64,000 bases of DNA from Promethearchaeota archaeon (GTDB lineage Archaea; Asgardarchaeota; Lokiarchaeia; Sigyniarchaeales; SOKP01): the NCBI GenBank assembly GCA_019058245.1, contig JAHPZJ010000013.1, positions 393,166 through 457,165 on the forward strand, in the 5' to 3' direction. Made by a program: the position numbers and the translations under genes. The notes beneath the pieces were generated by a model that was not told where the DNA came from, ran no database searches, and saw only the letters and a list, made by a program, of their open reading frames with translations. Positions 1 through 64,000 of this stretch are shown in pieces (position 1 is the first letter of the stretch; every line of letters begins with the position of its first letter).

Positions 1-491
1 CATTTTCATTAATTTTTAATTTTTCTCTTAAATTTTTCATTTTAAGATTTCTCGTTATTTCGTAATTAATTATGAAAGCTTATAAAAACTAGACCCATTG
101 TACTACTGTGGGTTTATAGAATAAATGAGGTTTTTCATAAATTTAATACTATTTTCTTATTATAATAAATTTTTCTTACTTTATATCAAAATAATAAATT
201 GTCATCTTAAAATCGGATATTAAAATGTTAAGATAATTTATAATTCCGAATCATTTAGAATATTTATTCCAATAGATAATTATCAGAAATGTGGAAATAA
301 TTAATCAGATATGGAGCGCTACAATGAGTACTAGGTATATTATTTAATTAATTTGAATTTAAATATTTTTAGAGAAATTAGTTAAAAATCGACCTTTATT
401 CCATTTTAAATCTTTAATATTATAAGGTTATTAAGGAAAAAATGAAAAAAAATAAATTATTAAATTTTAAATTTTATATTATTTGTTAGTT

Positions 492-2783
492 CTATAAGTA
501 TCTCTTTTTTCTCATCACTATGTAAACAATTCCTAGAAAAGCAATTAATGACGCAGATAAAACGATTCCAACTGAAAATCCTGGAATTGGTTCTGCAGCA
601 GTAGGAGTATATTTTACTAAATCAAAATGCAATACTAAAATCCAATTCCATGCAGTTTTCCAATTCTTATCTACTGCGCGTCCGGTTAAATCATTTCCTA
701 AATAGAGCATTGGATATTGATAATTCTGAGTCCAATCTGCCAATTCACTATAATACCTTTGGTTTCCAGTATCGTTTTGGAACCATAGTTTTGCAATCAA
801 ATCATCACACGTAGCATTGTAACTAAAACCCATATTAGAACCTCCTTTATACGGGAATGCATAGGGATATGAAACCATATTGTAATCTGCTATGAATCTA
901 GTATAAGGTTGATATGGGAAGGCAGCACCTGTTGGAGTTCGCTCAATAACTCCAGTGCTTTGATAATATGCTTGAAGGAATCCAAGATCACCAATACGGT
1001 TGTGATAAGGTTTAATTGCAAATCCATCACAGGATAATAAAGGAAGTTCCCCAGCTAATATTGCAGGATAAGTACCACCACTAACTGTATCGTCGGTATC
1101 ATCAATGTCACAACCAATATCCGCAAGAGAAGATATCAACACCTGATAAGATTCAACATGGGCTTGATCATAATGATCTTCAAATGTGTAAATAGGATTA
1201 GTACTTGCTACAGTGTTCCAATCCTCTGTTGTGCTAGTGCTATTCAAACTACGATTTGTACAAACTGCTCCCCAGACAGGATCATCTAGTAAGGTTTGTC
1301 GCGCTAACGTGAGGTTTGTATCAGGTAAAGGTACAGAGGGGTCATAATATTCGTGAGTACCTGCCAAACATCCCCCAGAACGCACTACCCGACCATCGTA
1401 TAATGCTAAATATGTGTCGTAATCATAGGCATAAGAAAGCGCTTTTCTAAAGGTCCGATCAACTCCATTTGTTGGCTTTAAACTTCCATTTGCGTACTTA
1501 ATATTAGTGGAGGACAAAATTCCATATGCACTCAAATTTAAGCCTATATCATACCAATAACGTAAATACGTCTCATCAACACAGTTTAAAACGATAACTT
1601 CTCCGTAATTTTCCTGACCCATATCTATATATTTCAAGTTAGAAGCGGTAGCTACATCACTATAAGTTAGTGGTTCCCATGAATGATCATAAGCAAAGTC
1701 AATATCACCTGTCACCAATGCAGTTGTCCTTGCATTATATCCTGATGTATCATGACTAAACGTAACTACTGCCACCTTTGGAAGCATATGCCACCCTCTA
1801 GCCTGTTGAGCTGAAGCGTTCCACCAATTATCATATCTTGTCATAGTACCTGAATCTAATGTGAAATTATCATACATATAGGGACCTGTACCAATTAAAT
1901 GTCCAGGGAAAGGAGATGATGCGTTATTTTGGGGAAATGCTGGAACATCTCCATATCCCATGATTGGAACATCAAAATAGTCCTTATAAGCATCCATGGA
2001 GATAAATTTTACCCACGCACCCCCTAAATATTCTGGACCGGTACCCCAATCATTAAAGTATACTCTAACTGTTCCTCCTGATTGCTGATTATCCAGTATG
2101 GTTATATTTGTGAATCGAGGGAATCTATTATAACCATATGGGACATCATATAGACTAGAATATCCAAATCCAGGATACACATTAAGATATCCATATGTAT
2201 AAGGACCAGGACCATATAGTTTAGAAACATTCCATGACGCAGTAGCATAAGGAGCCCAATCCTTAACACTCATCCAAAAAATTGGTCGATTATTAGACAC
2301 AGCGGAATCAACTGAACTACCTAGACAAAAATTGATACTTCCCAATGTATACATGAGCCTATCAAGATTCCATTTGCAAACTGTGGCGTTCCAATCTGAG
2401 CCATCCTGAAACGTAACGTTTTCTCGAAGAGTGAGATCCATATAATCAACTCCATCATAATTCATAAAACCTTGAGCGTTCATTTCATTTGGTCGGGAAT
2501 GTATTGTCCAATTGGTTGCAAGTAGTGGTACTAAATTAGCATAATCTCCGTTTTCCGCACCATATGGTAATTCAAATAATCCTTCAAGAGAATTATACCT
2601 GAAATAATCGCCAGTAGTAGCTGCAAAATTTATACCGTCCCAATTACCTATGGGGGCAGGTCCGCAAGCTCCTACAGTAAAAGTGGGTATCGTAGTTTGA
2701 GCTTTGACACTAAAAGGTATAATTGGTAATAACATAGAAATAATAAATAGAGCAAAAATTAAAGTTTTTGACCATTTTCTCAT
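492..2783 (-). CDS. ABC transporter substrate-binding protein, family 5 (OppA/DppA-like), with signal peptide and C-terminal IPGF sorting/anchor motif
   Basis: N-terminal signal peptide; LATNW, TLRENVTFQDGSDWNA and GTGPY motifs of SBP family 5; C-terminal IPGF + TM helix + RKKR tail; divergent from the oppBCDF-like genes. Confidence 0.9.
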   Translation of the reverse strand: MRKWSKTLIFALFIISMLLPIIPFSVKAQTTIPTFTVGACGPAPIGNWDGINFAATTGDYFRYNSLEGLFELPYGAENGDYANLVPLLATNWTIHSRPNEMNAQGFMNYDGVDYMDLTLRENVTFQDGSDWNATVCKWNLDRLMYTLGSINFCLGSSVDSAVSNNRPIFWMSVKDWAPYATASWNVSKLYGPGPYTYGYLNVYPGFGYSSLYDVPYGYNRFPRFTNITILDNQQSGGTVRVYFNDWGTGPEYLGGAWVKFISMDAYKDYFDVPIMGYGDVPAFPQNNASSPFPGHLIGTGPYMYDNFTLDSGTMTRYDNWWNASAQQARGWHMLPKVAVVTFSHDTSGYNARTTALVTGDIDFAYDHSWEPLTYSDVATASNLKYIDMGQENYGEVIVLNCVDETYLRYWYDIGLNLSAYGILSSTNIKYANGSLKPTNGVDRTFRKALSYAYDYDTYLALYDGRVVRSGGCLAGTHEYYDPSVPLPDTNLTLARQTLLDDPVWGAVCTNRSLNSTSTTEDWNTVASTNPIYTFEDHYDQAHVESYQVLISSLADIGCDIDDTDDTVSGGTYPAILAGELPLLSCDGFAIKPYHNRIGDLGFLQAYYQSTGVIERTPTGAAFPYQPYTRFIADYNMVSYPYAFPYKGGSNMGFSYNATCDDLIAKLWFQNDTGNQRYYSELADWTQNYQYPMLYLGNDLTGRAVDKNWKTAWNWILVLHFDLVKYTPTAAEPIPGFSVGIVLSASLIAFLGIVYIVMRKKRYL

Positions 2784-2969
2784 TCTAACGATTCGCCTTA
2801 TTTTTCTTTAAATTAATTTTTAATTTTTTTGTAAAATTTTTGTAACAAATAAATTTACGATGTAAATTTATTTAAAGGTTGTGTAATTATAAATTTAAAC
2901 ATTTGTGAAACTTATAACAAATATTAATTTTTAAGTTAAATTTAATGTCATAAAATCCGATTTTGGATA

Positions 2970-3506
2970 ATGTTGCTAGACGAGGAAAATCAAAGTAAAA
3001 GAGTTAATAACAAGAAAGGCAATATAAAGATCGATCTTGGGCGCCAAGGTGGTATTTTTATTGCTTACACGATTATATTACTAGGATATTATGGAATTGT
3101 TGCTAACATCATTATGATTGATGAGTGGATCTCTTTTACTGAACAAACTTGGATAAGTTTTACTGAAATGGACAGAACGGTATTATTTTGGACATTTGAA
3201 GTGTATGTAGATACGTTTTTCTTGCCCGTAATATTATTATTTGTTACTTGCTTTTTATTAACATATAAGGAGGAAATTCCTCACTATGGAATAAAAGCGT
3301 CAATCTGGCTTGTTCCTTTTATAATTATCGAAGCCTTTATTTTATATGCGGTCATGTATGGGTTTAGCATAGAGCCAATTATATTACAATTTGGAAATTG
3401 GAAGGGTTATTTGCATATTTGTATCTTAATTGCAACCACACTCTCTGGTGCTATAGGTGGTATGAAAGTCAAACAATTAATTAAATCAAGAAGAAATATA
3501 GAATAG
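2970..3506 (+). CDS. Hypothetical membrane protein (about 4-5 TM), first gene of the ABC operon
   Basis: 178-aa hydrophobic ORF 42 nt upstream of the permease gene. Confidence 0.75.
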   Translation: MLLDEENQSKRVNNKKGNIKIDLGRQGGIFIAYTIILLGYYGIVANIIMIDEWISFTEQTWISFTEMDRTVLFWTFEVYVDTFFLPVILLFVTCFLLTYKEEIPHYGIKASIWLVPFIIIEAFILYAVMYGFSIEPIILQFGNWKGYLHICILIATTLSGAIGGMKVKQLIKSRRNIE

Positions 3507-3548
3507 GAGAATTAAAAAGATATTATCGGTAGAAAAAAGGGAAAAAAC

Positions 3549-4826
3549 ATGGCTAAACAACCAAAAAATATGATAAAATATATCATAAAGAGGATATTAA
3601 TAATGTTTCCAATGTTGTTATTAGTTCTAACTCTTTCTTGGATAATATCATATTTTATGGTACAACAAAATTTAGTTAACCCGGTTGCCGGTAGATTGGG
3701 TAATACACTCGATCCTGATATTATTGAGGCAGAATTACGGAGAATTAGATACTATGATCCTTGGTATATTCAACTCGCTATATATTTTAAGAATTTTTTT
3801 ACTGGAAATTGGGGTACTTCTTATGTAATCATACGGGATAAACCTGTAATAGATTTAATTTCGGAAATATTTCCAAGGACAATAGAATTGATGATGATCC
3901 CGATAATCTTAAGTCCTATTATCGCAGTTAAACTGGGAATAGCTTCTGCAACTCATAGGGATAAAATAAAAGATGTAGGAGTTAGAATTATTGCAATCTT
4001 AGGGGCAGGATTCCCTGTCTTTTGGATTGCTGACATGCTCCAACGCTTTTTTGGTTATTATTTGAGTAATTTTACATATCAGGGCATCGATATACCGGCT
4101 TTTTTCGCAAATTCACCTGGATTACAAGGTCCTCAGGTAATTAAAACTCCACCTTTAATTACCATAAGTTTTTTTGGTGCTATAATTTTAGCCATTATTG
4201 CCATCCTTCTAATTTATAAACAATATACTAAATTTAAACAATATAATAAGTTCAAGCACATTGGTTGGATACTAGGATCACTTGTTATATTGATTATTTG
4301 TATAATCCGAATTTGTTTCCTAGCAGTGATTTCAAATATAAATTCTTATGGTACAGGATTTCGAATAATCGATAGTATAATGACTAATAACCAAATTTAT
4401 TTGTGGGACACAATATCACACCTAATTATACCTGGTATTTGTTTAACTTTTGTTTCATTAGCAAGTATGACAAGACAAACGCGTTCCAGCATGTTGGACG
4501 TTTTAAATCAAGATTATATTAGAACTGCTCGAGCTAAAGGTGTATTAGAAAAAGATGTTATAAATAAACATGCTATCCGCAACGCACTGTTACCAGTCAG
4601 TAATCTAATCATTGGGGGTACAGCTACAGCATTATTAGGCTCTTTTTTCGTCGAAATTGTCTTTAATTATAAAGGATTTGGTTATTATATGGTTATATCT
4701 ATATTAGTAGGAGATTACCAAGTTACTCTCGGACTCCTAGTATTTGCTACCATAATAATCATTTCTGGGACTTTAGTAGCAGATATACTTTATACGATTA
4801 TAGATCCACGAATTACTTACACTTAA
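3549..4826 (+). CDS. oppB: Oligopeptide/dipeptide ABC permease (OppB/DppB) with extra TM insertion
   Basis: YIIKRIL N-terminus, GNWGTS, QDYIRTARAKG (EAA loop), HAIRNALLP, C-terminal DPRI. Confidence 0.92.
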   Translation: MAKQPKNMIKYIIKRILIMFPMLLLVLTLSWIISYFMVQQNLVNPVAGRLGNTLDPDIIEAELRRIRYYDPWYIQLAIYFKNFFTGNWGTSYVIIRDKPVIDLISEIFPRTIELMMIPIILSPIIAVKLGIASATHRDKIKDVGVRIIAILGAGFPVFWIADMLQRFFGYYLSNFTYQGIDIPAFFANSPGLQGPQVIKTPPLITISFFGAIILAIIAILLIYKQYTKFKQYNKFKHIGWILGSLVILIICIIRICFLAVISNINSYGTGFRIIDSIMTNNQIYLWDTISHLIIPGICLTFVSLASMTRQTRSSMLDVLNQDYIRTARAKGVLEKDVINKHAIRNALLPVSNLIIGGTATALLGSFFVEIVFNYKGFGYYMVISILVGDYQVTLGLLVFATIIIISGTLVADILYTIIDPRITYT

Positions 4827-4837
4827 ATAATGGTAGG

Positions 4838-5848
4838 GTGAAGAAAATTATAGAAAAAGTTATAGAAAAAAAATATGTAGAAGAGCAGATTTCATCGAAA
4901 TCATTAAGAAAAATGAAATTTCTTCGCTTCTTAAAGTTTTATTTAATTCCCGGTTGGCGAGACCCTGAATTTTCGGCGCAAGAATATGATATTGAAAAAA
5001 TAAAATCTAAAAGGAGATTGTTTCGACACCTTGTTAAACCTCTAACAATAATAGGACTGCTGATGATCTTATTTATTTCAGTATTAGCAATATTTGCACC
5101 TTGGCTTACCATATATCCACTACAAGAGCTAGTAGTACCAAATGTTCCACCTAATCCAGAGGTTTTTGCTCCTCCATCAGCTGATCATCCATTTGGGACA
5201 ACATATAACGGATATGATGTTTTAGCTAGAATTATTTGGGGAGCCAGAACTACAATTTTATCGTCGTTAATACCTTCAATAATATCCATTGGTGGAGGCC
5301 TTGTTTTAGGCATTTTTTCTGCTTATTTCGGTGGGGTTATTGACTATCTCATAATGCGCTTTGTAGACTTATTCTATGCTTTTCCAACACTGATACTTAT
5401 TATTATAGTTACTCCTCTGCTTGGTACTGATTTATTAACCACTCTTATTATTTACGGACTTCTTTTTATACCATATAATATTAGATTCATGCGATCACTT
5501 GTTTTCCAAGTAAAACAACTTGAATACATTCAAGCAGCGAAAGTAGGTGGTGCCCAAAAGTTTAATGTTATGTTTAAACATATATTACCAAATGCAATAT
5601 CCCCTATGTTAGTACTTTTTTTTGGAGGAGCTGCTATCGCAATAATAGGTTTAGCAGGTCTTGCATTTGTAGGATTTTCAGATAATACTGTAGCCAGTTG
5701 GGGTCTTGATATTTTATGGGCTCGAGGTAGGTATAGTAATATCAGTGCTGCTGTTTGGCCAGGATTATTTATTGGAATTGCTGCCATAGGATATATACTC
5801 GTTGGAGATGGATTTCGAGATGCATTAGATCCACGATTAAAATTATAA
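4838..5848 (+). CDS. oppC: Oligopeptide/dipeptide ABC permease (OppC/DppC)
   Basis: PPSADHPFGT, GYDVLARIIWGAR, EYIQAAKVGGA, HILPN, GDGFRDALDPR. Confidence 0.93.
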   Translation: MKKIIEKVIEKKYVEEQISSKSLRKMKFLRFLKFYLIPGWRDPEFSAQEYDIEKIKSKRRLFRHLVKPLTIIGLLMILFISVLAIFAPWLTIYPLQELVVPNVPPNPEVFAPPSADHPFGTTYNGYDVLARIIWGARTTILSSLIPSIISIGGGLVLGIFSAYFGGVIDYLIMRFVDLFYAFPTLILIIIVTPLLGTDLLTTLIIYGLLFIPYNIRFMRSLVFQVKQLEYIQAAKVGGAQKFNVMFKHILPNAISPMLVLFFGGAAIAIIGLAGLAFVGFSDNTVASWGLDILWARGRYSNISAAVWPGLFIGIAAIGYILVGDGFRDALDPRLKL

Positions 5849-5888
5849 AAAAGAGGGATAAAAAGTTTTAAATACTATATATCAAACT

Positions 5889-7766
5889 GTGTTTGGATTA
5901 AATTACGGAAATGCATTAGTTGACTCAATTATTATTGTATTAGTTTTATATTTAATTTCAAACATTGTCAATAGTCAAATTCCTGAGGATCAGCAACTCT
6001 CAAAGAAATTATTTAGGAGAAGTTCAGGAAAAATTTGTATTATTTTATTAGGCATTATCTTTGGCGTTAAATCTCTTTTTGAAACTTTATGGCTTTTCAA
6101 TTCCATATTTTTAGTTTTCAATAATAATGCTGTATCATTCGCTATTATAAGTACAATCTTTTATTTTCTATATAGGAAATTAGAAGAAAAGGATAGTCAA
6201 TTTATTAAAATATTTAAAATTTTTGTTGTAATAACTTGGATAATTGCGATAATTTTTATTTCAATTCCTCTCTTAGGTCTTGAAAGACTTCAAGGGGAAG
6301 AACCAGTACTTATTGACATTTTTTACCTTGGATTTATATTTGCCGGTTTTACAGTTGCGGGGGATATTCTTATCACAATTCTAATTAATAATATTCGTTC
6401 AATTGAGAAGCGAATTCCTAAATTACCTTTAAAGTATTCCATGTTTACTGGTGGACTTATCTCATTTGGAATTTGGTCTATACAATTAATAATCGTTGAA
6501 TTATATTTGAATAGATTATTTGGAGTAATAATATATACTCAAGATATTCGTATATTAATTGGTGTAGTTAGTGGTCTTTATGGTTTCATATGCTATATTT
6601 CGTTGAAAAAGAAATTTATGCCAATTGAAAAGGAAAAAAGTAAGTTAAAAGTTCAAAAAGCATTAGAAATAGTGAAAGATCAATCTTTTAAAGTATCTAA
6701 ATTAAGTAGCAATCACATTATACTTGATGTGAAGGACCTCACTACATACTTTTATACAGAAGAGGGTGTTGTTCGTGCAGTAGAAAATGTTTCTTTTAGA
6801 GTGTACGAAGGTGAAGTTCTTGGTCTTGTAGGTGAAACTGGTTGTGGTAAATCTGTTACTGCATTATCTATTGTTCAACTAATTCGCCCTCCAGGAAAAA
6901 GAGAAACAGGAAAAATTGTTTTCAGTGGAGAAGATCTAGCTTTAAAGTCTGAATTTGAAATACTAAAATATCGTGGAAAGGATATAACTATGATATTTCA
7001 AGATCCACTTAGTTCGCTTAACCCAGTTTTTAAGGTAGGTAAACAAATATCTGAAGTATTTTTATTGCATATGGAAAATGAACTACTTGTCGAAACTACT
7101 AAATTTCCTAATAAAGGTTTATATAGTATTGCTCGAGAATGGAGTATTGCCCTTTTAAAAGATTTAAATATACCATTTCCTGAAATAATTTTTGATAGAT
7201 ACCCTCATGAACTAAGTGGTGGTATGCGACAAAGAGTTCAAATTGCGATGGCATTGGCATGTAGACCTAAATTACTAATTGCTGATGAACCAACTACTGC
7301 GTTAGATGTTACTATACAAAATCAAATTCTTAAACTTATGAAAGAACTTCGTAAGAAATATAATACTAGTATATTATATATCACTCACGATTTAGGCCTT
7401 ATCTCTAAAATGTGTGATCGTGTTGCTGTAATGTATAGTGGATCTATTGTTGAATATGGAGATATAAAGAAATTATTAATTAACCCATATCATCCATATA
7501 CCCGAGGACTTATAGCTTCTGTTCCTGTTATTGGAAAAAGTCAAAAACGGCTTGAAGTGATATCAGGAATGGTTCCAAATCTAATTTATCCACCTTCAGG
7601 ATGTAGATTTCATCCTAGATGCAAATATTGTTTCGAACCTTGTAATTCAATAGTTCCAAAACAAAATAAGGTTGATGAGGATTATTTTGTGGCATGTCAT
7701 CTATACAATCCAGAATATAAACATTTAGCAGAAATTGTTATAGAAAAAGTAGAAGGAGAAATTTAA
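5889..7766 (+). CDS. oppD: OppD/DppD-type ABC ATPase fused to an N-terminal multi-pass membrane domain
   Basis: GETGCGKS Walker A, LSGGM, IADEPTTALD, C-terminal GCRFHPRC; first ~240 aa strongly hydrophobic; exact start uncertain (GTG). Confidence 0.9.
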   Translation: MFGLNYGNALVDSIIIVLVLYLISNIVNSQIPEDQQLSKKLFRRSSGKICIILLGIIFGVKSLFETLWLFNSIFLVFNNNAVSFAIISTIFYFLYRKLEEKDSQFIKIFKIFVVITWIIAIIFISIPLLGLERLQGEEPVLIDIFYLGFIFAGFTVAGDILITILINNIRSIEKRIPKLPLKYSMFTGGLISFGIWSIQLIIVELYLNRLFGVIIYTQDIRILIGVVSGLYGFICYISLKKKFMPIEKEKSKLKVQKALEIVKDQSFKVSKLSSNHIILDVKDLTTYFYTEEGVVRAVENVSFRVYEGEVLGLVGETGCGKSVTALSIVQLIRPPGKRETGKIVFSGEDLALKSEFEILKYRGKDITMIFQDPLSSLNPVFKVGKQISEVFLLHMENELLVETTKFPNKGLYSIAREWSIALLKDLNIPFPEIIFDRYPHELSGGMRQRVQIAMALACRPKLLIADEPTTALDVTIQNQILKLMKELRKKYNTSILYITHDLGLISKMCDRVAVMYSGSIVEYGDIKKLLINPYHPYTRGLIASVPVIGKSQKRLEVISGMVPNLIYPPSGCRFHPRCKYCFEPCNSIVPKQNKVDEDYFVACHLYNPEYKHLAEIVIEKVEGEI

Positions 7767-7863
7767 TTAAAACTATTTAAGTAAATGAAATTTGAGGTTG
7801 TATCATTATCTTGGCATTCTTAATAAAAATTAGCGAATATAAATATAAAGTTGAGGAGATCTT

Positions 7864-9219
7864 ATGATTTTTCAATTTATTAGATTTTCAACCATTTTAA
7901 GATTAGCGTTAGTTATACCCATTGTAGCTCTTTTTTGTTTAGCTTTTGTTATTTCTTTTTTTATCATAAATTGGGATCCTCGATCCCAATTAATTAGAAG
8001 AAGATTCCCTCTATATATAATTTCATCACTTATTTGTATTATTTTTAGCTTTATTCCTCTACCAGAAATTATAGTAGGTAACTTTTGGTTATTTTTTATT
8101 GCATACTGTTTAATAGCAGTGATTACTAGTTTTGCTATTAAGTATATTACATTTAAAGTAGTTAGGGTCGAAAAATTTTATCAAATTAGTGATCTTGAAA
8201 GAAATAAGAATCTGCTTGAAGTTAAAAATCTTAAAGTACATTATCCACTTATAGGAGGATTTTTAAAAAGAAAAATAGGTGCTGTTAAAGCAGTTGATGG
8301 AGTTTCATTTGATATAAAGTTTGGTGAAACCCTTGGATTAGTGGGAGAAAGTGGATGTGGAAAAACAACTATTGCAAAAGTGTTACTCGGTTTAGTTGAA
8401 AAAACAGAAGGAGAAATGCTTTTCCAAGATATGGCAATTCCTCCCAATTATTCATGTTATTTAAGACAAAAAATTCAAATGATTTTCCAAGATCCAGATG
8501 CTTCCTTAAACCCTCGTAAAAAAATCGTTGATATTATAGCGGATCCTCTCAAAAATTTGCTTGGCATAACTAATGAAATAGAAATAAGAAGAAGGGTTTT
8601 AGATTTGTTAACCCAAGTGTCATTAAAGCGAGAACATATGGATCGTTATCCTCACGAATTTTCAGGTGGACAAAAGCAAAGAATTGTTATAGCTAGAGCG
8701 TTAGCTTGCAATCCAGCGTTGATAATATTGGATGAACCCACTTCTGCACTTGATGTATCAGTTCAAGCACAAATTCTTAACCTTCTTAAAGATTTACAAG
8801 AAAAATATGGCTATGGATTTTTGTTTATTACCCACAATTTAGCTGTTGTCTCCCATGTTGCTGATCGCGTAGCTGTTATGTATCTTGGTAAATTTGTAGA
8901 GGTTGGAAGTAAGGAACAAATTTTTTCAAATCCAACTCATCCCTATACTCGAGCGCTCCTTGCCTCACGTTCTGAAATAGATCCTTACAATCAAGAAATC
9001 AAATTTGTTATAAAAGGTGAAGTCCCAAGCCCTATAGCACCGCCACCTGGTTGTACTTATAATCCACGCTGTTCTTCTGAGTTTCGTACAAAAGAGTGTG
9101 AAATTGAATTGCCTCATAAGATTAAGATTGAAGATGACCACTTTATTTGGTGTGTAAATCCTCCTAAATCAATGCAATCAACAATTCAAAAATCTGAAGA
9201 GAGTTTATCTGCTAAATAG
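7864..9219 (+). CDS. oppF: OppF/DppF-type ABC ATPase fused to an N-terminal 3-TM segment
   Basis: GESGCGKT, FSGGQ, LDEPTSALDVSVQAQ, GCTYNPRC; GAGGAG SD upstream; hydrophobic N-terminal ~95 aa. Confidence 0.9.
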   Translation: MIFQFIRFSTILRLALVIPIVALFCLAFVISFFIINWDPRSQLIRRRFPLYIISSLICIIFSFIPLPEIIVGNFWLFFIAYCLIAVITSFAIKYITFKVVRVEKFYQISDLERNKNLLEVKNLKVHYPLIGGFLKRKIGAVKAVDGVSFDIKFGETLGLVGESGCGKTTIAKVLLGLVEKTEGEMLFQDMAIPPNYSCYLRQKIQMIFQDPDASLNPRKKIVDIIADPLKNLLGITNEIEIRRRVLDLLTQVSLKREHMDRYPHEFSGGQKQRIVIARALACNPALIILDEPTSALDVSVQAQILNLLKDLQEKYGYGFLFITHNLAVVSHVADRVAVMYLGKFVEVGSKEQIFSNPTHPYTRALLASRSEIDPYNQEIKFVIKGEVPSPIAPPPGCTYNPRCSSEFRTKECEIELPHKIKIEDDHFIWCVNPPKSMQSTIQKSEESLSAK

Positions 9220-9395
9220 TTTTTTATATTTTTGAACTTATTTTAATTCTATAACTTAGAATCTATGAAGAATCATAGATAAGATGAGAGAAGTAATATT
9301 TTTTCATCCTTATAAATAGATTATTCAATAAATAATATGTCATACCAGAATATTCAAGCAAAAGTTTTAAATATACGATGATGATTTAATAACGT

Positions 9396-11846
9396 ATGGT
9401 AGTTCGAAGTTTTAAGTTGAGCCCTATCCCAGGGACACCCTCGGAAAGGGTTCTTAAGATTAGAGATAGAATGCTATCTATGCCTAGAGAACTTGACATT
9501 GAGAGAGCTCGGTGTTATACAAGAATTTACAAACAAATGGAGGATGCTCCTCCATGTATAAAAAATACTAAAGCATTAGAGGAATTTTTGCGATGCATTC
9601 CAATAAGAATTGAAGACGATGAGCTACTTGTCGGTGTAAAATCTAGTAAAGTAAGAGCAGATCCAATGGAAATAGAACGTGGAATGCGTGCTGCAATTTT
9701 TGGGTTTCTTTATAATGATTCAATAGATCAAAAAATAAGAGATGCATTTGCTCAAAATTTTTCATGGGTTAATCGGTATGTTCCCTTAACAGAACAAGAA
9801 ATTGATGAAATGAAAAATGAAATTCTTCCCTACTGGAAAGATAGGACCGTAGAGGCTCGACAGAGAGAATATTATAAAAATGCAGGTTTGATTGAAGAAC
9901 CGAAGGAATCTAAGAGTCCAGCAATTCCCTTTATGAGTTATATAGGTGGTACTGATATGTTTGCAGTTGCTCATGGTCAGGGTCATGTCATTCCAGGATA
10001 TCGGCGAGTACTTAAGATGGGATTCGAAGGAATCGAAAAGATGGCACAAGAAGGACTTGTGAAACTCAAGGAAACTGACGAAAATTATGACCAACGCAAG
10101 GATTTTTATGAATCAGTTGTGGTGGCAGCACAAGCAGTCATCGAATATTCCAATCGCTATGCAGATCTCGCAATGGAAATGGGTCAAAATGCTCCAGAAG
10201 CAAGAAAGGTTGAACTTCTGGAAATCGCTGAACGTGTAAGAAGAGTGCCCGCTCAGCCCCCTAGAACATTTATAGAAGCACTCCAATCAATTTGGATGAC
10301 GAATGTTGTTATGGAAATGAGTTATGGCGATGGAAATATATTTTCTCAAGGACGAGTTGACCAATATCTTTATCCATATTACGCAGTAGATTTAGCTGAA
10401 GGACGTATTACATATGAAGAGGCTCTAGAAGCAATTGAGGAATATTTAGTGAAACTTGCTTCAGTCGTTATAGCAGGACAGAATAATATTACTATTGGAG
10501 GATTAGATTATGATGGAAATGATGCGACTAATGATGTGTCTTACATGTTTCTCGAAGCAATTGCAAATGTAAAAAGTCTATTAAACACCTTATCAATTAG
10601 GATATCTTCCAAGACACCCCATGAATTTGTTAAAAGATCGATTGAAGCTTTTAAATTTACCGGTGGAATGGCTATTCATAATGATGACATTTTGGTACCT
10701 CAACTTAATAATACAGGGTATTCCTTAGAAGATGCCCGTGATTATTCACTTGTAGGATGTGTAGAACCTGCTGGTACTGGAAATGATTTTTCATATACGG
10801 CTGGTAATATCGTTCAGATTTCAATCCTTTTTAATATGGCATTAAATGAGGGACGTACTATTTTTTCAGGAAATAAAACTGTCGGCGCGAAAACACCCCC
10901 AGCCAGTACTTTTAAATCTTTTGAAGATATGAAAAAAGCATTCGTCGACCAACTAAAGTTTGCTATAGATCTTACTGTGAGAAAAGCGGAATTAAAGGAT
11001 AAAGCCTTTGCTGATTATTTACCTTCCCCATTGCTTTCATCTTCAATAGAGGGATGTCTCGAGAGCGGAATGGATGGAACCCGAAATGGAGCAAAATACA
11101 ATAATAATCCTATGGGTTCACAAGGATTAGCAACGGTCACTAATTCCTTAGCTGCAATTCGTTGGGCTGTATTTGAAGAGAAATTAGTAACAATGGAAGA
11201 ATTGGTTAAGTATATGAATAGTAACTTCAGAGGCACCGAAGATCTTCGAGAAAAATTACGAAATAAGGCTCCTAAATATGGAAATGGTGATGAAAGAACA
11301 GACGAACTTGCTAAATGGGTAGCAACTACCCTTTGTGAACTTACAAGGACATATAAAGCAAGGGGTGGTGATGGTATTTATCATAATTGCCTCGTATCTT
11401 CAGGAACTCAGATTATGGAGGGGCAAATGTTAGGGGCAACTGCTGATGGAAGATTAATGGGTCAACCCGTAGCGAATGGTATTTCTCCTGCAAATGGTAC
11501 AGAAAAGAATGGTCTTACTATGGCTCTTAGATCCGTAGCTTATGCTACAACTGAACCTCATCTAACTAATGGAGCCGCCATGAATATCAGAATTAATCCC
11601 ACCTTATTAGAAACAGACGAGGGAATCGAATATATGACTTCCATAGTAGAAGCTTATCTTGAATTAGGAGGAAGGGAGCTTCAGATAAATCCTATAAGTT
11701 CAGAAACACTTAGAGACGCACAAGCCCATCCAGAAAAATATCCTGACCTTTCAGTTAAAGTTTCAGGCTACTCTGCTCGATTTATAGATATAACAAAAGA
11801 GCTTCAGGACGATATTATCGACAGAACTGTTTTCAATGAATTATAA
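9396..11846 (+). CDS. Glycyl radical enzyme (PFL2/eliminase-like), copy 1
   Basis: GRVDQYLYPYY, Cys loop VGCVEP, Gly loop VKVSGYS, 816 aa. Confidence 0.93.
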   Translation: MVVRSFKLSPIPGTPSERVLKIRDRMLSMPRELDIERARCYTRIYKQMEDAPPCIKNTKALEEFLRCIPIRIEDDELLVGVKSSKVRADPMEIERGMRAAIFGFLYNDSIDQKIRDAFAQNFSWVNRYVPLTEQEIDEMKNEILPYWKDRTVEARQREYYKNAGLIEEPKESKSPAIPFMSYIGGTDMFAVAHGQGHVIPGYRRVLKMGFEGIEKMAQEGLVKLKETDENYDQRKDFYESVVVAAQAVIEYSNRYADLAMEMGQNAPEARKVELLEIAERVRRVPAQPPRTFIEALQSIWMTNVVMEMSYGDGNIFSQGRVDQYLYPYYAVDLAEGRITYEEALEAIEEYLVKLASVVIAGQNNITIGGLDYDGNDATNDVSYMFLEAIANVKSLLNTLSIRISSKTPHEFVKRSIEAFKFTGGMAIHNDDILVPQLNNTGYSLEDARDYSLVGCVEPAGTGNDFSYTAGNIVQISILFNMALNEGRTIFSGNKTVGAKTPPASTFKSFEDMKKAFVDQLKFAIDLTVRKAELKDKAFADYLPSPLLSSSIEGCLESGMDGTRNGAKYNNNPMGSQGLATVTNSLAAIRWAVFEEKLVTMEELVKYMNSNFRGTEDLREKLRNKAPKYGNGDERTDELAKWVATTLCELTRTYKARGGDGIYHNCLVSSGTQIMEGQMLGATADGRLMGQPVANGISPANGTEKNGLTMALRSVAYATTEPHLTNGAAMNIRINPTLLETDEGIEYMTSIVEAYLELGGRELQINPISSETLRDAQAHPEKYPDLSVKVSGYSARFIDITKELQDDIIDRTVFNEL

Positions 11847-11900
11847 TAATTTTTTTTTTTATTCTATTTTTTCATTCGTGATACTCCGTGGAAATAAAAT

Positions 11901-11942
11901 ATTATAAAAACATTTATTAATATATAATGTCTATTAAAATTC
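11901..11942 (+). promoter_or_regulatory. TATA-containing promoter of GRE copy 2 (probably leaderless mRNA); duplicated upstream of copy 3
   Basis: 39/42 nt identical to 14589-14630; TTTATTAA box ~25 nt before ATG; no SD. Confidence 0.65.
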
Positions 11943-14393
11943 ATGGTAGTTCAAAGTTTTAAGTTGAGTCCTATCCATGGAACACCATCGGAAAGGGTTC
12001 GCAAGATTAGAGATAGAATGCTATCTATGCCTAGAGAACTTGACATTGAACGAGCTCGCTGTTATACAAGAATCTATAAACAAATGGAAGATGCATCTAT
12101 ATGTATGAAAAATGTTAAAGCATTAGAGGAATTTTTACGATGCCTTCCAATAAGAATTGAAGAGGATGAGCTTCTTGTAGGCGTAAAATCTAGTAAAGTA
12201 AGAGCAGATCCACTTGAAATTGAACGTGGAATGCGTGCTAAAATTTTTGGGTTTGTCTATAATGATGCAATAGATCAAAAAATAAGAGATGCATTTGCCC
12301 AAAATTTTACTTTTATTAACCGATATGTTCCCTTGAAAGAAGAAGAAGTTAATGAATTAAAAAATGAAATAATTCCTTACTGGAAAAATAGAACAGTAGC
12401 AGCCCGAAAGGAGCAATATTTTAAAGAGGCAGGTCTGGTTGATGAATCGAAGAAAAAAATGGATGGAACAATTCCCATGAGGGGTTCAGTGGGTGGTACT
12501 GATATGTTTGCAGGTGCCAGTGGTCAAGGTCATACCATTCCTGGTTATAGACGAGTTCTTAAAATGGGATTTAATGGAATCAAAAAGATGGCACAAGAAG
12601 GGCTTGAAATACTCAAGGAAACAGATGAAAATTATAACTATCGAAAGGATTTTTATGAATCAGTTGTGGTAGCTGCACAAGCGGTTATCGAGTATTCCAA
12701 TCGCTATGCTGATCTTGCAATGGAAATGGCACAAAATGCATCAGAAACAAGAAGGGCTGATCTTCTGGAAATTGCTGAACGTGTAAGGCGAGTTCCAGCC
12801 AACCCCCCAAGAACATTCATGGAAGCACTTCAATCAATATGGATGACGAATATTGTTATGGAAATGAGTTATGGTGAAGGAAATATCTTTTCTCAAGGAA
12901 GAGTAGACCAATACCTTTATCCATATTACGCAGCAGACTTAGCAGAAGGGCGTATTACATATGAAGAAGCTGTAGAGGTAATCGAAGAATATTTGGTGAA
13001 GCTTTCTTCAGTCGTTATAGCAGGACAGAACAATGTTACTATAGGAGGATTAGACCATGATGGAAATGATGCAACTAATGACGTGTCTTATATGTTTCTT
13101 GAGGCTATCGCAAATGTAAAAAGTTTATTAAACACTTTATCAATTAGGATTTCTTCCAAAACACCCCATGAGTTTGTAAAAAGATCGATTGAAGCTATTA
13201 AATTTACTGGTGGTATGGGTATTCATAATGATGATGTTTTAGTACCACAGCTCAATAATACAGGATATTCATTAGAAGATGCCCGAGATTATTCACTTGT
13301 AGGGTGTGTAGAACCACATGGTACTGGAAATGATTTTTCATATACGGCAGGTAATGTCGTTCAGATTTCAATCCTTTTAAACATGGCATTAAATGAGGGA
13401 CGTACTCTATTTTCAGGAAATAAAACTGTCGGCGCGAAAACACCCCCAGCCAGTGATTTTGAATCTTTTGAAGATGTGAAAAAATCCTTCGTCGACCAAC
13501 TAAAGTTTGCCATAGATCTTACTGTAAAAAAAGCGGAATTAAAGGATAAAGCGTTTGCTGATTATTTACCTTCCCCATTGCTCTCATCTTCAATAGAAGG
13601 ATGTTTAGAGAGCGGAATGGATGTTACTCGAAATGGGGCTCGCTATAATAACAATCCTATGGGTTCACAAGGATTAGCAACAGTGACTGATTCCTTAGCT
13701 GCAATACGCTGGGCTGTATTTGAAGAAAAAATAGTAACAATGGAAGAATTGGTTAATCACATGAATAATAATTTTAAAGGAGCAGAAACCCTACGAGAAA
13801 AACTACGAAATAAGGCACCTAAATATGGTAATGGTGATGAAAGAACAGATGAACTTGCCAAATGGGTAGCAACTACCCTCTGTGAACTTACAAGGACTTA
13901 TAAAGCAAGGGGTGGTGATGGTATATATCATAATTGCCTCGTATCTTCTGGAACTCAGATTATGGAGGGTAAAGTACTAGGAGCAACTGCAGATGGAAGA
14001 TTAATGGGTCAACCCGTAGCAAACGGTATTTCTCCTGCAAATGGTACAGAAAAAAATGGCCTTACTATGGCCCTCCGATCAATAGCTTATGCAACAGCTG
14101 AACCTCATCTCACTAATGGAGCCTCAATGAATGTTAGAATCAATCCCACCTTATTAGAAACAGATGAAGGAATTGAAAAATTTACTTCTATTGTAGAGGC
14201 TTATTTAGAGTTGGGAGGACGAGAACTTCAAGTAAATCCGATAAGTTCAGAAACACTTAGAGATGCACAAGCTCATCCAGAAAAATATCCTGATCTTTCA
14301 GTTAAAGTTTCAGGCTACTCTGCTCGATTCATAGATTTAGCAAAGGATCTTCAGAACGATATTATCGACAGAACTGTTTTCAATGAAATATAA
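11943..14393 (+). CDS. Glycyl radical enzyme (PFL2/eliminase-like), copy 2
   Basis: VGCVEPHG, VKVSGYS; close paralogue of copy 1. Confidence 0.93.
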   Translation: MVVQSFKLSPIHGTPSERVRKIRDRMLSMPRELDIERARCYTRIYKQMEDASICMKNVKALEEFLRCLPIRIEEDELLVGVKSSKVRADPLEIERGMRAKIFGFVYNDAIDQKIRDAFAQNFTFINRYVPLKEEEVNELKNEIIPYWKNRTVAARKEQYFKEAGLVDESKKKMDGTIPMRGSVGGTDMFAGASGQGHTIPGYRRVLKMGFNGIKKMAQEGLEILKETDENYNYRKDFYESVVVAAQAVIEYSNRYADLAMEMAQNASETRRADLLEIAERVRRVPANPPRTFMEALQSIWMTNIVMEMSYGEGNIFSQGRVDQYLYPYYAADLAEGRITYEEAVEVIEEYLVKLSSVVIAGQNNVTIGGLDHDGNDATNDVSYMFLEAIANVKSLLNTLSIRISSKTPHEFVKRSIEAIKFTGGMGIHNDDVLVPQLNNTGYSLEDARDYSLVGCVEPHGTGNDFSYTAGNVVQISILLNMALNEGRTLFSGNKTVGAKTPPASDFESFEDVKKSFVDQLKFAIDLTVKKAELKDKAFADYLPSPLLSSSIEGCLESGMDVTRNGARYNNNPMGSQGLATVTDSLAAIRWAVFEEKIVTMEELVNHMNNNFKGAETLREKLRNKAPKYGNGDERTDELAKWVATTLCELTRTYKARGGDGIYHNCLVSSGTQIMEGKVLGATADGRLMGQPVANGISPANGTEKNGLTMALRSIAYATAEPHLTNGASMNVRINPTLLETDEGIEKFTSIVEAYLELGGRELQVNPISSETLRDAQAHPEKYPDLSVKVSGYSARFIDLAKDLQNDIIDRTVFNEI

Positions 14394-14588
14394 ACAGTAC
14401 TATCGAATTAATATAATTAATATTAAAAATTTTTATTTTCTTTTACTATATTATCGTATTTATGATAAAACTTCGAAATTAATTATTAATTAAAAATCTT
14501 TTAGCTAGAGAAATAATAATTCAGATCTATTTTCAATTCAAAAGCTTTCGAAATCTAAAAGAAAAAAAAGTCAAATATTTATTATTCT

Positions 14589-14630
14589 ATTATAAAAACA
14601 TTTATAAATATATATTGTCTATTAAAAATC
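14589..14630 (+). promoter_or_regulatory. TATA-containing promoter of GRE copy 3
   Basis: Near-identical to 11901-11942; TTTATAAA box; no SD. Confidence 0.65.
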
Positions 14631-17072
14631 ATGGTAGTTCAAGATTTTAAGTTGAGTCCTCTCCAAGGAATACCTTCTGAGAGGGTTCGTAAAATAAGAG
14701 ATAAGATGTTATCAAATCCTTTTGAATATGATCTTGAGCGAGCACGATGCTATACAAGAATTTACAAACAATTTGAGAATTCTCCTCCTTGTATGAAAAA
14801 AGCTAAAGCACTAGAGGAATTCTTACATTGTCTTCCTATAAGAATTGATGAAGATGAGCTTCTTATAGGCGTAAAATCAAGTAAACCAAGAGCAGATCCT
14901 ATTGAAATAGAACAAGGGCGACAGGTTAAATTATATGATTTTCTCTTAGACGATACAATTGAAGAAAAAGCTAAAAATACTCTCCGTAGATATCACCCCA
15001 CTATTAGACGTTATGTTCCTTTTACAGAAGAAGAACTTAAGGAGTGGAAAAATGACATTATACCTGTCTGGAAGGGAAAAACAATGATGGATAGGAGGAA
15101 TGAACTTTTCAGGGAAGCAGGTTTGATTGAAGAGAACGTGGGACACGTCCCTCCATCAATGTCAATGTTACCAGGAAATTCATATGTATATTCTGTAATG
15201 CAGGGTCATACCATTCCGGGTTATCGACGAGTTCTTAAAATGGGATTTAGAGGAATTGAAAAAATGGCGACAGAAGGGCTTAAAAATCTTAAAGAGACCG
15301 ATGAGAATTATGATCAACGAAAAGATTTTTATGAATCGGTACAAGTAACTTCAAAAGCAGTTTGTAATTATTCCAAGCGCTATGCTGATCTAGCAATGGA
15401 AATGGCCCAAAATGCATCAGAAACAAGAAGGGCTGAACTTGCAGAAATTGCTGAGCGTGTAAGACAAGTACCAGCAAACCCTCCAAGATCATTCATGGAA
15501 GCACTTCAATCAATTTGGATGACGAACGTTGTTATGGAAATGAGTTATGGTGAAGGAAACATTTTTTCTCAAGGAAGAGTAGACCAGTATCTCTATCCTT
15601 ATTATGCAGCGGATTTAGCGGATGGTCGTATTACTTATGAAGAAGCTTTAGAAACAATTGAAGAATATTTAGTGAAACTTGCTTCTGTTGTTATAGCAGG
15701 ACAGAATAATGTTACTATTGGAGGATTAGATAAGGATGGAAATGATGCAACTAATGAGATATCATATATGTTTCTTGAAGCTATTGCAAATGTCAAAAGT
15801 TTATTAAACACCTTATCAATTAGGATCTCTTCTAAGAGCCCTCGAAATTTCGTAAAAAGAACTATTGAAACTTTTCGACATACGACAGGGATGGGTATTC
15901 ATAATGATGAAATCTTAGTACCACAACTTCAAGAAGATGGTTATTCACTTGAGGATGCCCGAGATTACTCACTCGTAGGTTGTGTTGAACCTCATGGTAC
16001 AGGTTTTGATTTTTCATACACTGCAGGTAATGGTGTTAGGTTTACACTAGTGCTTGGTATGGCATTAAATGGAGGACGAATGCTTTATTCAGAAGATCGA
16101 GTTGTTGGAACAAAAACACCTGAACCTAGTACTTTTAAAACTTTTGAAGACGTAAAGCAAGCTTTTGTTGATCAACTTGTTTTTGCTATAGATAAATGTG
16201 TACAAATGTCTGAATTAAAAGATAGAGCGTTTGCTGAATATTTTCCATCTCCATTACTTTCCTCTACAATAGAAGGATGTCTTGAGAGTGGAATGGATGC
16301 AACTCGAAATGGAGCTCGCTATAATAACAATCCTATTGGTTCACAAGGCTTAGCAACTGTTGTAAATTCATTAGCAGCTGTTCGTTGGGCTGTATTCGAG
16401 AAAAAACTAGTGACTATGGGAGAATTGGTTGAACATATGAACAATAATTTTAAAGGAGCAGAATTGCTTAGAGAAAAACTTAGAAATAAGGCTCCTAAAT
16501 ATGGTAATGGTGATGATAAAACAGATGAATTAGCACGTTGGGTTGCAAATACTTTTTGTGATATCGTGAGAAAACATTCTGCCAGAGGTGGTGTTGGTAT
16601 ATATCGTCCTTGCCTTGTCTCTGCGGGAGGCCAACTAGCAGAGGGAAGAATGTTAGGAGCAACTCCAGACGGAAGACTCTCTGGTGAACCTGTATCAAAT
16701 GGTATTTCTCCAGCAAATGGAACCGAGAAAAATGGTCTCACCATGGCACTCCGATCTGTTGCGGTATCAACCCGGGAAGCTCTCCTAACTGATGGTGTAA
16801 CAATGAATATCAGAATCACTCCTAGTATGATAGAAACAGATGAAGGCATAGAAGAAATGACTTCTATTTTAGAGGCTTATTTTGAATTGGGAGGAAAAGA
16901 ACTTCAGATTAATGCTATAGGATCAGAAACCCTTAAAGATGCGCAAGAGCATCCTGAAAAATATACTGACTTATCAGTCAAGGTTACTGGCTACTCTGCT
17001 CGCTTTATAGACATCAGTAGAGGTCTACAGAATGATATTATTAATCGTACAGAATTTAATGAATTTGATTAA
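14631..17072 (+). CDS. Glycyl radical enzyme (PFL2/eliminase-like), copy 3 (most divergent)
   Basis: VGCVEPHG, VKVTGYS. Confidence 0.93.
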   Translation: MVVQDFKLSPLQGIPSERVRKIRDKMLSNPFEYDLERARCYTRIYKQFENSPPCMKKAKALEEFLHCLPIRIDEDELLIGVKSSKPRADPIEIEQGRQVKLYDFLLDDTIEEKAKNTLRRYHPTIRRYVPFTEEELKEWKNDIIPVWKGKTMMDRRNELFREAGLIEENVGHVPPSMSMLPGNSYVYSVMQGHTIPGYRRVLKMGFRGIEKMATEGLKNLKETDENYDQRKDFYESVQVTSKAVCNYSKRYADLAMEMAQNASETRRAELAEIAERVRQVPANPPRSFMEALQSIWMTNVVMEMSYGEGNIFSQGRVDQYLYPYYAADLADGRITYEEALETIEEYLVKLASVVIAGQNNVTIGGLDKDGNDATNEISYMFLEAIANVKSLLNTLSIRISSKSPRNFVKRTIETFRHTTGMGIHNDEILVPQLQEDGYSLEDARDYSLVGCVEPHGTGFDFSYTAGNGVRFTLVLGMALNGGRMLYSEDRVVGTKTPEPSTFKTFEDVKQAFVDQLVFAIDKCVQMSELKDRAFAEYFPSPLLSSTIEGCLESGMDATRNGARYNNNPIGSQGLATVVNSLAAVRWAVFEKKLVTMGELVEHMNNNFKGAELLREKLRNKAPKYGNGDDKTDELARWVANTFCDIVRKHSARGGVGIYRPCLVSAGGQLAEGRMLGATPDGRLSGEPVSNGISPANGTEKNGLTMALRSVAVSTREALLTDGVTMNIRITPSMIETDEGIEEMTSILEAYFELGGKELQINAIGSETLKDAQEHPEKYTDLSVKVTGYSARFIDISRGLQNDIINRTEFNEFD

Positions 17073-17297
17073 ACCTTTTTGGTTAATCTTTTTTTTTTAA
17101 TTTGAAAATAAGATCAACTTTATTATTTTTAATATGCATATTATAAAGGACATTTATTTTAAGAATCTTTATTGATAAATATTGGATATATTTATCTCAT
17201 TATCGAGATATATATCTAAAGTTAATATTTATGTGCAAAAATTAAGAAAAATGGAGCTACGTTATTTATGTCTATATTGATAAACTATTTTTTCTAC

Positions 17298-18245
17298 TTA
17301 GCGAGTTAACCCAGACCACTTTACATTTTTAGCTCCAGTACTTTTAGCAATTTCAAGATAATTTTCCATTTCCTCTTTTGTCATTAATGGTTCATCTCTT
17401 AAAGACCATGGCTTGCCTAATCTTGTATATTTAATTTCACAGAGTTTGTTAAAGGCTAATATATCCCATTGTTCAGGAATATTATCTAATTCTTTTACAA
17501 TGAATTCTCCAATACCTCTAATATTCTCTTCCGTGGCAGTATAGTGTGGTATTATTGGTGTTCTTATCCACATCAATTTTCCATTATCTTTGGTATAAGT
17601 TGAAATCCATTTAGCATTTTCTAAAATTGTTTTATTTGAAACACCTGTATATTCTTCATGTTGTTTAGGATCAATAACCTTTATATCAAAAAGGACAATA
17701 TCAACGTAAGGTAATAAATCTTGATAAACTTTTTTACTTGAATATCCACATGTATCTAAAGCAGTAGAAATATCATTTTCCTTACATAATTTTAAAAATT
17801 TTAAGAGAAAATCTGATTGTAATGTGGGTTCACCACCAGAAACCGTTATTCCTCCTTTTGTTTTAGTAAAAAAGATTTTTTCTTTTTCAACATCATGAAT
17901 AAGATCTTCTAAATTCCACCACTGTCCCCACATGCTTAATGCAGTAGTAGGACAAGCTTCTACACAATCTCCACAACTGGTACATCGCTCTCTATTAATA
18001 TGTAAGCCATCTTCTTCAAAAAATAGAACACCTTCTTCTTGACAGGCCTCTATGCAACTATTACACCCGATACATTTACGATCCATCCAATAGAGCTGAG
18101 GTTGTCTTGGAATTGATTCTGGATTATGACACCATGCACAATTTAAGAGACATTTATTAAAAAAAATTGTTGTGCGAATACCAGGCCCATCATCAGTAGA
18201 CATTCTCTCAATTTTAAAAATTAATCCCTTAGATTTTGACTCCAT
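17298..18245 (-). CDS. Glycyl-radical enzyme activating enzyme (radical SAM with 2x[4Fe-4S] ferredoxin insert)
   Basis: DGPGIRTTIFF, CLLNCAWCHNPES, two CxxCxxCxxxC motifs, SGGEP; convergent with the GRE array. Confidence 0.95.
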   Translation of the reverse strand: MESKSKGLIFKIERMSTDDGPGIRTTIFFNKCLLNCAWCHNPESIPRQPQLYWMDRKCIGCNSCIEACQEEGVLFFEEDGLHINRERCTSCGDCVEACPTTALSMWGQWWNLEDLIHDVEKEKIFFTKTKGGITVSGGEPTLQSDFLLKFLKLCKENDISTALDTCGYSSKKVYQDLLPYVDIVLFDIKVIDPKQHEEYTGVSNKTILENAKWISTYTKDNGKLMWIRTPIIPHYTATEENIRGIGEFIVKELDNIPEQWDILAFNKLCEIKYTRLGKPWSLRDEPLMTKEEMENYLEIAKSTGAKNVKWSGLTR

Positions 18246-18540
18246 AACGCACCTGCATATTAATTTCTAATATATTTTTTGGAATAAAAAGAAATTTAAT
18301 TTATTCTTAAAATTATTTATTTCTTAAAATTTTTATGAATTATATACCTACTCGATGTAAAATAAATAATAGTCTTCGAAATGAAAGATTAAAATCTTAT
18401 AATAGAAATTTTTTACTAGACTTTTTTAAAAAATACAACTATGATTGATATCACGAGGTTTGACCTTATATCTAACGAAAACTTTATACCTAAATCGAAT
18501 ATTTCTCTTATTATCAAAAAAAATAAAGTTTTGAACAAAG

Positions 18541-19899
18541 ATGTATAAATATAAGGTCTCAATTTTAGGTACAGGATTTATAGGATTATGCTCTGCTGCC
18601 TGTTTTGCTCAAAAGGATATTAAAGTATTAGCTTCTACACATAATGAAAAAAAGGCAAAAATAATAAACGAGTATAAATCACCTTTTTTCGAGGAAGGAT
18701 TAGAGGAAATGCTTATTGACATTAAGCAGAAAAACCCAGAACTTCTCAAATGTTTAACTGATCCTGTTCAAGCAGTATTAAATACAGATATTATAATGAT
18801 TACTCAAGGAACTCCAATGCGAATAGATGATTCAATTGATTTAAGTTATATTGAAAGTACTGCTAAAGAAATTGGGGAAGCTTTAAAACAAGATGATAAA
18901 TATCGTTTGATTGTCGTTCGATCTACTGTTGTTCCGGGAACCTCAATGAATCTTGTAGGAAAGATAATTACAGAAATTTCTGGAAAAGTTCCAGGAAAAG
19001 ATTTTGGGTTATGTATGCAGCCAGAGTTTTTAGCTGAAGGGAGATCAATTGAAGATACGCTCAAACCAGATAGAATCATTATTGGATCAATAGATAATAA
19101 AAGCGGAGATATGCTTCAAGAGTTCTATGAGTATTTTTATGGTGATCACTTGAAAAATTGTCCGATAAAGAGAATGAATTTAGAAAGTGCAGAATTCGTT
19201 AAATATGGAAATAATTGCTTATTATCAACAAAAATATCTTATGCCAATGAATTCGCTAACTTAGCCGAATTAGTTCCAAATGTTGATATCGTCCAAGTAA
19301 TGGAAGGTGTAGGATTGGATTATAGGATTAATCATAGATTTCTTCGTGCAGGTGTAGGATTCGGGGGTGCTTGTTTTCATAAAGATGTTAACGCTATAAC
19401 GAAATGGGCAAGATCTAAAGGATATGTTTCAAAATTACTAGAGGCTGTTTTGGAACGTAATGATCTCAGAGCAATTCGAATTGTTGATATTGCGGAGGGT
19501 TTGGTTGGAAAATTAGAGGGTAAAAAGGTAACTTTACTGGGTTTATCTTTTAAACCAGGTACTGATGATATGAGAGAGGCTCCAAGTATTAGAGTTATTA
19601 ATGAATTGATCAAAAGAAAAGTAACTGATATTGTTGGATACGATCCTAAAGCTAAAGAATCTGCTGAAGAAGCAATCGGAGATAAGATAAAATATGCTAG
19701 TAGTATTGAGGAAGCACTGAAAGATTCTGAGTGTACTTTACTGATAACAGATTGGGATGAATTTAAAAAACTTAATCCTGATGATTTCAAAAAACATATG
19801 AAATCTCCAAATCTCGTTGATGGCAGAAGGATTTATAATTATGATGAATTTAACAATTCTTTAAATTTTCGAGCAATGGGTCGTATAAATTTAAAGTAA
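18541..19899 (+). CDS. ugd: UDP-glucose/GDP-mannose dehydrogenase family protein
   Basis: GTGFIG Rossmann, RSTVVPG, PEFLAEG, GFGGACFHKD catalytic Cys, FKPGTDDMREAPS, DGRR. Confidence 0.92.
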   Translation: MYKYKVSILGTGFIGLCSAACFAQKDIKVLASTHNEKKAKIINEYKSPFFEEGLEEMLIDIKQKNPELLKCLTDPVQAVLNTDIIMITQGTPMRIDDSIDLSYIESTAKEIGEALKQDDKYRLIVVRSTVVPGTSMNLVGKIITEISGKVPGKDFGLCMQPEFLAEGRSIEDTLKPDRIIIGSIDNKSGDMLQEFYEYFYGDHLKNCPIKRMNLESAEFVKYGNNCLLSTKISYANEFANLAELVPNVDIVQVMEGVGLDYRINHRFLRAGVGFGGACFHKDVNAITKWARSKGYVSKLLEAVLERNDLRAIRIVDIAEGLVGKLEGKKVTLLGLSFKPGTDDMREAPSIRVINELIKRKVTDIVGYDPKAKESAEEAIGDKIKYASSIEEALKDSECTLLITDWDEFKKLNPDDFKKHMKSPNLVDGRRIYNYDEFNNSLNFRAMGRINLK

Positions 19900-19995
19900 T
19901 AATTATTGCTTGAAATAAAATTATAATAAGTCTTTCAAGAATCTTTTTATATCTTATAAATTATTTGTAAAGCATTAAGTAAAAAATTATTTTAT

Positions 19996-21252
19996 TTATA
20001 AAATTGTTTTCCTTATTAATTCTGAGAGGTCAAATGCTTGAATCTCATTATTTTCAATATTATTTTTGAATTGATTTAGACAGAAAGGACAACAAGATAC
20101 GATCGCTTCTGCTGTTGTTTCTTTTGCTTCCTTTATTCTTTCTTTCGCTGCAAAGGCAGAAAATTCTTTAAATGATGACCTTACACCCCCTCCCGAACCG
20201 CAACACCATGCATTATGTCTATTTCTCACCATTTCTATTAATTCAATACCAGGGATTTTTTCTAATACTTCTCTCGGTGCTTTATAAATTCCCATATGGC
20301 GCCCTATATGACAAGGATCGTGGTATGTAACTTTCATTTTCAATTCTTTGTCAAATATTAATTCTCCATTTTTTAATTTACTTCTCAAAAATTCAGGTAG
20401 ATGTTTAACATCTATTCCATGATCAAAACCAAACTTATTAGGATAAATATCTTTCCAAGTTCGGTAACACCCAGCACAAGATGTTATAATATTTTCGATT
20501 CCAGCGTTTTTAAAATAATTAATATTCTTTTCGGCTAAATTTTTAGCTTTTTCTACTTGACCTGTCATATAGACAGGAGATCCACAACATCCTTCATCAT
20601 TAAGAATTCTAAAATCAATATTTAAGGTATTTAAAATTTCTGCTGTAGCAATGGCAACAGTTTTTTCTCTATAGCTTGAAGTACAACCGACGAAATATGC
20701 TAAATTTGCATCAGGAGTCTGTTTTATATGAGAAGGTAGCCATTTAAGCCGATCTTCATGTTTTTCCATATAGGGATTTTTTTCTTCCATAATATTTTTT
20801 GTATATAGTTGTTGTTCAGGCATAGGTCCATAACCCAGTTTAACTGCTTCTTCTCTCATTGCCATTAACCATTCACCAGCAAAACTATGGATTTCTGGTA
20901 TCTGGCATTGTTCAATACAAGCCATACAAACTGAACATTGATAAAAAATCTTAGCAACTTTCTTTGTCCAATTTAATTTATTAGAGGTTAATGCCCATAC
21001 TAGAAGATTTTTCCCCCCAAGATAATATGATTCAAACTTTCCAAATTCCCCTGATGGACAAACACAAGACCAATAAGCATCTTTATATACAGTTCTGCAA
21101 GTACCACACTTTCCACACTGGTAAAATACATCTTTGTAATGTTCTAAATTCTGATATCTTTTAAGATTGTGAATTTCATATGATAATCTTGCTTGAGATA
21201 TTCCATGCCCTCTAATATATTTAACTTTTTTCTCTCTCTTTTTCTTCGCCAT
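19996..21252 (-). CDS. Fe-S oxidoreductase with 2x[4Fe-4S] and two CCG domains (GlcF/HdrD-like)
   Basis: CGKCGTC and CSVCMAC motifs, GCCG, YHDPCH, CCGSGGG, CPFC. Confidence 0.88.
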   Translation of the reverse strand: MAKKKREKKVKYIRGHGISQARLSYEIHNLKRYQNLEHYKDVFYQCGKCGTCRTVYKDAYWSCVCPSGEFGKFESYYLGGKNLLVWALTSNKLNWTKKVAKIFYQCSVCMACIEQCQIPEIHSFAGEWLMAMREEAVKLGYGPMPEQQLYTKNIMEEKNPYMEKHEDRLKWLPSHIKQTPDANLAYFVGCTSSYREKTVAIATAEILNTLNIDFRILNDEGCCGSPVYMTGQVEKAKNLAEKNINYFKNAGIENIITSCAGCYRTWKDIYPNKFGFDHGIDVKHLPEFLRSKLKNGELIFDKELKMKVTYHDPCHIGRHMGIYKAPREVLEKIPGIELIEMVRNRHNAWCCGSGGGVRSSFKEFSAFAAKERIKEAKETTAEAIVSCCPFCLNQFKNNIENNEIQAFDLSELIRKTIL

Positions 21253-21253
21253 A

Positions 21254-22681
21254 TTAATCCTCTCCGATTCCTTGTCCTGGATTCATAATATTATTTGGAT
21301 CAAGAACTTTTTTAATTTTATTTATAAGTCTGGTAGTGGAAGGAAGTGTTTTATCTTTATAGTACTTCACCGCCCAGAGAGGGGGTTTATACATGACAAC
21401 ACCATCTAATTTTTGAACGGCTTCATGAATTTCTTGTAAAATCTTTCTTGTAGTTTTTATATCCTCAGGATCATTTTTATTGAAATTAACATTACTTCTC
21501 GCTACTACATAATGACCACCAAACATTAATCTACTATAAAACTGAGGAGGTTTTCCATATTTAAGACAAATTTCTCTAGATATGTTATAATATTTTACAA
21601 CATCTCGCGTGGAGCAATAACTTCCTATCCATTGTCCTCCACCTCCCCTAGTAAAGTTCCAAAAATTCCAATATTGGACTGGAGGTGGTTTTACTCCTTC
21701 TACACCATCTGAAGCAGATAATAATCTCATTTTACCTTCATTACATATATCGATGATAGCTTCGCATTGGGCAATATGTTGTTTTTCTGTATAAGCCTGT
21801 GTGGTAATTAGTGAAATACAATCTGGTTTTTTATCTTTAACAGCATCAATAACAACATTTTTTTCATACAATTCTTGGATTGATTGACTCCATCCAAAAT
21901 TCACAAGAAGAAGATCGCATATTCCTAGACCTGCTTTAGAAAGTTTAAGTAGGACTGGAAACCCTTGATCAACTGTACGAGCAAATCCTGTATAATCTTC
22001 CCTAAATGGTAATTTTGGCCACAATTTTATCGAAGCTTTTGTTACTATACCTGTTGAACCTTCCCACCCTATAAATAATCCCGCTAAATCAGGTAAAGGC
22101 TGTCTACCATACCAATAGTTTGAAAGACTACATGAACCGACTTTAATTAAATCACCAGACCCAAGTACGACCTCTAAACCATTTATAAACTCAGCACCTG
22201 AACCCCCAATCATCCCAAGATCAAACATTCCATAACATAAGCATGATGGAATAACTCCTGTCCCAGGAGGAGACCAAGTTATCCCTGCTCTTAAATTCGG
22301 ATGATATTTCTCGAGAAAACCTTGTAAACCTGCCCATGTAATTCCTCCCTCAATTACAGCATACATATCATCTTCATTCACTTCAAGTACTCGATTTAAT
22401 CGCCTTAAATCAACAACAATCCCTCCTTTTCGAGGAGTTGCAATAGAACCAAAATTAATTCCAGTGACCCATGGAACTATTGGAATTTTATATTTATTAG
22501 CAATCTTGACAATTTCTTGTACTTCTTCAGCAGAACCAGGAATAATCACAATATCACATCTGCCCTCTGGTTCAGCAGTAATAAAATCATAATGATAAAG
22601 ATAGGTTAGTTCAGGTTGATCGGAAACATATCTTTCTCCAACTACAATTTCCAATTCCGAAATAATTTCATTATTGCTCAA
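21254..22681 (-). CDS. FAD-linked oxidoreductase (GlcD/D-lactate dehydrogenase/VAO family)
   Basis: PGSAEEVQEIV, GIVVDLRRLN, GLEVVLGSG, GWEGSTGIVTK, LDPNNIMNPG; TTG start with GGTGA SD. Confidence 0.88.
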   Translation of the reverse strand: MSNNEIISELEIVVGERYVSDQPELTYLYHYDFITAEPEGRCDIVIIPGSAEEVQEIVKIANKYKIPIVPWVTGINFGSIATPRKGGIVVDLRRLNRVLEVNEDDMYAVIEGGITWAGLQGFLEKYHPNLRAGITWSPPGTGVIPSCLCYGMFDLGMIGGSGAEFINGLEVVLGSGDLIKVGSCSLSNYWYGRQPLPDLAGLFIGWEGSTGIVTKASIKLWPKLPFREDYTGFARTVDQGFPVLLKLSKAGLGICDLLLVNFGWSQSIQELYEKNVVIDAVKDKKPDCISLITTQAYTEKQHIAQCEAIIDICNEGKMRLLSASDGVEGVKPPPVQYWNFWNFTRGGGGQWIGSYCSTRDVVKYYNISREICLKYGKPPQFYSRLMFGGHYVVARSNVNFNKNDPEDIKTTRKILQEIHEAVQKLDGVVMYKPPLWAVKYYKDKTLPSTTRLINKIKKVLDPNNIMNPGQGIGED

Positions 22682-22940
22682 TTTTATATCACCTATAGTG
22701 AGATAGATATTGATTTTTTGATAAATAATGGATATTATATTAACAAAAAATAAAATAACATTAAGTATTACAATTATGACTTATATTTTCCAATGATATA
22801 AATATTCATTATTTGAATTCAAAAATTTTATCAAATTTTGATCTCTAAATCATTATTATTCATCAAAACAATATTATACAAAAATAGAACAAATATTTAA
22901 AATTTAATTTAAAAAAAAATGGTTTATTTAAATAATCCCA

Positions 22941-23510
22941 TTATTTTATTTCGATTTTCTTCTTTTCTGGTTGTACAGGTTCAACTTTGGGGATAGTAAC
23001 TGTTAAAATTCCTTTATCCAATGATGCATCGATTTTGTCTTTATCAATATTTTCAGGCATACTAAAGCATCGATAATAACTTGAAGAATGATATTCTCTC
23101 CTAACTAATTCTCCTTCTTTCTCTTCCTTTTTCTCTTCTTTTATTTCTCCTTTAATTTCTAAATTACCATCTTGGATTGAAATCTCAATATCACCTTTTT
23201 CAAGCCCAGGTAATTCAGCACTAATTTTGAAAGAATCTTCAGTTTCTGTTATATTTGATAACGGAGTTCTAAAAATTGGTTCCTCATCTCTTATAATCAA
23301 GGAAAAAGGTCTACGACGTCTTCTTCCAAATGGCCAATTCCAATCATCAAAAAAATTTCGTTGCATATCATTGAATAAGCGATCCATTTCTTGAAATAAA
23401 GAAAATGGACTTTCCCTTCTTACAGTAATCTCTCTTGATTTTTGATCTTCTTTTTTCTCTTCCTCACTTTTTTCCTTTTTCTTAATATCAATTTTATCTT
23501 TTTCAGCCAT
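22941..23510 (-). CDS. Small heat shock protein Hsp20
   Basis: AELPGLEKGDI, YYRCFSMPENID, GILTVTIPK; ATG at 23510 follows a GAGGTG SD (ORF track starts 9 nt earlier). Confidence 0.93.
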   Translation of the reverse strand: MAEKDKIDIKKKEKSEEEKKEDQKSREITVRRESPFSLFQEMDRLFNDMQRNFFDDWNWPFGRRRRRPFSLIIRDEEPIFRTPLSNITETEDSFKISAELPGLEKGDIEISIQDGNLEIKGEIKEEKKEEKEGELVRREYHSSSYYRCFSMPENIDKDKIDASLDKGILTVTIPKVEPVQPEKKKIEIK

Positions 23511-23561
23511 TAAATCCACCTCTTATTTCAGTTTTTAATAATAATATATTATATGATTTTA

Positions 23562-23580
23562 TGTCAATCAATGATTGACA
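23562..23580. promoter_or_regulatory. Perfect 9-1-9 palindrome TGTCAATCA-A-TGATTGACA, putative operator of hsp20
   Basis: Exact inverted repeat between the minus-strand TTTATATA box (23610-23617) and the hsp20 start; extra TGTCAAT half-site next to the TATA box. Confidence 0.65.
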
Positions 23581-23893
23581 ATACTTGATTACATAATATC
23601 AATTGACATATATAAATCTTTCGTTTTTTTCATCTAAATGAGATTTTACCTGTTATTACTCTTCAATATTATGGAGGATATATAACGAAGTATATATCAT
23701 CAAAAATATTTTGTAAAGTTAATTTATTTTGTCAATTCAGAAATTGATATTACTAATCTAAAGGACTATTTAATTAAAGATAACTTTATCGGATTTAATA
23801 AGATCCTATTACTATCTAAATATAAAAATAAAAATCTTTAATATAGAAAAAAATATTATAAAGAATGCTTGAAAATTAATGATGTAGATAAAA

Positions 23894-24685
23894 ATGGAAT
23901 ATAAATTCATAAAAGTAGAAAAAAAAGAACATATAACAATTGTTACATTAAATAGACCAGAGGTATTGAATGCAATTCACCCTTATATATCACTAGAACT
24001 AGGTCATGTGATTAATGAATTTGAGGTTGAAACTAATGCATGGGTTGCAATTATAACAGGCGCAGGGGAAAAAGCGTTTTCTGCTGGTTTTGATTTAAAA
24101 TGGGCTGCAGCAACTAGTGTTGAAGAACAGAGAACAGCTTATGAAGAGGTAAGAAAGCAGAATGCTTCTTTAATAAGAAATTTTAAAATTACCAAACCCT
24201 TAATCGCTGCAATAAATGGTCTTGCCTATGGAGCAGGTTTTGAGCTTGCTTTAAGTTGTGACCTTATTATTGCCGCTAATCACGTTACTTTTTGCTTACC
24301 AGAACCTGTAGTAGGGAGAATTCCTTCAGGAGGCGGAATTCATCGATTAGTCAGATACCTTCCTTACCATCTAGCAATGGAAATTCTCCTTACACGTAAA
24401 AGAATCACTGCTCAAGAAGGTCTACAATATGGTTTTGTAAACCAAGTAGTTCCTTTCAATCAATTAATAGATGAAGCAGAAAAAATCGCAAATCTCATAA
24501 TGGAAGGTTCTCCTCTGGCAATCCGAACAATCAAACAAATGGCTATTGAAGGGCTCCAAATGTCTTTAAAAGAAGCTCTTTTTGCAAGTTTTCCACTTTA
24601 CACGAAATTTCTTCAGTCTTATGATTTTAGAGAAGGCCCAAAAGCCTTTAGTGAAAAAAGAAAACCTGTTTGGAAGGGAGAATAA
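23894..24685 (+). CDS. Enoyl-CoA hydratase/isomerase (crotonase family)
   Basis: LNRPEVLNA, FSAGFDL, AINGLAYGAGFEL, PEP, EGPKAFSEKRKPVWKG. Confidence 0.93.
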   Translation: MEYKFIKVEKKEHITIVTLNRPEVLNAIHPYISLELGHVINEFEVETNAWVAIITGAGEKAFSAGFDLKWAAATSVEEQRTAYEEVRKQNASLIRNFKITKPLIAAINGLAYGAGFELALSCDLIIAANHVTFCLPEPVVGRIPSGGGIHRLVRYLPYHLAMEILLTRKRITAQEGLQYGFVNQVVPFNQLIDEAEKIANLIMEGSPLAIRTIKQMAIEGLQMSLKEALFASFPLYTKFLQSYDFREGPKAFSEKRKPVWKGE

Positions 24686-24876
24686 TTTTAAACTAATTTG
24701 AAGTAAATCTTCTCTTTTCTTTTTATCTGTTTTATAAATAGTCAAGTTACTATTTTCTAAATAAATTTATTTTAAATTAAAGTTAATAACAGAAGAATTC
24801 TTCAATAACTTTAATAAAGCTATAAATTTTCAAATAACAGAATTATTAATAAAAAAATTAAGTTATCAAAAATCTA

Positions 24877-27204
24877 TTGGTAGATAGTATGGTAAGTCAA
24901 GATGAAAATGTAGAGGAAGAAGGAATTAAAATAGTAAGATCTAGTTCTGCATTTGATTGTGGAGGTCGATGCCCTTTAAGATTTCATGTTAAAGATGGAA
25001 AGGTGATACGAGTAGAAGGTGATGATTTTCCAGATCCAGACAAACAACTTAGAACATGTTTAAGATGTAGAGCAATTAGACAGTATATCTATCATCCAGA
25101 GAGATTAAGATATCCATTAAGAAGAGCTGGTCCTAAGGGTTCTGGGAAATTTGAAAGAATTTCATGGGATGAAGCTTATGATATTATCGCAGAAAAACTA
25201 AAAGAAACTATAGAAAAATATGGAAATCAAAGTATATTATTGGTTACTGGAGGAGGTTATCTTGCAGCACTACATACTCCAGGAGCGGCTTATTCTAGAT
25301 TATTAAACCAATTAGGTGGATTTTCATCATTTTATGGTAATATTTCTTCCCAAGGAGCAATTTTTGGAACTCAGGCATCATATGGTTTTGGACAGATCTT
25401 TGTTGGTAACAGTCGGGAGGATTGGATGAATACAAAATTAATTATATGCTGGGGTTGGGATCCTGCACGTCAGATTTCAGGAACAAATACATTGTGGTGG
25501 TTAATTAAAGCAAGAGAAAATGGCGTAAAAGTGATTGTTATTGATCCACGCTATTCGGATACTGCCTTAGTAGCTGCTGATCAATGGATCCCAATAATTC
25601 CCGGAACGGATACAGCTATGATGGCTGCTGTCGCACATGTAATTCTTAGAGAAAATCTGCAAGATCAAGAATTTCTCGACAAATATACTCATGGTTTTGA
25701 TAAATATAAAGCATATGTAATGGGAGATGAGGATGGAATTCCTAAAACACCAGAGTGGGCTGAAAAGATATGTGGAGTGAAAGCATCTGTCATAGAAGAT
25801 TTAGCAATTGAATATGCTACAACCAAGCCTGCTGCGTTAGAAGATTGTCAAGGTCCTGCCCGTTCAGCTATGGGAGGGCAATATAATCGAGGTGCTATAA
25901 CACTCTCTGCAATGACGGGAAATATTGGAAAACATGGTGGTAGTGCCTGTGGTGGTCTTCACGGGATTCCATATGGCCATATGTTTAGAGGAATAATAAT
26001 TCCATCTGGTACAAATAAAGCTTATCCAAAAGGTAAGTCTTTAAGAGGCAATATTAATCCTAGAGATCGTTTAGACACTAGAATGCATGTAAATAAAATC
26101 TTTGATGCAATTCTAAACGGAAAATCAGGAGGTTATCCTTCAGATATAAAGTTTGCCTGGTTCTGTCAATGCGATTTCCTCAATCAGATAGGAAATACTA
26201 ATAAATCAGCAAAAGCTATGAGCCGAGAGGATTTGTTTACCGTAGTTCCAGAACTATGGTTAACACCCACTGCTCAATATGCCGACATCGTCCTTCCTGT
26301 GACGGGATTTCCTGCAAGGAGTGACCTTTCAAGACCTTGGCCCTCAGGACCTTATTTTGGTTACATGAATAAAGCAATCGAACCCATAGGTGAATGTAAG
26401 GATGATATACAAATAGCAGAAGAATTAGCTGAAAGACTGGGGATTAAAAATTTCAAAAGAGAAGAACTTCTTGATCAGTTTTTAAACAATCCTCAATTAG
26501 CTCCAGCAAAACCTCTTATAGATAAATACGATGATATTAATGATAAATGGCTTCGTTTATTAGCTGTTATGGCTCAAGATCTACGAACGAATATAAAAGA
26601 TTATGAGAAGTATAAAAGAGAAGGGATCCATAGAGTTGAGCTTAAAGAACCTTATGTTGCATTCAAAAAGAATATAGATGATTTGGAAAACAATCCTTTC
26701 CCAACACCTTCGGGAAAGATAGAAATATATTCTGATCAGATTGCGAGTTGGAATAGACCTCTATGTCCTCCAATTGCAAAATATATACCAACATGGGAAA
26801 ATCGTGATGATCCATTAGTAGAAAAATATCCCCTTCAATTAATTTCACCTCATCCAAGGCAACGGGTGCATTCAGAATTATATAAGATCGAATGGTTAAT
26901 GGAAGCAATTCCACACAGAATGTGGATAAATCCAGTTGACGCTGAACTTCGAGGTGTTAGAAATGGTGATATGTGTTTAGTCTTTAATGATAGAGGAACT
27001 GTAGCAATTGAAGCTTTTGTAACGAAAAGAATTATACCTAGAGTAGTATGCATTTATGAAGGTGCATGGTATAACCCAGATGAGAACGGAATTGATAGGG
27101 GTGGATGTCCAAATACCCTAACTAAGGATGCCATGGCCGAGGGAGGTGCCGCTGCATTAAAAACCTGTTTAGTTCAAGTTAAATTGGAAAAAGGAGATGA
27201 TTAA
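24877..27204 (+). CDS. Molybdopterin (bis-PGD) oxidoreductase, DmsA-like catalytic subunit, no Tat signal
   Basis: DCGGRCPL...CLR, RLRYPL, FERISWDEA, YGNISS (Ser ligand position), PGTDTAM, ADIVLP, TPSGKIEIYS, GAWY; start may be ATG at 24889. Confidence 0.9.
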   Translation: MVDSMVSQDENVEEEGIKIVRSSSAFDCGGRCPLRFHVKDGKVIRVEGDDFPDPDKQLRTCLRCRAIRQYIYHPERLRYPLRRAGPKGSGKFERISWDEAYDIIAEKLKETIEKYGNQSILLVTGGGYLAALHTPGAAYSRLLNQLGGFSSFYGNISSQGAIFGTQASYGFGQIFVGNSREDWMNTKLIICWGWDPARQISGTNTLWWLIKARENGVKVIVIDPRYSDTALVAADQWIPIIPGTDTAMMAAVAHVILRENLQDQEFLDKYTHGFDKYKAYVMGDEDGIPKTPEWAEKICGVKASVIEDLAIEYATTKPAALEDCQGPARSAMGGQYNRGAITLSAMTGNIGKHGGSACGGLHGIPYGHMFRGIIIPSGTNKAYPKGKSLRGNINPRDRLDTRMHVNKIFDAILNGKSGGYPSDIKFAWFCQCDFLNQIGNTNKSAKAMSREDLFTVVPELWLTPTAQYADIVLPVTGFPARSDLSRPWPSGPYFGYMNKAIEPIGECKDDIQIAEELAERLGIKNFKREELLDQFLNNPQLAPAKPLIDKYDDINDKWLRLLAVMAQDLRTNIKDYEKYKREGIHRVELKEPYVAFKKNIDDLENNPFPTPSGKIEIYSDQIASWNRPLCPPIAKYIPTWENRDDPLVEKYPLQLISPHPRQRVHSELYKIEWLMEAIPHRMWINPVDAELRGVRNGDMCLVFNDRGTVAIEAFVTKRIIPRVVCIYEGAWYNPDENGIDRGGCPNTLTKDAMAEGGAAALKTCLVQVKLEKGDD

Positions 27205-27206
27205 AG

Positions 27207-29213
27207 TTGCAAGTTGGATTTTATTTTGACCAAACGAGATGTACAGGTTGTAACGCATGCAGAATAGCTTGTAAGGATTGGCATGACCAGCCTTCAGGTC
27301 TAGCATCTTGGATGAGAATTAATTACCATGAAGAAGGTCCCTTTCCTAATATCTTAGCTAGTTATCTTATCTCAAACTGTTATCATTGTGAAGAACCAGT
27401 ATGTTCATACATTTGTCCTAATGAAGCAATTACTAAACGCGAGAAAGATGGTATTGTAATTGTTGATAAAGAAAAATGCCGCGAGGAACATTCTTGTGGT
27501 ATAATATCAAAAGAAGCCATGGGTCCTAATTACCTTTATGGTGAATCTGAAGCACCCTGTCAAATAGCTTGTCCTGTTCACCTTCATATCCCTGCTTATA
27601 CTGCATTAATCGCAAAAGGAAGATTTAAAGAATCACTAAATTTAATTAGGCGTAGGATGCCGCTACCTTCCGTTTGCGGTCGTGTATGCTTGCATCCGTG
27701 TGAAGAAGTCTGTAGTCGAAAAGAAGTGGATCAAGCTATTGCTATTGAAGCTCTTAAAGGTTTTGTGTCCGATAATGTTCCTATCGAACTTCCAAAACGT
27801 CTTCCACAAACACAATCAGATAAGGTAGCTATTATTGGCTCTGGTCCTGCTGGTTTAGGTGCAGCTTATGATTTAATAAGATTAGGATATGGTGTAACCA
27901 TTTTTGAAGCATTTTCCAAGGTTGGAGGGATGCTAACATTGGGGATCCCAGAACACCGTTTACCTCGTGATATTCTCAATCGTGATATTGATTACATTAA
28001 GGCTCTTGGTGTTGAAATTAAAACTAATAGCCCTGTTGATTTAAATTCTGGGTTAGATGACCTTTTGAATCAAGGTTTTGGTGCTGTACTAATAGCAATT
28101 GGTGCTCATAAAGGAAAGAGACTCGATATTCCTGGTGCAGATTTGGAGGGAAATCTAGTAGGAACTTCATTCATGCGAGATGTCAATCTTGGTAAAGAAG
28201 TAAAATTGGGTAATAAAGTTCTTGTAATCGGAGGTGGTAATGTTGCCATGGATTGTGCTCGTACTGCTCGTCGACTTGGAGTTTCTGAAGTAGGCGTTTC
28301 GTGTCTTGAATGTTGTGATGATATGCCTGCAGATGTTTCTGAAGTTGAACAAGCTCGTGAGGAGGGAATTGAGATCTATGATTCACGCACTTTTACAAAA
28401 ATTCTAAGTAATAAAGGAAGAATAACTGGAGTAAGTTGTCTTGAAATTACAGGATGTACCTTTGATGAAAATGGAAAAGCACATTTTGATGTTGTTGGTG
28501 AAGAAGAACAAATACTTGAAGCTGATACCATTATTTTCGCAATTGGTCAAACTCCTGATATTGAGAACAACGAGAAAATAAAGCTTAGTGCAATGGGAAC
28601 AATTGAAGCAGATTTGGAAACTATGATGCTTGATAACAAGGGAATCTTTGTAGCTGGAGACTGCTTTAGTGGTATAGCAAGTATAATAGATGCAATAGCT
28701 AGTGGACAAAAAGCAGCTTCAACAATAAGTCGTTTTCTTCAAGGTGATGTGCTTCGAGTCAGACCTCAACCAATTATCAAGGCAAGTGATATAAAATTAG
28801 AGATCCCTCCAGAAACTCAAAAACAGGATCGCCAACCAATGCCTTTATTATCCCCCTCCGAAAGAGTTTCTAATTTTAAAGAAGTTACTCTAGGTTTTAC
28901 AGAAGAAGCTGCGATTGCTGAAGCTGAACGATGCCTCAATTGCGCTGGACATCTATGTAAAGATGTTTGTCCATACTCTGCACCTCAGTTTGTTGAAGAA
29001 GGGAAAGCTAGAATGCAAAAGTGTAATTATTGTGTTGATCGATTTGATATTGGGAAATTACCTATATGTGTTGAAGCTTGTTATGCACGAGCTCTTGATT
29101 CAGATACTTTAGAAGAATTAAAAGCGAAATATGGAGATGTCCAAATAGCTCATGGATTTAAATATTCTGATGGAATAAAACCTGCAATAATATTCAAGTC
29201 AAAACAGAAATAA
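27207..29213 (+). CDS. DmsB-like polyferredoxin with an inserted GltD/NfnB-like FAD/NAD(P)H oxidoreductase module
   Basis: N-terminal FYFDQTRCTGCNACRIACK and CYHCEEPVC; central PCQIACP, CGRVCLHPCE, GSGPAG, GGGNVA, EAERCLNC; C-terminal CPYSAPQF..MQKCNYC..R...PICVEAC. Confidence 0.88.
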   Translation: MQVGFYFDQTRCTGCNACRIACKDWHDQPSGLASWMRINYHEEGPFPNILASYLISNCYHCEEPVCSYICPNEAITKREKDGIVIVDKEKCREEHSCGIISKEAMGPNYLYGESEAPCQIACPVHLHIPAYTALIAKGRFKESLNLIRRRMPLPSVCGRVCLHPCEEVCSRKEVDQAIAIEALKGFVSDNVPIELPKRLPQTQSDKVAIIGSGPAGLGAAYDLIRLGYGVTIFEAFSKVGGMLTLGIPEHRLPRDILNRDIDYIKALGVEIKTNSPVDLNSGLDDLLNQGFGAVLIAIGAHKGKRLDIPGADLEGNLVGTSFMRDVNLGKEVKLGNKVLVIGGGNVAMDCARTARRLGVSEVGVSCLECCDDMPADVSEVEQAREEGIEIYDSRTFTKILSNKGRITGVSCLEITGCTFDENGKAHFDVVGEEEQILEADTIIFAIGQTPDIENNEKIKLSAMGTIEADLETMMLDNKGIFVAGDCFSGIASIIDAIASGQKAASTISRFLQGDVLRVRPQPIIKASDIKLEIPPETQKQDRQPMPLLSPSERVSNFKEVTLGFTEEAAIAEAERCLNCAGHLCKDVCPYSAPQFVEEGKARMQKCNYCVDRFDIGKLPICVEACYARALDSDTLEELKAKYGDVQIAHGFKYSDGIKPAIIFKSKQK

Positions 29214-29344
29214 TCAAATACAGAATAATTTTATAAATAAAAAAAGAATTGTGTAGTCTTTCAACTCTCTTCGTTTATAAAATCATTCTACTGGCTTTTT
29301 TTTATCATTTAATTTTAATTAATAAATATCCAATATTTATTGCA

Positions 29345-29565
29345 CAAATCGGGAACGTGATAAAATCCCGTTTGAATCCAAGCAGTCCCAACCATAATTG
29401 GGTGAGATTTTACGATTTTTTAACTATAGCGGGATAATTTCTTTCAAGACTTCTAAAGTAATTCAAAAGGCATTACTCATGAAGTATGTCTTGAACTCGA
29501 TGACGAGAGACCAATCTGATAACCTTAAGGATGATCTTTCCTCTTAAGGAAAGATTGATGATTGG
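29345..29565. ncRNA. Candidate structured non-coding RNA or hairpin-rich element (five consecutive stem-loops)
   Basis: Stems 29345-29374, 29387-29402, 29443-29495 (ttcaagac/gtcttgaa with inner agtaat/attact), 29496-29507 and 29511-29565 (inner atctttcct/aggaaagat); no convincing ORF. Confidence 0.35.
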
Positions 29566-29856
29566 CATAAATAATGGAATTTTCGAGAAATTATTAATTG
29601 TTTATAAATAATTCGAAAGTTGTTTATAAAATTTACCAATATTAGAACTAAAAATGGGTTAATGGGATTATCACTTGAACATTCACTTGGTAGAGTAATA
29701 TAGATAAATTTTAAATTCGCAAGGATCGAAGAATAGATAGTTATAAAAAAAATTTATTGAATAAATATTTCATAGAATTGATTTACGACTTACATATTAA
29801 TACTTAAATCAAAAAATCAACTAGATAAATTAATTTACATGAAAATCTAACATACT

Positions 29857-30621
29857 TTATAAAAGATCTAGAATATTCTGCACATCAAAGCCATAGGTTA
29901 ATAATTGGATTAATAAACCAATTAAACCAGCAGCAATTGCTGCAGCTAATGCCCAAAAACTCCAAGTAGGCCAAGGTTTGTTTTGAAAATTATATCCCAT
30001 TTTAAATTGTTCATATAGAACTAAAACACCCCATACAATTAGAGCTATATCAAAAGCCCATGTGGAAATTTCATGTAATTCAGGGGGGTAATTTTTTAAC
30101 CAGCCAGCACGTGAACCAATCATCAAAAGATCTATCTCCTGGGGTGCACGCACGACTAAAAATAAAAATCCTATATGGATAATAAATAACCACGCAAACA
30201 CCAATAAATGCATATTAAGCCATGTCCATGTACGTTTTTGCAACTTGTCTTGGAGCAGAAATTTACCTCGTTTTCGTTCAAAAGTAACAACAATTCCAAA
30301 CAAAACTAAGAGAATAAATACGATGATTACAATTACAAACGGATTTACCGATCCTGATGCTAGAATAGGAAGTAGAAAAGACTGAACTAATGCGATTGAG
30401 CGAGGGATAGGGCTTTTTTGATACCATGCTAATCCTACAGTAAGAAAAATCAAACTATACGCCCAATTATGGATGTATAAAGGTTTTCCTTGAAGAAAAT
30501 CAAGACTGAATGGCATAATATACCAAATGAAATAGATTAATCCTAATGCAATTAACCCTAGACCAGGTCCAACAAGTTTATTATGTTTAATTTCTTCAAG
30601 TTTTTCTTTTTCTTCTTTCAT
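29857..30621 (-). CDS. Hypothetical multi-pass membrane protein (~7 TM)
   Basis: 254-aa hydrophobic ORF with ATG start. Confidence 0.75.
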   Translation of the reverse strand: MKEEKEKLEEIKHNKLVGPGLGLIALGLIYFIWYIMPFSLDFLQGKPLYIHNWAYSLIFLTVGLAWYQKSPIPRSIALVQSFLLPILASGSVNPFVIVIIVFILLVLFGIVVTFERKRGKFLLQDKLQKRTWTWLNMHLLVFAWLFIIHIGFLFLVVRAPQEIDLLMIGSRAGWLKNYPPELHEISTWAFDIALIVWGVLVLYEQFKMGYNFQNKPWPTWSFWALAAAIAAGLIGLLIQLLTYGFDVQNILDLL

Positions 30622-30743
30622 TTTAATTCACAATTTTAATTTTTTAATCATTACTTAGTTGATAAATCATAATTAGATTACAAGATATTTAGTAATTTAG
30701 TTTTTAAAATAAAAATCAAGCTTCATATAATCACTCATACTAT

Positions 30744-31559
30744 TTAATATCGTGGATTTTCTTTATATCTATTAAATAAAACTTTTAATCGATCTTGAGG
30801 CATTCCAAGACGCCATAGTAACGACATTAGTATCCATTTCCAAATAGTTCTGAAGATTCCATATTTTTCAAATCGACGAGTGGAATTATATATCCCGATG
30901 CGGTAGATACATGCAATCCCTTTACCTCCACGCCAATTACTTATACTTTTAGGCAATACTCTTTTTGCAAACTTCATTAGACGTCGACCAAAATCGAAAC
31001 CTTCACAAATCCACATTGGTGCGAATCCATTTAGAGCTTCAAAAACCCATTTCCTTACAAATATAGCATTATCTGCGGGATATGCTTTAAAAGTTTGAAA
31101 TAGTATGTTTCCAACCCAACCAAATGTGTAAACTGCCGTTCGCATAAAGCTATTTGGATTTGAATTATTATCCCATTTCCATTTCTTTGTAAAAGCTCCA
31201 CCAAGTATTAAAGGATTTCTAAGACGGCCAAAGAGCAAAAATAACGTACCAGGTCGAAGTTTTATATCTGCATGAAGAAATAAGAGAATATCAGATTTTG
31301 CAATCTCACCACCAAGATTTGATTGTAGTACTCTTCCTCGAGGAGACTCAATTACGATATCTGCTAACTTTCTCGCGATTTCTTTTGTATTATCAGTAGA
31401 TCCCCCATCACTTACAATAATTTCAATAGGAATGGAAAGACCAGAAGGAAATAGAGCAGCTCTTTTAACTGAAGCAATTGTATCAGCTATATAATTAGCT
31501 TCATTAAGAGTAATAATTATTATACTAATCTTTGGTGAAGTCTTGAACTGAATAGTTAT
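30744..31559 (-). CDS. GT2 glycosyltransferase, TIGR04283-like; extended start at ATA
   Basis: Frame continues 107 codons upstream of the ORF-track start: KISIIIITLNEA...IIVSDGGSTDNT...RGRVLQSNLGG...LLFLHAD; GGAGG SD 6 nt before ATA at 31559; in-frame TAG at 31592-31590. Confidence 0.85.
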   Translation of the reverse strand: MTIQFKTSPKISIIIITLNEANYIADTIASVKRAALFPSGLSIPIEIIVSDGGSTDNTKEIARKLADIVIESPRGRVLQSNLGGEIAKSDILLFLHADIKLRPGTLFLLFGRLRNPLILGGAFTKKWKWDNNSNPNSFMRTAVYTFGWVGNILFQTFKAYPADNAIFVRKWVFEALNGFAPMWICEGFDFGRRLMKFAKRVLPKSISNWRGGKGIACIYRIGIYNSTRRFEKYGIFRTIWKWILMSLLWRLGMPQDRLKVLFNRYKENPRY

Positions 31560-31570
31560 AAAGATCCTCC

Positions 31571-32194
31571 CTAATCTGGTAATTCGAAACTAATTTTATT
31601 TGATAATTTAGAATTCTTAAGGTCATCGAGTACATCAATATCGGAAAGAGTTGGTAATAGAAAATATTTTATACCAAGCTTATTAATATCTGCTATAGTA
31701 TCAGAAAATACGGAGGATGTACTCCACTTTTTATTTATAAACAATTCTTGATGTATTTCTTTAAGTCCCATCAAATAGTATCCTCCATCTTTTGCTGGTC
31801 CCAGTACAACATCATAATTTAGTAGTTGGTCAAATGCTTCATTAATAATCCTAGCAGTTAATTCCAAACAATCGCTTCCTATTATTACAGCTTTACGGTA
31901 TCGTTGTAGCGTGATCCTAAAGGCTTGCAGCATCTTTTCTCCAAAATCAGAACCTTTTTGTAAAAATTTTATAAAGAATTCTTTTTCCCAAAGATCATTC
32001 TCATCGATATAATCCGAATAAAATAATAAACGCGCACATGGAACTTCAAGTGAAATAGATCGTGTGTGTTCAATTAATACTTTATAAACAGTTAAAGCAC
32101 TCTCTTCTCCAATATCTGCAGCTAAACGTGTTTTTACACATCCTATATTAGGATTTCTTACAAGGATTATTAAGCCTTTATCATTCATTTTCAT
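31571..32194 (-). CDS. DUF2064/TIGR04282-like transferase
   Basis: VKTRLAADIG, QKGSDFGEKM, IIGSDC, VLGPAKDGGYYLMG, WSTSSV, LSDID; ATG at 32194 overlaps the upstream TGA stop (ATGA). Confidence 0.88.
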   Translation of the reverse strand: MKMNDKGLIILVRNPNIGCVKTRLAADIGEESALTVYKVLIEHTRSISLEVPCARLLFYSDYIDENDLWEKEFFIKFLQKGSDFGEKMLQAFRITLQRYRKAVIIGSDCLELTARIINEAFDQLLNYDVVLGPAKDGGYYLMGLKEIHQELFINKKWSTSSVFSDTIADINKLGIKYFLLPTLSDIDVLDDLKNSKLSNKISFELPD

Positions 32195-33189
32195 ATAACT
32201 ATTGTTGTGCAATTATTATTTACTCTAACTAGATCTTTTGAGTTTGCTTTTTGCCACTCAAGGTTTATTTCTTCCCCACGACACCAAGGGCAATATTCAT
32301 CATGATTATTTAATTTTCCTCTTATTGCTCGCCTACTAGCGCAACCTCCTTGACATAAACAATCTGCGGCAACTGGAGGGATGGCTTGAGCCATTATAAA
32401 TTGTTGAGTTTCAAAGATTTTTTCACCAAGCTCTAATAGGTCATTGATATCGGGAATGGGTTCAATAGCTTTATTATTTCCCCAATATACACAAGGGATT
32501 ACTTGTCCTTTAGGATTAATTCGTATGCTTTTACGACCACAAGGAGAAAAAATCTCCCCCAGTCCTAGCGCGGCTCTTACAACAGGTTCAAAACAAGAGA
32601 TGACCTTACCTTTGCTAAATAATAGTCGAAATCCCTCCCAGAATTCCTTATAATTAAGCTGATAATCGTCTGTATTTACAGATTGAAAAACACTAACACG
32701 CAAGTTAACTCCATATGAACGGGCAAGATCTACCATCTGGTCCATCTTGTCGTAATTAACAGACATCATTGTAGTAAGTATAGTCAATTCAATACCTGCG
32801 TTATCGCATCGTTTAATAGCCCTATTTACTAATTCCCAATTTCCTTTACCACGAAATTTATCTTGTTCTTGACTCGTAGGGAAATCAATGGAAACTTCAA
32901 TATCATTGAAAAGTTCTAAATATTTATCGGAAAGTCTACTTATAGTCAAACCGTTGGAGGCTAAACTGAGTCGCACATCTCGACAAGCTAAAAAGTTAAG
33001 AATTTCAAGGAATTCTGGATTTAATATATTTTCTCCAGTACCCATCCCTATCGAACTAATAGGTATCGCTTTGCATAGCTTTTGAATTTGTTTTAAAGTA
33101 ATATTAGAGATCTGCGTTTTATCACGATAACAATGTGTACAATTTAAATCACAATTATTGGTTAAACCAATTCCAATTGAATATTTCAT
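32191..33189 (-). CDS. Radical SAM protein with C-terminal SPASM/twitch-like Cys cluster
   Basis: CDLNCTHC; C-terminal CGRKSIRINPKGQVIPC...CLCQGGCASR...YCP. Confidence 0.88.
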   Translation of the reverse strand: MKYSIGIGLTNNCDLNCTHCYRDKTQISNITLKQIQKLCKAIPISSIGMGTGENILNPEFLEILNFLACRDVRLSLASNGLTISRLSDKYLELFNDIEVSIDFPTSQEQDKFRGKGNWELVNRAIKRCDNAGIELTILTTMMSVNYDKMDQMVDLARSYGVNLRVSVFQSVNTDDYQLNYKEFWEGFRLLFSKGKVISCFEPVVRAALGLGEIFSPCGRKSIRINPKGQVIPCVYWGNNKAIEPIPDINDLLELGEKIFETQQFIMAQAIPPVAADCLCQGGCASRRAIRGKLNNHDEYCPWCRGEEINLEWQKANSKDLVRVNNNCTTIVI

Positions 33190-33229
33190 TTATTCCATCT
33201 CCATATATTTAAGATTAAATTACCTCACT

Positions 33230-34051
33230 TTATTGACTAATACCTATTGCGATGAAATATACGATACTCGAGAAGAAATGGTTAAGTTGAAGTCGATTTT
33301 CTAGTTCCAACATCCAAGCATTATACTCTTCTTCTGTGATTATTTTCTGATCTAATGCACCAGATGCAGCGTGTCTAATGGATTGAGTCAACGAGCTATT
33401 TTCATCTGTTGCAATTGAAACTAAAGGACAAATGTTAATATCCTTCAAGCCATTAGCATTGAGCAAACTAAATAATTGTCTACCACTCCAATTGTTCCCA
33501 TCCTTATGATCAGTTCTCCAATGGAGTATTTTGCGCGTTACCTTGCGGTTTGGATGATCAACAGTTAGTGTCTCAAAATCCCAATCCATCAAGGCAATTT
33601 TTCCTCCGGATTTAACAGTGCGAATTAATTCCTCTACAACTCTTAGAGGATCATTTACATGAAGCAATAATCTTGTAGCGAAAACACTATCGAAATTATT
33701 ATCCTGACAAGGAAGATCTTCCGCATCTCCAACCTTAAATTGAATTAAATTAACTAAATTATCTTTACTTGCTTGTTCAAGAGCGAATGATATAATGCCT
33801 GGAGAATTATCGATCCCAGTTATACTTCCTCCCGGTTCAAGAAATGGTGCTATCAACCGAGATAATACTCCACTACCACATCCAACATCTAATAAATGTT
33901 CTCCAGGTTTTGGATTGAGTATATCTCTGAATCTTAAATTGATTTGGACCTGATCTGGATATTTTGAGCGTTTTTCAATATATTCAGCCATTTTTTTTGC
34001 TGTTTCTGGCTTTTTATTTGATTCCTTAGACCATAAGCTTGTTGGAACCAT
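33230..34051 (-). CDS. Class I SAM-dependent methyltransferase (UbiE/Methyltransf_11/31-like)
   Basis: LLDVGCGSG, GIDNS, GDAEDLP, FDSV, VKSGG. Confidence 0.9.
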   Translation of the reverse strand: MVPTSLWSKESNKKPETAKKMAEYIEKRSKYPDQVQINLRFRDILNPKPGEHLLDVGCGSGVLSRLIAPFLEPGGSITGIDNSPGIISFALEQASKDNLVNLIQFKVGDAEDLPCQDNNFDSVFATRLLLHVNDPLRVVEELIRTVKSGGKIALMDWDFETLTVDHPNRKVTRKILHWRTDHKDGNNWSGRQLFSLLNANGLKDINICPLVSIATDENSSLTQSIRHAASGALDQKIITEEEYNAWMLELENRLQLNHFFSSIVYFIAIGISQ

Positions 34052-34290
34052 TTTGGATCATGCGTTTGAAAGTAATTTATCCAATTTTTTAATCTTATTT
34101 TTATTCTAATTCGATTAAATTATAAAATAAATTGATTAGTCAATTACTATCTTAATTTTAATTTAAACTTACCTCAATTAAATTATAATGAAGATGTGAT
34201 TATCTTTTTTAATAACCAGAGCATAAGTATTCCATTGTTATTGCAGGATTATATAGGCAGTTTTCATTTCAAAAAAGTATAACTTATATA

Positions 34291-35130
34291 TTATTTTGAT
34301 TCAAAGATTTTGCGAATTTTGTCAAACCTTTCATTTCTCGATAATCTATTGGCTATCGGGTTATGATCTCCATATAATCCCTTATGATATACTTGTCTGT
34401 GAGTTTGATAAAAAAGTCCTATAGTGAACCTATGTAAATTCCTAGCAGCAGTTAAAGCTTCTTCCATTGTTTTCGGTTCTTTACCAATGTATTCAATCTT
34501 ATCCTTGAATTCCTCCCATTTGTGGTAGGGCATCGCAGGTTGCAAAATTTCGATAAAGGAAAATCCTTCATGCTCTATAGCTTTCACAAGAGTTTCCGTT
34601 AAATGTTTAATTTCACCAGAATAGCATCTTGCTACAAATGTTGCTCCTGCTTCAATAAGTAAAGAAATGGGATTAAAAGGAATCTCAAAACTTCCCATTG
34701 GGGTTGATGGTCCTTTCCAACCCTCCTGAGTTAAGGGAGAAAATTGACCTGTCGTGAGAGCATAAACTCCATTATTATGCAAGATCATAGTGATATCCAT
34801 GTTACGTTTTGCTGCAAAGAGAGTATGAGCTAAACCTTCTCCTAAACCACTCCCATCACCAGAAAAAGTTATCACTTTTAAATTAGGATTAGAAATTTTG
34901 ATCCCAGAAGCAGTGGTTATTTCTCTTCCATGTAATGAATAAATCCCGCTTAAATTAAAATAATCAAAAATTTTTGCATGACATCCAATTCCAGCGGTCA
35001 TAATCATATTCTCTCGTTTAATACCTTTTTGCTCTAGTATGGGAAGTGCATTTCTAATTGCTGTAAAAATCCCGAAATTACCGCATCCAGGACACCATGT
35101 AATTTCAGCATATGTTTTAAGATCTTCCAT
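34291..35130 (-). CDS. korB: 2-oxoacid:ferredoxin oxidoreductase beta subunit
   Basis: TWCPGCGN, GIGC, LHGR, GDG TPP motif, NNGVYALTTGQFSP. Confidence 0.92.
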   Translation of the reverse strand: MEDLKTYAEITWCPGCGNFGIFTAIRNALPILEQKGIKRENMIMTAGIGCHAKIFDYFNLSGIYSLHGREITTASGIKISNPNLKVITFSGDGSGLGEGLAHTLFAAKRNMDITMILHNNGVYALTTGQFSPLTQEGWKGPSTPMGSFEIPFNPISLLIEAGATFVARCYSGEIKHLTETLVKAIEHEGFSFIEILQPAMPYHKWEEFKDKIEYIGKEPKTMEEALTAARNLHRFTIGLFYQTHRQVYHKGLYGDHNPIANRLSRNERFDKIRKIFESK

Positions 35131-35131
35131 A

Positions 35132-36793
35132 TTATTTGAGCACCTCCTTTATTTGATTTGATAAATCTATAGGATCAAATGGACGACCATCATATTGTTT
35201 TATTGTATTTCTTATCTTTAATCCAGCTCTTTCGTTTAAAAGCTTAGTAAATTGACCAGTAGAACTTTGTTCAATAACAATATTATCATGATCTTTAAAC
35301 TCTTCTATTTCCCATATAGGTAAAGGACTCAAATATATTGGGGCAATAGTAGTAGGATTTAATCTTCCATATTTAAGAGCCTCTAATACACTCATATAAG
35401 TAGAACCATAAGTGAATATGTTAGTAGGATTTTCACCTCGAATTATTTTAACAGTTTTTTGCCCTTTTAAATAATCTATAAGTGAATCTAACTTTTTATT
35501 TCTTTTATCATGCATAAATGAAATCATCTTTGCATTTTCTGTAGTAATTCCTAATTCATCATGCTCATAACTGTTCCATTTTATTATCTTTTTAGATGGT
35601 GGAAATAACATGGGGGAAATTCCATCATCAGTATCCAAATATCGTTTATATTCGCCCTCTTTATGTATTTTTGGCTCGGCCCACTTAGATTTTTCTAATT
35701 CAGCTTCTATTGTCATACTACTCTCTGAAAGATGTTTTTCAGTTAATAATATTCCTGGTGTCTGAAATTTCCATACTAGATCTAACATTTCGGCAGTAAG
35801 ATAATATGCCTCTCTAATTGTAGTAGGAGAAGCAACTATTCTTAGAAAATCTCCATGAGCTGCAGTTAAAGCGAAAGCTAAATCTGCCTGTTCTGTATAA
35901 GTAGGCACCCCTGTTGCAGGACCTGGTCGCTGAGATAAAACAACTAATACAGGTGCTTCTGTCATACCTGCTAAAGAGAATCCTTCTACCATAAGAGCAA
36001 ATCCCCCTCCACTCGTACCAACCATGGCTCTTGCTCCTGTAAAACTTGAACCAATTGCCATATTAATGACTGCTATTTCACTTTCAGCATGAACTACTGC
36101 TAAACCAAAATTTTCAGCTTCCCTAGCGAGTGTGTGTAAGATTGAGGATGCGGGAGTCATAGGATAACCAAAATATACATCCAATCCTCCAGCTACAGCA
36201 CCAAAACTAATTGCCTCATTTCCTGTAAGAATTGATCTTTTTTTATCTCCTCTTTCTAAGTAAAATTTCTTTCCACAAGCAGGATAAACAATATCATATA
36301 TTGTATTTGCAAAGCTAATATTATCTTCTATTCCTCTTGGATATTCCTCTTCAATCATTTGTTTCATTTCTTCTTTTTCGAATCCGATTGTTGCTGCTAA
36401 TATTGCTATTGCCCCAACTCCAAACATTAACTCTTTCATTGGATACTTTTCTGCTTCTGTTGTTAATGATATTCCTATGCCGTTATCAATTTCCTGTTCA
36501 TCTAAATTAAAAATCATAATCCCATTTTCAGCAATATCATTTTTGTGTATTTTATAACTTCGTTGATCAAAATTTACAACCAGATTAGCATTCATATATT
36601 GACTACTGATCCATCTAGGGCTTGTACTTACAACAGAAAAGTTATGTCCACCTCTTATTAAACTCATATAATCATCCATTTGAAACACATGCTGACCTAT
36701 ACTGGAGAATATATGTGCTGCCACAGAACCCGCTTTCTTTACACCTTCACCAGCTTTGCCTCCAACTAAAAATGTAAAAACATCTGAATCCAT
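35132..36793 (-). CDS. korA: 2-oxoacid:ferredoxin oxidoreductase alpha subunit (gamma-alpha fusion)
   Basis: GGKAGEGV, SLIRGGHN, GNEA, GYPMTPAS, ESEI, TSGGGF, QRPGPATGVPT. Confidence 0.92.
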   Translation of the reverse strand: MDSDVFTFLVGGKAGEGVKKAGSVAAHIFSSIGQHVFQMDDYMSLIRGGHNFSVVSTSPRWISSQYMNANLVVNFDQRSYKIHKNDIAENGIMIFNLDEQEIDNGIGISLTTEAEKYPMKELMFGVGAIAILAATIGFEKEEMKQMIEEEYPRGIEDNISFANTIYDIVYPACGKKFYLERGDKKRSILTGNEAISFGAVAGGLDVYFGYPMTPASSILHTLAREAENFGLAVVHAESEIAVINMAIGSSFTGARAMVGTSGGGFALMVEGFSLAGMTEAPVLVVLSQRPGPATGVPTYTEQADLAFALTAAHGDFLRIVASPTTIREAYYLTAEMLDLVWKFQTPGILLTEKHLSESSMTIEAELEKSKWAEPKIHKEGEYKRYLDTDDGISPMLFPPSKKIIKWNSYEHDELGITTENAKMISFMHDKRNKKLDSLIDYLKGQKTVKIIRGENPTNIFTYGSTYMSVLEALKYGRLNPTTIAPIYLSPLPIWEIEEFKDHDNIVIEQSSTGQFTKLLNERAGLKIRNTIKQYDGRPFDPIDLSNQIKEVLK

Positions 36794-36957
36794 TTATTTC
36801 TTAACCTCTAATTATTAAATTTTAGGGTCATAACTGATTAAATATATTTTTGATTTAGCTATAAATTATTTAAATATATGGATTATAATATCTTAATCTT
36901 AGAATTATTAGATTATATAGCTATTAAAACAAGGGAATTTTGAACTTTAAATTCTAA

Positions 36958-37977
36958 TTAATCTATTATCTTTCTAATTTTTTTATATCTTTTGATATTT
37001 CTTCTAATTATTATAGGAAAATAACATAACTCAAGAAAGAATAATAGTAAAAAAAATTGAATATATACTGAATAGACTATCCAGGAAAATATTAAAAGAA
37101 GAGACAATCCTTCAATAAATATAAGAATCCATATTAGGATTATTAATCTATGATAATATAACCCTCTGATTAGAACATCATTTGTAATTGTATTTTCACA
37201 TGATCGACAGAGTCTATTATCGAATCGTATTTTATTGCCACACTTTGGGCAAAAATATAAATCTTTTTTAATAAAATATAACGTTCCAATTAACGTAGAA
37301 AAGACTAAAATTGAAGAAATAATTGTGGTATAAGATATAATGAATTTATTATAAGTATAGAGAAGTCTGATATTCCCAATCATAATATAATAATCCAATT
37401 CTGGATTATTTTCTGTAATATTAATACAAAAGGCAATTTCACTTAGTTGTTTCTCTTCAAAAATTTCGGTTAAATCAATAGTTTGTTCAAGATCATATTC
37501 TTCCCAAGGGTGTTGTGTAATCTCAGACATGTTGAAGTTATCGATTATTTCTTCGTGGTTAGGTTTATTATTCCAAGTTATCTCAGAATAATTCAAATTT
37601 GATTCAATCAATATTAAATTTAATTCAACATCTTCTACATCAGGACCATTAATATTATGTAAACTGTAAGAAGCAACAACAAGGTGAAGTGCTTCTGTTT
37701 CTTTTGGCAATATTGCAAGGTTATAATGGATAAATACTTCACAGGAATTTCCAAATTCTGTGTTTTTGCTTGAAGGAAAAAAATAATTCACATCAGGATT
37801 GCTTTGGTCCACATGTGTTAAACGGTCTACTTCTAATTCTCTGAGATATTTAGTAGTTATACCAATATTCCCACCAAATAAAGGAATAAAATTAATAATT
37901 AATAGAAAGAAAGATAGGATTGCTAAACTAATAAAAATTACTTTAGTTCTCAAATTCTTAATATATTGTGTTTTCAT
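36958..37977 (-). CDS. Membrane protein: TM + DNRLRE-like domain + TM + Zn ribbon + 2 TM (paralogue 2)
   Basis: HVDQSNPDVNY and EITWNNKP motifs; CPKC...CRSC; paralogue of 38002-39030. Confidence 0.7.
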   Translation of the reverse strand: MKTQYIKNLRTKVIFISLAILSFFLLIINFIPLFGGNIGITTKYLRELEVDRLTHVDQSNPDVNYFFPSSKNTEFGNSCEVFIHYNLAILPKETEALHLVVASYSLHNINGPDVEDVELNLILIESNLNYSEITWNNKPNHEEIIDNFNMSEITQHPWEEYDLEQTIDLTEIFEEKQLSEIAFCINITENNPELDYYIMIGNIRLLYTYNKFIISYTTIISSILVFSTLIGTLYFIKKDLYFCPKCGNKIRFDNRLCRSCENTITNDVLIRGLYYHRLIILIWILIFIEGLSLLLIFSWIVYSVYIQFFLLLFFLELCYFPIIIRRNIKRYKKIRKIID

Positions 37978-38001
37978 TTTAATTCGATTTTACTTAGTAT
38001 C

Positions 38002-39030
38002 TTAGTTTTTATAGTTTCTTACTTTTTTACGTATTTTTATCGAAAAGAAAATTATAGAGAAAATTAGTAAAGCTCCAACGATACAACCAATCTCCATAGC
38101 TCCAAAAAAAGGAAGGATGGAATAAAAAATGTTAAAGGATGTGGTTATAAGAAGAAAAATTACCTCAAAAAAAGCAAATATCCATAATAAAATTATTAAT
38201 ATTTGATAGTACAAACTAGTTCTTAGCATTTCATGTTCAAAAGGTTTCTGGCATGATGAACACCATAATTCAGTAAAATTCCTCTTTGTTTTACAATTTG
38301 GACAATAATATATACCTTTTCTCAGATAAACTATTGTTCCAATTAACATAATAAAAATTATAATTGAAGAAATAATTGCTGTATAAGATATAAGAAATTG
38401 TTCATAACTATATAGAAGCTTGATTCCGGATAGATAAACAATATCCTTCAATTCTTCATTATTTTCCGTAATATTAATACAAAAACTAATCTCTGTTTGT
38501 TGTCTTTCTTCAAAAATTTCTGTTAAATCAACGGTTTTTTCAAGATCATAATATTCTACAGTAAAATGATTCCTAATTGCAGAAGCATTTACAGTTTCGA
38601 TTATTTCTTCATGCTTAGGTTTATTATTCCAATTAATTTCGGAAGAATTCCAATTTGAGTCAACCAAAATTAAATTTATTTCAAAATCTTTAATATAAAA
38701 CATATAAGAATAGGATTGAAAACCATTAATCGTAAAATATAACTTTTTTGTTTCTTTTGGTAATGATTGAAGATTAAAATGGACAAAAAATTGACAAGAA
38801 TTTCCAACAATAGTATTATACATTAAATAATTATAATAGTTCATATCTGGATTACTTTGATTTACATATGCTACACGATCCCAGCCTAAATCTCTGGTAT
38901 ATTTAGTAGTTATACCTACATTCCCACTAAAGAAAGGAATAAAATTAATAATCAATAGAAAAGAAGATATGATCGCTAAACTAATAAAAATTACTTTGGT
39001 CCTCAAATTATTGATATTTTGTTTTTTCAT
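38002..39030 (-). CDS. Membrane protein: TM + DNRLRE-like domain + TM + Zn ribbon + 2 TM (paralogue 1)
   Basis: AYVNQSNPDMNY and WNSSEINWNNKP; CPNC...CSSC. Confidence 0.7.
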   Translation of the reverse strand: MKKQNINNLRTKVIFISLAIISSFLLIINFIPFFSGNVGITTKYTRDLGWDRVAYVNQSNPDMNYYNYLMYNTIVGNSCQFFVHFNLQSLPKETKKLYFTINGFQSYSYMFYIKDFEINLILVDSNWNSSEINWNNKPKHEEIIETVNASAIRNHFTVEYYDLEKTVDLTEIFEERQQTEISFCINITENNEELKDIVYLSGIKLLYSYEQFLISYTAIISSIIIFIMLIGTIVYLRKGIYYCPNCKTKRNFTELWCSSCQKPFEHEMLRTSLYYQILIILLWIFAFFEVIFLLITTSFNIFYSILPFFGAMEIGCIVGALLIFSIIFFSIKIRKKVRNYKN

Positions 39031-39041
39031 CTTTATCCCTT

Positions 39042-40391
39042 TTAAATTAATTTATTTGTTTGATATTTATCAATAGAAATGATTGGTTCTAATTCAGGTA
39101 ATTTTTTTTTTGGATTTTTTAATGACTTTAATTCTGATTTAACATCATTTTTAATTTGGGATTTATTCTGGACTTTTGTTATATTTAATAGTTTCAATGT
39201 TCTTTTATAATACCTAATTGCTTTTTGCTTTAAATTTAAATTAACAAAGACTCTTGCCAAATTCCAATAATAGAGAAAATTATCTCTGTATAACTTTATT
39301 GCAGTTAAGAATTTATTTAATGCATTTTTATAATCTTGTTTATAAAAACTTTTAATACCTTGATAGAATATATCTAAAGAATATCTTCTTATAATATTAG
39401 GAGAAAATAGCTTGAGATGATGTTTTTGAATATCTTGAGATAATTGCTCAATCTTTTTTACCATCTTATCTTTCTCAGTTTTAGAAGAAAGTAGTGTTTC
39501 AATCATACCCAAACCATATGATTCAATAGAAGCAAATATTATTTTCTGACTTCCTGGTATTAAAGGGGCTTTTATTAAAGCGTTTAGTAAAATTTCATGA
39601 AATTTATATCTAATTAGAATTTCTGGTAATTCTAAAATTTGAGAGCCATCAAAATCAGCGAAAAATTTAAAATTCTTCATTTCGTCTATAAAGATTTTAA
39701 CAATTAGGGGAGAAATTATTAATGAATCTTTAATCAATTTAAAATTTATTTTTCTATTATCATTTTTTATAAATTTAATTGTCTTTATAAGTAAATTATT
39801 TAAAAGATCTTCTTGTTCTTTTGTAATAAATAAATCTTTAAAATCTATTATCTTATTTATCAATAATTTTTTACGAATACACGTAAAACCTTGAAATATT
39901 TCAACGATATTACTCATTTCTGGCTTATTACACACAAATTCTACAGAAGGGATTGATTCTTTATTATAAAAACTTGTTTGAACTATATTTTCAAATCCAA
40001 TTTTTTCTAAAATTTCCTGCAACAATTGAGGAGGAAAGCAAAATTTATGTTCTAAACCTTCATGAGGAAGACCATATATCCAACTTAAAATATCCTTTTT
40101 TTTTTCATAATCTGAATTTAAATATGTGCGAAAAGCTTTTTCTAAATCAGGAGTCTCTAAGATCAATTTACCCTTGGGTTCTAAAACTCTAAAATATTCA
40201 CTTATAGCATAAATGGATTGGTATAATCCTAAATGCTCAATTAAATGAATTGCCTTTACTTCTTGGCAGGAAAAATCTTCAAACTCAAGATTTACTGCTG
40301 ACATCTTTTTGTCAGCAATTAGATCCTCATAAAGATCTATATTAATGTATTCCGGTTCAAATTGCTTCCCACAACCAATATTCAATTTCAT
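39042..40391 (-). CDS. SAM-dependent methyltransferase-like domain fused to C-terminal TPR repeats
   Basis: KLNIGCG, YINIDL, HLIEHL, RVLEPKG; C-terminal ALNKFLTAIKL..YYWNLARVF...AIRYYKRTLKL. Confidence 0.8.
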   Translation of the reverse strand: MKLNIGCGKQFEPEYINIDLYEDLIADKKMSAVNLEFEDFSCQEVKAIHLIEHLGLYQSIYAISEYFRVLEPKGKLILETPDLEKAFRTYLNSDYEKKKDILSWIYGLPHEGLEHKFCFPPQLLQEILEKIGFENIVQTSFYNKESIPSVEFVCNKPEMSNIVEIFQGFTCIRKKLLINKIIDFKDLFITKEQEDLLNNLLIKTIKFIKNDNRKINFKLIKDSLIISPLIVKIFIDEMKNFKFFADFDGSQILELPEILIRYKFHEILLNALIKAPLIPGSQKIIFASIESYGLGMIETLLSSKTEKDKMVKKIEQLSQDIQKHHLKLFSPNIIRRYSLDIFYQGIKSFYKQDYKNALNKFLTAIKLYRDNFLYYWNLARVFVNLNLKQKAIRYYKRTLKLLNITKVQNKSQIKNDVKSELKSLKNPKKKLPELEPIISIDKYQTNKLI

Positions 40392-40648
40392 TTTTTATCC
40401 TTAAAATCTTTTATACTTATACTAGAATATTTTGTTCCGCGAGCGTATATGGGATCTGTGGTTTTTGAATATAAAATTAAAGTTACATTCCAAAAGAAAA
40501 ATACAAAAATCGTGAGAATTACAATCAACATTAAAGCAAGGATTAATGGATATCGATTTTTAAAAAAAAGAGTATTAGTAATTTCTTTACGTGATAAACC
40601 CAATTCTTTTCCAATCTTGTAAAGTTGTATAATATTTTTATGGATCAA
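40388..40648 (-). CDS. Small single-TM peptide, tandem copy 3 (putative rSAM substrate/precursor)
   Basis: 86 aa; TTG start; stop overlaps the methyltransferase ATG (ATGA); tail YARGTKYSSISIKDFK. Confidence 0.75.
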   Translation of the reverse strand: MIHKNIIQLYKIGKELGLSRKEITNTLFFKNRYPLILALMLIVILTIFVFFFWNVTLILYSKTTDPIYARGTKYSSISIKDFKDKK

Positions 40649-40674
40649 ATTTAATCATCCATTTTTATCACTCA

Positions 40675-40944
40675 TCATTTAATTTTCTTTTTATCTTTAA
40701 AATCTTTCATACTAATACTAGAATATAAAGTTCCACGAGCGTATATGGGATCTGTGGTTTTTGAATATAAAATTAAAGCTACATTCCAAAAGAAAAATGC
40801 AAAAATCGTGAGAATTACAATCAGCATTAAAGCAAGGATTAATGGATATCGATTTTTAAAAAAAAGAGTATTAGTAATTTCTTTACGTGATAAACCCAAT
40901 TCTTTTCCAATCTTGCAAAGTTGTATAATATTTTTATATATCAA
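40675..40944 (-). CDS. Small single-TM peptide, tandem copy 2
   Basis: 89 aa; TTG start after a G-rich SD; tail YARGTLYSSISMKDFK. Confidence 0.75.
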   Translation of the reverse strand: MIYKNIIQLCKIGKELGLSRKEITNTLFFKNRYPLILALMLIVILTIFAFFFWNVALILYSKTTDPIYARGTLYSSISMKDFKDKKKIK

Positions 40945-40946
40945 AT

Positions 40947-41237
40947 TTAAACGCCCCCTTTTGTATAATATATTAGTTTATTTTTATTTTTAAAATCTTT
41001 TATACCAATACTGGAATAATAAGTTCCTTGAGCATATACTGGTTCTTGAGATTTTGCATAAAAGATTAACATTATATTCCAAAAAACAAGTGCAAAAACC
41101 GAGAGAATTACAATCATTATTAAAACAATTACCAATGAATGTCGATTTTTAAAAAAAAGAGTTCTATTGATTTCTTTGTGTGATAATCCTAATTCTTTTC
41201 CAATCTTATACAATTGAACAATATCTTTCAAAACCAA
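40947..41237 (-). CDS. Small single-TM peptide, tandem copy 1
   Basis: 96 aa; TTG start after a GAGGGA SD; tail YAQGTYYSSIGIKDFK. Confidence 0.75.
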   Translation of the reverse strand: MVLKDIVQLYKIGKELGLSHKEINRTLFFKNRHSLVIVLIMIVILSVFALVFWNIMLIFYAKSQEPVYAQGTYYSSIGIKDFKNKNKLIYYTKGGV

Positions 41238-41256
41238 ATTATTCCCTCTAATTATT

Positions 41257-42381
41257 TCATTTCAATAAAAGTTTTTGATATAGGTATTTATAATTTGAAA
41301 TTTTAGAATCAATCTTCCACCTAAATGGGAAAGATTTATTTTTAAATAATTCATTCTCAATTGCTCTTAAACAATATGGATTATCAGAACTATTTAAAGC
41401 TAACCTTGTACCTAAACATCCAGCTTTACATTTTTTAAACATCTTACATGTAGCACAATAATTTTTTAAGTCTATTTTTTCAGAATATTGAGCATATTTC
41501 AAATCAAATCTATAATTTATGATATTTGAAAGTGTAGTGGTTCTAATATTACCTTCAATAAAATCATCAGGTAAAGTTAAACACCCCTTAATATTACCAT
41601 TGCTTTGAATTCCTAAAACAGATTTACCTGCTTGACAACCAATCCATGGTTCCAATCCTAATTCTGGTAAAAAATTTGAAAAATATCCAAAACAATGAGC
41701 ACCTATTAGGGGCAATTCTTTTATTGAATACTTTTGAAGGCTTGATGCGATAAACATAGCTACTCCATAAAATTCTTTTCGAGAAATCACCAAATCTCTT
41801 GGAAATCTTCCAATCGGTATGGCTATTTGGATTTGCCAGGCAATTTTTCTATTAATTAATAAAGCACGAATTAGTTTCAATTCCTTAAAGTTGAGTTTAC
41901 TAACTGTAGTTATAACACTAACCGGGATGTTTTCTTTTTGGAGTAGTTTTATTGATTCTAATACCTTATAATATGCTCCTTTAATCCCCCTTATATAGTC
42001 ATGTGTTTCAGGAATTGCGCCATCTAAACTCAAAGAAACACATTCTGGTTGTAATTCTTTTAGCTTAGTAAGGTGATTTTTTATCACTAAACCATTAGAA
42101 ACAATAGTAAGTTTCATTTTTTGTTTTTTAATTTCTTGTGCGACTTCATACCAATCATCTCTTAAGAATGGTTCACCACCCATTAATGCAATCCCATCAT
42201 ATCCACAAGATCTTAAATCATTGACTAATAATAATGCTTCTTCTGTACTGAGTTCATTAGAGCGAATTTTGCCGGCTGATGAGCCACAATGAATACATTT
42301 ACTATTGCATTTTAATGTAAATTCCCATACAGCACATTTATGTTTGAAGAAATTGGATAATTGATAATGTAAATTTGACAT
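41257..42381 (-). CDS. Radical SAM/SPASM peptide maturase, PlpX(splicease)/TIGR03913-like
   Basis: AVWEFTLKCNSKCIHCGSSAG, ELSTEEAL, GGEPFLR, AWQIQIAIPIGR, WIGCQAGKSVLGIQSNGNIKGC, CATC..FKKCKAGC, NPYC. Confidence 0.85.
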   Translation of the reverse strand: MSNLHYQLSNFFKHKCAVWEFTLKCNSKCIHCGSSAGKIRSNELSTEEALLLVNDLRSCGYDGIALMGGEPFLRDDWYEVAQEIKKQKMKLTIVSNGLVIKNHLTKLKELQPECVSLSLDGAIPETHDYIRGIKGAYYKVLESIKLLQKENIPVSVITTVSKLNFKELKLIRALLINRKIAWQIQIAIPIGRFPRDLVISRKEFYGVAMFIASSLQKYSIKELPLIGAHCFGYFSNFLPELGLEPWIGCQAGKSVLGIQSNGNIKGCLTLPDDFIEGNIRTTTLSNIINYRFDLKYAQYSEKIDLKNYCATCKMFKKCKAGCLGTRLALNSSDNPYCLRAIENELFKNKSFPFRWKIDSKISNYKYLYQKLLLK

Positions 42382-42562
42382 GAGTTTTTGGATTCCGTAT
42401 TCATGCTATTTTTTATCTTATATTAGTAAATAATCCAAATTGTAGTTTTATATTTTTTTATTAATTTTATTCTAATTTAAATCCTATTAAGTTGATTTTA
42501 GTAACGATTATTCTATTAAAAAAACTTTAAGGTCCACTTATCGAACATTTCATTTCTTTTTT

Positions 42563-43684
42563 TTAAAATAAGATAAAATCACAAGAGGGACATTTCTTTC
42601 TATCTCCTTTTATAATTTTACTACAATTTGGACAAATTTTTATTGAAGGTTTTTTGTTATTTTGTTCACTTTCGATTTGTGCTCTAATTGATAATGCCAT
42701 TGGATCAACAGCTTGAATAATCTTAGGTTTTGTCCTTGCTTCTAACTCATGTAAATAATCTACAATATTTTTCTTTTGAACTTGAGTCTTTTTTGCAATA
42801 GAAGGAATTTTTCCTGCTTGTACGTCATTCACATAACCACTATCAAGTTTTAGAATGTTAAAGCAATTGTGGCATCTGAACACGTTAGAGATTCCTATAT
42901 TAGATGTTTTAGCCCATTGAGACCAACATACCTTATGAGCAACGGTTTCACAGGAAGGACACCTCACTATACCTTCATTACCTTGCTGAAAGCAAATTGA
43001 ACAAGTAACTGTTTCGTTTACTATTTCAGGTTCATCTGCTAAATTAGTATAAAATGGTTGATTATCAGGTAAGATCATTCTTAATCGTTGCTTGATAAAT
43101 GAAGGTTCTGATACATATTTTTTCTCTGAAAGATTAGTTAAAATGGGATTTAACTCTTTAAGTTTAGAAATTTCATGCAAACTCCCATTGCATAATTTTA
43201 CTAGTCTGATTAATTTAGAATGCAATTCTGGATTAGGGTCTCCAACTCTTACGATATCAATAAAAAGAGGCATATCTTTTACAACTTTAATTAGTTCTTC
43301 TATTGGTGGAAGATATTCTGGAGGGATATTATAGGCTCCTTTATCTATTAAAATTATTAATCGAAATATTTTTTCTGAAATTTTTTTATATACCTCAATA
43401 ATAAATGTTATTGCTAAGAATATCCCCCCCGCAATATTTGCATTAGTAATGTGTCCAGCCAATGATTTTAATGTATCAAGAATAATATCTGGATTAAATG
43501 TAAAATGTTCCAAATAATTTGGTCCTTCATTTTTAAATACAATAAGATTAAATCGATCAGATGGATCAATACTTTGTTTATTTTTCATAAATTCTGATAT
43601 TGAATTATAGACCTGACGTAATTTAATTATATTTGGAGTGAAACCATAAAAAATGAGACAATCTTCGCTTTTTGTGGATTCCAT
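42563..43684 (-). CDS. vWA-like domain + C4HC3 (PHD/RING-variant) finger + C-terminal Zn ribbon
   Basis: alpha/beta N-terminal domain; CSIC-x10-CPSC-x4-H-x2-C-x17-CHNC; terminal CPNC...CPSC. Confidence 0.75.
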   Translation of the reverse strand: MESTKSEDCLIFYGFTPNIIKLRQVYNSISEFMKNKQSIDPSDRFNLIVFKNEGPNYLEHFTFNPDIILDTLKSLAGHITNANIAGGIFLAITFIIEVYKKISEKIFRLIILIDKGAYNIPPEYLPPIEELIKVVKDMPLFIDIVRVGDPNPELHSKLIRLVKLCNGSLHEISKLKELNPILTNLSEKKYVSEPSFIKQRLRMILPDNQPFYTNLADEPEIVNETVTCSICFQQGNEGIVRCPSCETVAHKVCWSQWAKTSNIGISNVFRCHNCFNILKLDSGYVNDVQAGKIPSIAKKTQVQKKNIVDYLHELEARTKPKIIQAVDPMALSIRAQIESEQNNKKPSIKICPNCSKIIKGDRKKCPSCDFILF

Positions 43685-43912
43685 TTTAGAATTAAAGATT
43701 TAAATAACAAATAAATATTGAAATACTTAATACAAAAATCGTACAGGAATAATAAGTATATTATTGTTAATAACATTAAAGATTTAGGCAAAAATAATAA
43801 AAACTTTTAAAACAGCACTAACTAATAATATCTTTTAAATAATTGAAAAAAAAATTTGGAGTATTTCCATTTTCCTCCCATTTAAATATAACTATAATCA
43901 AATAAACAATAA

Positions 43913-44989
43913 TTAACGTTTTTTTTTCTTACTTTTCTTTTTTGAACTTTCAGGCTCTTCTTTCTTCGTTTCAATCATTGCCCTTACATCAGATGCGAAT
44001 GGATCTTCAGTTTGTATGACTTGTGGTGTGCTCTGAGCTTCAATTTCTCGTAAATAATCAACTATATCTTTCTTTTTCATCTTATTTAATTCAGCAATTG
44101 TGGGAATTTTACCTGCTTGTACATCATTAATATAATTCTTATCTAATTTTAAGATATTAAAACAATTGTGACAACGATATACATGTGGAATTCCAATATG
44201 AGAGGTTTGTGCCCATTGTGCCCAACATACTTCATGGGCAACTGTTTGACATGATGGACATCTTATGAGCCCTTCATTACCCTGTTGAAAGCAAATTGAA
44301 CAAGTTGAAATATCAGTAACTCTCTCAGGTTCATCAGCTAAATTTATATAAAACATTTGATTTTCCTCTGGTATCCTACGAATTTCTTGCTTGCTAAACG
44401 CGGGTTGTATAATTTTTTTTTTATATGAAAGTTCCATTAGTAGAGGATCTAACTCATCAATACTACTAATCTCATAGAATTCTCCTTTAGTTAAATTCAC
44501 TAATTTATTCAACCTATTACGCTCTTCATAATCTGGTTGCCCTATATATATAACATCAATAAAAAACGGCATATCTTTAACTTTATTAATTAATTCTTCT
44601 AAAGCAGGAAGGTATTGGGATGGAATTGCATATGCACCATCATCTACTATGATTAAAAGACGAAAGATCTTCTCTGAGATTTTTTTATATACTTCTATTA
44701 TAAATGTAGTTGCTACGAATACACCACCAGCGATACTTGCTCTGGAAATATTTTTTTCTACTGATTTTAGCATTGATAAAACTAGGTTTGTGTCAAAAGC
44801 AAAATGATCCAAATAATTTGGACCATCAGGAAGAAATAAAATCAAATTAAACCTGTCTGAAGGATCATTAGCTTGCTTTATTTTCATAAACTCTGAAATT
44901 GAATTATAAAGGTCTTTGAATTTTGTTAATTCTGGAGTTAATCCATAAAAAATCAAGCAATCTTCACTCTTGGAGACTTTAAGAGTCAT
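43913..44989 (-). CDS. vWA-like domain + C4HC3 finger, paralogue with Lys-rich tail
   Basis: Close paralogue of 42563-43684; ends SSKKKSKKKKR. Confidence 0.75.
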   Translation of the reverse strand: MTLKVSKSEDCLIFYGLTPELTKFKDLYNSISEFMKIKQANDPSDRFNLILFLPDGPNYLDHFAFDTNLVLSMLKSVEKNISRASIAGGVFVATTFIIEVYKKISEKIFRLLIIVDDGAYAIPSQYLPALEELINKVKDMPFFIDVIYIGQPDYEERNRLNKLVNLTKGEFYEISSIDELDPLLMELSYKKKIIQPAFSKQEIRRIPEENQMFYINLADEPERVTDISTCSICFQQGNEGLIRCPSCQTVAHEVCWAQWAQTSHIGIPHVYRCHNCFNILKLDKNYINDVQAGKIPTIAELNKMKKKDIVDYLREIEAQSTPQVIQTEDPFASDVRAMIETKKEEPESSKKKSKKKKR

Positions 44990-45306
44990 AAATAAAAAAT
45001 TATAAATTTGATTATTTTTGAAATAAAATCCTTAGTTAATATAAATTTCGTGGGAAAATTAATAAGTTTAAGGAAAATAATACTCTATTCTAGAAAGCGT
45101 TAATCTATTTTATATCTTAATTCCTTTACATCATTTTAACTTTACATTTCATACAACAAATTTTTTATAAAAAAATACTTTTTACCTATTAAGTTAATTA
45201 TAAAACTTAAAATAAAGACGGATATTTTTAAACCATTACTAATCTACAATTATCATACGCTAATGTAAGTGTTATTATCTGTCTCATTGCTAAATGAGGT
45301 AAAAAT

Positions 45307-45564
45307 ATGCAAATATACCGTTTAAAAATAAACAAGAATATCTGTATTGGATGTAATGACTGTGTCGTAAGCTGTCCCTTAAATTTCCAACAGTTAAAGG
45401 ATAAAGGGTATTTAAATCCAGAAAATGCAGTGCTTTTAGTAAGAAATGGAGTGGCTTATGATATTTACGATGAAAGCAGAGATATAAATTGTGATGGATG
45501 TGGTGTATGTCTTAAAAACTGTCCTGTTTCTGCTATTGAATTACAATTAATTGAAGTTAAATGA
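45307..45564 (+). CDS. fwdG: Formylmethanofuran dehydrogenase ferredoxin subunit G-like
   Basis: CIGCNDCVVSCP and CDGCGVCLKNCP, 85 aa, first gene of the fwd operon. Confidence 0.8.
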   Translation: MQIYRLKINKNICIGCNDCVVSCPLNFQQLKDKGYLNPENAVLLVRNGVAYDIYDESRDINCDGCGVCLKNCPVSAIELQLIEVK

Positions 45565-45574
45565 GGTATGAAAA

Positions 45575-46312
45575 ATGTCATTTCCTAAAATTTCAAGATC
45601 AATTAGTAAAGAACTTGAACATGTGAAAGTTCAATTTCTTACTGAAAGTATAGAACTTCTTTTGGATCGAACTAAATGTGTTGGGTGTGGTACTTGTGCT
45701 AGAGTTTGTCCAAAAGAGGCAATTTCACGTGGTCCAGTAGCTGCTGCTCGTCGATTTCCTAATATGGAAGATATTATTCCAGAAATCTATGACCCGAAAA
45801 AGTGTGTTTTTTGTGGTACATGTGTTGTAATGTGCCCTTTTAGTGCTTTAAAGCTAAAAAAAGATGGGGAACTAATAGAATTAAACGATATACAAATTGT
45901 TAAAGAAAAAGTTGTCCCAAAATTAGAATTTGAAGCTAAAAAGATAAAGGATATTGCAGGAATAGAAAGAATAGTCAAACCCTATGCTGACGGTGAAATA
46001 AGCATTGTTGATGAGGAATGTGCTGGTGGATGTGAAGCTTGTGCAGATGTATGCCCCAGTGGAGCTATAACTGTTCCTGAAAAATCGGATAAAGGATGGG
46101 AGACTGTTCCTAATGTTGTTGTTGATCCTGAAAAATGCATATTTTGTGGATCTTGTGATAATGCTTGTCCAACTGGAGCTATCAAATTAAAAATAACTGA
46201 TATTAAAACTTCAGGTGAATTTAGTGAAATGTTTTGGGTACCACTTTTAGAAAGAATAAAAACACTAAGGTGGAGTGAAAAAAAGGAGGAAAAAACTGAT
46301 GAGAATAAATAA
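45575..46312 (+). CDS. fwdF: Polyferredoxin, FwdF-like (4 cluster motifs)
   Basis: Four [4Fe-4S]-type Cys motifs (one with CAGGC spacing); operon context. Confidence 0.75.
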   Translation: MSFPKISRSISKELEHVKVQFLTESIELLLDRTKCVGCGTCARVCPKEAISRGPVAAARRFPNMEDIIPEIYDPKKCVFCGTCVVMCPFSALKLKKDGELIELNDIQIVKEKVVPKLEFEAKKIKDIAGIERIVKPYADGEISIVDEECAGGCEACADVCPSGAITVPEKSDKGWETVPNVVVDPEKCIFCGSCDNACPTGAIKLKITDIKTSGEFSEMFWVPLLERIKTLRWSEKKEEKTDENK

Positions 46313-46694
46313 TTTAATTTTAATAACTTGCCGGACAATTAATCAAGGCGTAGCACTTGAAGGAGGAAAAAATACAATTGAGAATGTTAGAGCTGCTGGT
46401 ATTTGTGCCTTTGATAAAGAGGATTTCAAAAAATTAGACTGTCCTGTTGGAACACCTGTTAAAGTAATTACAGAACACGGAGAAGTTGTAGTATATTCAA
46501 CAATTTCAGAAGAAGGTCCCCATCCAGGAATTATTTTCATACCGATGGGACCATGGGCAAATCAAGTTGTAAATCCGGATTCTCAATCATGTGGTACACC
46601 TACGTATAAAGGGATGAAAGCAAGCGTAGAACCTTTACCAAATGGAAAAGTGTTAAATGCCGTAAATTTAATCAAACTCTTAAAGGTGGCATAA
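46299..46694 (+). CDS. fwdD: Formylmethanofuran dehydrogenase subunit D
   Basis: RTINQG, GIIFIPMGPWANQVV, GTPTYKG; ATG at 46299 after an AGGAGG SD. Confidence 0.9.
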   Translation: MRINNLILITCRTINQGVALEGGKNTIENVRAAGICAFDKEDFKKLDCPVGTPVKVITEHGEVVVYSTISEEGPHPGIIFIPMGPWANQVVNPDSQSCGTPTYKGMKASVEPLPNGKVLNAVNLIKLLKVA

Positions 46695-46696
46695 AT

Positions 46697-48025
46697 ATGG
46701 CCGATAAGAATATAAGAACTGTAACAGATGTAATTTGTCCTTTTTGTGGGACTCTCTGTGATGATTTGGAAGTAGATATTGATAATAAAGAAGAAAAAAT
46801 AGTAGAAGTAAGAAATGGTTGTCAAATCGGAACTAAAAAATATTTTTCTTCTAATCCAAGTGTACATCGGTATGATAAACCACTTATTAAAGATAATGGA
46901 TCTTATAAAGCAATATCATGGGATGAAGCCATAGATAAGGCAGCAGATATATTAATAAAAGCTAAAAGACCCTTACTATATGGATTCTCAAGTACAGAAT
47001 GTGACGCTCAAGGAAAAGGAGTAGAATTAGCTGAACTATTAGGGGGAATTTTAGACAATACAGCATCAGTTTGTCATGGTCCCTCCTTACTTGCGATTCA
47101 AGATGTTGGAGCTCCAACTTCTACTTTAGGGGAATACAAAAATCGAGCGGATTTAGTAGTCTTTTGGGGAAGTAATCCTGTTCATGCTCATCCAAGACAT
47201 CTTGGAAGATATAGTGATTTTATACGTGGATATTTTAGAAAAGACGGCTCAAATGACAGGTTTATTGTAGTTGTAGATCCAAGAAATACTCATACAGCTC
47301 AACTTGCAGATATGTATATACAATTAAATCCTAGTGAAGACTATGAACTGATAAATGCAATTAGGGCAATGTTAAGAGGGGTTGAATTAGAGGGGGATGA
47401 AATCTCAGGAGTTCCAAAAAAGATAATTATAGAATTAGTAAATGCTTTAAAATCTTGTAATTATGGTGTAATCTTTTTCGGTATGGGTTTAACTCAAACT
47501 TTATCTCATCATAGAAATATAGATGCTGCTATTTGTTTAGTGAGGGAATTGAATGATCATACTAAATTTTTATTAACTCCTATGCGTGGACATTATAATG
47601 TTGCGGGGGCAAATCAAGTGTTTACATGGCAAACGGGATATTCCTATTCAATAGATTTTTCTAGAGGCTATCCTCGGTATAATCCTGGAGAATTTTCTTC
47701 TGTTGATTTATTAATGAGGGATGAGATTGATGCTTCTTTGATTGTAGCTTCTGATCCTGCCAGTAATTTTCCAGCGGCAGCCGTGAAAAATATGTTTAAA
47801 TACCCTTTGATTTCTATCGAGCCCCATCATACGCCCACTTCAGTTAATGCGGATATCATACTTCCTCCGGCTATAGCAGGAATAGAATGTGAAGGAACGG
47901 CGTATCGTATGGATAGTGTTCCTTTAAGATTACGAAAAGTTAAGGATGCTCCTGGAGATTGTTTAACAGATAAAGAAATTTTAGAACGATTAGTAGAAGC
48001 TGTAAAAAAGAAAAAAGGGGAATAA
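46697..48025 (+). CDS. fwdB: Formylmethanofuran dehydrogenase subunit B (Cys form)
   Basis: CPFCGTLCDD, ASVCHGPS (TGT Cys), NRADLVVFWGSNP, PMRGHYNVAG, GTAYRMD. Confidence 0.95.
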   Translation: MADKNIRTVTDVICPFCGTLCDDLEVDIDNKEEKIVEVRNGCQIGTKKYFSSNPSVHRYDKPLIKDNGSYKAISWDEAIDKAADILIKAKRPLLYGFSSTECDAQGKGVELAELLGGILDNTASVCHGPSLLAIQDVGAPTSTLGEYKNRADLVVFWGSNPVHAHPRHLGRYSDFIRGYFRKDGSNDRFIVVVDPRNTHTAQLADMYIQLNPSEDYELINAIRAMLRGVELEGDEISGVPKKIIIELVNALKSCNYGVIFFGMGLTQTLSHHRNIDAAICLVRELNDHTKFLLTPMRGHYNVAGANQVFTWQTGYSYSIDFSRGYPRYNPGEFSSVDLLMRDEIDASLIVASDPASNFPAAAVKNMFKYPLISIEPHHTPTSVNADIILPPAIAGIECEGTAYRMDSVPLRLRKVKDAPGDCLTDKEILERLVEAVKKKKGE

Positions 48026-48029
48026 AATA

Positions 48030-48881
48030 ATGGTAGATATCAAATTAAAATTGAAAAAAGCACCAGAATTTCCTTTAGAAGCTGATGTTATAACACCAGA
48101 TCAATTTGCTGGAAAGTCAGCAGCACAAATTAAAAAATTAATAGTGTATCATGGGAATGAAGAAAAAACTTTAGGAGAATTCTTTGATGTCACTGGAAAT
48201 GGAAGTGAAGTTAATGATATTAAAATTATAATCGATGGAGATCTCTCAAATGTAAAACGTATTGGAGAAAAAATGACTGGTGGCGAAATTATTGTAAATG
48301 GGAATGTTGGAATGCATGTAGGGAGTAAAATGTCGGGAGGAAAAATATTAGTAAATGGAAATGCTGATGATTGGGCTGGTGCTATGTTAAATGGTGGAGA
48401 ATTAGAAATAACTGGGAATGCTGGTAATTATGTGGGGGCTGCATACAGAGGATATTGGAAAGGAATGCAAAATGGAGTAATAAAAGTGAAAGGGAAAATC
48501 GGAAATGAAGCTTTATCATGGGTTACTGGATCAAAACCCGGAAATAGATTTCCAACTCTTTTATGTGGCAGTGCTGGTTCATTTTTAGGTGTTCATAGTC
48601 ACGGAGGCACAATTATAGTAGAAGGTGATTGTGATAGATGCATTGGAGCAGATCAAGTAAGGGGGACAATTGTTGTCAAAGGTAAGATAAATAGAATTCT
48701 TCCTTCCTTTAAAAAAATCGGTGAAGTAAAAGAAATTGAATTAATGAATGGAGAAAAAATAAAGGGTAATTTTATTGAATATAGCGGAGATCACTCTGTA
48801 GAAAAAAATCATTCTAAAATTGATAAAAAAACTGGAAATATTTCTAATAGCTCAAACGGTAGATTATATGTAGCCGCTTAA
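48030..48881 (+). CDS. fwdC: Formylmethanofuran dehydrogenase subunit C
   Basis: PLEADVITPD, GXGXG beta-helix repeats, GAAYRG. Confidence 0.93.
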   Translation: MVDIKLKLKKAPEFPLEADVITPDQFAGKSAAQIKKLIVYHGNEEKTLGEFFDVTGNGSEVNDIKIIIDGDLSNVKRIGEKMTGGEIIVNGNVGMHVGSKMSGGKILVNGNADDWAGAMLNGGELEITGNAGNYVGAAYRGYWKGMQNGVIKVKGKIGNEALSWVTGSKPGNRFPTLLCGSAGSFLGVHSHGGTIIVEGDCDRCIGADQVRGTIVVKGKINRILPSFKKIGEVKEIELMNGEKIKGNFIEYSGDHSVEKNHSKIDKKTGNISNSSNGRLYVAA

Positions 48882-49031
48882 TTTATCTTTTTATCTTATA
48901 TATCAAACTTTTTTGACTTATCTATCTTTTAATTTTAGGAGAATTATTTTCTTACTTCATTTTATTTATAGAAAACATTAAATATTATTTAAAAAAATAA
49001 AATTCAATTTAATTAGTTTATATTTTTAACT

Positions 49032-49847
49032 GTGTTCAAAAGAAAAGTAAAAATTTTTAGACTAAAAAGAGATAAGAAAGAAGAAATTGATGATATTGTT
49101 TTATATGAAACCCCAATTGATATATATGTTAACTCTGAAAAAATTGTAAATATCATCTGTTTAGCTAATAATTTAAAAGAACTTTCAGTAGGATTTTTAT
49201 TTTCGGTCGGTATTATTAATTCTATTAATGATATAAAAAATATCAGGCTTAATGAATTAGAAAACACGGTAAAAATCAATCTAAATGATAATATTAAATT
49301 TAGTATTGATCAACTCGAAATTAATCCTATTAGTCGGGTTGTAGATACCACATGTGGAATTTCAACACCATGGCGTGATACAATTAAAAGAAGTTTGGAA
49401 GAAGCTAAAGTTAAAGAAGAGTTAAAATCAAAATCCAATATAAAAATAAAACCAATTACAATTTTTTCAGCAATAAAGGAAATGCAAATATCTACTCCTT
49501 TATATAGAGAAACAGGTGGATGCCATGGTGCTGCTATTTTTGACTTTAACGGAAAACCTTTAAGTGTTAAAGAAGATATTGGACGACACAATGCAATTGA
49601 TAAAGTTATTGGAGATTTACTTATAAAAGAACATGATTTTGAAAATATATTTTTAACTTCCACTGGACGATTAACGGGAGATTCTGTTTTAAAAGCAATT
49701 CGAGCAAAAATTCCCATAGTGGCTTCTATTTCAGCTGCAATTGAATCTGGGATTAAATTAGCTTTTGCTTATGGAATTACATTGATAGGTTTTGCACGAG
49801 GTTCCAGAATGAACATTTATACTCATCCTTATAGAATTGATTTTTAA
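49032..49847 (+). CDS. fdhD: Sulfur-carrier FdhD
   Basis: TTCGI, TGGCHGAA, EDIGRHNAIDK, TGRL, GITLIGFARG. Confidence 0.92.
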   Translation: MFKRKVKIFRLKRDKKEEIDDIVLYETPIDIYVNSEKIVNIICLANNLKELSVGFLFSVGIINSINDIKNIRLNELENTVKINLNDNIKFSIDQLEINPISRVVDTTCGISTPWRDTIKRSLEEAKVKEELKSKSNIKIKPITIFSAIKEMQISTPLYRETGGCHGAAIFDFNGKPLSVKEDIGRHNAIDKVIGDLLIKEHDFENIFLTSTGRLTGDSVLKAIRAKIPIVASISAAIESGIKLAFAYGITLIGFARGSRMNIYTHPYRIDF

Positions 49848-49979
49848 TCTTTAATCTTCCAATTTTTGGAAAAATAATTCAAATTTTATATTGATACCAA
49901 TATTTTTTTTAAAAAGATATCATTTAATTTCAATTATCATTTTTAAAAGGTTATCTCATAAAAGAAAAAATATAGAAAG

Positions 49980-51425
49980 ATGTTGTTAAGTGAAATTATA
50001 ATACTTTCATGCTTTATTGGAGTAATTTTTTTTATAATAACCGAAAAGATGAATAGGGCAATTGTGTCATTATTAGGTGCTATAATAACATACTTTGTCC
50101 TAATATTTCTTGAAAAGCTAAATTTTTCAGTAATAGTTGATCTACTATTTAGTTCTGAGAAAGAAGGTTTTGTAAATTTACATTCTTTAATTTTGATTAT
50201 AGGGATGATGATGATTGTACAAATCTCACATGAGGCGGGAACTTTTCAATTTATTGCAGGAAAACTTATTAAATTGTCAAGAGGAAAGCCTATTCATCTA
50301 ATGATTATATTTTGTTGTGTAACCGTACTTATATCAGCTATTTTGAATAATATTTTAACAGTTATTATCATAATACCTTTAACTATTACAGTTTCAAGAA
50401 TTTTAAACATAAATCCTTCCCCCTATATTCTTACTCAAGCAATATTAGTAAATATCGGGGGCACAGTTTTTTCAATTTCCTCAATTCCAAACATTTTAAT
50501 CACAACTTATGCAAAAATAGAATTTATAGAATTTTTTGTTAATATAGGTTTAATTTCCTTTATAATTTTTATATTTACTCTAGCATTTTTCATTCTAATT
50601 TATAAAAACGAGTTAAAAATACCAGAGGAAGGAGTAAAAGCATTGAAGGAGTTTGATGTTTGGAATGTTGTTCAAAATAAAAGGTTATTATATCAATCAT
50701 TAATCTCTTTAATTGTTCTATTAACATTACTCACAGTCGTTCCTTCTTCAATTCTTTCTCCTGATATCATTGCTTTATCAATTGCTTTAATTTTAATCAT
50801 AATAACAAGATTTGAACCAAAGGAAATTATAAGCAAAATAGATTTTGAATTGATTTTCTATTTATTAGGTATTTTTATCATTGTTGGAGGATTAGAAATA
50901 ACCGGAGCTACGGAAGTTTTAGGCTCTTTTATATTAAATATAGGAGGAAATAATCTTTTTTTTCAACTCCTATTGATTCTTTGGTTTTCAGCTTATCTAA
51001 GTAGTTGTATTGATAATATCCCAATTACTAAGGTATTGATCCCAGTGGCAAATACTATGACAGAAACAGCCTCGTTATTTAATCGAAAACAAATTTTTTA
51101 TAGTCTTGCACTAGGAGCAAATTGGGGAGACAATTTGACTCCCTTAGGTGATAATATTCTTGTAATGAATATTGCAGAGCAAAATAAACGTCCTATCACT
51201 TTCAAATCCTTTTTCAAATTGGGGTTTATTACAACAAATTACCAATTATTAATTATTTCAATCTATTATTGCTTACTTTTTTATCTTCAAATTGGGATTA
51301 TAATTATAGGTTTTGTAAGTATAATTATAATAGTAATCTATAGTTTGAATAAATTTGGTTCGCAAAAAATCAGATTTCAAATCCATTCTTTTAGTAATAA
51401 GTTAAGAGAAATTATAACAAGGTGA
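49980..51425 (+). CDS. ArsB/NhaD/SLC13-type ion transporter
   Basis: SAILNNILT, NIGG, SSCIDNIP, GANWGDNLTPLG; many TM helices. Confidence 0.82.
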   Translation: MLLSEIIILSCFIGVIFFIITEKMNRAIVSLLGAIITYFVLIFLEKLNFSVIVDLLFSSEKEGFVNLHSLILIIGMMMIVQISHEAGTFQFIAGKLIKLSRGKPIHLMIIFCCVTVLISAILNNILTVIIIIPLTITVSRILNINPSPYILTQAILVNIGGTVFSISSIPNILITTYAKIEFIEFFVNIGLISFIIFIFTLAFFILIYKNELKIPEEGVKALKEFDVWNVVQNKRLLYQSLISLIVLLTLLTVVPSSILSPDIIALSIALILIIITRFEPKEIISKIDFELIFYLLGIFIIVGGLEITGATEVLGSFILNIGGNNLFFQLLLILWFSAYLSSCIDNIPITKVLIPVANTMTETASLFNRKQIFYSLALGANWGDNLTPLGDNILVMNIAEQNKRPITFKSFFKLGFITTNYQLLIISIYYCLLFYLQIGIIIIGFVSIIIIVIYSLNKFGSQKIRFQIHSFSNKLREIITR

Positions 51426-51432
51426 AAGTAAA

Positions 51433-52065
51433 ATGGTATTTAAAAATATTCAAAGAATAAAGGCTGCTTTGCCAGAAGTCAAATATGTTGCTATGTTCTA
51501 TAATAATGGTACTATTTTTCAAACCACATTTGAACAAGAGATTAATATTCCAAAATTGGGTGAAAATTTAGCTGAAATATTAAATCATATAAAAAAACTT
51601 TATGAAATTTGTAATTATAATTTTGAAGATTATAAAAAAGTTATTTTTGAAACTGATGATATTTCGATTATTATTTTAAAACTTGGTGAAGATAGTAATA
51701 TTGCTCTTTTTTTCAAGAAAGAGGAAGAAAAAGAATTAAAATTAACTGCAATAAAAAGATATATGAATCGAATCGAAGAATTAATCGATATGGATGAAAA
51801 GGAACTGATAATTCAAGAGATAATAGCAAAAGAAGAAGAAATCAAACATTTAAAAGAAGATCTTTCCATAAAAAAAGAAGAAATTAAAAAATTAAATGTA
51901 AATTTAGAAGAGTTGGAAGAAGCTATAATCGAGGGTGATAAAAAGAAAATATCTAAAGAAATAAATAATCTAGAAAATGATTGTATAAACTTAAGTAATG
52001 ATATTGAAAAAATTAATATTTTAATTGACCAATTAAAAGAAAAAATAGAAAAAGGCAATAAATAA
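51433..52065 (+). CDS. Roadblock/longin-like N-terminal domain + C-terminal coiled coil
   Basis: YVAMFYNNGTIF...KKVIFETDDISIIILKLGEDSNIALFF pattern, then heptad-rich tail. Confidence 0.55.
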   Translation: MVFKNIQRIKAALPEVKYVAMFYNNGTIFQTTFEQEINIPKLGENLAEILNHIKKLYEICNYNFEDYKKVIFETDDISIIILKLGEDSNIALFFKKEEEKELKLTAIKRYMNRIEELIDMDEKELIIQEIIAKEEEIKHLKEDLSIKKEEIKKLNVNLEELEEAIIEGDKKKISKEINNLENDCINLSNDIEKINILIDQLKEKIEKGNK

Positions 52066-52089
52066 GGGTAAAATGGTTAATAATTTATC

Positions 52090-52284
52090 CTAAATTATTT
52101 CTTGGATAGTTCCTAAAATTAAAGGTATTAAAAGAATTAGTATTATCCCTATTATCGCTAGAAAAATAAACAAACCATTGGTTTTTTTTTTCCTTTCTTC
52201 AATAAATACCTTTATCAATATTATTAGAGATATTACTAAAAGTCCAAATAAAAGCACTAATAGAATTATTGATTGATCTATCAT
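52090..52284 (-). CDS. Small 2-TM membrane protein
   Basis: 64 aa, two hydrophobic helices with a basic loop; AGAGGA SD. Confidence 0.6.
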   Translation of the reverse strand: MIDQSIILLVLLFGLLVISLIILIKVFIEERKKKTNGLFIFLAIIGIILILLIPLILGTIQEII

Positions 52285-52378
52285 TATTTTTATCCTCTAA
52301 TTACTACTATTGATCATTTGTTCCTTTTTTTAATCATATCAATTAATTTCTCAATTCGATTAATCGCATTTAATAATA

Positions 52379-53953
52379 TTAACTTACTTTTAACTTAATT
52401 AATCCATATTTTTTCAATTTTTCACTTTGTGCAAATTGTCTAATCATATCTTCTTTCAAATCTACTTTTTGTTTTATATGACGTCGAGCGCGATGAATTG
52501 ATAATCCATAAACATCTTCTGCAGCTTCTAAAACCATTTCTGATAAAGTAGGATGACTATGGACAGTATTTGTTATGTCATAAATTGTTAACCCATTCTT
52601 CATAGCAAGAGCAATTTCTGCAATTAATTCTGATGCAGAAACTCCAATACAAGAAGCCCCCAGAATGACATCAGTTTCTTCATCAGTAATAATCATTAAA
52701 AAGCCCTCATCTTCACCCATGCATTTAGCTTTCCCTAAAGATGCATATCCAAATTTTCCAGTTCTTATTTTTATGCCTCTATCTTCAAGAAATTTTGATT
52801 TATACCCAACAGATCCAATTTCAAATGCAGTAAAAATCGAAGCAGGAATCACGGAATAATCTGCTACTACGGAAAATGTATCAAAATTTCCAATACTACT
52901 AAGAGCATTAAACACTGCGATATCGCCCTCATAAGTTGCAACATGCGCTAACATAACACCTCCAGTTACATCTCCAATAGCATAAATTCCTTTCTGTGTT
53001 GTCTCTAATGTAGATGGATTCACTTGAATTTTGCCTTGATTAATTTCTATATTCATATTTTCTAATCCAAGATCTTCAATATTAGCTGTACGTCCTACGG
53101 AAATAAAACAAACATCTGCCTCATAAGTAAACTTTTCAATTTTATCAAGTTCTACCTGTGGATTTTTCGAAGTACATGTTATTACTTTAACTTTTGTATC
53201 ATCAGATTCAATTCTTAGAATATTTTGATTCTCAATAATTTCTACTCCCATGATATTAAACTTCTTTTTAAGTTCACGAATAATTAAAGGTTCTTCAATA
53301 GCGAGAATTGAAGGCAAGTATTCCAAAATTGTAACTTTAGAACCAAATCTATTAAATATATTCGCAAATTCACAGCCTATGACTCCACCACCAATAATTA
53401 GAATCTCTTTTGGAGCTAGATTAAAGTCAGGAGCAAGGATATCATCGCTTGTTAAAATCTGTTTATGATCAATATTAAAAGAAGGTATTAACTTAGGTCT
53501 TGATCCAGTTGCAATAATAATACGTTTACCTTTTATTGTTTTTGTATCTTTTCTTTTTATCTCAACAATGAAACCATCCTCAAAATTACCCTCTGTAATA
53601 CAACCAACTCCATAAAATAAAGCAATCTTTCTCTGTTTAATTAAGGCTTCAATACCTGAAATCAGTTCCTTTACTATTGAATTCTTCCGAACAACAGCAT
53701 TTTTGAAATTTGGAGAAATTTCGCCCTTAATATCAACTCCAAAATCCTTAGAATGACGTTCAATATTTTCAATTAGTTTTGCTGAGCTAAAAAGAGCTTT
53801 GGTTGGAATACATCCTCGATTTAAACAAGTACCACCTACACTTTCTTTTTCAATTAAAGCAACTTTAGCATCATATTGTGCTGCGCGAATTGCAGCATGA
53901 TAACCACCTGGACCAGCGCCAATTATTATAATATCATATAATATCTCTTCCAA
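52379..53953 (-). CDS. lpdA: Dihydrolipoamide dehydrogenase
   Basis: GAGPGG, GGTCLNRGCIPTK, GGGVIGCE, GDV, MLAH, HSHPTLSE. Confidence 0.95.
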   Translation of the reverse strand: MEEILYDIIIIGAGPGGYHAAIRAAQYDAKVALIEKESVGGTCLNRGCIPTKALFSSAKLIENIERHSKDFGVDIKGEISPNFKNAVVRKNSIVKELISGIEALIKQRKIALFYGVGCITEGNFEDGFIVEIKRKDTKTIKGKRIIIATGSRPKLIPSFNIDHKQILTSDDILAPDFNLAPKEILIIGGGVIGCEFANIFNRFGSKVTILEYLPSILAIEEPLIIRELKKKFNIMGVEIIENQNILRIESDDTKVKVITCTSKNPQVELDKIEKFTYEADVCFISVGRTANIEDLGLENMNIEINQGKIQVNPSTLETTQKGIYAIGDVTGGVMLAHVATYEGDIAVFNALSSIGNFDTFSVVADYSVIPASIFTAFEIGSVGYKSKFLEDRGIKIRTGKFGYASLGKAKCMGEDEGFLMIITDEETDVILGASCIGVSASELIAEIALAMKNGLTIYDITNTVHSHPTLSEMVLEAAEDVYGLSIHRARRHIKQKVDLKEDMIRQFAQSEKLKKYGLIKLKVS

Positions 53954-54025
53954 ATTTAATCAATTTACATTTTAATTGAATTCTAAATATATAAAATAAA
54001 AAAAATTTAGTAATTAAATAATTGA

Positions 54026-54679
54026 TTATGCAGGTCTGATTTTTTCACGTTCGGCTAATTTCTCTGAGAGTTCTTTCTTAAGGTCTGCTAATTTATTTTG
54101 TTTTGTTGTCAAGTTTTTATTTATTTCCAATGCTTCAGTTTCAAATTTAGTTAAACCTTTCTGAATTTTAAGATATGCTTCCTCTGCTTTAGAAATTTTC
54201 TCTTCAATGGCATGGTTATTTACTAATTTTACATAATCAAGTTGTTTTTTTCCTAATAACTCGCGTTCCTTAGCTTCTTCAATTTTTTTATTTGCAAGTT
54301 TAACAGTTACTTCAGCAATTTCTGTCTCGATTCCTGCAATCTTTCGTTGAGTTTCAGCTATCTTTATTTGAATCCCAGCAACTCTTTCATTGTAAACCGA
54401 TTGATTTTTTTCCGCTTTTAAAATATCTTCACCAATTTTCAAAACATTTTTTACTTTTTCTTTTTTTTCAATTACTTTCCTACTTCTCTCTGCTAAATTC
54501 TCGCGTATTTTTGCTAATTCAATTTCATTTTTAACAAGCATTTCCCTAGCTTTAGCTCTTTTTACGTTTTGGTTAGCTAAAGCTTTCATGTTATTAGCTG
54601 TTTCCTTTTCTCCTTTTGCCATATTTAGATGCTCATTAGCCAAATTTTCAATTTTTTTAACATCTTCCAATATTTCCAT
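54026..54679 (-). CDS. All-coiled-coil protein (paralogue of 57578-58246)
   Basis: Heptad-rich 217 aa; GAGGTG SD. Confidence 0.75.
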   Translation of the reverse strand: MEILEDVKKIENLANEHLNMAKGEKETANNMKALANQNVKRAKAREMLVKNEIELAKIRENLAERSRKVIEKKEKVKNVLKIGEDILKAEKNQSVYNERVAGIQIKIAETQRKIAGIETEIAEVTVKLANKKIEEAKERELLGKKQLDYVKLVNNHAIEEKISKAEEAYLKIQKGLTKFETEALEINKNLTTKQNKLADLKKELSEKLAEREKIRPA

Positions 54680-54715
54680 TGTTTACACCTCTTAGTATTT
54701 ATTTTTAAAAAATTG

Positions 54716-55273
54716 TTAACTTATTATTATTTCCTTTTTTTCCCTTTTTTCAATTTCTTTCTTAGGAATTCTTATTTTCAAAACACCTTTATCTATATTT
54801 GCTTCAATCCTATCTTCGTCTGAATTTTCAGGTAAATTAAAGCATCTGTAATATCTAGAGCTTCGAAACTCTTTTCTTATTAATTCACCTTCTTTTTCCT
54901 CTTTTTTTTCTTCTTTAGTTTCTCCTTTAATCTCTAAATTACCTTCTTGAATTGTAATTTCGATATCTTTTTTTTGAAGTCCAGGTATCTCTGCTTCAAT
55001 GTTAAAACTACTTTCATCTTCAGTAATATTTGTTAACGGTGTTCTGAATAGTGGTTCATTTTCCATCAATCTCAGACTTAATGGATGTGTTCTTTTGGAT
55101 GAAAAAGGCCAATACCAATCATCAAAAAATCCTCTTGTCAAATCATCAAAATATCGATCCATTCGTTGAAATAATGAGAATGGGCTTTCTCTCCTTATTG
55201 CTAATTCTTTTGACTGTTGTTCCTTTTTCTCATCTTTTCCTTTTTTACTTTTTTTAATCTCAACTACTTCTAT
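54716..55273 (-). CDS. Small heat shock protein Hsp20, second copy; extended start at ATA
   Basis: AEIPGL, YYRCFNLP, GVLKIRIPK; upstream in-frame IEVVEIKK...RRESPFSLFQR matches the N-terminus of the 22941-23510 paralogue; GAGGTG SD then TTA TAA ATA. Confidence 0.88.
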   Translation of the reverse strand: MEVVEIKKSKKGKDEKKEQQSKELAIRRESPFSLFQRMDRYFDDLTRGFFDDWYWPFSSKRTHPLSLRLMENEPLFRTPLTNITEDESSFNIEAEIPGLQKKDIEITIQEGNLEIKGETKEEKKEEKEGELIRKEFRSSRYYRCFNLPENSDEDRIEANIDKGVLKIRIPKKEIEKREKKEIIIS

Positions 55274-55361
55274 TTATAACACCTCATTTTTATTTTTAGT
55301 CTTTTTAAATTTTATAAAATGAATTTTTAAGAATAATATATTTTAGTTGTAATATTTCCGA

Positions 55362-55565
55362 TTAACTATATATATCGTCAAAATTTTCTGAATCTTCTTC
55401 ATTATCTTCATCTTCATCATCCTCATCTTCATCATCATCCTCATCCTCATCCTCATCTTCATCATCATCCTCATCCTCATCCTCATCTTCATCGTAATAC
55501 CCATCATTTTCATAATCATATAATTTCTTCTTTTTCTTTTCCTTTTCTTTGGTTTTTCCTCTCAT
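55362..55565 (-). CDS. Small protein with basic N-terminus and long Asp/Glu tract
   Basis: 67 aa; ATG with AGAGGA SD; KKKKKK then a D/E-dominated tract. Confidence 0.6.
   Translation of the reverse strand: MRGKTKEKEKKKKKLYDYENDGYYDEDEDEDEDDDEDEDEDEDDDEDEDDEDEDNEEDSENFDDIYS
55421..55493. repeat. 30-bp tandem repeat (2.4 copies) within the D/E-coding tract
   Basis: cctcatcttcatcatcatcctcatcctcat at 55421 and 55451, partial at 55481. Confidence 0.85.
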
Positions 55566-55740
55566 TATAAGTTAATTTCCTCTTTCTTTTTCTAGTTTAA
55601 TTATTATTACTCTTAATGATTACATAGTATTTAAATGTTCTCAAATGAAAACATATATAAGGATCGATAGCTATATATACTTTGATATCGTTTCCTTATA
55701 TAGAAACTGAAAATCAAAATAAGAATTCTTATTATATTTT

Positions 55741-56313
55741 ATGATGTCTAAAAAAATTCCTAAAAAAAAAAGTAATTTTCTTGGGTTTAGGCTTTCTGAA
55801 GAAGTACTTGATAAATTAGAATTGATTGCAAAACAAGAAAATAAGACGCGTGGATTAATTGCTAAAGATGCTATTGAACAATGGCTTAACTTAGAACTAT
55901 TCAATCAAACTAATCAAATGATGATGATATCAAAGTCTATTTTCTCCAAGATTCTTTCTAAATTAGATGAGCAATCTTTGGAGATTATAGCTAAAGATTT
56001 TGCTAATTTATTTTCAGATATAATGAAATTTTCAACAGCAAAACCAATGAATGAAGATAATTTGAAATTATATACAACTTTTTTGATTAATTTTTTTGGA
56101 AAAAGTGGATTAAAATGGTTTAATACACTTGATATTCAAAAGAGGGATAATATCTTCATCTTTAGAGGTTTACATGATATGGATGAGGTTTATTCAAAAT
56201 TCTTCACACAATTTTATAAATATCTCTTATCTGAATATTTTAACTTAGAATTTACTACAAAAATTGAAGATACAACCTCTAACTTAATTCATCTCGAGTT
56301 TAAAATGAAATAG
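55741..56313 (+). CDS. Ribbon-helix-helix (CopG-like) regulator with C-terminal V4R-like domain
   Basis: FLGFRLSEEVLDKLELIAKQENKTRGLIAKDAIEQWL RHH pattern. Confidence 0.7.
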   Translation: MMSKKIPKKKSNFLGFRLSEEVLDKLELIAKQENKTRGLIAKDAIEQWLNLELFNQTNQMMMISKSIFSKILSKLDEQSLEIIAKDFANLFSDIMKFSTAKPMNEDNLKLYTTFLINFFGKSGLKWFNTLDIQKRDNIFIFRGLHDMDEVYSKFFTQFYKYLLSEYFNLEFTTKIEDTTSNLIHLEFKMK

Positions 56314-56331
56314 AGGTTACTTTGATAAAAT

Positions 56332-56988
56332 ATGAATAATAAAATTGATAAAAAAGGAAAGTTAAGAAAATATTTCTTAACCTTAGAAAAAAATTCTAAG
56401 AATTTAGAGAAATTAGAAAATGTAAAAGAAAGTTTTGATATTGGAATGAACTATATCCAAATGGTTTTACCAGTAAAAAAAATAACAAAAGAAGCAGAAA
56501 ATATTCTAAAAGAAAATGTAGATCATAATATTCTTCGAGCACAAATAAGGGAAGTTAAAGAAAAAGATCTTGAAATTTTTGTGAATCTCTATAATAAAGC
56601 TTGGTTAACTTCTCATGAACCTTTTAGAGCTTTAACTATACATGATTTGGGAAGTTTATATCCTGTCCCCAATTTGATAATGTTCATTGCTAGCGTTTAT
56701 GGAATTGATGCTGGCTTTATGATACTTGATTTTGAAGGTTCAGAAAAAGAATTTGGAATTATTGTAGCAATGGGAGTAATACCACGTTTTCAGAGAAGAG
56801 GTCTTGGAAAAATCATGGCTCTTTCGGCATGGGAATTTTTTAAAAATAGAAATGTCGTTGAATTGAGAAGTGAGGTTTATATTAATAATAATGTATCTTA
56901 TAATTTTTTAAAATCGTTAGGATTTGAAGATAATGGTGTAAATCTTTATAAATCCGAGGATTATAATCTTACAATTTCTAATACTTAA
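56332..56988 (+). CDS. GNAT family N-acetyltransferase
   Basis: MGVIPRFQRRGLGK motif A, NNVSYNFLKSLGF motif B. Confidence 0.88.
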   Translation: MNNKIDKKGKLRKYFLTLEKNSKNLEKLENVKESFDIGMNYIQMVLPVKKITKEAENILKENVDHNILRAQIREVKEKDLEIFVNLYNKAWLTSHEPFRALTIHDLGSLYPVPNLIMFIASVYGIDAGFMILDFEGSEKEFGIIVAMGVIPRFQRRGLGKIMALSAWEFFKNRNVVELRSEVYINNNVSYNFLKSLGFEDNGVNLYKSEDYNLTISNT

Positions 56989-57173
56989 GACAATCTAGAT
57001 TTAAAAAATAAAAATAAAACAAAAATTTTATAGAAAGTTATAAAAAGCATATATCATGAGTGCACAGAAATTAAAACAAGCAAAAACATCCAAAAAACTT
57101 GAATATCTTAACAAGTTTTGAAAAAAAAATTATATATTAAAATCAAAATTTAAAATTAAAAAAAAAATTAAAA

Positions 57174-57365
57174 ATGATAGCAAGAAAAATTATTGAGGGT
57201 TTAGTTGATACGTTTGTATATGTCTACATAAAAAATATCGGTAAAGAATTTGGAGGAATCTTAAAATCTATAAATGAATTTGATAACGTGATTATAGAAG
57301 ATAAGAATGAAAATCTTATCTATATACCACTTTCAGAAATAAGCGTAATTACAGAGAGAAGATAA
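57174..57365 (+). CDS. Minimal Sm/LSm-like (SmAP/Hfq-fold) protein
   Basis: VYVYIK..GKEFGGILKSINEFDNVIIED (Sm1) and LIYIPLSEISVI (Sm2). Confidence 0.7.
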   Translation: MIARKIIEGLVDTFVYVYIKNIGKEFGGILKSINEFDNVIIEDKNENLIYIPLSEISVITERR

Positions 57366-57577
57366 TGCATTCTAAATTCGAGATAGAATTAATTAAATAT
57401 AGACATAGAATATATAAATAAACAAGATGATCTAATAAAGAGAAATTATTTTTTTTTATTATTAATTATTTTAAAATGAAACTGATAATTATAAACTACT
57501 AAGATTTAAAGACAAATAAAACTAAGTTAATTCTAGTATTTAATCCATTTAATAAAAATTTTGAAAGGTAACAAGAG

Positions 57578-58246
57578 ATGGAAAATATAAAAAAACTTGA
57601 AAAAGAGACTCAACATAATTTTAAAATAGCACAATATGAGAAAGAACTTGCCCAAAAACAAAAAACTAATGCTCTAATTGAAATTAAAAAAGCCAAAGCC
57701 CGGGAAAATTTGCTAAAAATAGAATTTGAACTCGCTGAAATAAAAAAGGATTTGGCAGAAAAAAGAAAAATTTTAGCAGTGGAAAAAACTGAAATTAAAA
57801 AGAAGCAAATTTTAGATTTTTCAGATGAAGAACTAAAAATAGAAAATAATTATGCAATTTATAATGAACAGATCTCAAAGAATCAAAAAGAAGTGGCTGG
57901 AATCCAAAAAAAGATTGCCAATATTGAAATAGAAATTGCTGAACAAAAATTAAAACTGGCTAAAGAAAAATTGGATGTGGCAAATGCACGAGAAAAATTA
58001 GCTAATTTGCAAAATAGATATATAAAAGCTGCCGAGACACAAATATCTGAAAATAAAATTTCAAAGCTTAAAACTGACGTAGAAAATCAAAAACATAAAC
58101 TTTTACAACAAAAAAATGATGTAATAAAGAAGGAAAAAGACGTAAGAAAAAAAGAAAATAAAATATCTGATTTAAAGAAGGAACTTTCTTTGAAATTCGC
58201 TGAAAGAGAAAAAATTAGACATCCTGGAGTTATAATTGCTGGATAA
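57578..58246 (+). CDS. All-coiled-coil protein (paralogue of 54026-54679)
   Basis: Shared AKARE.L, YNE and LKKELS.K.AEREKIR motifs. Confidence 0.75.
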   Translation: MENIKKLEKETQHNFKIAQYEKELAQKQKTNALIEIKKAKARENLLKIEFELAEIKKDLAEKRKILAVEKTEIKKKQILDFSDEELKIENNYAIYNEQISKNQKEVAGIQKKIANIEIEIAEQKLKLAKEKLDVANAREKLANLQNRYIKAAETQISENKISKLKTDVENQKHKLLQQKNDVIKKEKDVRKKENKISDLKKELSLKFAEREKIRHPGVIIAG

Positions 58247-58348
58247 TTTCTAAGTTCAGATATTACAATCTTTTTATATTTCTTTTTCAAATCTATTTTT
58301 TCTATAATTTAATTAAGTTACAAAAATAAAATTAAATACTAATAAAAA

Positions 58349-59185
58349 TTGAAGAATCAATTTGGTGATTTATTGATATTTCAAAACTTTTTCGAAATTT
58401 TTTTAGATTGGATTAATATATATTTATTTCCTATTATAGTTTCTATTTTAGCTATTATAATTGGATATATTATTTATTTCATTCTTAAAAGAGAAATATT
58501 GAGACTTAGTAAACGTAATAAGTTAGAATTAACTACAGCAAATAATATCACCAAAGTTATTAAATATCTCATTGGTTTAATCATTATAACAGCTATTCTC
58601 ATACAATTCGCAGAAAGTCTAGGCTTTATAACTGCATTATTTACTCTTGTAGGGGGTACCATAATTGGTTTTGCTGCTATGAATACTTTAGGTAATATGA
58701 TTGCAGGCATTATTATAATGGTAAGTAGACCTTTTGCTGTTGGAGATAGAATCTTATATGCTGGTAAAATTGCAGATATTACTGAAATTAAATTAATATA
58801 TACAAGTATGGTTGATCTTGATAATCTTAAAATTTCGGTTCCTAATCAGATGTTAATATCAAAGGAGATTTTTAATTTTGGAAAAAATAATATCATCAGA
58901 AGGCATGTGGCTATAACCCCTGGATTTGATGAAGATAGGGAAAAGGTTGAAACTGTTTTAATCGAAACAGCTGGAAAATTCTCTCAAATATTAAAAGATC
59001 CTGAACCTTATGTTTGGATAAATAGTTTTCAGAATTATGCTGTTGAATACAGATTATATGTATTCATAAATGATATTAAGAATTTACCTTTAATTGAATC
59101 TGAATTACATAAAGCTGTATTGGACGCTTGCAAAGAAAATAATATAGATATTAGGACTCCTCTTTTACATAAAGAAGTTAATTAG
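58349..59185 (+). CDS. mscS: Small-conductance mechanosensitive channel MscS
   Basis: IGFAAMNTLGNMIAGIII..SRPFAVGDRI, VPNQ, C-terminal alpha/beta domain. Confidence 0.9.
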   Translation: MKNQFGDLLIFQNFFEIFLDWINIYLFPIIVSILAIIIGYIIYFILKREILRLSKRNKLELTTANNITKVIKYLIGLIIITAILIQFAESLGFITALFTLVGGTIIGFAAMNTLGNMIAGIIIMVSRPFAVGDRILYAGKIADITEIKLIYTSMVDLDNLKISVPNQMLISKEIFNFGKNNIIRRHVAITPGFDEDREKVETVLIETAGKFSQILKDPEPYVWINSFQNYAVEYRLYVFINDIKNLPLIESELHKAVLDACKENNIDIRTPLLHKEVN

Positions 59186-59207
59186 AAAAAAATAATTTAT
59201 AGGTATT

Positions 59208-60299
59208 TTAAATCCATTTTTTCCTTCGAAAAAATAATATCATAGCTATTGCTAGAATTAACATTACCAAAATTAACATTGGATAGGCAATTGGATTTGA
59301 AAGCTCTGGCATGTTTATGAAATTCATCCCATAAAATCCTGCCAAAAATGATAAAGGGATAAACACAGTAGAAATTATTGTCAATACTTTCATAATATCA
59401 TTCATTTTATTACTGACACTTGATAGATACATATCTAACATTCCAAAAATTATATCTCTATAATTTTCCAACTGATCGCTAATTCTATAAATATGGTCAG
59501 AAATATCTTTCAAATAAATATGCAGTTCATCACTAATAAGGTTTGTTTGCTCTCTTTGCAAATTATTTATAACTTGTCTTAAAGGCCAAATTGATTTTCT
59601 TATATCAATACTAAATCTTTTTAATCGATATATTGATTGCATGACCTCAGGTTCGGGATTTTTAATAACTTTATCCTCTAAGTTATCAATAAGTTCACCA
59701 ATAGTTTCTAAAATTAAAAAGTAATTATCTATTATAACATCAATCAAAGCATATGCTAAATAGTCTGCTTTCATTGATCTAATTTTGCCCCTTGCTGCTC
59801 TAATTCTCTCAAATATAGGTTTAAAAGTATCACTTTCTAATTCTGAGAAACTTATTACATAATTTTCTCCTAATATTAAGCTTATTTGTTCGCTTTCAAA
59901 AATTTCTTTTGATTCATCCCATAAAAGTTTATTTAATACTATAAAGATATAATTTCCATAATCTTCGAATTTTGGACGCTGATCAGGATTTAATATATCT
60001 TCTAACACAAGAGGATGAATTTTAAACTGATTTCCAATTTCTTCAATTTTTTCAATTTCAGTTAAACCTGCAATTTCAACCCATCTGATATAATTTTTCT
60101 CTATCTCTTGTAAATTTTTTTTTGAGGGGAATTCTTCTATAAATGAATAATTTTCTTCATTATAGTCAATAATTTTTATTTTAGTTGGTATTTTTGGTTT
60201 TTCTCCAGTATATATTAATGTTCCTGGAGGGAGTCCAATTTTTTTCTTCTTTTTGCTTAAAAGATTTGTCTTTTTTAGAGTTTTATGAAATCTCCTCAA
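59208..60299 (-). CDS. corA: Magnesium/cobalt transporter CorA
   Basis: GLPPGTLIYTG, HPLVLEDI, QRPK, NDIMKVLT, YGMNF, MPEL. Confidence 0.95.
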   Translation of the reverse strand: MRRFHKTLKKTNLLSKKKKKIGLPPGTLIYTGEKPKIPTKIKIIDYNEENYSFIEEFPSKKNLQEIEKNYIRWVEIAGLTEIEKIEEIGNQFKIHPLVLEDILNPDQRPKFEDYGNYIFIVLNKLLWDESKEIFESEQISLILGENYVISFSELESDTFKPIFERIRAARGKIRSMKADYLAYALIDVIIDNYFLILETIGELIDNLEDKVIKNPEPEVMQSIYRLKRFSIDIRKSIWPLRQVINNLQREQTNLISDELHIYLKDISDHIYRISDQLENYRDIIFGMLDMYLSSVSNKMNDIMKVLTIISTVFIPLSFLAGFYGMNFINMPELSNPIAYPMLILVMLILAIAMILFFRRKKWI

Positions 60300-60437
60300 A
60301 TAGTATCACTTTAATATTATAAAGTTAATTGTAGCCAATTATTTATTAAACCAACTTTTAAAATAAAAGTTTTCTTATTATTTTTATAAAAAAATTATAC
60401 TATAGAATAATAAGAGCCTAATAGATTAGTTTTTAGT

Positions 60438-61304
60438 ATGAAAAGAATTTACAAAATAATTTTATGGATATCATTTATAGGAGTTTTTATTTTACTTTAT
60501 ATTTACTTTGGATTTGAGTATCTAATAGTGAATTTAGTATTATTAAATTTAATTGTCTACGTTGTAAGATCAATATTGATTGATATATTTCATAGTTTAA
60601 TTAAAAATATATTAATCAGGTATATTTTCCTGTTAATTGTAAATATAGTTTGGTTAATATTTCCATTTTGGTTGATTGCTGTTATTAATATTGATTTTTT
60701 TGTTGCTATTATTTCTTTTTTAGTTGTAGCAATTTCTTTAACATTTCAAAATACTATAAACAATATCGTAAGTGGAATAATATTATTATTTTCAGGAGGA
60801 TTTGAAGTGGGAGATTTAGTTCAAATTAATAATATTGATGGAATCATAAAAGAGATTACATTAAATCATATAAAAATAGTAGATTTTGATGGAAGTATCA
60901 CATATATCCCAAACCGAGTTGTATTTAATTCATCAGTAACTAAATACACACATGTAGAATTAAAGAAATTTGATAAATTAGATTTTAGAACTGTTATCAA
61001 GAAAATGAAGAAAAAATTTATTGGAAAAGAAAAATTAACGCGATATATTAAAGTTGTAGAATTATTGGGAACAGTTAATGGAGAAAGATTGGATGAAATT
61101 TTGGAGCCTATTCTTAAAAAATATGAACCTCTTTTTGGAATTAAACCTTATTTTTATGTGAATAATACAATCGCTGATCGTTTAAGTATTACCTTTCAAA
61201 TATTATCAAGAGTGCCAAATTCAATTTTTGAATATTTGGATTCTTTTCTTAAAGATGCTCTTTTTCAAATATATCAGAGTGAGATTAATTTTGATTTGAA
61301 TTAA
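60438..61304 (+). CDS. MscS-family protein
   Basis: TFQNTINNIVSGIILL...FEVGDLVQI...G.IKEI...IPN. Confidence 0.82.
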   Translation: MKRIYKIILWISFIGVFILLYIYFGFEYLIVNLVLLNLIVYVVRSILIDIFHSLIKNILIRYIFLLIVNIVWLIFPFWLIAVINIDFFVAIISFLVVAISLTFQNTINNIVSGIILLFSGGFEVGDLVQINNIDGIIKEITLNHIKIVDFDGSITYIPNRVVFNSSVTKYTHVELKKFDKLDFRTVIKKMKKKFIGKEKLTRYIKVVELLGTVNGERLDEILEPILKKYEPLFGIKPYFYVNNTIADRLSITFQILSRVPNSIFEYLDSFLKDALFQIYQSEINFDLN

Positions 61305-61337
61305 AAAAACTGGATAAAAAAATGTGGTGATATAGAG

Positions 61338-62237
61338 TTGGCGTTATTTAATAATGATTTTACAGCTTTAATTTATATAATTATTATAACAATCGCAATA
61401 TTTCTACTAAATAAAATTATATCATCTATAACAGTACGTATAAAAGCAATTCCATTAAGAGAAAAAATCATTATAAAATTTCTATCAAAAATTATTTCTA
61501 TTTTTATAATTATATACTTTTTAATCAGTAGTTTTCCTAGTTTTGAGAAAATACCACCAGAATATGTAGCTATTTTAACAAGTTCAATAAGTATTGCAAT
61601 TGCTTTTGCATCCAGTGGAATTTTCGCCAATTTAATTTCTGGAATTGTTTTAATGGTTATACGTCCTTTTGATGTTGGAGATCTAGTTAAGATTCAAACT
61701 GACAAAGGTATAGTAAGATCAATAGGGTTAACCAAAACTGTACTAGAAACTTTTGATAACATTCTAATTGAGAAATCAAATTCTCAAATAATTTCTGCTA
61801 CTATTGTGAATTATACCGTGAAACTTGGAAGAAGAAAAAGTTTTGAGGATTTCAAAAAAAAAATTTTAGCACCTCAAGATAAAGGGATTCTAAAAATTGA
61901 AGAAAGCCTTGGGGATAAAGACTTAGAACGCGATTTAAGAGAAGCATATGATAAGCTTCCATCTAAATTTTATCCAAACCTCTATAACTATTCATTTAAA
62001 ATGACGTTCCCCTATAAAAGATTTCGATTGATAATCGACGAGATAGAGCAATTATGTTTGAAATATAAAGAGAATGGTATTTTTCGTCTTAAACCTCGAT
62101 TTGATATAATTGATTTTTGGTGGAAAATAACGATAAAATTTCGCATTTTAACATTTAGTCCACAAAAAATTTTTGAGTATCAACCATTATTCGCTAAAGA
62201 AGCATATAATATAATTTATAAGTATAGTGATAAATAA
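61338..62237 (+). CDS. MscS-family protein
   Basis: IAFASSGIFANLISGIVLMVIRPFDVGDLV. Confidence 0.82.
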   Translation: MALFNNDFTALIYIIIITIAIFLLNKIISSITVRIKAIPLREKIIIKFLSKIISIFIIIYFLISSFPSFEKIPPEYVAILTSSISIAIAFASSGIFANLISGIVLMVIRPFDVGDLVKIQTDKGIVRSIGLTKTVLETFDNILIEKSNSQIISATIVNYTVKLGRRKSFEDFKKKILAPQDKGILKIEESLGDKDLERDLREAYDKLPSKFYPNLYNYSFKMTFPYKRFRLIIDEIEQLCLKYKENGIFRLKPRFDIIDFWWKITIKFRILTFSPQKIFEYQPLFAKEAYNIIYKYSDK

Positions 62238-62374
62238 AAAGAAATGGAGATGCTTGATAAGTTTTTCATATTTAATAGGTAAGATTACTCATATGGAGAT
62301 ATTCTATAGTTAATATAAATTAAAAGAACATAATTTTCATAACTAAATCCTATAGAGAGATATAAATCTGTATT

Positions 62375-63004
62375 TTATCGGATTCTCCTTAAATATTTTC
62401 TTCTTGGGGGTATTAAAGGTTTTTTATAGCCCAATAATTCTTCAAACAATACTTTTTGCTTCAATTGGGGACGAAATATAAACTTATAATACTTTTTTTT
62501 CCAATAGAAGCGTAAACTATTAAGATAAATCAATATTTCTTTTATTTGTTGAGGTTTAATTTCTATAAATGAGGTTATTATATTTTCTTCGGTATTAGTT
62601 TCAATATTTCTTTTTAAAAGTGTACCATCAGTTTTTAAAATATAAATTGTTCCATTTAAATAAGAAGTATTTTCTTTATTGTACGTTATTCCTAAATAAC
62701 GAGCATAAAATTTAAAATTTTGATTAATTTTAGCATTTAGATAATTTTTTTGAATTATATCTCGATTTTTATTTTTGATTAATACTTTTAATTCTTGTTC
62801 TTCCATTTTTTCTTTATTTGTTTGGAGAATTTCATAATATTTCACTTGGAGATTGGTAAATATTAGCATTTCTAAATCATTATAAAAATCTTGAACTTCA
62901 TGAGCTAAAATCCTATCATCTTTGATATGATCCCAGATTATGAAGAAAAGTACAGCAATTGATACTCCTAAACTCACATATACGAGAATATCTTCTGGTG
63001 CCAT
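62375..63004 (-). CDS. Hypothetical protein with N-terminal membrane anchor
   Basis: 209-aa ORF, one N-terminal TM. Confidence 0.65.
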   Translation of the reverse strand: MAPEDILVYVSLGVSIAVLFFIIWDHIKDDRILAHEVQDFYNDLEMLIFTNLQVKYYEILQTNKEKMEEQELKVLIKNKNRDIIQKNYLNAKINQNFKFYARYLGITYNKENTSYLNGTIYILKTDGTLLKRNIETNTEENIITSFIEIKPQQIKEILIYLNSLRFYWKKKYYKFIFRPQLKQKVLFEELLGYKKPLIPPRRKYLRRIR

Positions 63005-63324
63005 TATATTTGTAAAAATCTTTAACTTAATCCTTTGTTTTTGTTAATATTATTTTTATTTTTAATATGTATGTTTCTATAAAAATATATAATAGTATCA
63101 GACAAAATTTAATATATAATTTTTTATAAGGATAAATCCTTGGATTAAATTTTAGTAATTAGTGAATAATAAGAATTATAAATTCGTATTAAACAAAAAT
63201 TGTTGAATATTTATACTTATCTATTAAGAATTGACGTTTAAGCAGAATTTAAATAAAAAAATTATATTATAATAGTACAATTGAAATTTTAACAAAATAA
63301 CTATTTCTTTTGAGGTCAGAAACA

Positions 63325-63753
63325 ATGAAAAATAAAAAATGGATACTTTTAGGTATAATTGGTGGAGCTTTAATGATTATTAGCTCTGTAGTTGGAAGGG
63401 TAGGAATTATTGGTAGATTACTAGAATTACTTGCTGGAGTTGTCAATGAAGAGGCACAGAGAGTTATAGGAATTATACTAACTATATTTACTTATATTGC
63501 AGCAGGAGGGGGTATAACAGTAATTGTAGGTGCCTTAATAACAGGATTCAGTTCAAATTTTGTAGGACGTTATGTTATGGGAATTGGTATTGGTGCAAGT
63601 TTAATCAGTTTAATAATTCTACTCATAACAAGTATATATGGAGGATCAACGGTTGAGGATTTACCTCAGATATTGCTAAACACATTTAATGGGATATATG
63701 GTTTAGCAGGAGCGTTTATTGCTATTTTTGCTCGGCTAAAATTAAAGGATTAA
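63325..63753 (+). CDS. Hypothetical Gly-rich 4-TM membrane protein
   Basis: ATG at 63325 after a GAGGT SD; four hydrophobic helices. Confidence 0.7.
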   Translation: MKNKKWILLGIIGGALMIISSVVGRVGIIGRLLELLAGVVNEEAQRVIGIILTIFTYIAAGGGITVIVGALITGFSSNFVGRYVMGIGIGASLISLIILLITSIYGGSTVEDLPQILLNTFNGIYGLAGAFIAIFARLKLKD

Positions 63754-63902
63754 AATGCAATTATAAGTTTTTTAAATTTATTTCCTTTTTTTTTCTGAAT
63801 ATTCTTATACAACTTAAAATAAGAAGAGAGAAAATTTTTAAGAAGAATTACATTTTAAAATACAAATTATTATTATTGATAAATAAAATATGTTGATATA
63901 TT

Positions 63903-64000
63903 ATGGCAAAAGCAGAAGAATATAAAATGTTTCAAGGATGTGTTATTGGCAACAGAATTCCATTTATTGAAGCTTCTGCAAGAAAGGTATTTGATATACT
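63903..64000 (+). CDS. hdrB: HdrB-like CCG-domain protein, N-terminal fragment (runs off the window)
   Basis: Manual translation MAKAEEYKMFQGCVIGNRIPFIEASARKVFDI resembles the HdrB N-terminus (F.GC....R.P.IE). Confidence 0.6.
   Translation, partial: MAKAEEYKMFQGCVIGNRIPFIEASARKVFDI

Follow-up and report, generated by a model that had tools for sequence, protein, structure and literature searches.

Gene content and conservation of the cassette

The window, i.e., the whole stretch of 64,000 nucleotides of Promethearchaeota archaeon DNA that was analysed, carries, at positions 36958-42381, seven ORFs, all on the minus strand, encoding a radical SAM (rSAM) enzyme, three short precursor-like peptides, a methyltransferase (MTase)-TPR protein and two accessory membrane proteins. 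The original prediction described seven co-oriented and tightly packed genes with one ATGA overlap, an arrangement that the ORF listing reproduces exactly in its coordinates and gaps, the latter being 19, 2, 26, −4 (the ATGA overlap), 11 and 24 nt from the end of the rSAM gene onward. The features are as follows:

41257..42381, minus strand: rSAM/SPASM enzyme, 374 aa, of an archaeal clade related to tyramine spliceases (Pfam, NCBIfam, tree)
40947..41237, minus strand: precursor-like membrane peptide A, 96 aa, with a leader helix, one transmembrane (TM) helix and the tail site T-Y-Y-S
40992..41036, minus strand: tail motif Y68-F82 of peptide A (alignment)
40675..40944, minus strand: precursor-like membrane peptide B, 89 aa, site T-L-Y-S; leader 1-30 docked in the complex model
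40699..40743, minus strand: tail motif Y68-F82 of peptide B (alignment, column entropies)
40388..40648, minus strand: precursor-like membrane peptide C, 86 aa, site T-K-Y-S; stop overlapping the MTase start (ATGA)
40403..40447, minus strand: tail motif Y68-F82 of peptide C (alignment, column entropies)
39042..40391, minus strand: MTase-TPR, 449 aa, with a class I SAM MTase domain (1-157) and an all-helical/TPR-like domain (160-425)
38002..39030, minus strand: accessory membrane protein 1, 342 aa, CBM96/DNRLRE (NCBIfam, Pfam, AF2, Foldseek)
36958..37977, minus strand: accessory membrane protein 2, 339 aa, paralogue of accessory protein 1 (52% identity)

Scans for sigma-70 promoters (53 sites vs. 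48.9 expected) and for intrinsic terminators (none found) are both uninformative for an archaeon. The cassette is flanked by RING/vWA and 2-oxoacid oxidoreductase genes, which are conserved among close relatives only.

The AF2 model of MTase-TPR (pLDDT 89, pTM 0.86) has Foldseek matches at probability 1.00 that identify a class I MTase, and 19 homologues show no variation in the SAM motifs L-N-x-G-x-G, N-x-D, E-H and F-R-x-L; the Pfam profile Methyltransf_23 reaches 23.6 bits, under its cut-off of 27. Residues 160-425 are modelled as an all-helical, repeat-like domain, for which TPR_2 (24 bits, cut-off 27) and TPR_11 (22.4 bits, cut-off 26.8) also remain under their cut-offs.

Accessory protein 1 exceeds the cut-offs of both DNRLRE_dom (NF033679; 40.9 bits against 34) and CBM96 (PF24517; 32.3 against 26), and its AF2 model matches 8wab (Foldseek, E 5.5e-9). 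From the N-terminus, it consists of a TM segment, a CBM96/DNRLRE beta-sandwich, a second TM segment, a CxxC...CxxC zinc ribbon and two C-terminal helices. Accessory protein 2 matches DNRLRE and CBM96 under the cut-offs, is 52% identical to accessory protein 1 and has its hydrophobic segments laid out alike. The prediction of two paralogous DNRLRE-like proteins is thus borne out as regards the family for 38002-39030 and as regards paralogy for both. The two proteins are cluster-specific: DNRLRE/CBM96 genes belong to one sub-clade only, where they always adjoin the MTase gene, and they are missing from most loci. These proteins are lineage-specific accessories.

Across the 21 loci that we compared, the only conserved part is a triad composed of the rSAM-SPASM enzyme, the MTase-helical/TPR protein and one to four small membrane proteins, the gene order of which differs by lineage. 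Among 301 sampled Asgard genomes, the rSAM occurs in 73 and MTase-TPR in 71, both being present in 67, while the six genomes with the rSAM only and the four with the MTase only mostly correspond to contig edges. The peptide was found in 51 of the 301 genomes, 49 of which also have the rSAM, so that the proposed check of whether peptide homologues always neighbour the enzyme returned a near-always. The triad genes share contigs at adjacent coordinates, a scan seeded with MTase-TPR only placed an rSAM of the clade at most 4 kb away in 69 of 80 loci, and the peptide stop and the MTase start overlap by 4 nt (ATGA) in 33 of 51 loci. The triad is kept even where MTase identity has fallen to 25-30%, in different Asgard classes and with its order shuffled, and is also present in MAGs labelled as Thermoplasmata and DPANN. 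Recurrence in dozens of genomes, with the genes reordered, shows that the arrangement is not due to chance. MTase-TPR is an obligate partner of the rSAM. The prediction of a conserved peptide or protein modification system is supported, and the system is apparently an undescribed one, our literature search having found no paper on it (with the main splicease survey represented by its summary in a review).

Family relationships of the radical SAM enzyme

Bacterial spliceases are rSAM enzymes that excise a tyrosine from a peptide backbone, and no other route to ribosomally encoded alpha-keto-beta-amino acids is known. The cassette enzyme exceeds the Pfam cut-offs of Radical_SAM (PF04055; 81.7 bits against 29.5) and SPASM (PF13186; 25.6 against 21.5), and has a CX3CX2C motif and the full set of seven SPASM cysteines, all Cys being invariant in 23 homologues. 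All the motifs on which the original prediction relied, i.e., AVWEFTLKCNSKCIHCGSSAG, ELSTEEAL, AWQIQIAIPIGR, WIGCQAGKSVLGIQSNGNIKGC and NPYC, are found in its translation. These motifs had been taken to place the enzyme in the PlpX/TIGR04103/TIGR03913 group. Its best NCBIfam match is indeed TIGR04103 (198.3 bits over residues 13-341, cut-off 725), with TIGR03913 at 161.2 bits (cut-off 591.75) and TIGR04133 as the third best HMM match at 155 bits (cut-off 425), and the first two families are the best NCBIfam matches for 23/23 members of the clade. The relatedness to spliceases stands, whereas membership in TIGR04103 or TIGR03913 is ruled out by scores of 198 and 161 bits against 725 and 592.

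In the phylogenetic tree, in which TIGR04103 and TIGR03913 were each represented by one annotated rather than experimentally proven sequence, the archaeal rSAM clade is monophyletic (98/98 support). A split supported at 100/99 unites this clade with TIGR04103, TIGR03913, TIGR04133 and an Agathobacter enzyme adjoining an MYG peptide, while MftC, TIGR04053 and eight rSAM paralogues from the same genome fall across it. The tree suggested as a check thus recovers the strongly supported grouping with TIGR04103 and TIGR03913, but the archaeal clade is a separate sister lineage in a polytomy that includes TIGR04133, without nesting in either family. The best annotated plasmid match (tblastn) comes from Nostoc, with the name "nif11-class peptide radical SAM maturase 3" (34% identity, E 3e-51), and the Nostoc TIGR04103 protein adjoins a Nif11 precursor with L-Y-G at its end; indeed, the nearest annotated relatives all adjoin X-Y-G/A precursors. 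A search of PDB sequences with the rSAM returned no solved splicease, the best match being SkfB, over the rSAM core only. Judging from its sequence, the enzyme is splicease-related and closest to the bacterial spliceases.

Candidate substrates and the tyrosine site

Peptides A-C have only noise-level matches in Pfam and NCBIfam and belong to no family of these two databases, while a profile built for them matches only 77 clusters of the 1.84 billion representatives searched. They combine a conserved leader helix (I-G-K-E-L-G-L...K-E-I) with a C-terminal tail motif whose conservation in the alignment equals that of the leader, and across the cassette family such peptides span one to three TM helices. 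The N-terminal segment and the tail each have a net charge of about +5, so that the positive-inside rule gives no topology. With one TM helix, leader and tail should lie on opposite sides of the membrane, and modification would then have to precede insertion, which counts against the editing of the tail proposed below.

Some of the relatives are devoid of TM segments and have multiple cores: in P0170 and P0190, a single leader is followed by three to five tandem copies of the tail motif, while P0175 is made of three leader-plus-core units. Three short Helarchaeota peptides of locus L120 are TM-less as well. P0190 adjoins two rSAMs of the archaeal clade. By profile search, the multi-core locus L051 has no MTase-TPR; the genes there encode a B12-rSAM, an alpha/beta-hydrolase and a CPBP protease instead.

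The leader of peptide B docks on the rSAM in complex models with an ipSAE of 0.65 (0.71, 0.65 and 0.38 in the individual runs), whereas the highest of three controls scored 0.00. Among reference pairs, 58 of 80 solved complexes and 2 of 110 mismatched ones attain this mark, these counts being approximate, with differing alignments. At least 87% of the contacts are common to the runs, the partner has a pLDDT of 72 or more, and the modelled interface joins peptide residues 1-30 to rSAM residues 165-169, 202-217, 237-239 and 345-349. Co-folding, which had been recommended, hence yields a docked leader, though the complex model has no tail placed in the active site and does not indicate the modified residue. 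Most of the known spliceases are binary systems without RRE in which a leader helix activates the enzyme (PMC11414181), a situation paralleled by the docking modelled here. No PqqD match was found among the seven cassette proteins in the Pfam and NCBIfam scans. Taken together, the co-occurrence with the rSAM, the TM-less multi-core relatives and the complex model support the prediction that the three small proteins are substrates, which we consider likely.

In peptide A, the tail motif (Y68-F82) reads Y-x-x-G-x-X-Y-S-[ST]-[IV]-x-x-K-D-F. Among 34 close homologues, Y74 and S75 never vary, while conservation reaches 90% or more at Y68, G71, D81 and F82; family-wide, two tyrosine motifs are conserved, G-Y-P-[FY] and x-Y-[GSN]-V-[YF]. 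The residue preceding the tyrosine differs in 87% of 78 pairs of same-locus paralogues and Y74 in 0%. Splicing would lead one to expect such a hypervariable X beside an invariant Tyr, as it is X that provides the new side chain. The thioether chemistry of sactipeptides and ranthipeptides is ruled out, the aligned tails having no conserved Cys.

The peptides of the window lack the canonical X-Y-G of splicease precursors, their site being an X-Y-S that is invariant in the 34 close homologues. The absence of both YG and an RRE had led to the expectation of a different chemistry and a different recognition. This argument is not supported in that form, because Tyr-Ser aligns with Tyr-Gly in distant members and binary spliceases work without RRE (PMC11414181). 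In 38 distant precursors, the aligned Tyr is followed by G (20), N (11), S (4), D (2) or A (1), which makes the canonical X-Y-G the commonest distant reading; P0163, P0170 and others have Y-G at this position. Splicease-type chemistry is thus the leading candidate. We regard Tyr74 as the probable site of modification, while tyramine excision as the actual chemistry falls a little short of an even chance. In the splicease literature searched, no characterised splicease is reported to act on Tyr-Ser, and the chemistry may differ because of the second conserved tyrosine (Y-P motif) and of the obligate MTase, neither of which has a counterpart in the spliceotide systems of that literature.

Proposed mechanism, alternatives and known systems

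In the mechanism that we propose, the N-terminal helix of each peptide would serve as a leader docking on helix 202-217 of the cytoplasmic rSAM, and the docked enzyme would act on the invariant Tyr74 in the C-terminal tail, most likely by a splicease-type excision of a tyramine equivalent. The MTase-helical/TPR protein may methylate the substrate (candidates are Tyr68 and Asp81), hold it, or both. The product would remain anchored in the membrane, since no conserved protease or exporter was found beside the cassette in the 21 loci. This scheme of a three-component cassette, with leader-docked peptides, an rSAM editing Tyr74 and an MTase partner, appears to us evenly balanced between right and wrong.

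The same cassette and substrates might instead support another radical chemistry on tyrosine, e.g., a cross-link involving Tyr68 or Tyr74, a C-beta functionalisation or an epimerisation, plus methylation and without splicing. This is less likely, even if it would accommodate the Tyr-Ser site of the window sub-family and the frequent Tyr-Asn of distant members, the family-wide conservation of two Tyr motifs, the position of the clade apart from proven spliceases in a polytomy with the uncharacterised TIGR04133, and the many peptide chemistries of rSAM-SPASM enzymes (seen in the spread of NCBIfam matches). It has to contend with the X-Y-G/A precursors that adjoin all the nearest annotated relatives and with the pairing of a hypervariable X and an invariant Tyr, as predicted by splicing; a cross-link should need fixed partner residues and no freely varying X, and thioethers are excluded by the Cys content of the tail.

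Alternatively, the small proteins could have a tethering or regulatory role, bringing the rSAM and the MTase to the membrane, where the two enzymes would work on some other target, be it a lipid, a cofactor or a protein such as DNRLRE. Their membrane embedding, the lack of a conserved protease or exporter in the 21 loci and the confinement of confident model contacts to the N-terminal helix, with none involving the tail, would all fit, but TM-less relatives with three to five tail-motif repeats are unable to tether anything, the tail is as conserved as the leader and most loci are without DNRLRE proteins, which makes such a role very improbable. That the genes are neighbours through shared ancestry alone, with no joint function, is scarcely credible: the flanking RING/vWA and 2-oxoacid oxidoreductase genes do show plain synteny among close relatives, but the triad survives at 25-30% MTase identity, across classes and in shuffled order, and its presence/absence correlation is near-perfect.

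Returning to the proposed editing of membrane peptides, we tentatively suggest, with more doubt than conviction, that Asgard and other archaea install a backbone-edited residue in small integral membrane proteins, with a battery of paralogues that differ only in the side chain of this residue (for example, as anchored ketoamide protease inhibitors), using Tyr-Ser/Tyr-Asn sites and a dedicated MTase, and that the system is either a new splicease branch or a new radical reaction on tyrosine. If splicing is true, the substrate rule of spliceases would be broadened, backbone-edited membrane proteins would exist in Asgard archaea, the closest prokaryotic relatives of eukaryotes, and protein engineering would gain new enzymes; a chemistry other than splicing would amount to a new radical modification of tyrosine.

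A review summarising the survey (PMC10849128) gives 189 bacterial genera for the catalogued spliceases, which are loosely ascribed to "bacterial and archaeal genomes" elsewhere (PMC11626197). The cassette, by comparison, has an archaeal enzyme clade, probable substrates that are membrane proteins and not secreted peptides, a mandatory MTase and a site that has drifted from Tyr-Gly to Tyr-Ser. The closest parallels are the binary spliceotide systems RhaX/RhaA, RcsX/RcsA and RasX/RasA of Rheinheimera (PMC11414181, PMC11626197), with which the cassette shares an RRE-free rSAM-SPASM enzyme adjoining its precursors, a Tyr target (a probable one here) after a variable residue and several precursor copies or cores. 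In Rheinheimera, the precursor leader binds the enzyme through an alpha-helix, whereas docking is predicted by a model here. The cassette further differs in being archaeal, with a separate enzyme clade, an X-Y-S site (X-Y-G/X-Y-N in distant members), candidate substrates with one to three TM helices, an obligate MTase-helical/TPR protein and a second Tyr-Pro motif.

Type I spliceases (PlpX/PcpX + PlpY; TIGR04103, IPR026482), which correspond to the best NCBIfam match of the cassette rSAM, have a Nif11/NHLP leader and PlpY, whereas the cassette has neither such a leader nor a PlpY-like gene. TIGR04133 rSAM/SPASM enzymes, which belong to the common 100/99 super-clade, have a lipoprotein as partner. 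Finally, in the TIGR03913 "rad_SAM_trio" system (GDL-motif, DUF1843 peptides), three tandem short precursors adjoin the enzyme, as in the window, and in each DUF1843 precursor a Tyr precedes G, A or M, but these peptides are soluble with an N-terminal Tyr site, and the cassette peptides are not DUF1843. In Aureibacter, a class I MTase follows the TIGR03913-like rSAM; it is not homologous to MTase-TPR and was rejected as its counterpart.

Gene layout and conservation of the cassette

The seven co-oriented genes announced by the original prediction lie exactly where it placed them in the window's ORF list, with gaps of 19, 2, 26, -4, 11 and 24 nt in the following order:

41257-42381, minus strand: rSAM-SPASM enzyme (ORF list and Pfam, with both Radical_SAM and SPASM found)
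40947-41237, minus strand: small protein, peptide A, 96 aa (ORF list)
40675-40944, minus strand: paralogous small protein, peptide B, 89 aa (ORF list)
40388-40648, minus strand: paralogous small protein, peptide C, 86 aa (ORF list)
next gene, minus strand: MTase-TPR protein, 449 aa (ORF list)
38002-39030, minus strand: membrane protein 1, ~340 aa (ORF list)
36958-37977, minus strand: membrane protein 2, its paralogue, ~340 aa (ORF list)

Across 20 loci from related genomes, and down to 56% rSAM identity, the genes for the rSAM and the 449-aa protein stay linked to one to four peptide genes as a triad (the cassette), with a varying gene order (MTase upstream or downstream, peptides on either side); flanking RING/vWA and oxidoreductase genes are retained in the closest relatives only. 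Directly upstream of the cassette (42563-44989, minus strand) lie two paralogues of ~360-370 aa, each with a weak match to a Prok-RING_1/C1-like zinc finger (E 1.2e-5, below cut-off). They likewise accompany the cassette in the closest relatives only and thus look like plain synteny, not a part of the system. When all ORFs of 21 loci were clustered, the triad alone was universally shared, and no shared protease or transporter was found.

Of 301 Asgard genomes sampled, 73 have the rSAM, 71 the 449-aa protein and 51 the peptide, with the genes at adjacent coordinates on the same contigs. Both enzymes are present in 67 genomes, the rSAM alone in 6 and the MTase alone in 4, these single enzymes being mostly fragments at contig ends. 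The rSAM accompanies the peptide in 49 of the 51 peptide-positive genomes, the exceptions being a marginal match (E 9e-4) and a peptide that adjoins an MTase gene, for which no rSAM was found with the query used. When named genomes were scanned with the 449-aa protein as the only seed, an rSAM of the archaeal clade was recovered within 4 kb in 69 of 80 loci. Since only about half of the genomes of the window's own genus carry the cassette, it is an accessory unit. Its range covers MAGs labelled Thor-, Hermod-, Hod-, Odin-, Hel- and Heimdallarchaeota and Atabeyarchaeia, as well as Thermoplasmata, Aenigmatarchaeota, Nanohalarchaeota and Undinarchaeota, labels that may include binning errors. A Patescibacteria-labelled contig of 2667 bases holds part of an MTase-TPR gene (158 residues at 42% identity) as well as an ORF with the leader; on a bacterial MAG, this could be a binning error or a transfer.

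In a confident model (pLDDT 89), the 449-aa protein has a class I methyltransferase domain at residues 1-157 and, behind it, an all-helical repeat domain; its SAM-binding motifs and a W-I-Y-G-x-P-x-x-G-x-x-H-K loop are invariant in 19 homologues, and in 33 of 51 loci its start codon shares an ATGA with the stop codon of the peptide gene before it. The ~340-aa proteins consist of an N-terminal TM helix, a CBM96/DNRLRE beta-sandwich (for which Foldseek finds a chondroitin-sulfate-binding module at E 5.5e-9), a TM helix, a zinc ribbon and two C-terminal helices. Within the taxonomic family, 11 of 101 genomes have members of this protein family; all copies directly adjoin the MTase gene, save a few pieces on short contig fragments, and none was found away from the cassette in the window's own genome, so these proteins are cluster-specific accessories of a sub-clade.

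The rSAM enzyme among peptide maturases

Every rSAM motif quoted in the original prediction is found in the translation. The affinity it proposed stands as a ranking, TIGR04103 (nif11-class peptide maturase 3, PlpX type; 198 bits) and TIGR03913 (GDL-motif peptide-associated maturase; 161 bits) being the top two NCBIfam matches, but not as membership, because these scores are far under the curated cut-offs (725 and 592 bits, respectively). The nearest homologues are labelled Promethearchaeota, Lokiarchaeia and other Asgard groups, and the same two models come before TIGR04133 (rSAM/SPASM with associated lipoprotein) and AhbD for all 23 clade enzymes scored. Among annotated plasmids, the top tblastn match is a Nostoc "nif11-class peptide radical SAM maturase 3" (34% identity, E 3e-51), followed by an Agathobacter enzyme, an Aureibacter enzyme and GDL-motif maturases, with MftC and TIGR04053 well behind.

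A maximum-likelihood tree of 40 sequences contains a split supported at 100/99, which sets the archaeal clade, the TIGR04103/TIGR03913 group, the Agathobacter enzyme and TIGR04133 apart from MftC, TIGR04053, PqqD-associated rSAMs and eight same-genome paralogues. Within it, 15 of 16 archaeal sequences are monophyletic (98/98), one (L050) falling just outside, and their clade is a sister lineage, not nested among spliceases (rSAM enzymes excising a tyramine equivalent at X-Y-G). As far as these data reach, no grouping with cofactor enzymes appears: AhbD, NirJ and PqqE, whose references were left out of the tree, rank lower by HMM score. At 32191-34051 (minus strand), a further radical SAM protein that is unrelated to the first (best match GeoRSP rSAM, 82 bits, below cut-off) adjoins a class I methyltransferase (Methyltransf_11, 78 bits); the tree places it with non-splicease enzymes.

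A tyrosine site is present in the neighbours of all the related bacterial enzymes examined (Nostoc, Agathobacter, Aureibacter, GDL-motif maturases). The Nostoc enzyme neighbours a Nif11 precursor ending in L-Y-G-L-P, and the TIGR03913-type enzymes DUF1843 peptide trios with L-Y-G, P-Y-G, L-Y-A or M-Y-A; in Aureibacter, such a trio is followed by a class I methyltransferase. On an Agathobacter rectalis plasmid (NZ_CP143948.1), the intergenic stretch (~2825-2935) upstream of the genes for an rSAM-SPASM enzyme (3016-4170; 33.5% identical to the window's enzyme) and an MFS transporter holds a 35-aa ORF without annotation that ends in V-M-Y-G-T-G-V-R-M and is likely an unannotated spliceotide-type precursor in a human gut bacterium.

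Leader and tail of the peptides

An alignment of 34 close homologues shows three common parts: an N-terminal segment (I-G-K-E-L-G-L-x-x-K-E-I, G13 invariant), a variable hydrophobic helix and a tail, Y68-x-x-G71-x-X73-Y74-S75-[ST]-[IV]-x-x-K-D81-F82, with Y74 and S75 invariant. The conserved Tyr is followed by Ser in 103 of 107 close precursors, and among distant ones by Gly (20), Asn (11), Ser (4), Asp (2) or Ala (1). The residue before this Tyr, X, is the most variable of the tail and differs in 87% of 78 same-locus paralogue pairs (Tyr74, 0%; Ser75, 6%). It is Tyr, Leu and Lys in the window's three peptides, and two of the 16 differences between genes B and C (261 nt) fall within its codon. 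All three genes begin with TTG. In two related genomes (L037:6867-7124 and L036:3929-4186, both minus strand), the rSAM-adjoining peptide gene lacks ATG, GTG and TTG where the conserved N-terminus is encoded. Its reading frame begins ATA ATT and is preceded by a Shine-Dalgarno-like GGTGAT, an arrangement that suggests a non-canonical start.

An exhaustive search of 1.84 billion representatives matched the peptide profile to only 77 clusters, the distant ones keeping leader and tail motif, many with Tyr-Gly at the Tyr-Ser position. Several lack a TM helix and combine one leader with 3-5 tandem tail-motif copies (P0170, P0190) or have three leader-plus-core units (P0175), which is how multi-core RiPP precursors are laid out. 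P0190 adjoins two clade rSAM-SPASM genes (50% and 43% identity), a B12-rSAM, a hydrolase and a CPBP protease. A variant cluster on metagenome contigs (L051/L052, 263-7803) has no MTase-TPR; it encodes a TM-less precursor that repeats its core five times, another ORF of 51 aa with a single core, and two archaeal-clade rSAM-SPASM enzymes, along with a B12-binding rSAM, an alpha/beta-hydrolase, a CPBP/Rce1-like protease and a protein of 442 aa without family.

Modelled leader docking and candidate chemistry

The complex model of the rSAM with peptide B reaches an ipSAE of 0.65 (runs 0.71, 0.65 and 0.38; best of three controls 0.00), with at least 87% common contacts between runs and a partner pLDDT of at least 72; the ipSAE mark is attained by 58 of 80 solved complexes and 2 of 110 mismatched pairs, counts that are only rough since own alignments were used. 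The confident interface joins peptide residues 1-30 to rSAM residues 165-169, 202-217, 237-239 and 345-349, and the tail receives no placement. The model thus supports leader binding by the rSAM, short of proof, and agrees with binary spliceases, RRE-free enzymes that an alpha-helix in the precursor's leader activates (PMC11414181). For this reason, the missing PqqD-like/RRE gene, from which a different mechanism had been deduced, is no argument for one.

Altogether, the evidence fits a substrate-leader-enzyme system aimed at Tyr74, of which the small membrane peptides are probably the substrates. Splicease-type tyramine excision would be the most economical chemistry, given the enzymes to which this one is related, an X-Y-G site that looks ancestral, the free X and the multiple cores or paralogues differing at X; the Tyr-Ser site, the separate clade, the obligate methyltransferase and a second conserved Tyr count against it, and we give it slightly less than an even chance. 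Splicease-made ketoamides inhibit serine and cysteine proteases (PMC11626197), and membrane-anchored ketoamide variants with Leu, Lys and Tyr side chains would be a plausible, purely inferred function. A literature search whose reach did not extend to the main splicease survey found no paper describing the archaeal cassette.

Near the cassette in Heimdall-, Hel-, Thermoplasmata- and DPANN-labelled loci, ORFs with the same leader and 1-3 TM segments carry G-Y-P-[FY] and, at the C-terminus, x-Y-[G/N/S]-V-[YF]. The putative substrate has its simplest natural form in a Helarchaeota MAG (L120, 5337-5847), where three tandem lysine-rich peptides of 46-65 aa, without leader or TM and each with G-Y-P-[FY] and x-Y-G-V-Y, are placed between the MTase-TPR and rSAM genes.

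Follow-up and report, generated by a model that had tools for sequence, protein, structure and literature searches.

A stretch of DNA from an Asgard archaeon (64,000 nucleotides, G+C content 31%; hereafter the window) carries three similar genes for small membrane proteins, lying in tandem between a gene for a radical SAM/SPASM enzyme and one for a methyltransferase-TPR protein, and the question that this locus raises is what such proteins are for in this setting. The best explanation that we can offer, to which we would give a probability of about 0.38, is that ribosomes make the small proteins as substrates for the enzyme next to them, which would splice out an invariant tyrosine of their tails (Tyr74) so that ketoamide groups are displayed outward.

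The preliminary description of this DNA had reported three copies of a peptide with a common N-terminal motif, one hydrophobic helix and a tail, and all of these features were recovered in open reading frames of the minus strand (Table 1). The frames are real genes, in tandem and co-oriented, and neighbouring genes of the cassette are either separated by 2–26 nt or overlap by 4 nt, the overlap being that of the copy 3 stop with the start of the methyltransferase-TPR gene (ATGA). The AT-rich composition of the window, and the fact that all three small frames start with TTG, might suggest chance reading frames or an assembly duplication, an explanation with next to no likelihood given that sequence searching gave 118 homologues (67 representative clusters in an exhaustive search), that the motifs are invariant across lineages spanning 32–50% G+C, and that the gene order is conserved and the arrays occur in many independent assemblies. 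At 25 of 33 related loci, all taken from other assemblies, arrays of 2–4 paralogues stand among the same neighbouring genes, so that the triplication is not a product of assembly.

Table 1. Genes of the cassette (positions within the window), with the residue x that precedes Tyr74 in each small protein.
Feature	Coordinates	Strand	Basis
Radical SAM/SPASM enzyme, putative maturase, 374 aa	41257..42381	-	Pfam, NCBIfam, Cys motifs, tree
Small membrane protein copy 1, 96 aa, x = Tyr (codon 41019-41021)	40947..41237	-	ORF, alignment
Small membrane protein copy 2, 89 aa, x = Leu (codon 40726-40728)	40675..40944	-	ORF, alignment, AlphaFold2
Small membrane protein copy 3, 86 aa, x = Lys (codon 40430-40432)	40388..40648	-	ORF, tree
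Class I SAM methyltransferase (N-terminal) with helical/TPR domain, 449 aa	39042..40391	-	Pfam (sub-gathering), AlphaFold2

None of the three small proteins had a significant match in Pfam or NCBIfam. Their alignment gave a mean column identity of 81%. Copies 2 and 3 are sisters on the tree (support 100/95*), whereas copy 1 is 61–63% identical to them and has as its nearest relative the Tyr-type paralogue of locus L006 (69% identity). Each protein consists of an N-terminal two-helix leader with an invariant G-x3-G-L, a single membrane helix and a C-terminal core of about 25 residues with the consensus Y-[P/A]-x-G-T-x-Y-S-S ... K-D-F. An AlphaFold2 model of copy 2 placed helices at residues 2–15 and 20–30 around the invariant N-terminal motif, the membrane helix at 32–63 and the core within an exposed coil (residues 64–78). 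The G-x3-G-L motif resembles the pattern of a DNA-binding helix-turn-helix, but this candidate was dropped, as the domain of the window's family is only some 30 residues long and soluble relatives carry the same motif at the head of obvious precursor peptides. The proteins have instead the make-up of precursors of peptides that are made on the ribosome and modified after translation (RiPPs), being short, with a leader that is conserved and a core at the C-terminus, and encoded beside a putative maturase.

The Lys plus Arg count flanking the membrane helix was 3.5 on the N-terminal side versus 1.5 on the C-terminal side, which by the positive-inside rule predicts a cytoplasmic N-terminus and a tail that faces outward. 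Such a tail is beyond the reach of a cytoplasmic iron–sulfur enzyme unless modification precedes insertion, an order of events that our reading assumes. On the accessibility of the tail, which the preliminary description had treated as decisive for its reading, the predicted orientation speaks against it, but the helix is followed by a median of only 25 residues. This places the proteins, each with one helix and no more than about 30 residues after it, among the tail-anchored type, for which modification in the cytoplasm could come first and insertion afterwards.

The radical SAM/SPASM assignment came from Pfam (Radical_SAM, 8.7e-23; SPASM, 1.5e-05; both above the cut-offs) and from the cysteines of the protein. 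A CxxxCxxC motif at residues 25–32 is followed by G-x4-C, Cx2Cx5Cx3C and a final Cys, which is a full SPASM set, with the auxiliary-cluster pattern as well as the cluster motif. The best NCBIfam matches were to TIGR04103 (Nif11-class maturase 3; 198 bits, cut-off 725) and TIGR03913 (GDL-peptide maturase; 161 bits, cut-off 592), with weaker ones to WgkB, the StsB sactipeptide maturase, the mycofactocin maturase (107 bits) and DynA. We tentatively take TIGR04103 to be the PlpX family, given that PlpX acts on Nif11-like precursors (PMC5995677). On a tree made by a quick method our enzyme fell within an archaeal clade of 28 rows (support 99*), which grouped in a starred clade with TIGR04103, TIGR03913 and TIGR04133; it stands beside TIGR04103 and TIGR03913 and is not nested inside them, the arrangement being a three-way split with TIGR04133. 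Scores far below the cut-offs and a separate clade place it outside the splicease families at the TIGR04103/TIGR03913 level. The neighbours of TIGR03913 members include precursors with L-Y-G or P-Y-G. A PDB sequence search with the enzyme returned only SkfB and a decarboxylase, matched over the radical SAM core. In some of the enzyme matches an in-frame TGA had the look of a selenocysteine codon; these were natural stops that the search had read through (the frame of locus L040 ends before the end of the match).

For the 449-residue protein, Pfam gave matches to Methyltransf_23 and TPR, all under the gathering score, and the AlphaFold2 model had a pLDDT of 91 and a pTM of 0.88. Foldseek with this model found generic class I methyltransferases only, and hence no pointer to the methyl acceptor. 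A link to the GET pathway through the TPR part was considered, as the top PDB match was Sgt2 (E = 0.001), and was set aside as generic TPR similarity. This gene accompanies that of the radical SAM enzyme at nearly every related locus, and its product is a putative second tailoring enzyme and/or peptide binder.

The trio of enzyme, small proteins and methyltransferase-TPR protein recurs in 67 of the 301 genomes of the phylum that were sampled. Within the window's genus 12 of 22 genomes were positive, the same 12 whether the peptide profile or the enzyme was used as the query. In 33 genome loci the radical SAM gene, one to four small proteins and the methyltransferase-TPR gene stand together, with enzymes 58–88% identical to that of the window, and the linkage extends to more distant Asgard families (enzyme identity 46–49% and 41–48%). 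The 58–88% identity might suggest a vertically inherited housekeeping system, a view that we rejected, given that the cassette is patchy within the genus and that some genomes hold two cassette types.

Related cassettes retain the N-terminal helix motif and the C-terminal core in other kinds of protein. A sister enzyme clade is the source of soluble peptides that lack the membrane helix and of precursors in which the core is repeated (four times at locus L048, three times at L062). Elsewhere the proteins are longer, with several hydrophobic segments, a topology that hydropathy leaves ambiguous and a C-terminal end that is also x-Y-G; one locus of this kind has five tandem paralogues, with A, L, D, R and M at x. 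Together these forms support a layout of leader, optional anchor and core, and repeated cores in one precursor make sense only for a substrate, so that, taken with the adjacent SPASM enzyme, they bear out the preliminary reading in its leader–helix–core arrangement and its RiPP-like use of several precursors. Two further parts of that reading, a crosslink across Y-x5-Y and a single hypervariable site, fared less well, as described below.

Over 70 homologues, Tyr68, Gly71, Tyr74 and Ser75 underwent no change on the tree, and both tail tyrosines, on whose conservation the preliminary reading hung, are thus invariant. Position 73, the x before Tyr74, changed 21 times. Position 70, the x of Y-P-x-G, also changed 21 times, and in the leader and the membrane helix there are many residues that vary as much as position 73. 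Since position 70 is equally variable, position 73 is one of two free sites in an otherwise invariant core, and not the one hypervariable position that had been proposed; moreover, x is limited to a few classes, which are partitioned among the paralogues. A comparison of copies 2 and 3 gave 14 differences over 258 nucleotides (94.6% identity), in keeping with the earlier figure of about 95%, but the x codon does not differ at all three of its positions as had been stated: of the three neighbouring bases that differ, one is the last of the Thr72 codon (ACT/ACA) and the other two are the first and second of codon 73 (TTA Leu/AAA Lys). By our own arithmetic, about 0.04 runs of three adjacent differences would be expected by chance among 14 differences in 258 positions.

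An x-Tyr-small element is kept in every form of the cassette, the small residue being Gly in most lineages (x-Tyr-Gly in 15 of 18 peptides of families f9/f15) and Ser in the window's family (x-Tyr-Ser in 71 of 71 peptides). A typical multi-copy locus has one Lys/Arg copy, Leu copies and often one Tyr/Phe copy. Exactly one Lys/Arg copy was present in 17 of 25 multi-copy loci, and two in none of the 25; the count of 17 was reached by 36 of 10,000 shuffles, a frequency that overstates the independence of the loci, which come from related genomes. The same was seen in f9/f15, with exactly one such copy in all seven loci. Lys or Arg at x had at least six origins on starred branches of the tree, and in the window the Leu and Lys classes separate the sister copies 2 and 3. 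In its pattern of variation position x thus behaves like a specificity determinant whose classes arose repeatedly.

That the small proteins are substrates of the neighbouring radical SAM enzyme we consider very probable, with the methyltransferase-TPR protein perhaps a second tailoring or docking component. The enzyme would act on the invariant Tyr74 of x-Tyr-Ser, which on balance we favour as the site of modification. Of the enzymes that have been studied, those closest to it are the tyramine spliceases, which cut tyramine out at X-Y-G and convert X to a ketoamide residue (PMC11414181, PMC9811515, PMC10533398), and the same chemistry here would remove Tyr74 and leave a ketoamide bearing the side chain of x. 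With a helix this close to the C-terminus, modification could take place in the cytoplasm, ahead of a tail-out insertion of the small proteins. The outcome would be ketoamide groups that are tethered to the membrane, face outward and bear the side chains of Tyr, Leu and Lys, a small panel of warheads resembling protease inhibitors, each copy with its own P1 residue. Splicing as the chemistry of the enzyme is a tentative proposal, and protease inhibition as the function is doubtful; ketoamide peptides inhibit Ser and Cys proteases only when spliced (PMC11626197). The broader picture is rather unlikely as a whole: that some Asgard archaea encode a panel of tethered, outward α-ketoamide warheads, made by excision of the x-Tyr-Ser/Gly tyrosine before insertion, in which Leu, Lys/Arg or Tyr/Phe at x would address different protease classes and the leader would be kept as a cytoplasmic domain.

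The likeness to the spliceotide systems (PlpX/PlpY, PcpX and the binary RhaX, RcsX and RasX) begins with gene order, as in both a SPASM enzyme adjoins one or several small precursors. TIGR04103 and TIGR03913 are the best matches of the Asgard enzyme, and its nearest non-archaeal neighbours on the tree carry L-Y-G precursors; the Asgard motif is likewise x-Tyr-small with a freely chosen x, and x-Y-G in most archaeal lineages. The leader is helical in the model of copy 2, as it is in the binary systems, where a leader helix activates the splicease (PMC11414181), and multiple cores or precursors are common to both. There are differences as well. The Asgard enzyme belongs to a separate archaeal clade and scores well under the family cut-offs, the proteins have a membrane helix between leader and core, and the cassette has an obligatory methyltransferase-TPR partner and lacks a PqqD-like Y protein, a protease and an exporter. 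The spliceotide families are bacterial, whereas the host here is an Asgard archaeon and the chemistry a putative one. Against splicing stands the window's own core, x-Tyr-Ser and not the canonical X-Tyr-Gly, although homologous and soluble Asgard forms do have x-Tyr-Gly; our literature search found no report of a splicease accepting Ser after Tyr. The same search, outside whose scope the spliceotide-diversity survey of Scott et al. (2022, Chem) lay, found no paper on this Asgard cassette.

The invariance of Tyr68 and Gly71 is unexplained by splicing. A rival account keeps the same substrates but has a different chemistry: a crosslink or another change to side chain or backbone (a Tyr68–Tyr74 link, a tyrosine cyclophane, epimerisation, hydroxylation), with a methyl group added by the methyltransferase. 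The two tyrosines and Gly71 are invariant across the 70 homologues and in an alignment of 35 sequences, crosslinks of many types are made by SPASM enzymes, WgkB, StsB, the mycofactocin maturase and DynA are among the weaker matches, and both the x-Y-S of the window and the position of the enzyme clade apart from the splicease-type families would suit it. We regard this as a serious contender, albeit one still short of even odds. In the soluble forms, however, Gly71 is not retained and the spacing of the tyrosines varies, and where the proteins are longer, a wide stretch separates the tail from the upstream Y-P element, which comes ahead of the last hydrophobic segment; this leaves x-Tyr-small, the motif type of the tyramine spliceases (X-Y-G), as the sole element common to all forms and the Y-x5-Y crosslink of the preliminary description with no specific pointer. 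A choice of x that is free and partitioned among paralogues, next to the target, also fits a displayed rather than a crosslinked residue.

Two other explanations give the small proteins a different role. As membrane anchors or regulatory subunits, with N-terminal helices that dock the TPR domain, they would recruit the radical SAM enzyme and the methyltransferase to the membrane, where some other molecule, an ether lipid for instance, would be the substrate. Archaeal radical SAM enzymes with SPASM that modify lipids exist, in Asgard archaea among others (GMGT synthase, PMC11186832); TPR is a protein-binding fold, a methyltransferase would suit lipid methylation and the cassette is without protease or exporter. 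We nevertheless think this improbable: it gives no role to the strongly conserved extreme C-terminal core or to the paralogue-specific x, leaves the soluble and multi-core precursors unexplained, and is at odds with best family matches that are peptide maturases and not lipid or haem enzymes. The published definition of GMGT synthase homologues asks for more than 420 aa and a six-helix domain at the N-terminus (PMC11186832), and by this description the Asgard enzyme, which has 374 residues and a CxxxCxxC that begins at residue 25, is set apart. More improbable still is a precursor of a small tyrosine-derived redox cofactor, from which, as with PqqA/PqqE or MftA/MftC, the core would be cut out and set free. 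The mycofactocin match, the invariant tyrosines near the C-terminus and the high conservation of the enzyme across the family fit this idea, but a single cofactor needs an invariant core and here the residue beside the target tyrosine differs among co-encoded paralogues. PqqA and MftA have one invariant core, a PqqD-like chaperone and a peptidase, whereas neither in the window nor in the related loci was a PqqD-like partner, a peptidase or a cofactor-dependent dehydrogenase linked to the cassette, which is moreover accessory (12 of 22 genomes of the genus); a membrane anchor would also be unexpected in a cofactor precursor.

If splicing of Tyr74 is indeed what the enzyme does, the range of backbone tyramine excision, so far bacterial, would come to include archaea, an x-Tyr-Ser site and integral membrane proteins, the 'leader' would be kept as a permanent domain, the product would be displayed rather than secreted, and a surface chemistry would be added to organisms whose envelope and partner interactions are poorly understood. 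The paralogue sets, with one basic, at least one aliphatic and often one aromatic copy, have been re-created several times and predict that x sets specificity. Even with some other chemistry the system is compact, with three components, and the natural soluble substrates of the sister lineages would ease assay of an undescribed radical SAM reaction.

In RiPP clusters generally, a leader peptidase and/or an exporter releases the mature peptide; neither was conserved near the cassette in the window or the related loci, and its product may stay membrane-bound. A comparable case is CrpA of Methanococcus voltae, a protein modified by the archaeal SPASM enzyme of an adjacent gene, CrpC, which likewise stays a protein and is not released as a short peptide (PMC13692751). 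CrpC differs in making thioether (ranthionine) links on a Cys-rich protein and in its predicted RRE domain, whereas the Asgard peptides have no conserved Cys and their enzyme no N-terminal extension.

In serpins and in Kazal and Kunitz inhibitors, a conserved scaffold carries a hypervariable P1 contact, which may be basic in one paralogue and aliphatic or aromatic in another. The analogy with the Asgard proteins is in the switching of x only, there being no relation in sequence or fold, and an inhibitor role is hypothetical here. With tail-anchored proteins the resemblance, seen at the level of the primary structure, lies in the single helix near the C-terminus and the Lys/Arg-richer N-terminal flank, although the Asgard family also includes soluble and multi-helix forms.

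The three small membrane-protein genes lie in a minus-strand block of seven genes spaced by 2-26 nt, with a single 4-nt overlap, between the gene for a radical SAM/SPASM enzyme and that for a methyltransferase-TPR protein (see table). The triplication itself was confirmed: no internal gap is needed to align the three proteins, 14 of 258 nt separate copies 2 and 3, and the source genome, that of an Asgard archaeon (3.09 Mb, 31 contigs), carries only these three copies. Three adjacent differences, T-TT in copy 2 (40726-40729) and A-AA in copy 3 (40430-40433), fall on Thr72 (third base) and on codon 73 (first two bases), which encodes Leu in copy 2, Lys in copy 3 and Tyr in copy 1. The preliminary description was therefore correct overall, except that it placed all of these changes in the codon preceding the second tyrosine, when they straddle Thr72 and codon 73. 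A single multi-nucleotide event or a 3-nt inversion is conceivable for this block, instead of three separate substitutions. All three genes start with TTG (40648, 40944 and 41237), and a G-rich stretch lies 7-9 nt before the start codon; called starts among the homologues were ATG (47), TTG (17) and GTG (8).

Genes of the cassette and its flanks in the window, and multi-core precursors of the related locus L062
Feature	Position	Strand	Remark
DNRLRE/CBM96-domain membrane protein with zinc ribbon, paralogue	36958-37977	minus	
DNRLRE/CBM96-domain membrane protein with zinc ribbon	38002-39030	minus	directly after methyltransferase-TPR gene
Methyltransferase-TPR protein	39042-40391	minus	
Small paralogous ORF, copy 3	40388-40648	minus	86 aa
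Small paralogous ORF, copy 2	40675-40944	minus	89 aa
Small paralogous ORF, copy 1	40947-41237	minus	96 aa
Radical SAM/SPASM enzyme	41257-42381	minus	
Prok-RING/C1-like zinc finger protein	42563-43684	minus	just upstream of cassette
Prok-RING/C1-like zinc finger protein, paralogue	43913-44989	minus	just upstream of cassette
Soluble multi-core precursor, four core copies	L062:303-611		x = K, K, D, F
Soluble multi-core precursor, three core copies	L062:939-1196		x = K, W, I

A profile search returned 118 homologues of the small proteins, nearly all of 80-100 aa and from Asgard metagenome-assembled genomes, and when 1.8 billion representatives were searched exhaustively with an HMM, just 67 clusters emerged, all of 56-174 aa. 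In the family alignment an invariant N-terminal G-x3-G-L, within K-I-G-K-E-L-G-L, is followed by a variable hydrophobic helix and, at the extreme C-terminus, by the core Y-[P/A]-x-G-[T/A/S]-x-Y-S-[S/T] ... K-D-F. The AlphaFold2 model of copy 2 (pLDDT 79) has short helices at 2-15 and 20-30, a membrane helix at 32-63 and a coil at 64-78 that contains the core. In sister-clade loci, obtained by a metagenome scan with an enzyme of about 50% identity, the adjoining small genes encode soluble peptides that lack a membrane helix and share the leader motif and the C-terminal core, here ...x-Y-G-T-[I/V]-S-x-K-D-F. Because leader and core are shared by peptides lacking the helix, the latter is an optional insert between the two. 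At one such locus (L048), two enzymes are encoded together with five precursors, whose x (residue 73, directly before the invariant Tyr74) is F, Y, L, R and K, and in another (L062) precursors upstream of the sister-clade radical SAM gene carry four and three tandem cores, in units of 13-14 residues. A core in several copies is meaningful only in a substrate, which argues against a pure anchor role for the small proteins. Further Asgard families have arrays of 137-178-aa proteins beside an adjoining enzyme and methyltransferase-TPR pair. The leader of these longer proteins is of the same type, their hydrophobic segments number two or three, and they end in x-Y-G-[V/T/I]-[F/Y]; in an array of five tandem paralogues (L133), x is A, L, D, R and M. 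The RiPP-like reading of leader, membrane helix and core proposed at the outset is thus backed by the soluble and multi-core forms of the sister loci.

In single-helix forms, Lys/Arg residues number 3.5 in the N-terminal flank and 1.5 in the C-terminal flank (2.6 and 1.0 in f9/f15, peptide families of the same cassette in more distant Asgard families), and a median of 25 residues separates the helix from the protein end. Flank charges and the short C-terminal stretch predict an N-terminus inside and a tail outside, as in the tail-anchored class; hydropathy left the topology of longer multi-helix forms ambiguous. A tail outside would be within reach of a cytoplasmic iron-sulfur enzyme solely before insertion, and we infer that modification at that stage is plausible for tail-anchored proteins.

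On a tree of 70 homologues, Y68, G71, Y74 and S75 did not change, and x changed 21 times. Position 70 changed equally often, so that x is not the single hypervariable position it was taken for, and it is distinguished by pattern, not rate. Exactly one copy with Lys/Arg at x was present in 17 of 25 multi-copy loci and two in none, where a shuffle control gave 3.2 loci with at least two and reached the count of 17 in just 36 of 10,000 shuffles, and one was again present in all 7 loci of distant families, all of these figures being descriptive as the genomes are related and not independent. In one cassette type, the Lys/Arg, Tyr/Phe and Leu paralogues form old lineages on the tree; that of the window shows switches of x between sister copies, with pairs differing as Leu and Lys (window), Lys and Tyr (L006) and Leu and Phe (L012), and Lys/Arg requires at least six origins. 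Since x is free to vary in nature, stays different between copies encoded together and has been re-created repeatedly, it behaves like a specificity determinant, resembling the P1 residue of protease inhibitors and the X of spliceotides, peptides from which a tyramine splicease excises tyramine at X-Tyr-Gly, X becoming a ketoamide residue (PMC11414181, PMC9811515, PMC10533398).

The enzyme combines CxxxCxxC (residues 25-32) with the full set of SPASM cysteines, and lacks an N-terminal recognition domain. The NCBIfam families that match it best, TIGR04103 (Nif11-class maturase 3) and TIGR03913 (GDL-peptide maturase), align over the full length and score far below cut-off, and related solved structures were all distant. 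On a tree built from 57 SPASM enzymes, all archaeal members grouped in one clade (99*), in a starred group that also holds a TIGR03913/TIGR04103-like clade and the clade of TIGR04133, with no resolved branching order among the three. In the TIGR03913 members sampled, flanking small genes begin ...L-Y-G or ...P-Y-G. PlpX substrates are Nif11-like precursors (PMC5995677), the leader helix is the activator in binary splicease systems (PMC11414181), and protease inhibition by spliced peptides needs the ketoamide (PMC11626197). Two defining features of spliceotide systems are missing in the window: its enzyme falls outside the splicease families, and the Gly after Tyr is replaced by Ser in its peptides (71/71 in the family); Gly follows in 15 of 18 f9/f15 peptides, whereas a small number of other peptides have Thr, Asn or Ala there. 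Nothing specific supported the Tyr-Tyr crosslink suggested earlier. The most likely target of a splicease-related enzyme is Tyr74 in x-Tyr-Ser, with x displayed; the cassette is best described as working like a spliceotide system, with splicing itself as its putative chemistry.

The methyltransferase-TPR protein gave a confident model (pLDDT 91). For its N-terminal domain the only matches were class I SAM methyltransferases of a generic kind, and the remainder consists of helices that include TPR repeats; the protein may serve to methylate the tail, to bind the leader, or to do both. In soluble-type cassettes its gene has additional neighbours, a transglutaminase-like (cysteine-protease fold) protein with a LuxE-like acyl-protein synthetase (L047:532-2900) and an AMP-binding enzyme (L048:4972-6363), which may be further tailoring or processing enzymes.

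The radical SAM gene (58-88% identical), one to four small genes and the methyltransferase-TPR gene occur together in 33 loci of species-representative genomes, with gene order permuted in some, and the trio is kept in more distant Asgard families (enzyme 46-49% identical, methyltransferase-TPR protein 29-32%). The enzyme was present in 67 of 301 surveyed genomes of the phylum and in 12 of 22 of the window's genus, the peptide profile finding exactly the same 12, and three genomes carried two cassette types. This patchy distribution marks the cassette as an accessory system, comparable to a biosynthetic or defence-type cluster, and not as a housekeeping one. None of the papers searched describes it. 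The three genomes with two cassette types (G195, G276 and G291, of the window's genus) have two enzyme copies each, on different contigs, 71-81% and 60-63% identical to that of the window.

The two DNRLRE/CBM96 genes follow the methyltransferase-TPR gene at gaps of 11 and 24 nt and may belong to the same operon; their synteny is limited to the window's cassette type. Zinc finger protein orthologues are syntenic with that type in L005-L013, L035, L066 and L072, and missing from the other. A second, unrelated radical SAM gene at 32191-33189, in a separate minus-strand cassette (30744-34051), sits on a very long branch of the enzyme tree, distant from the clade of cassette enzymes.
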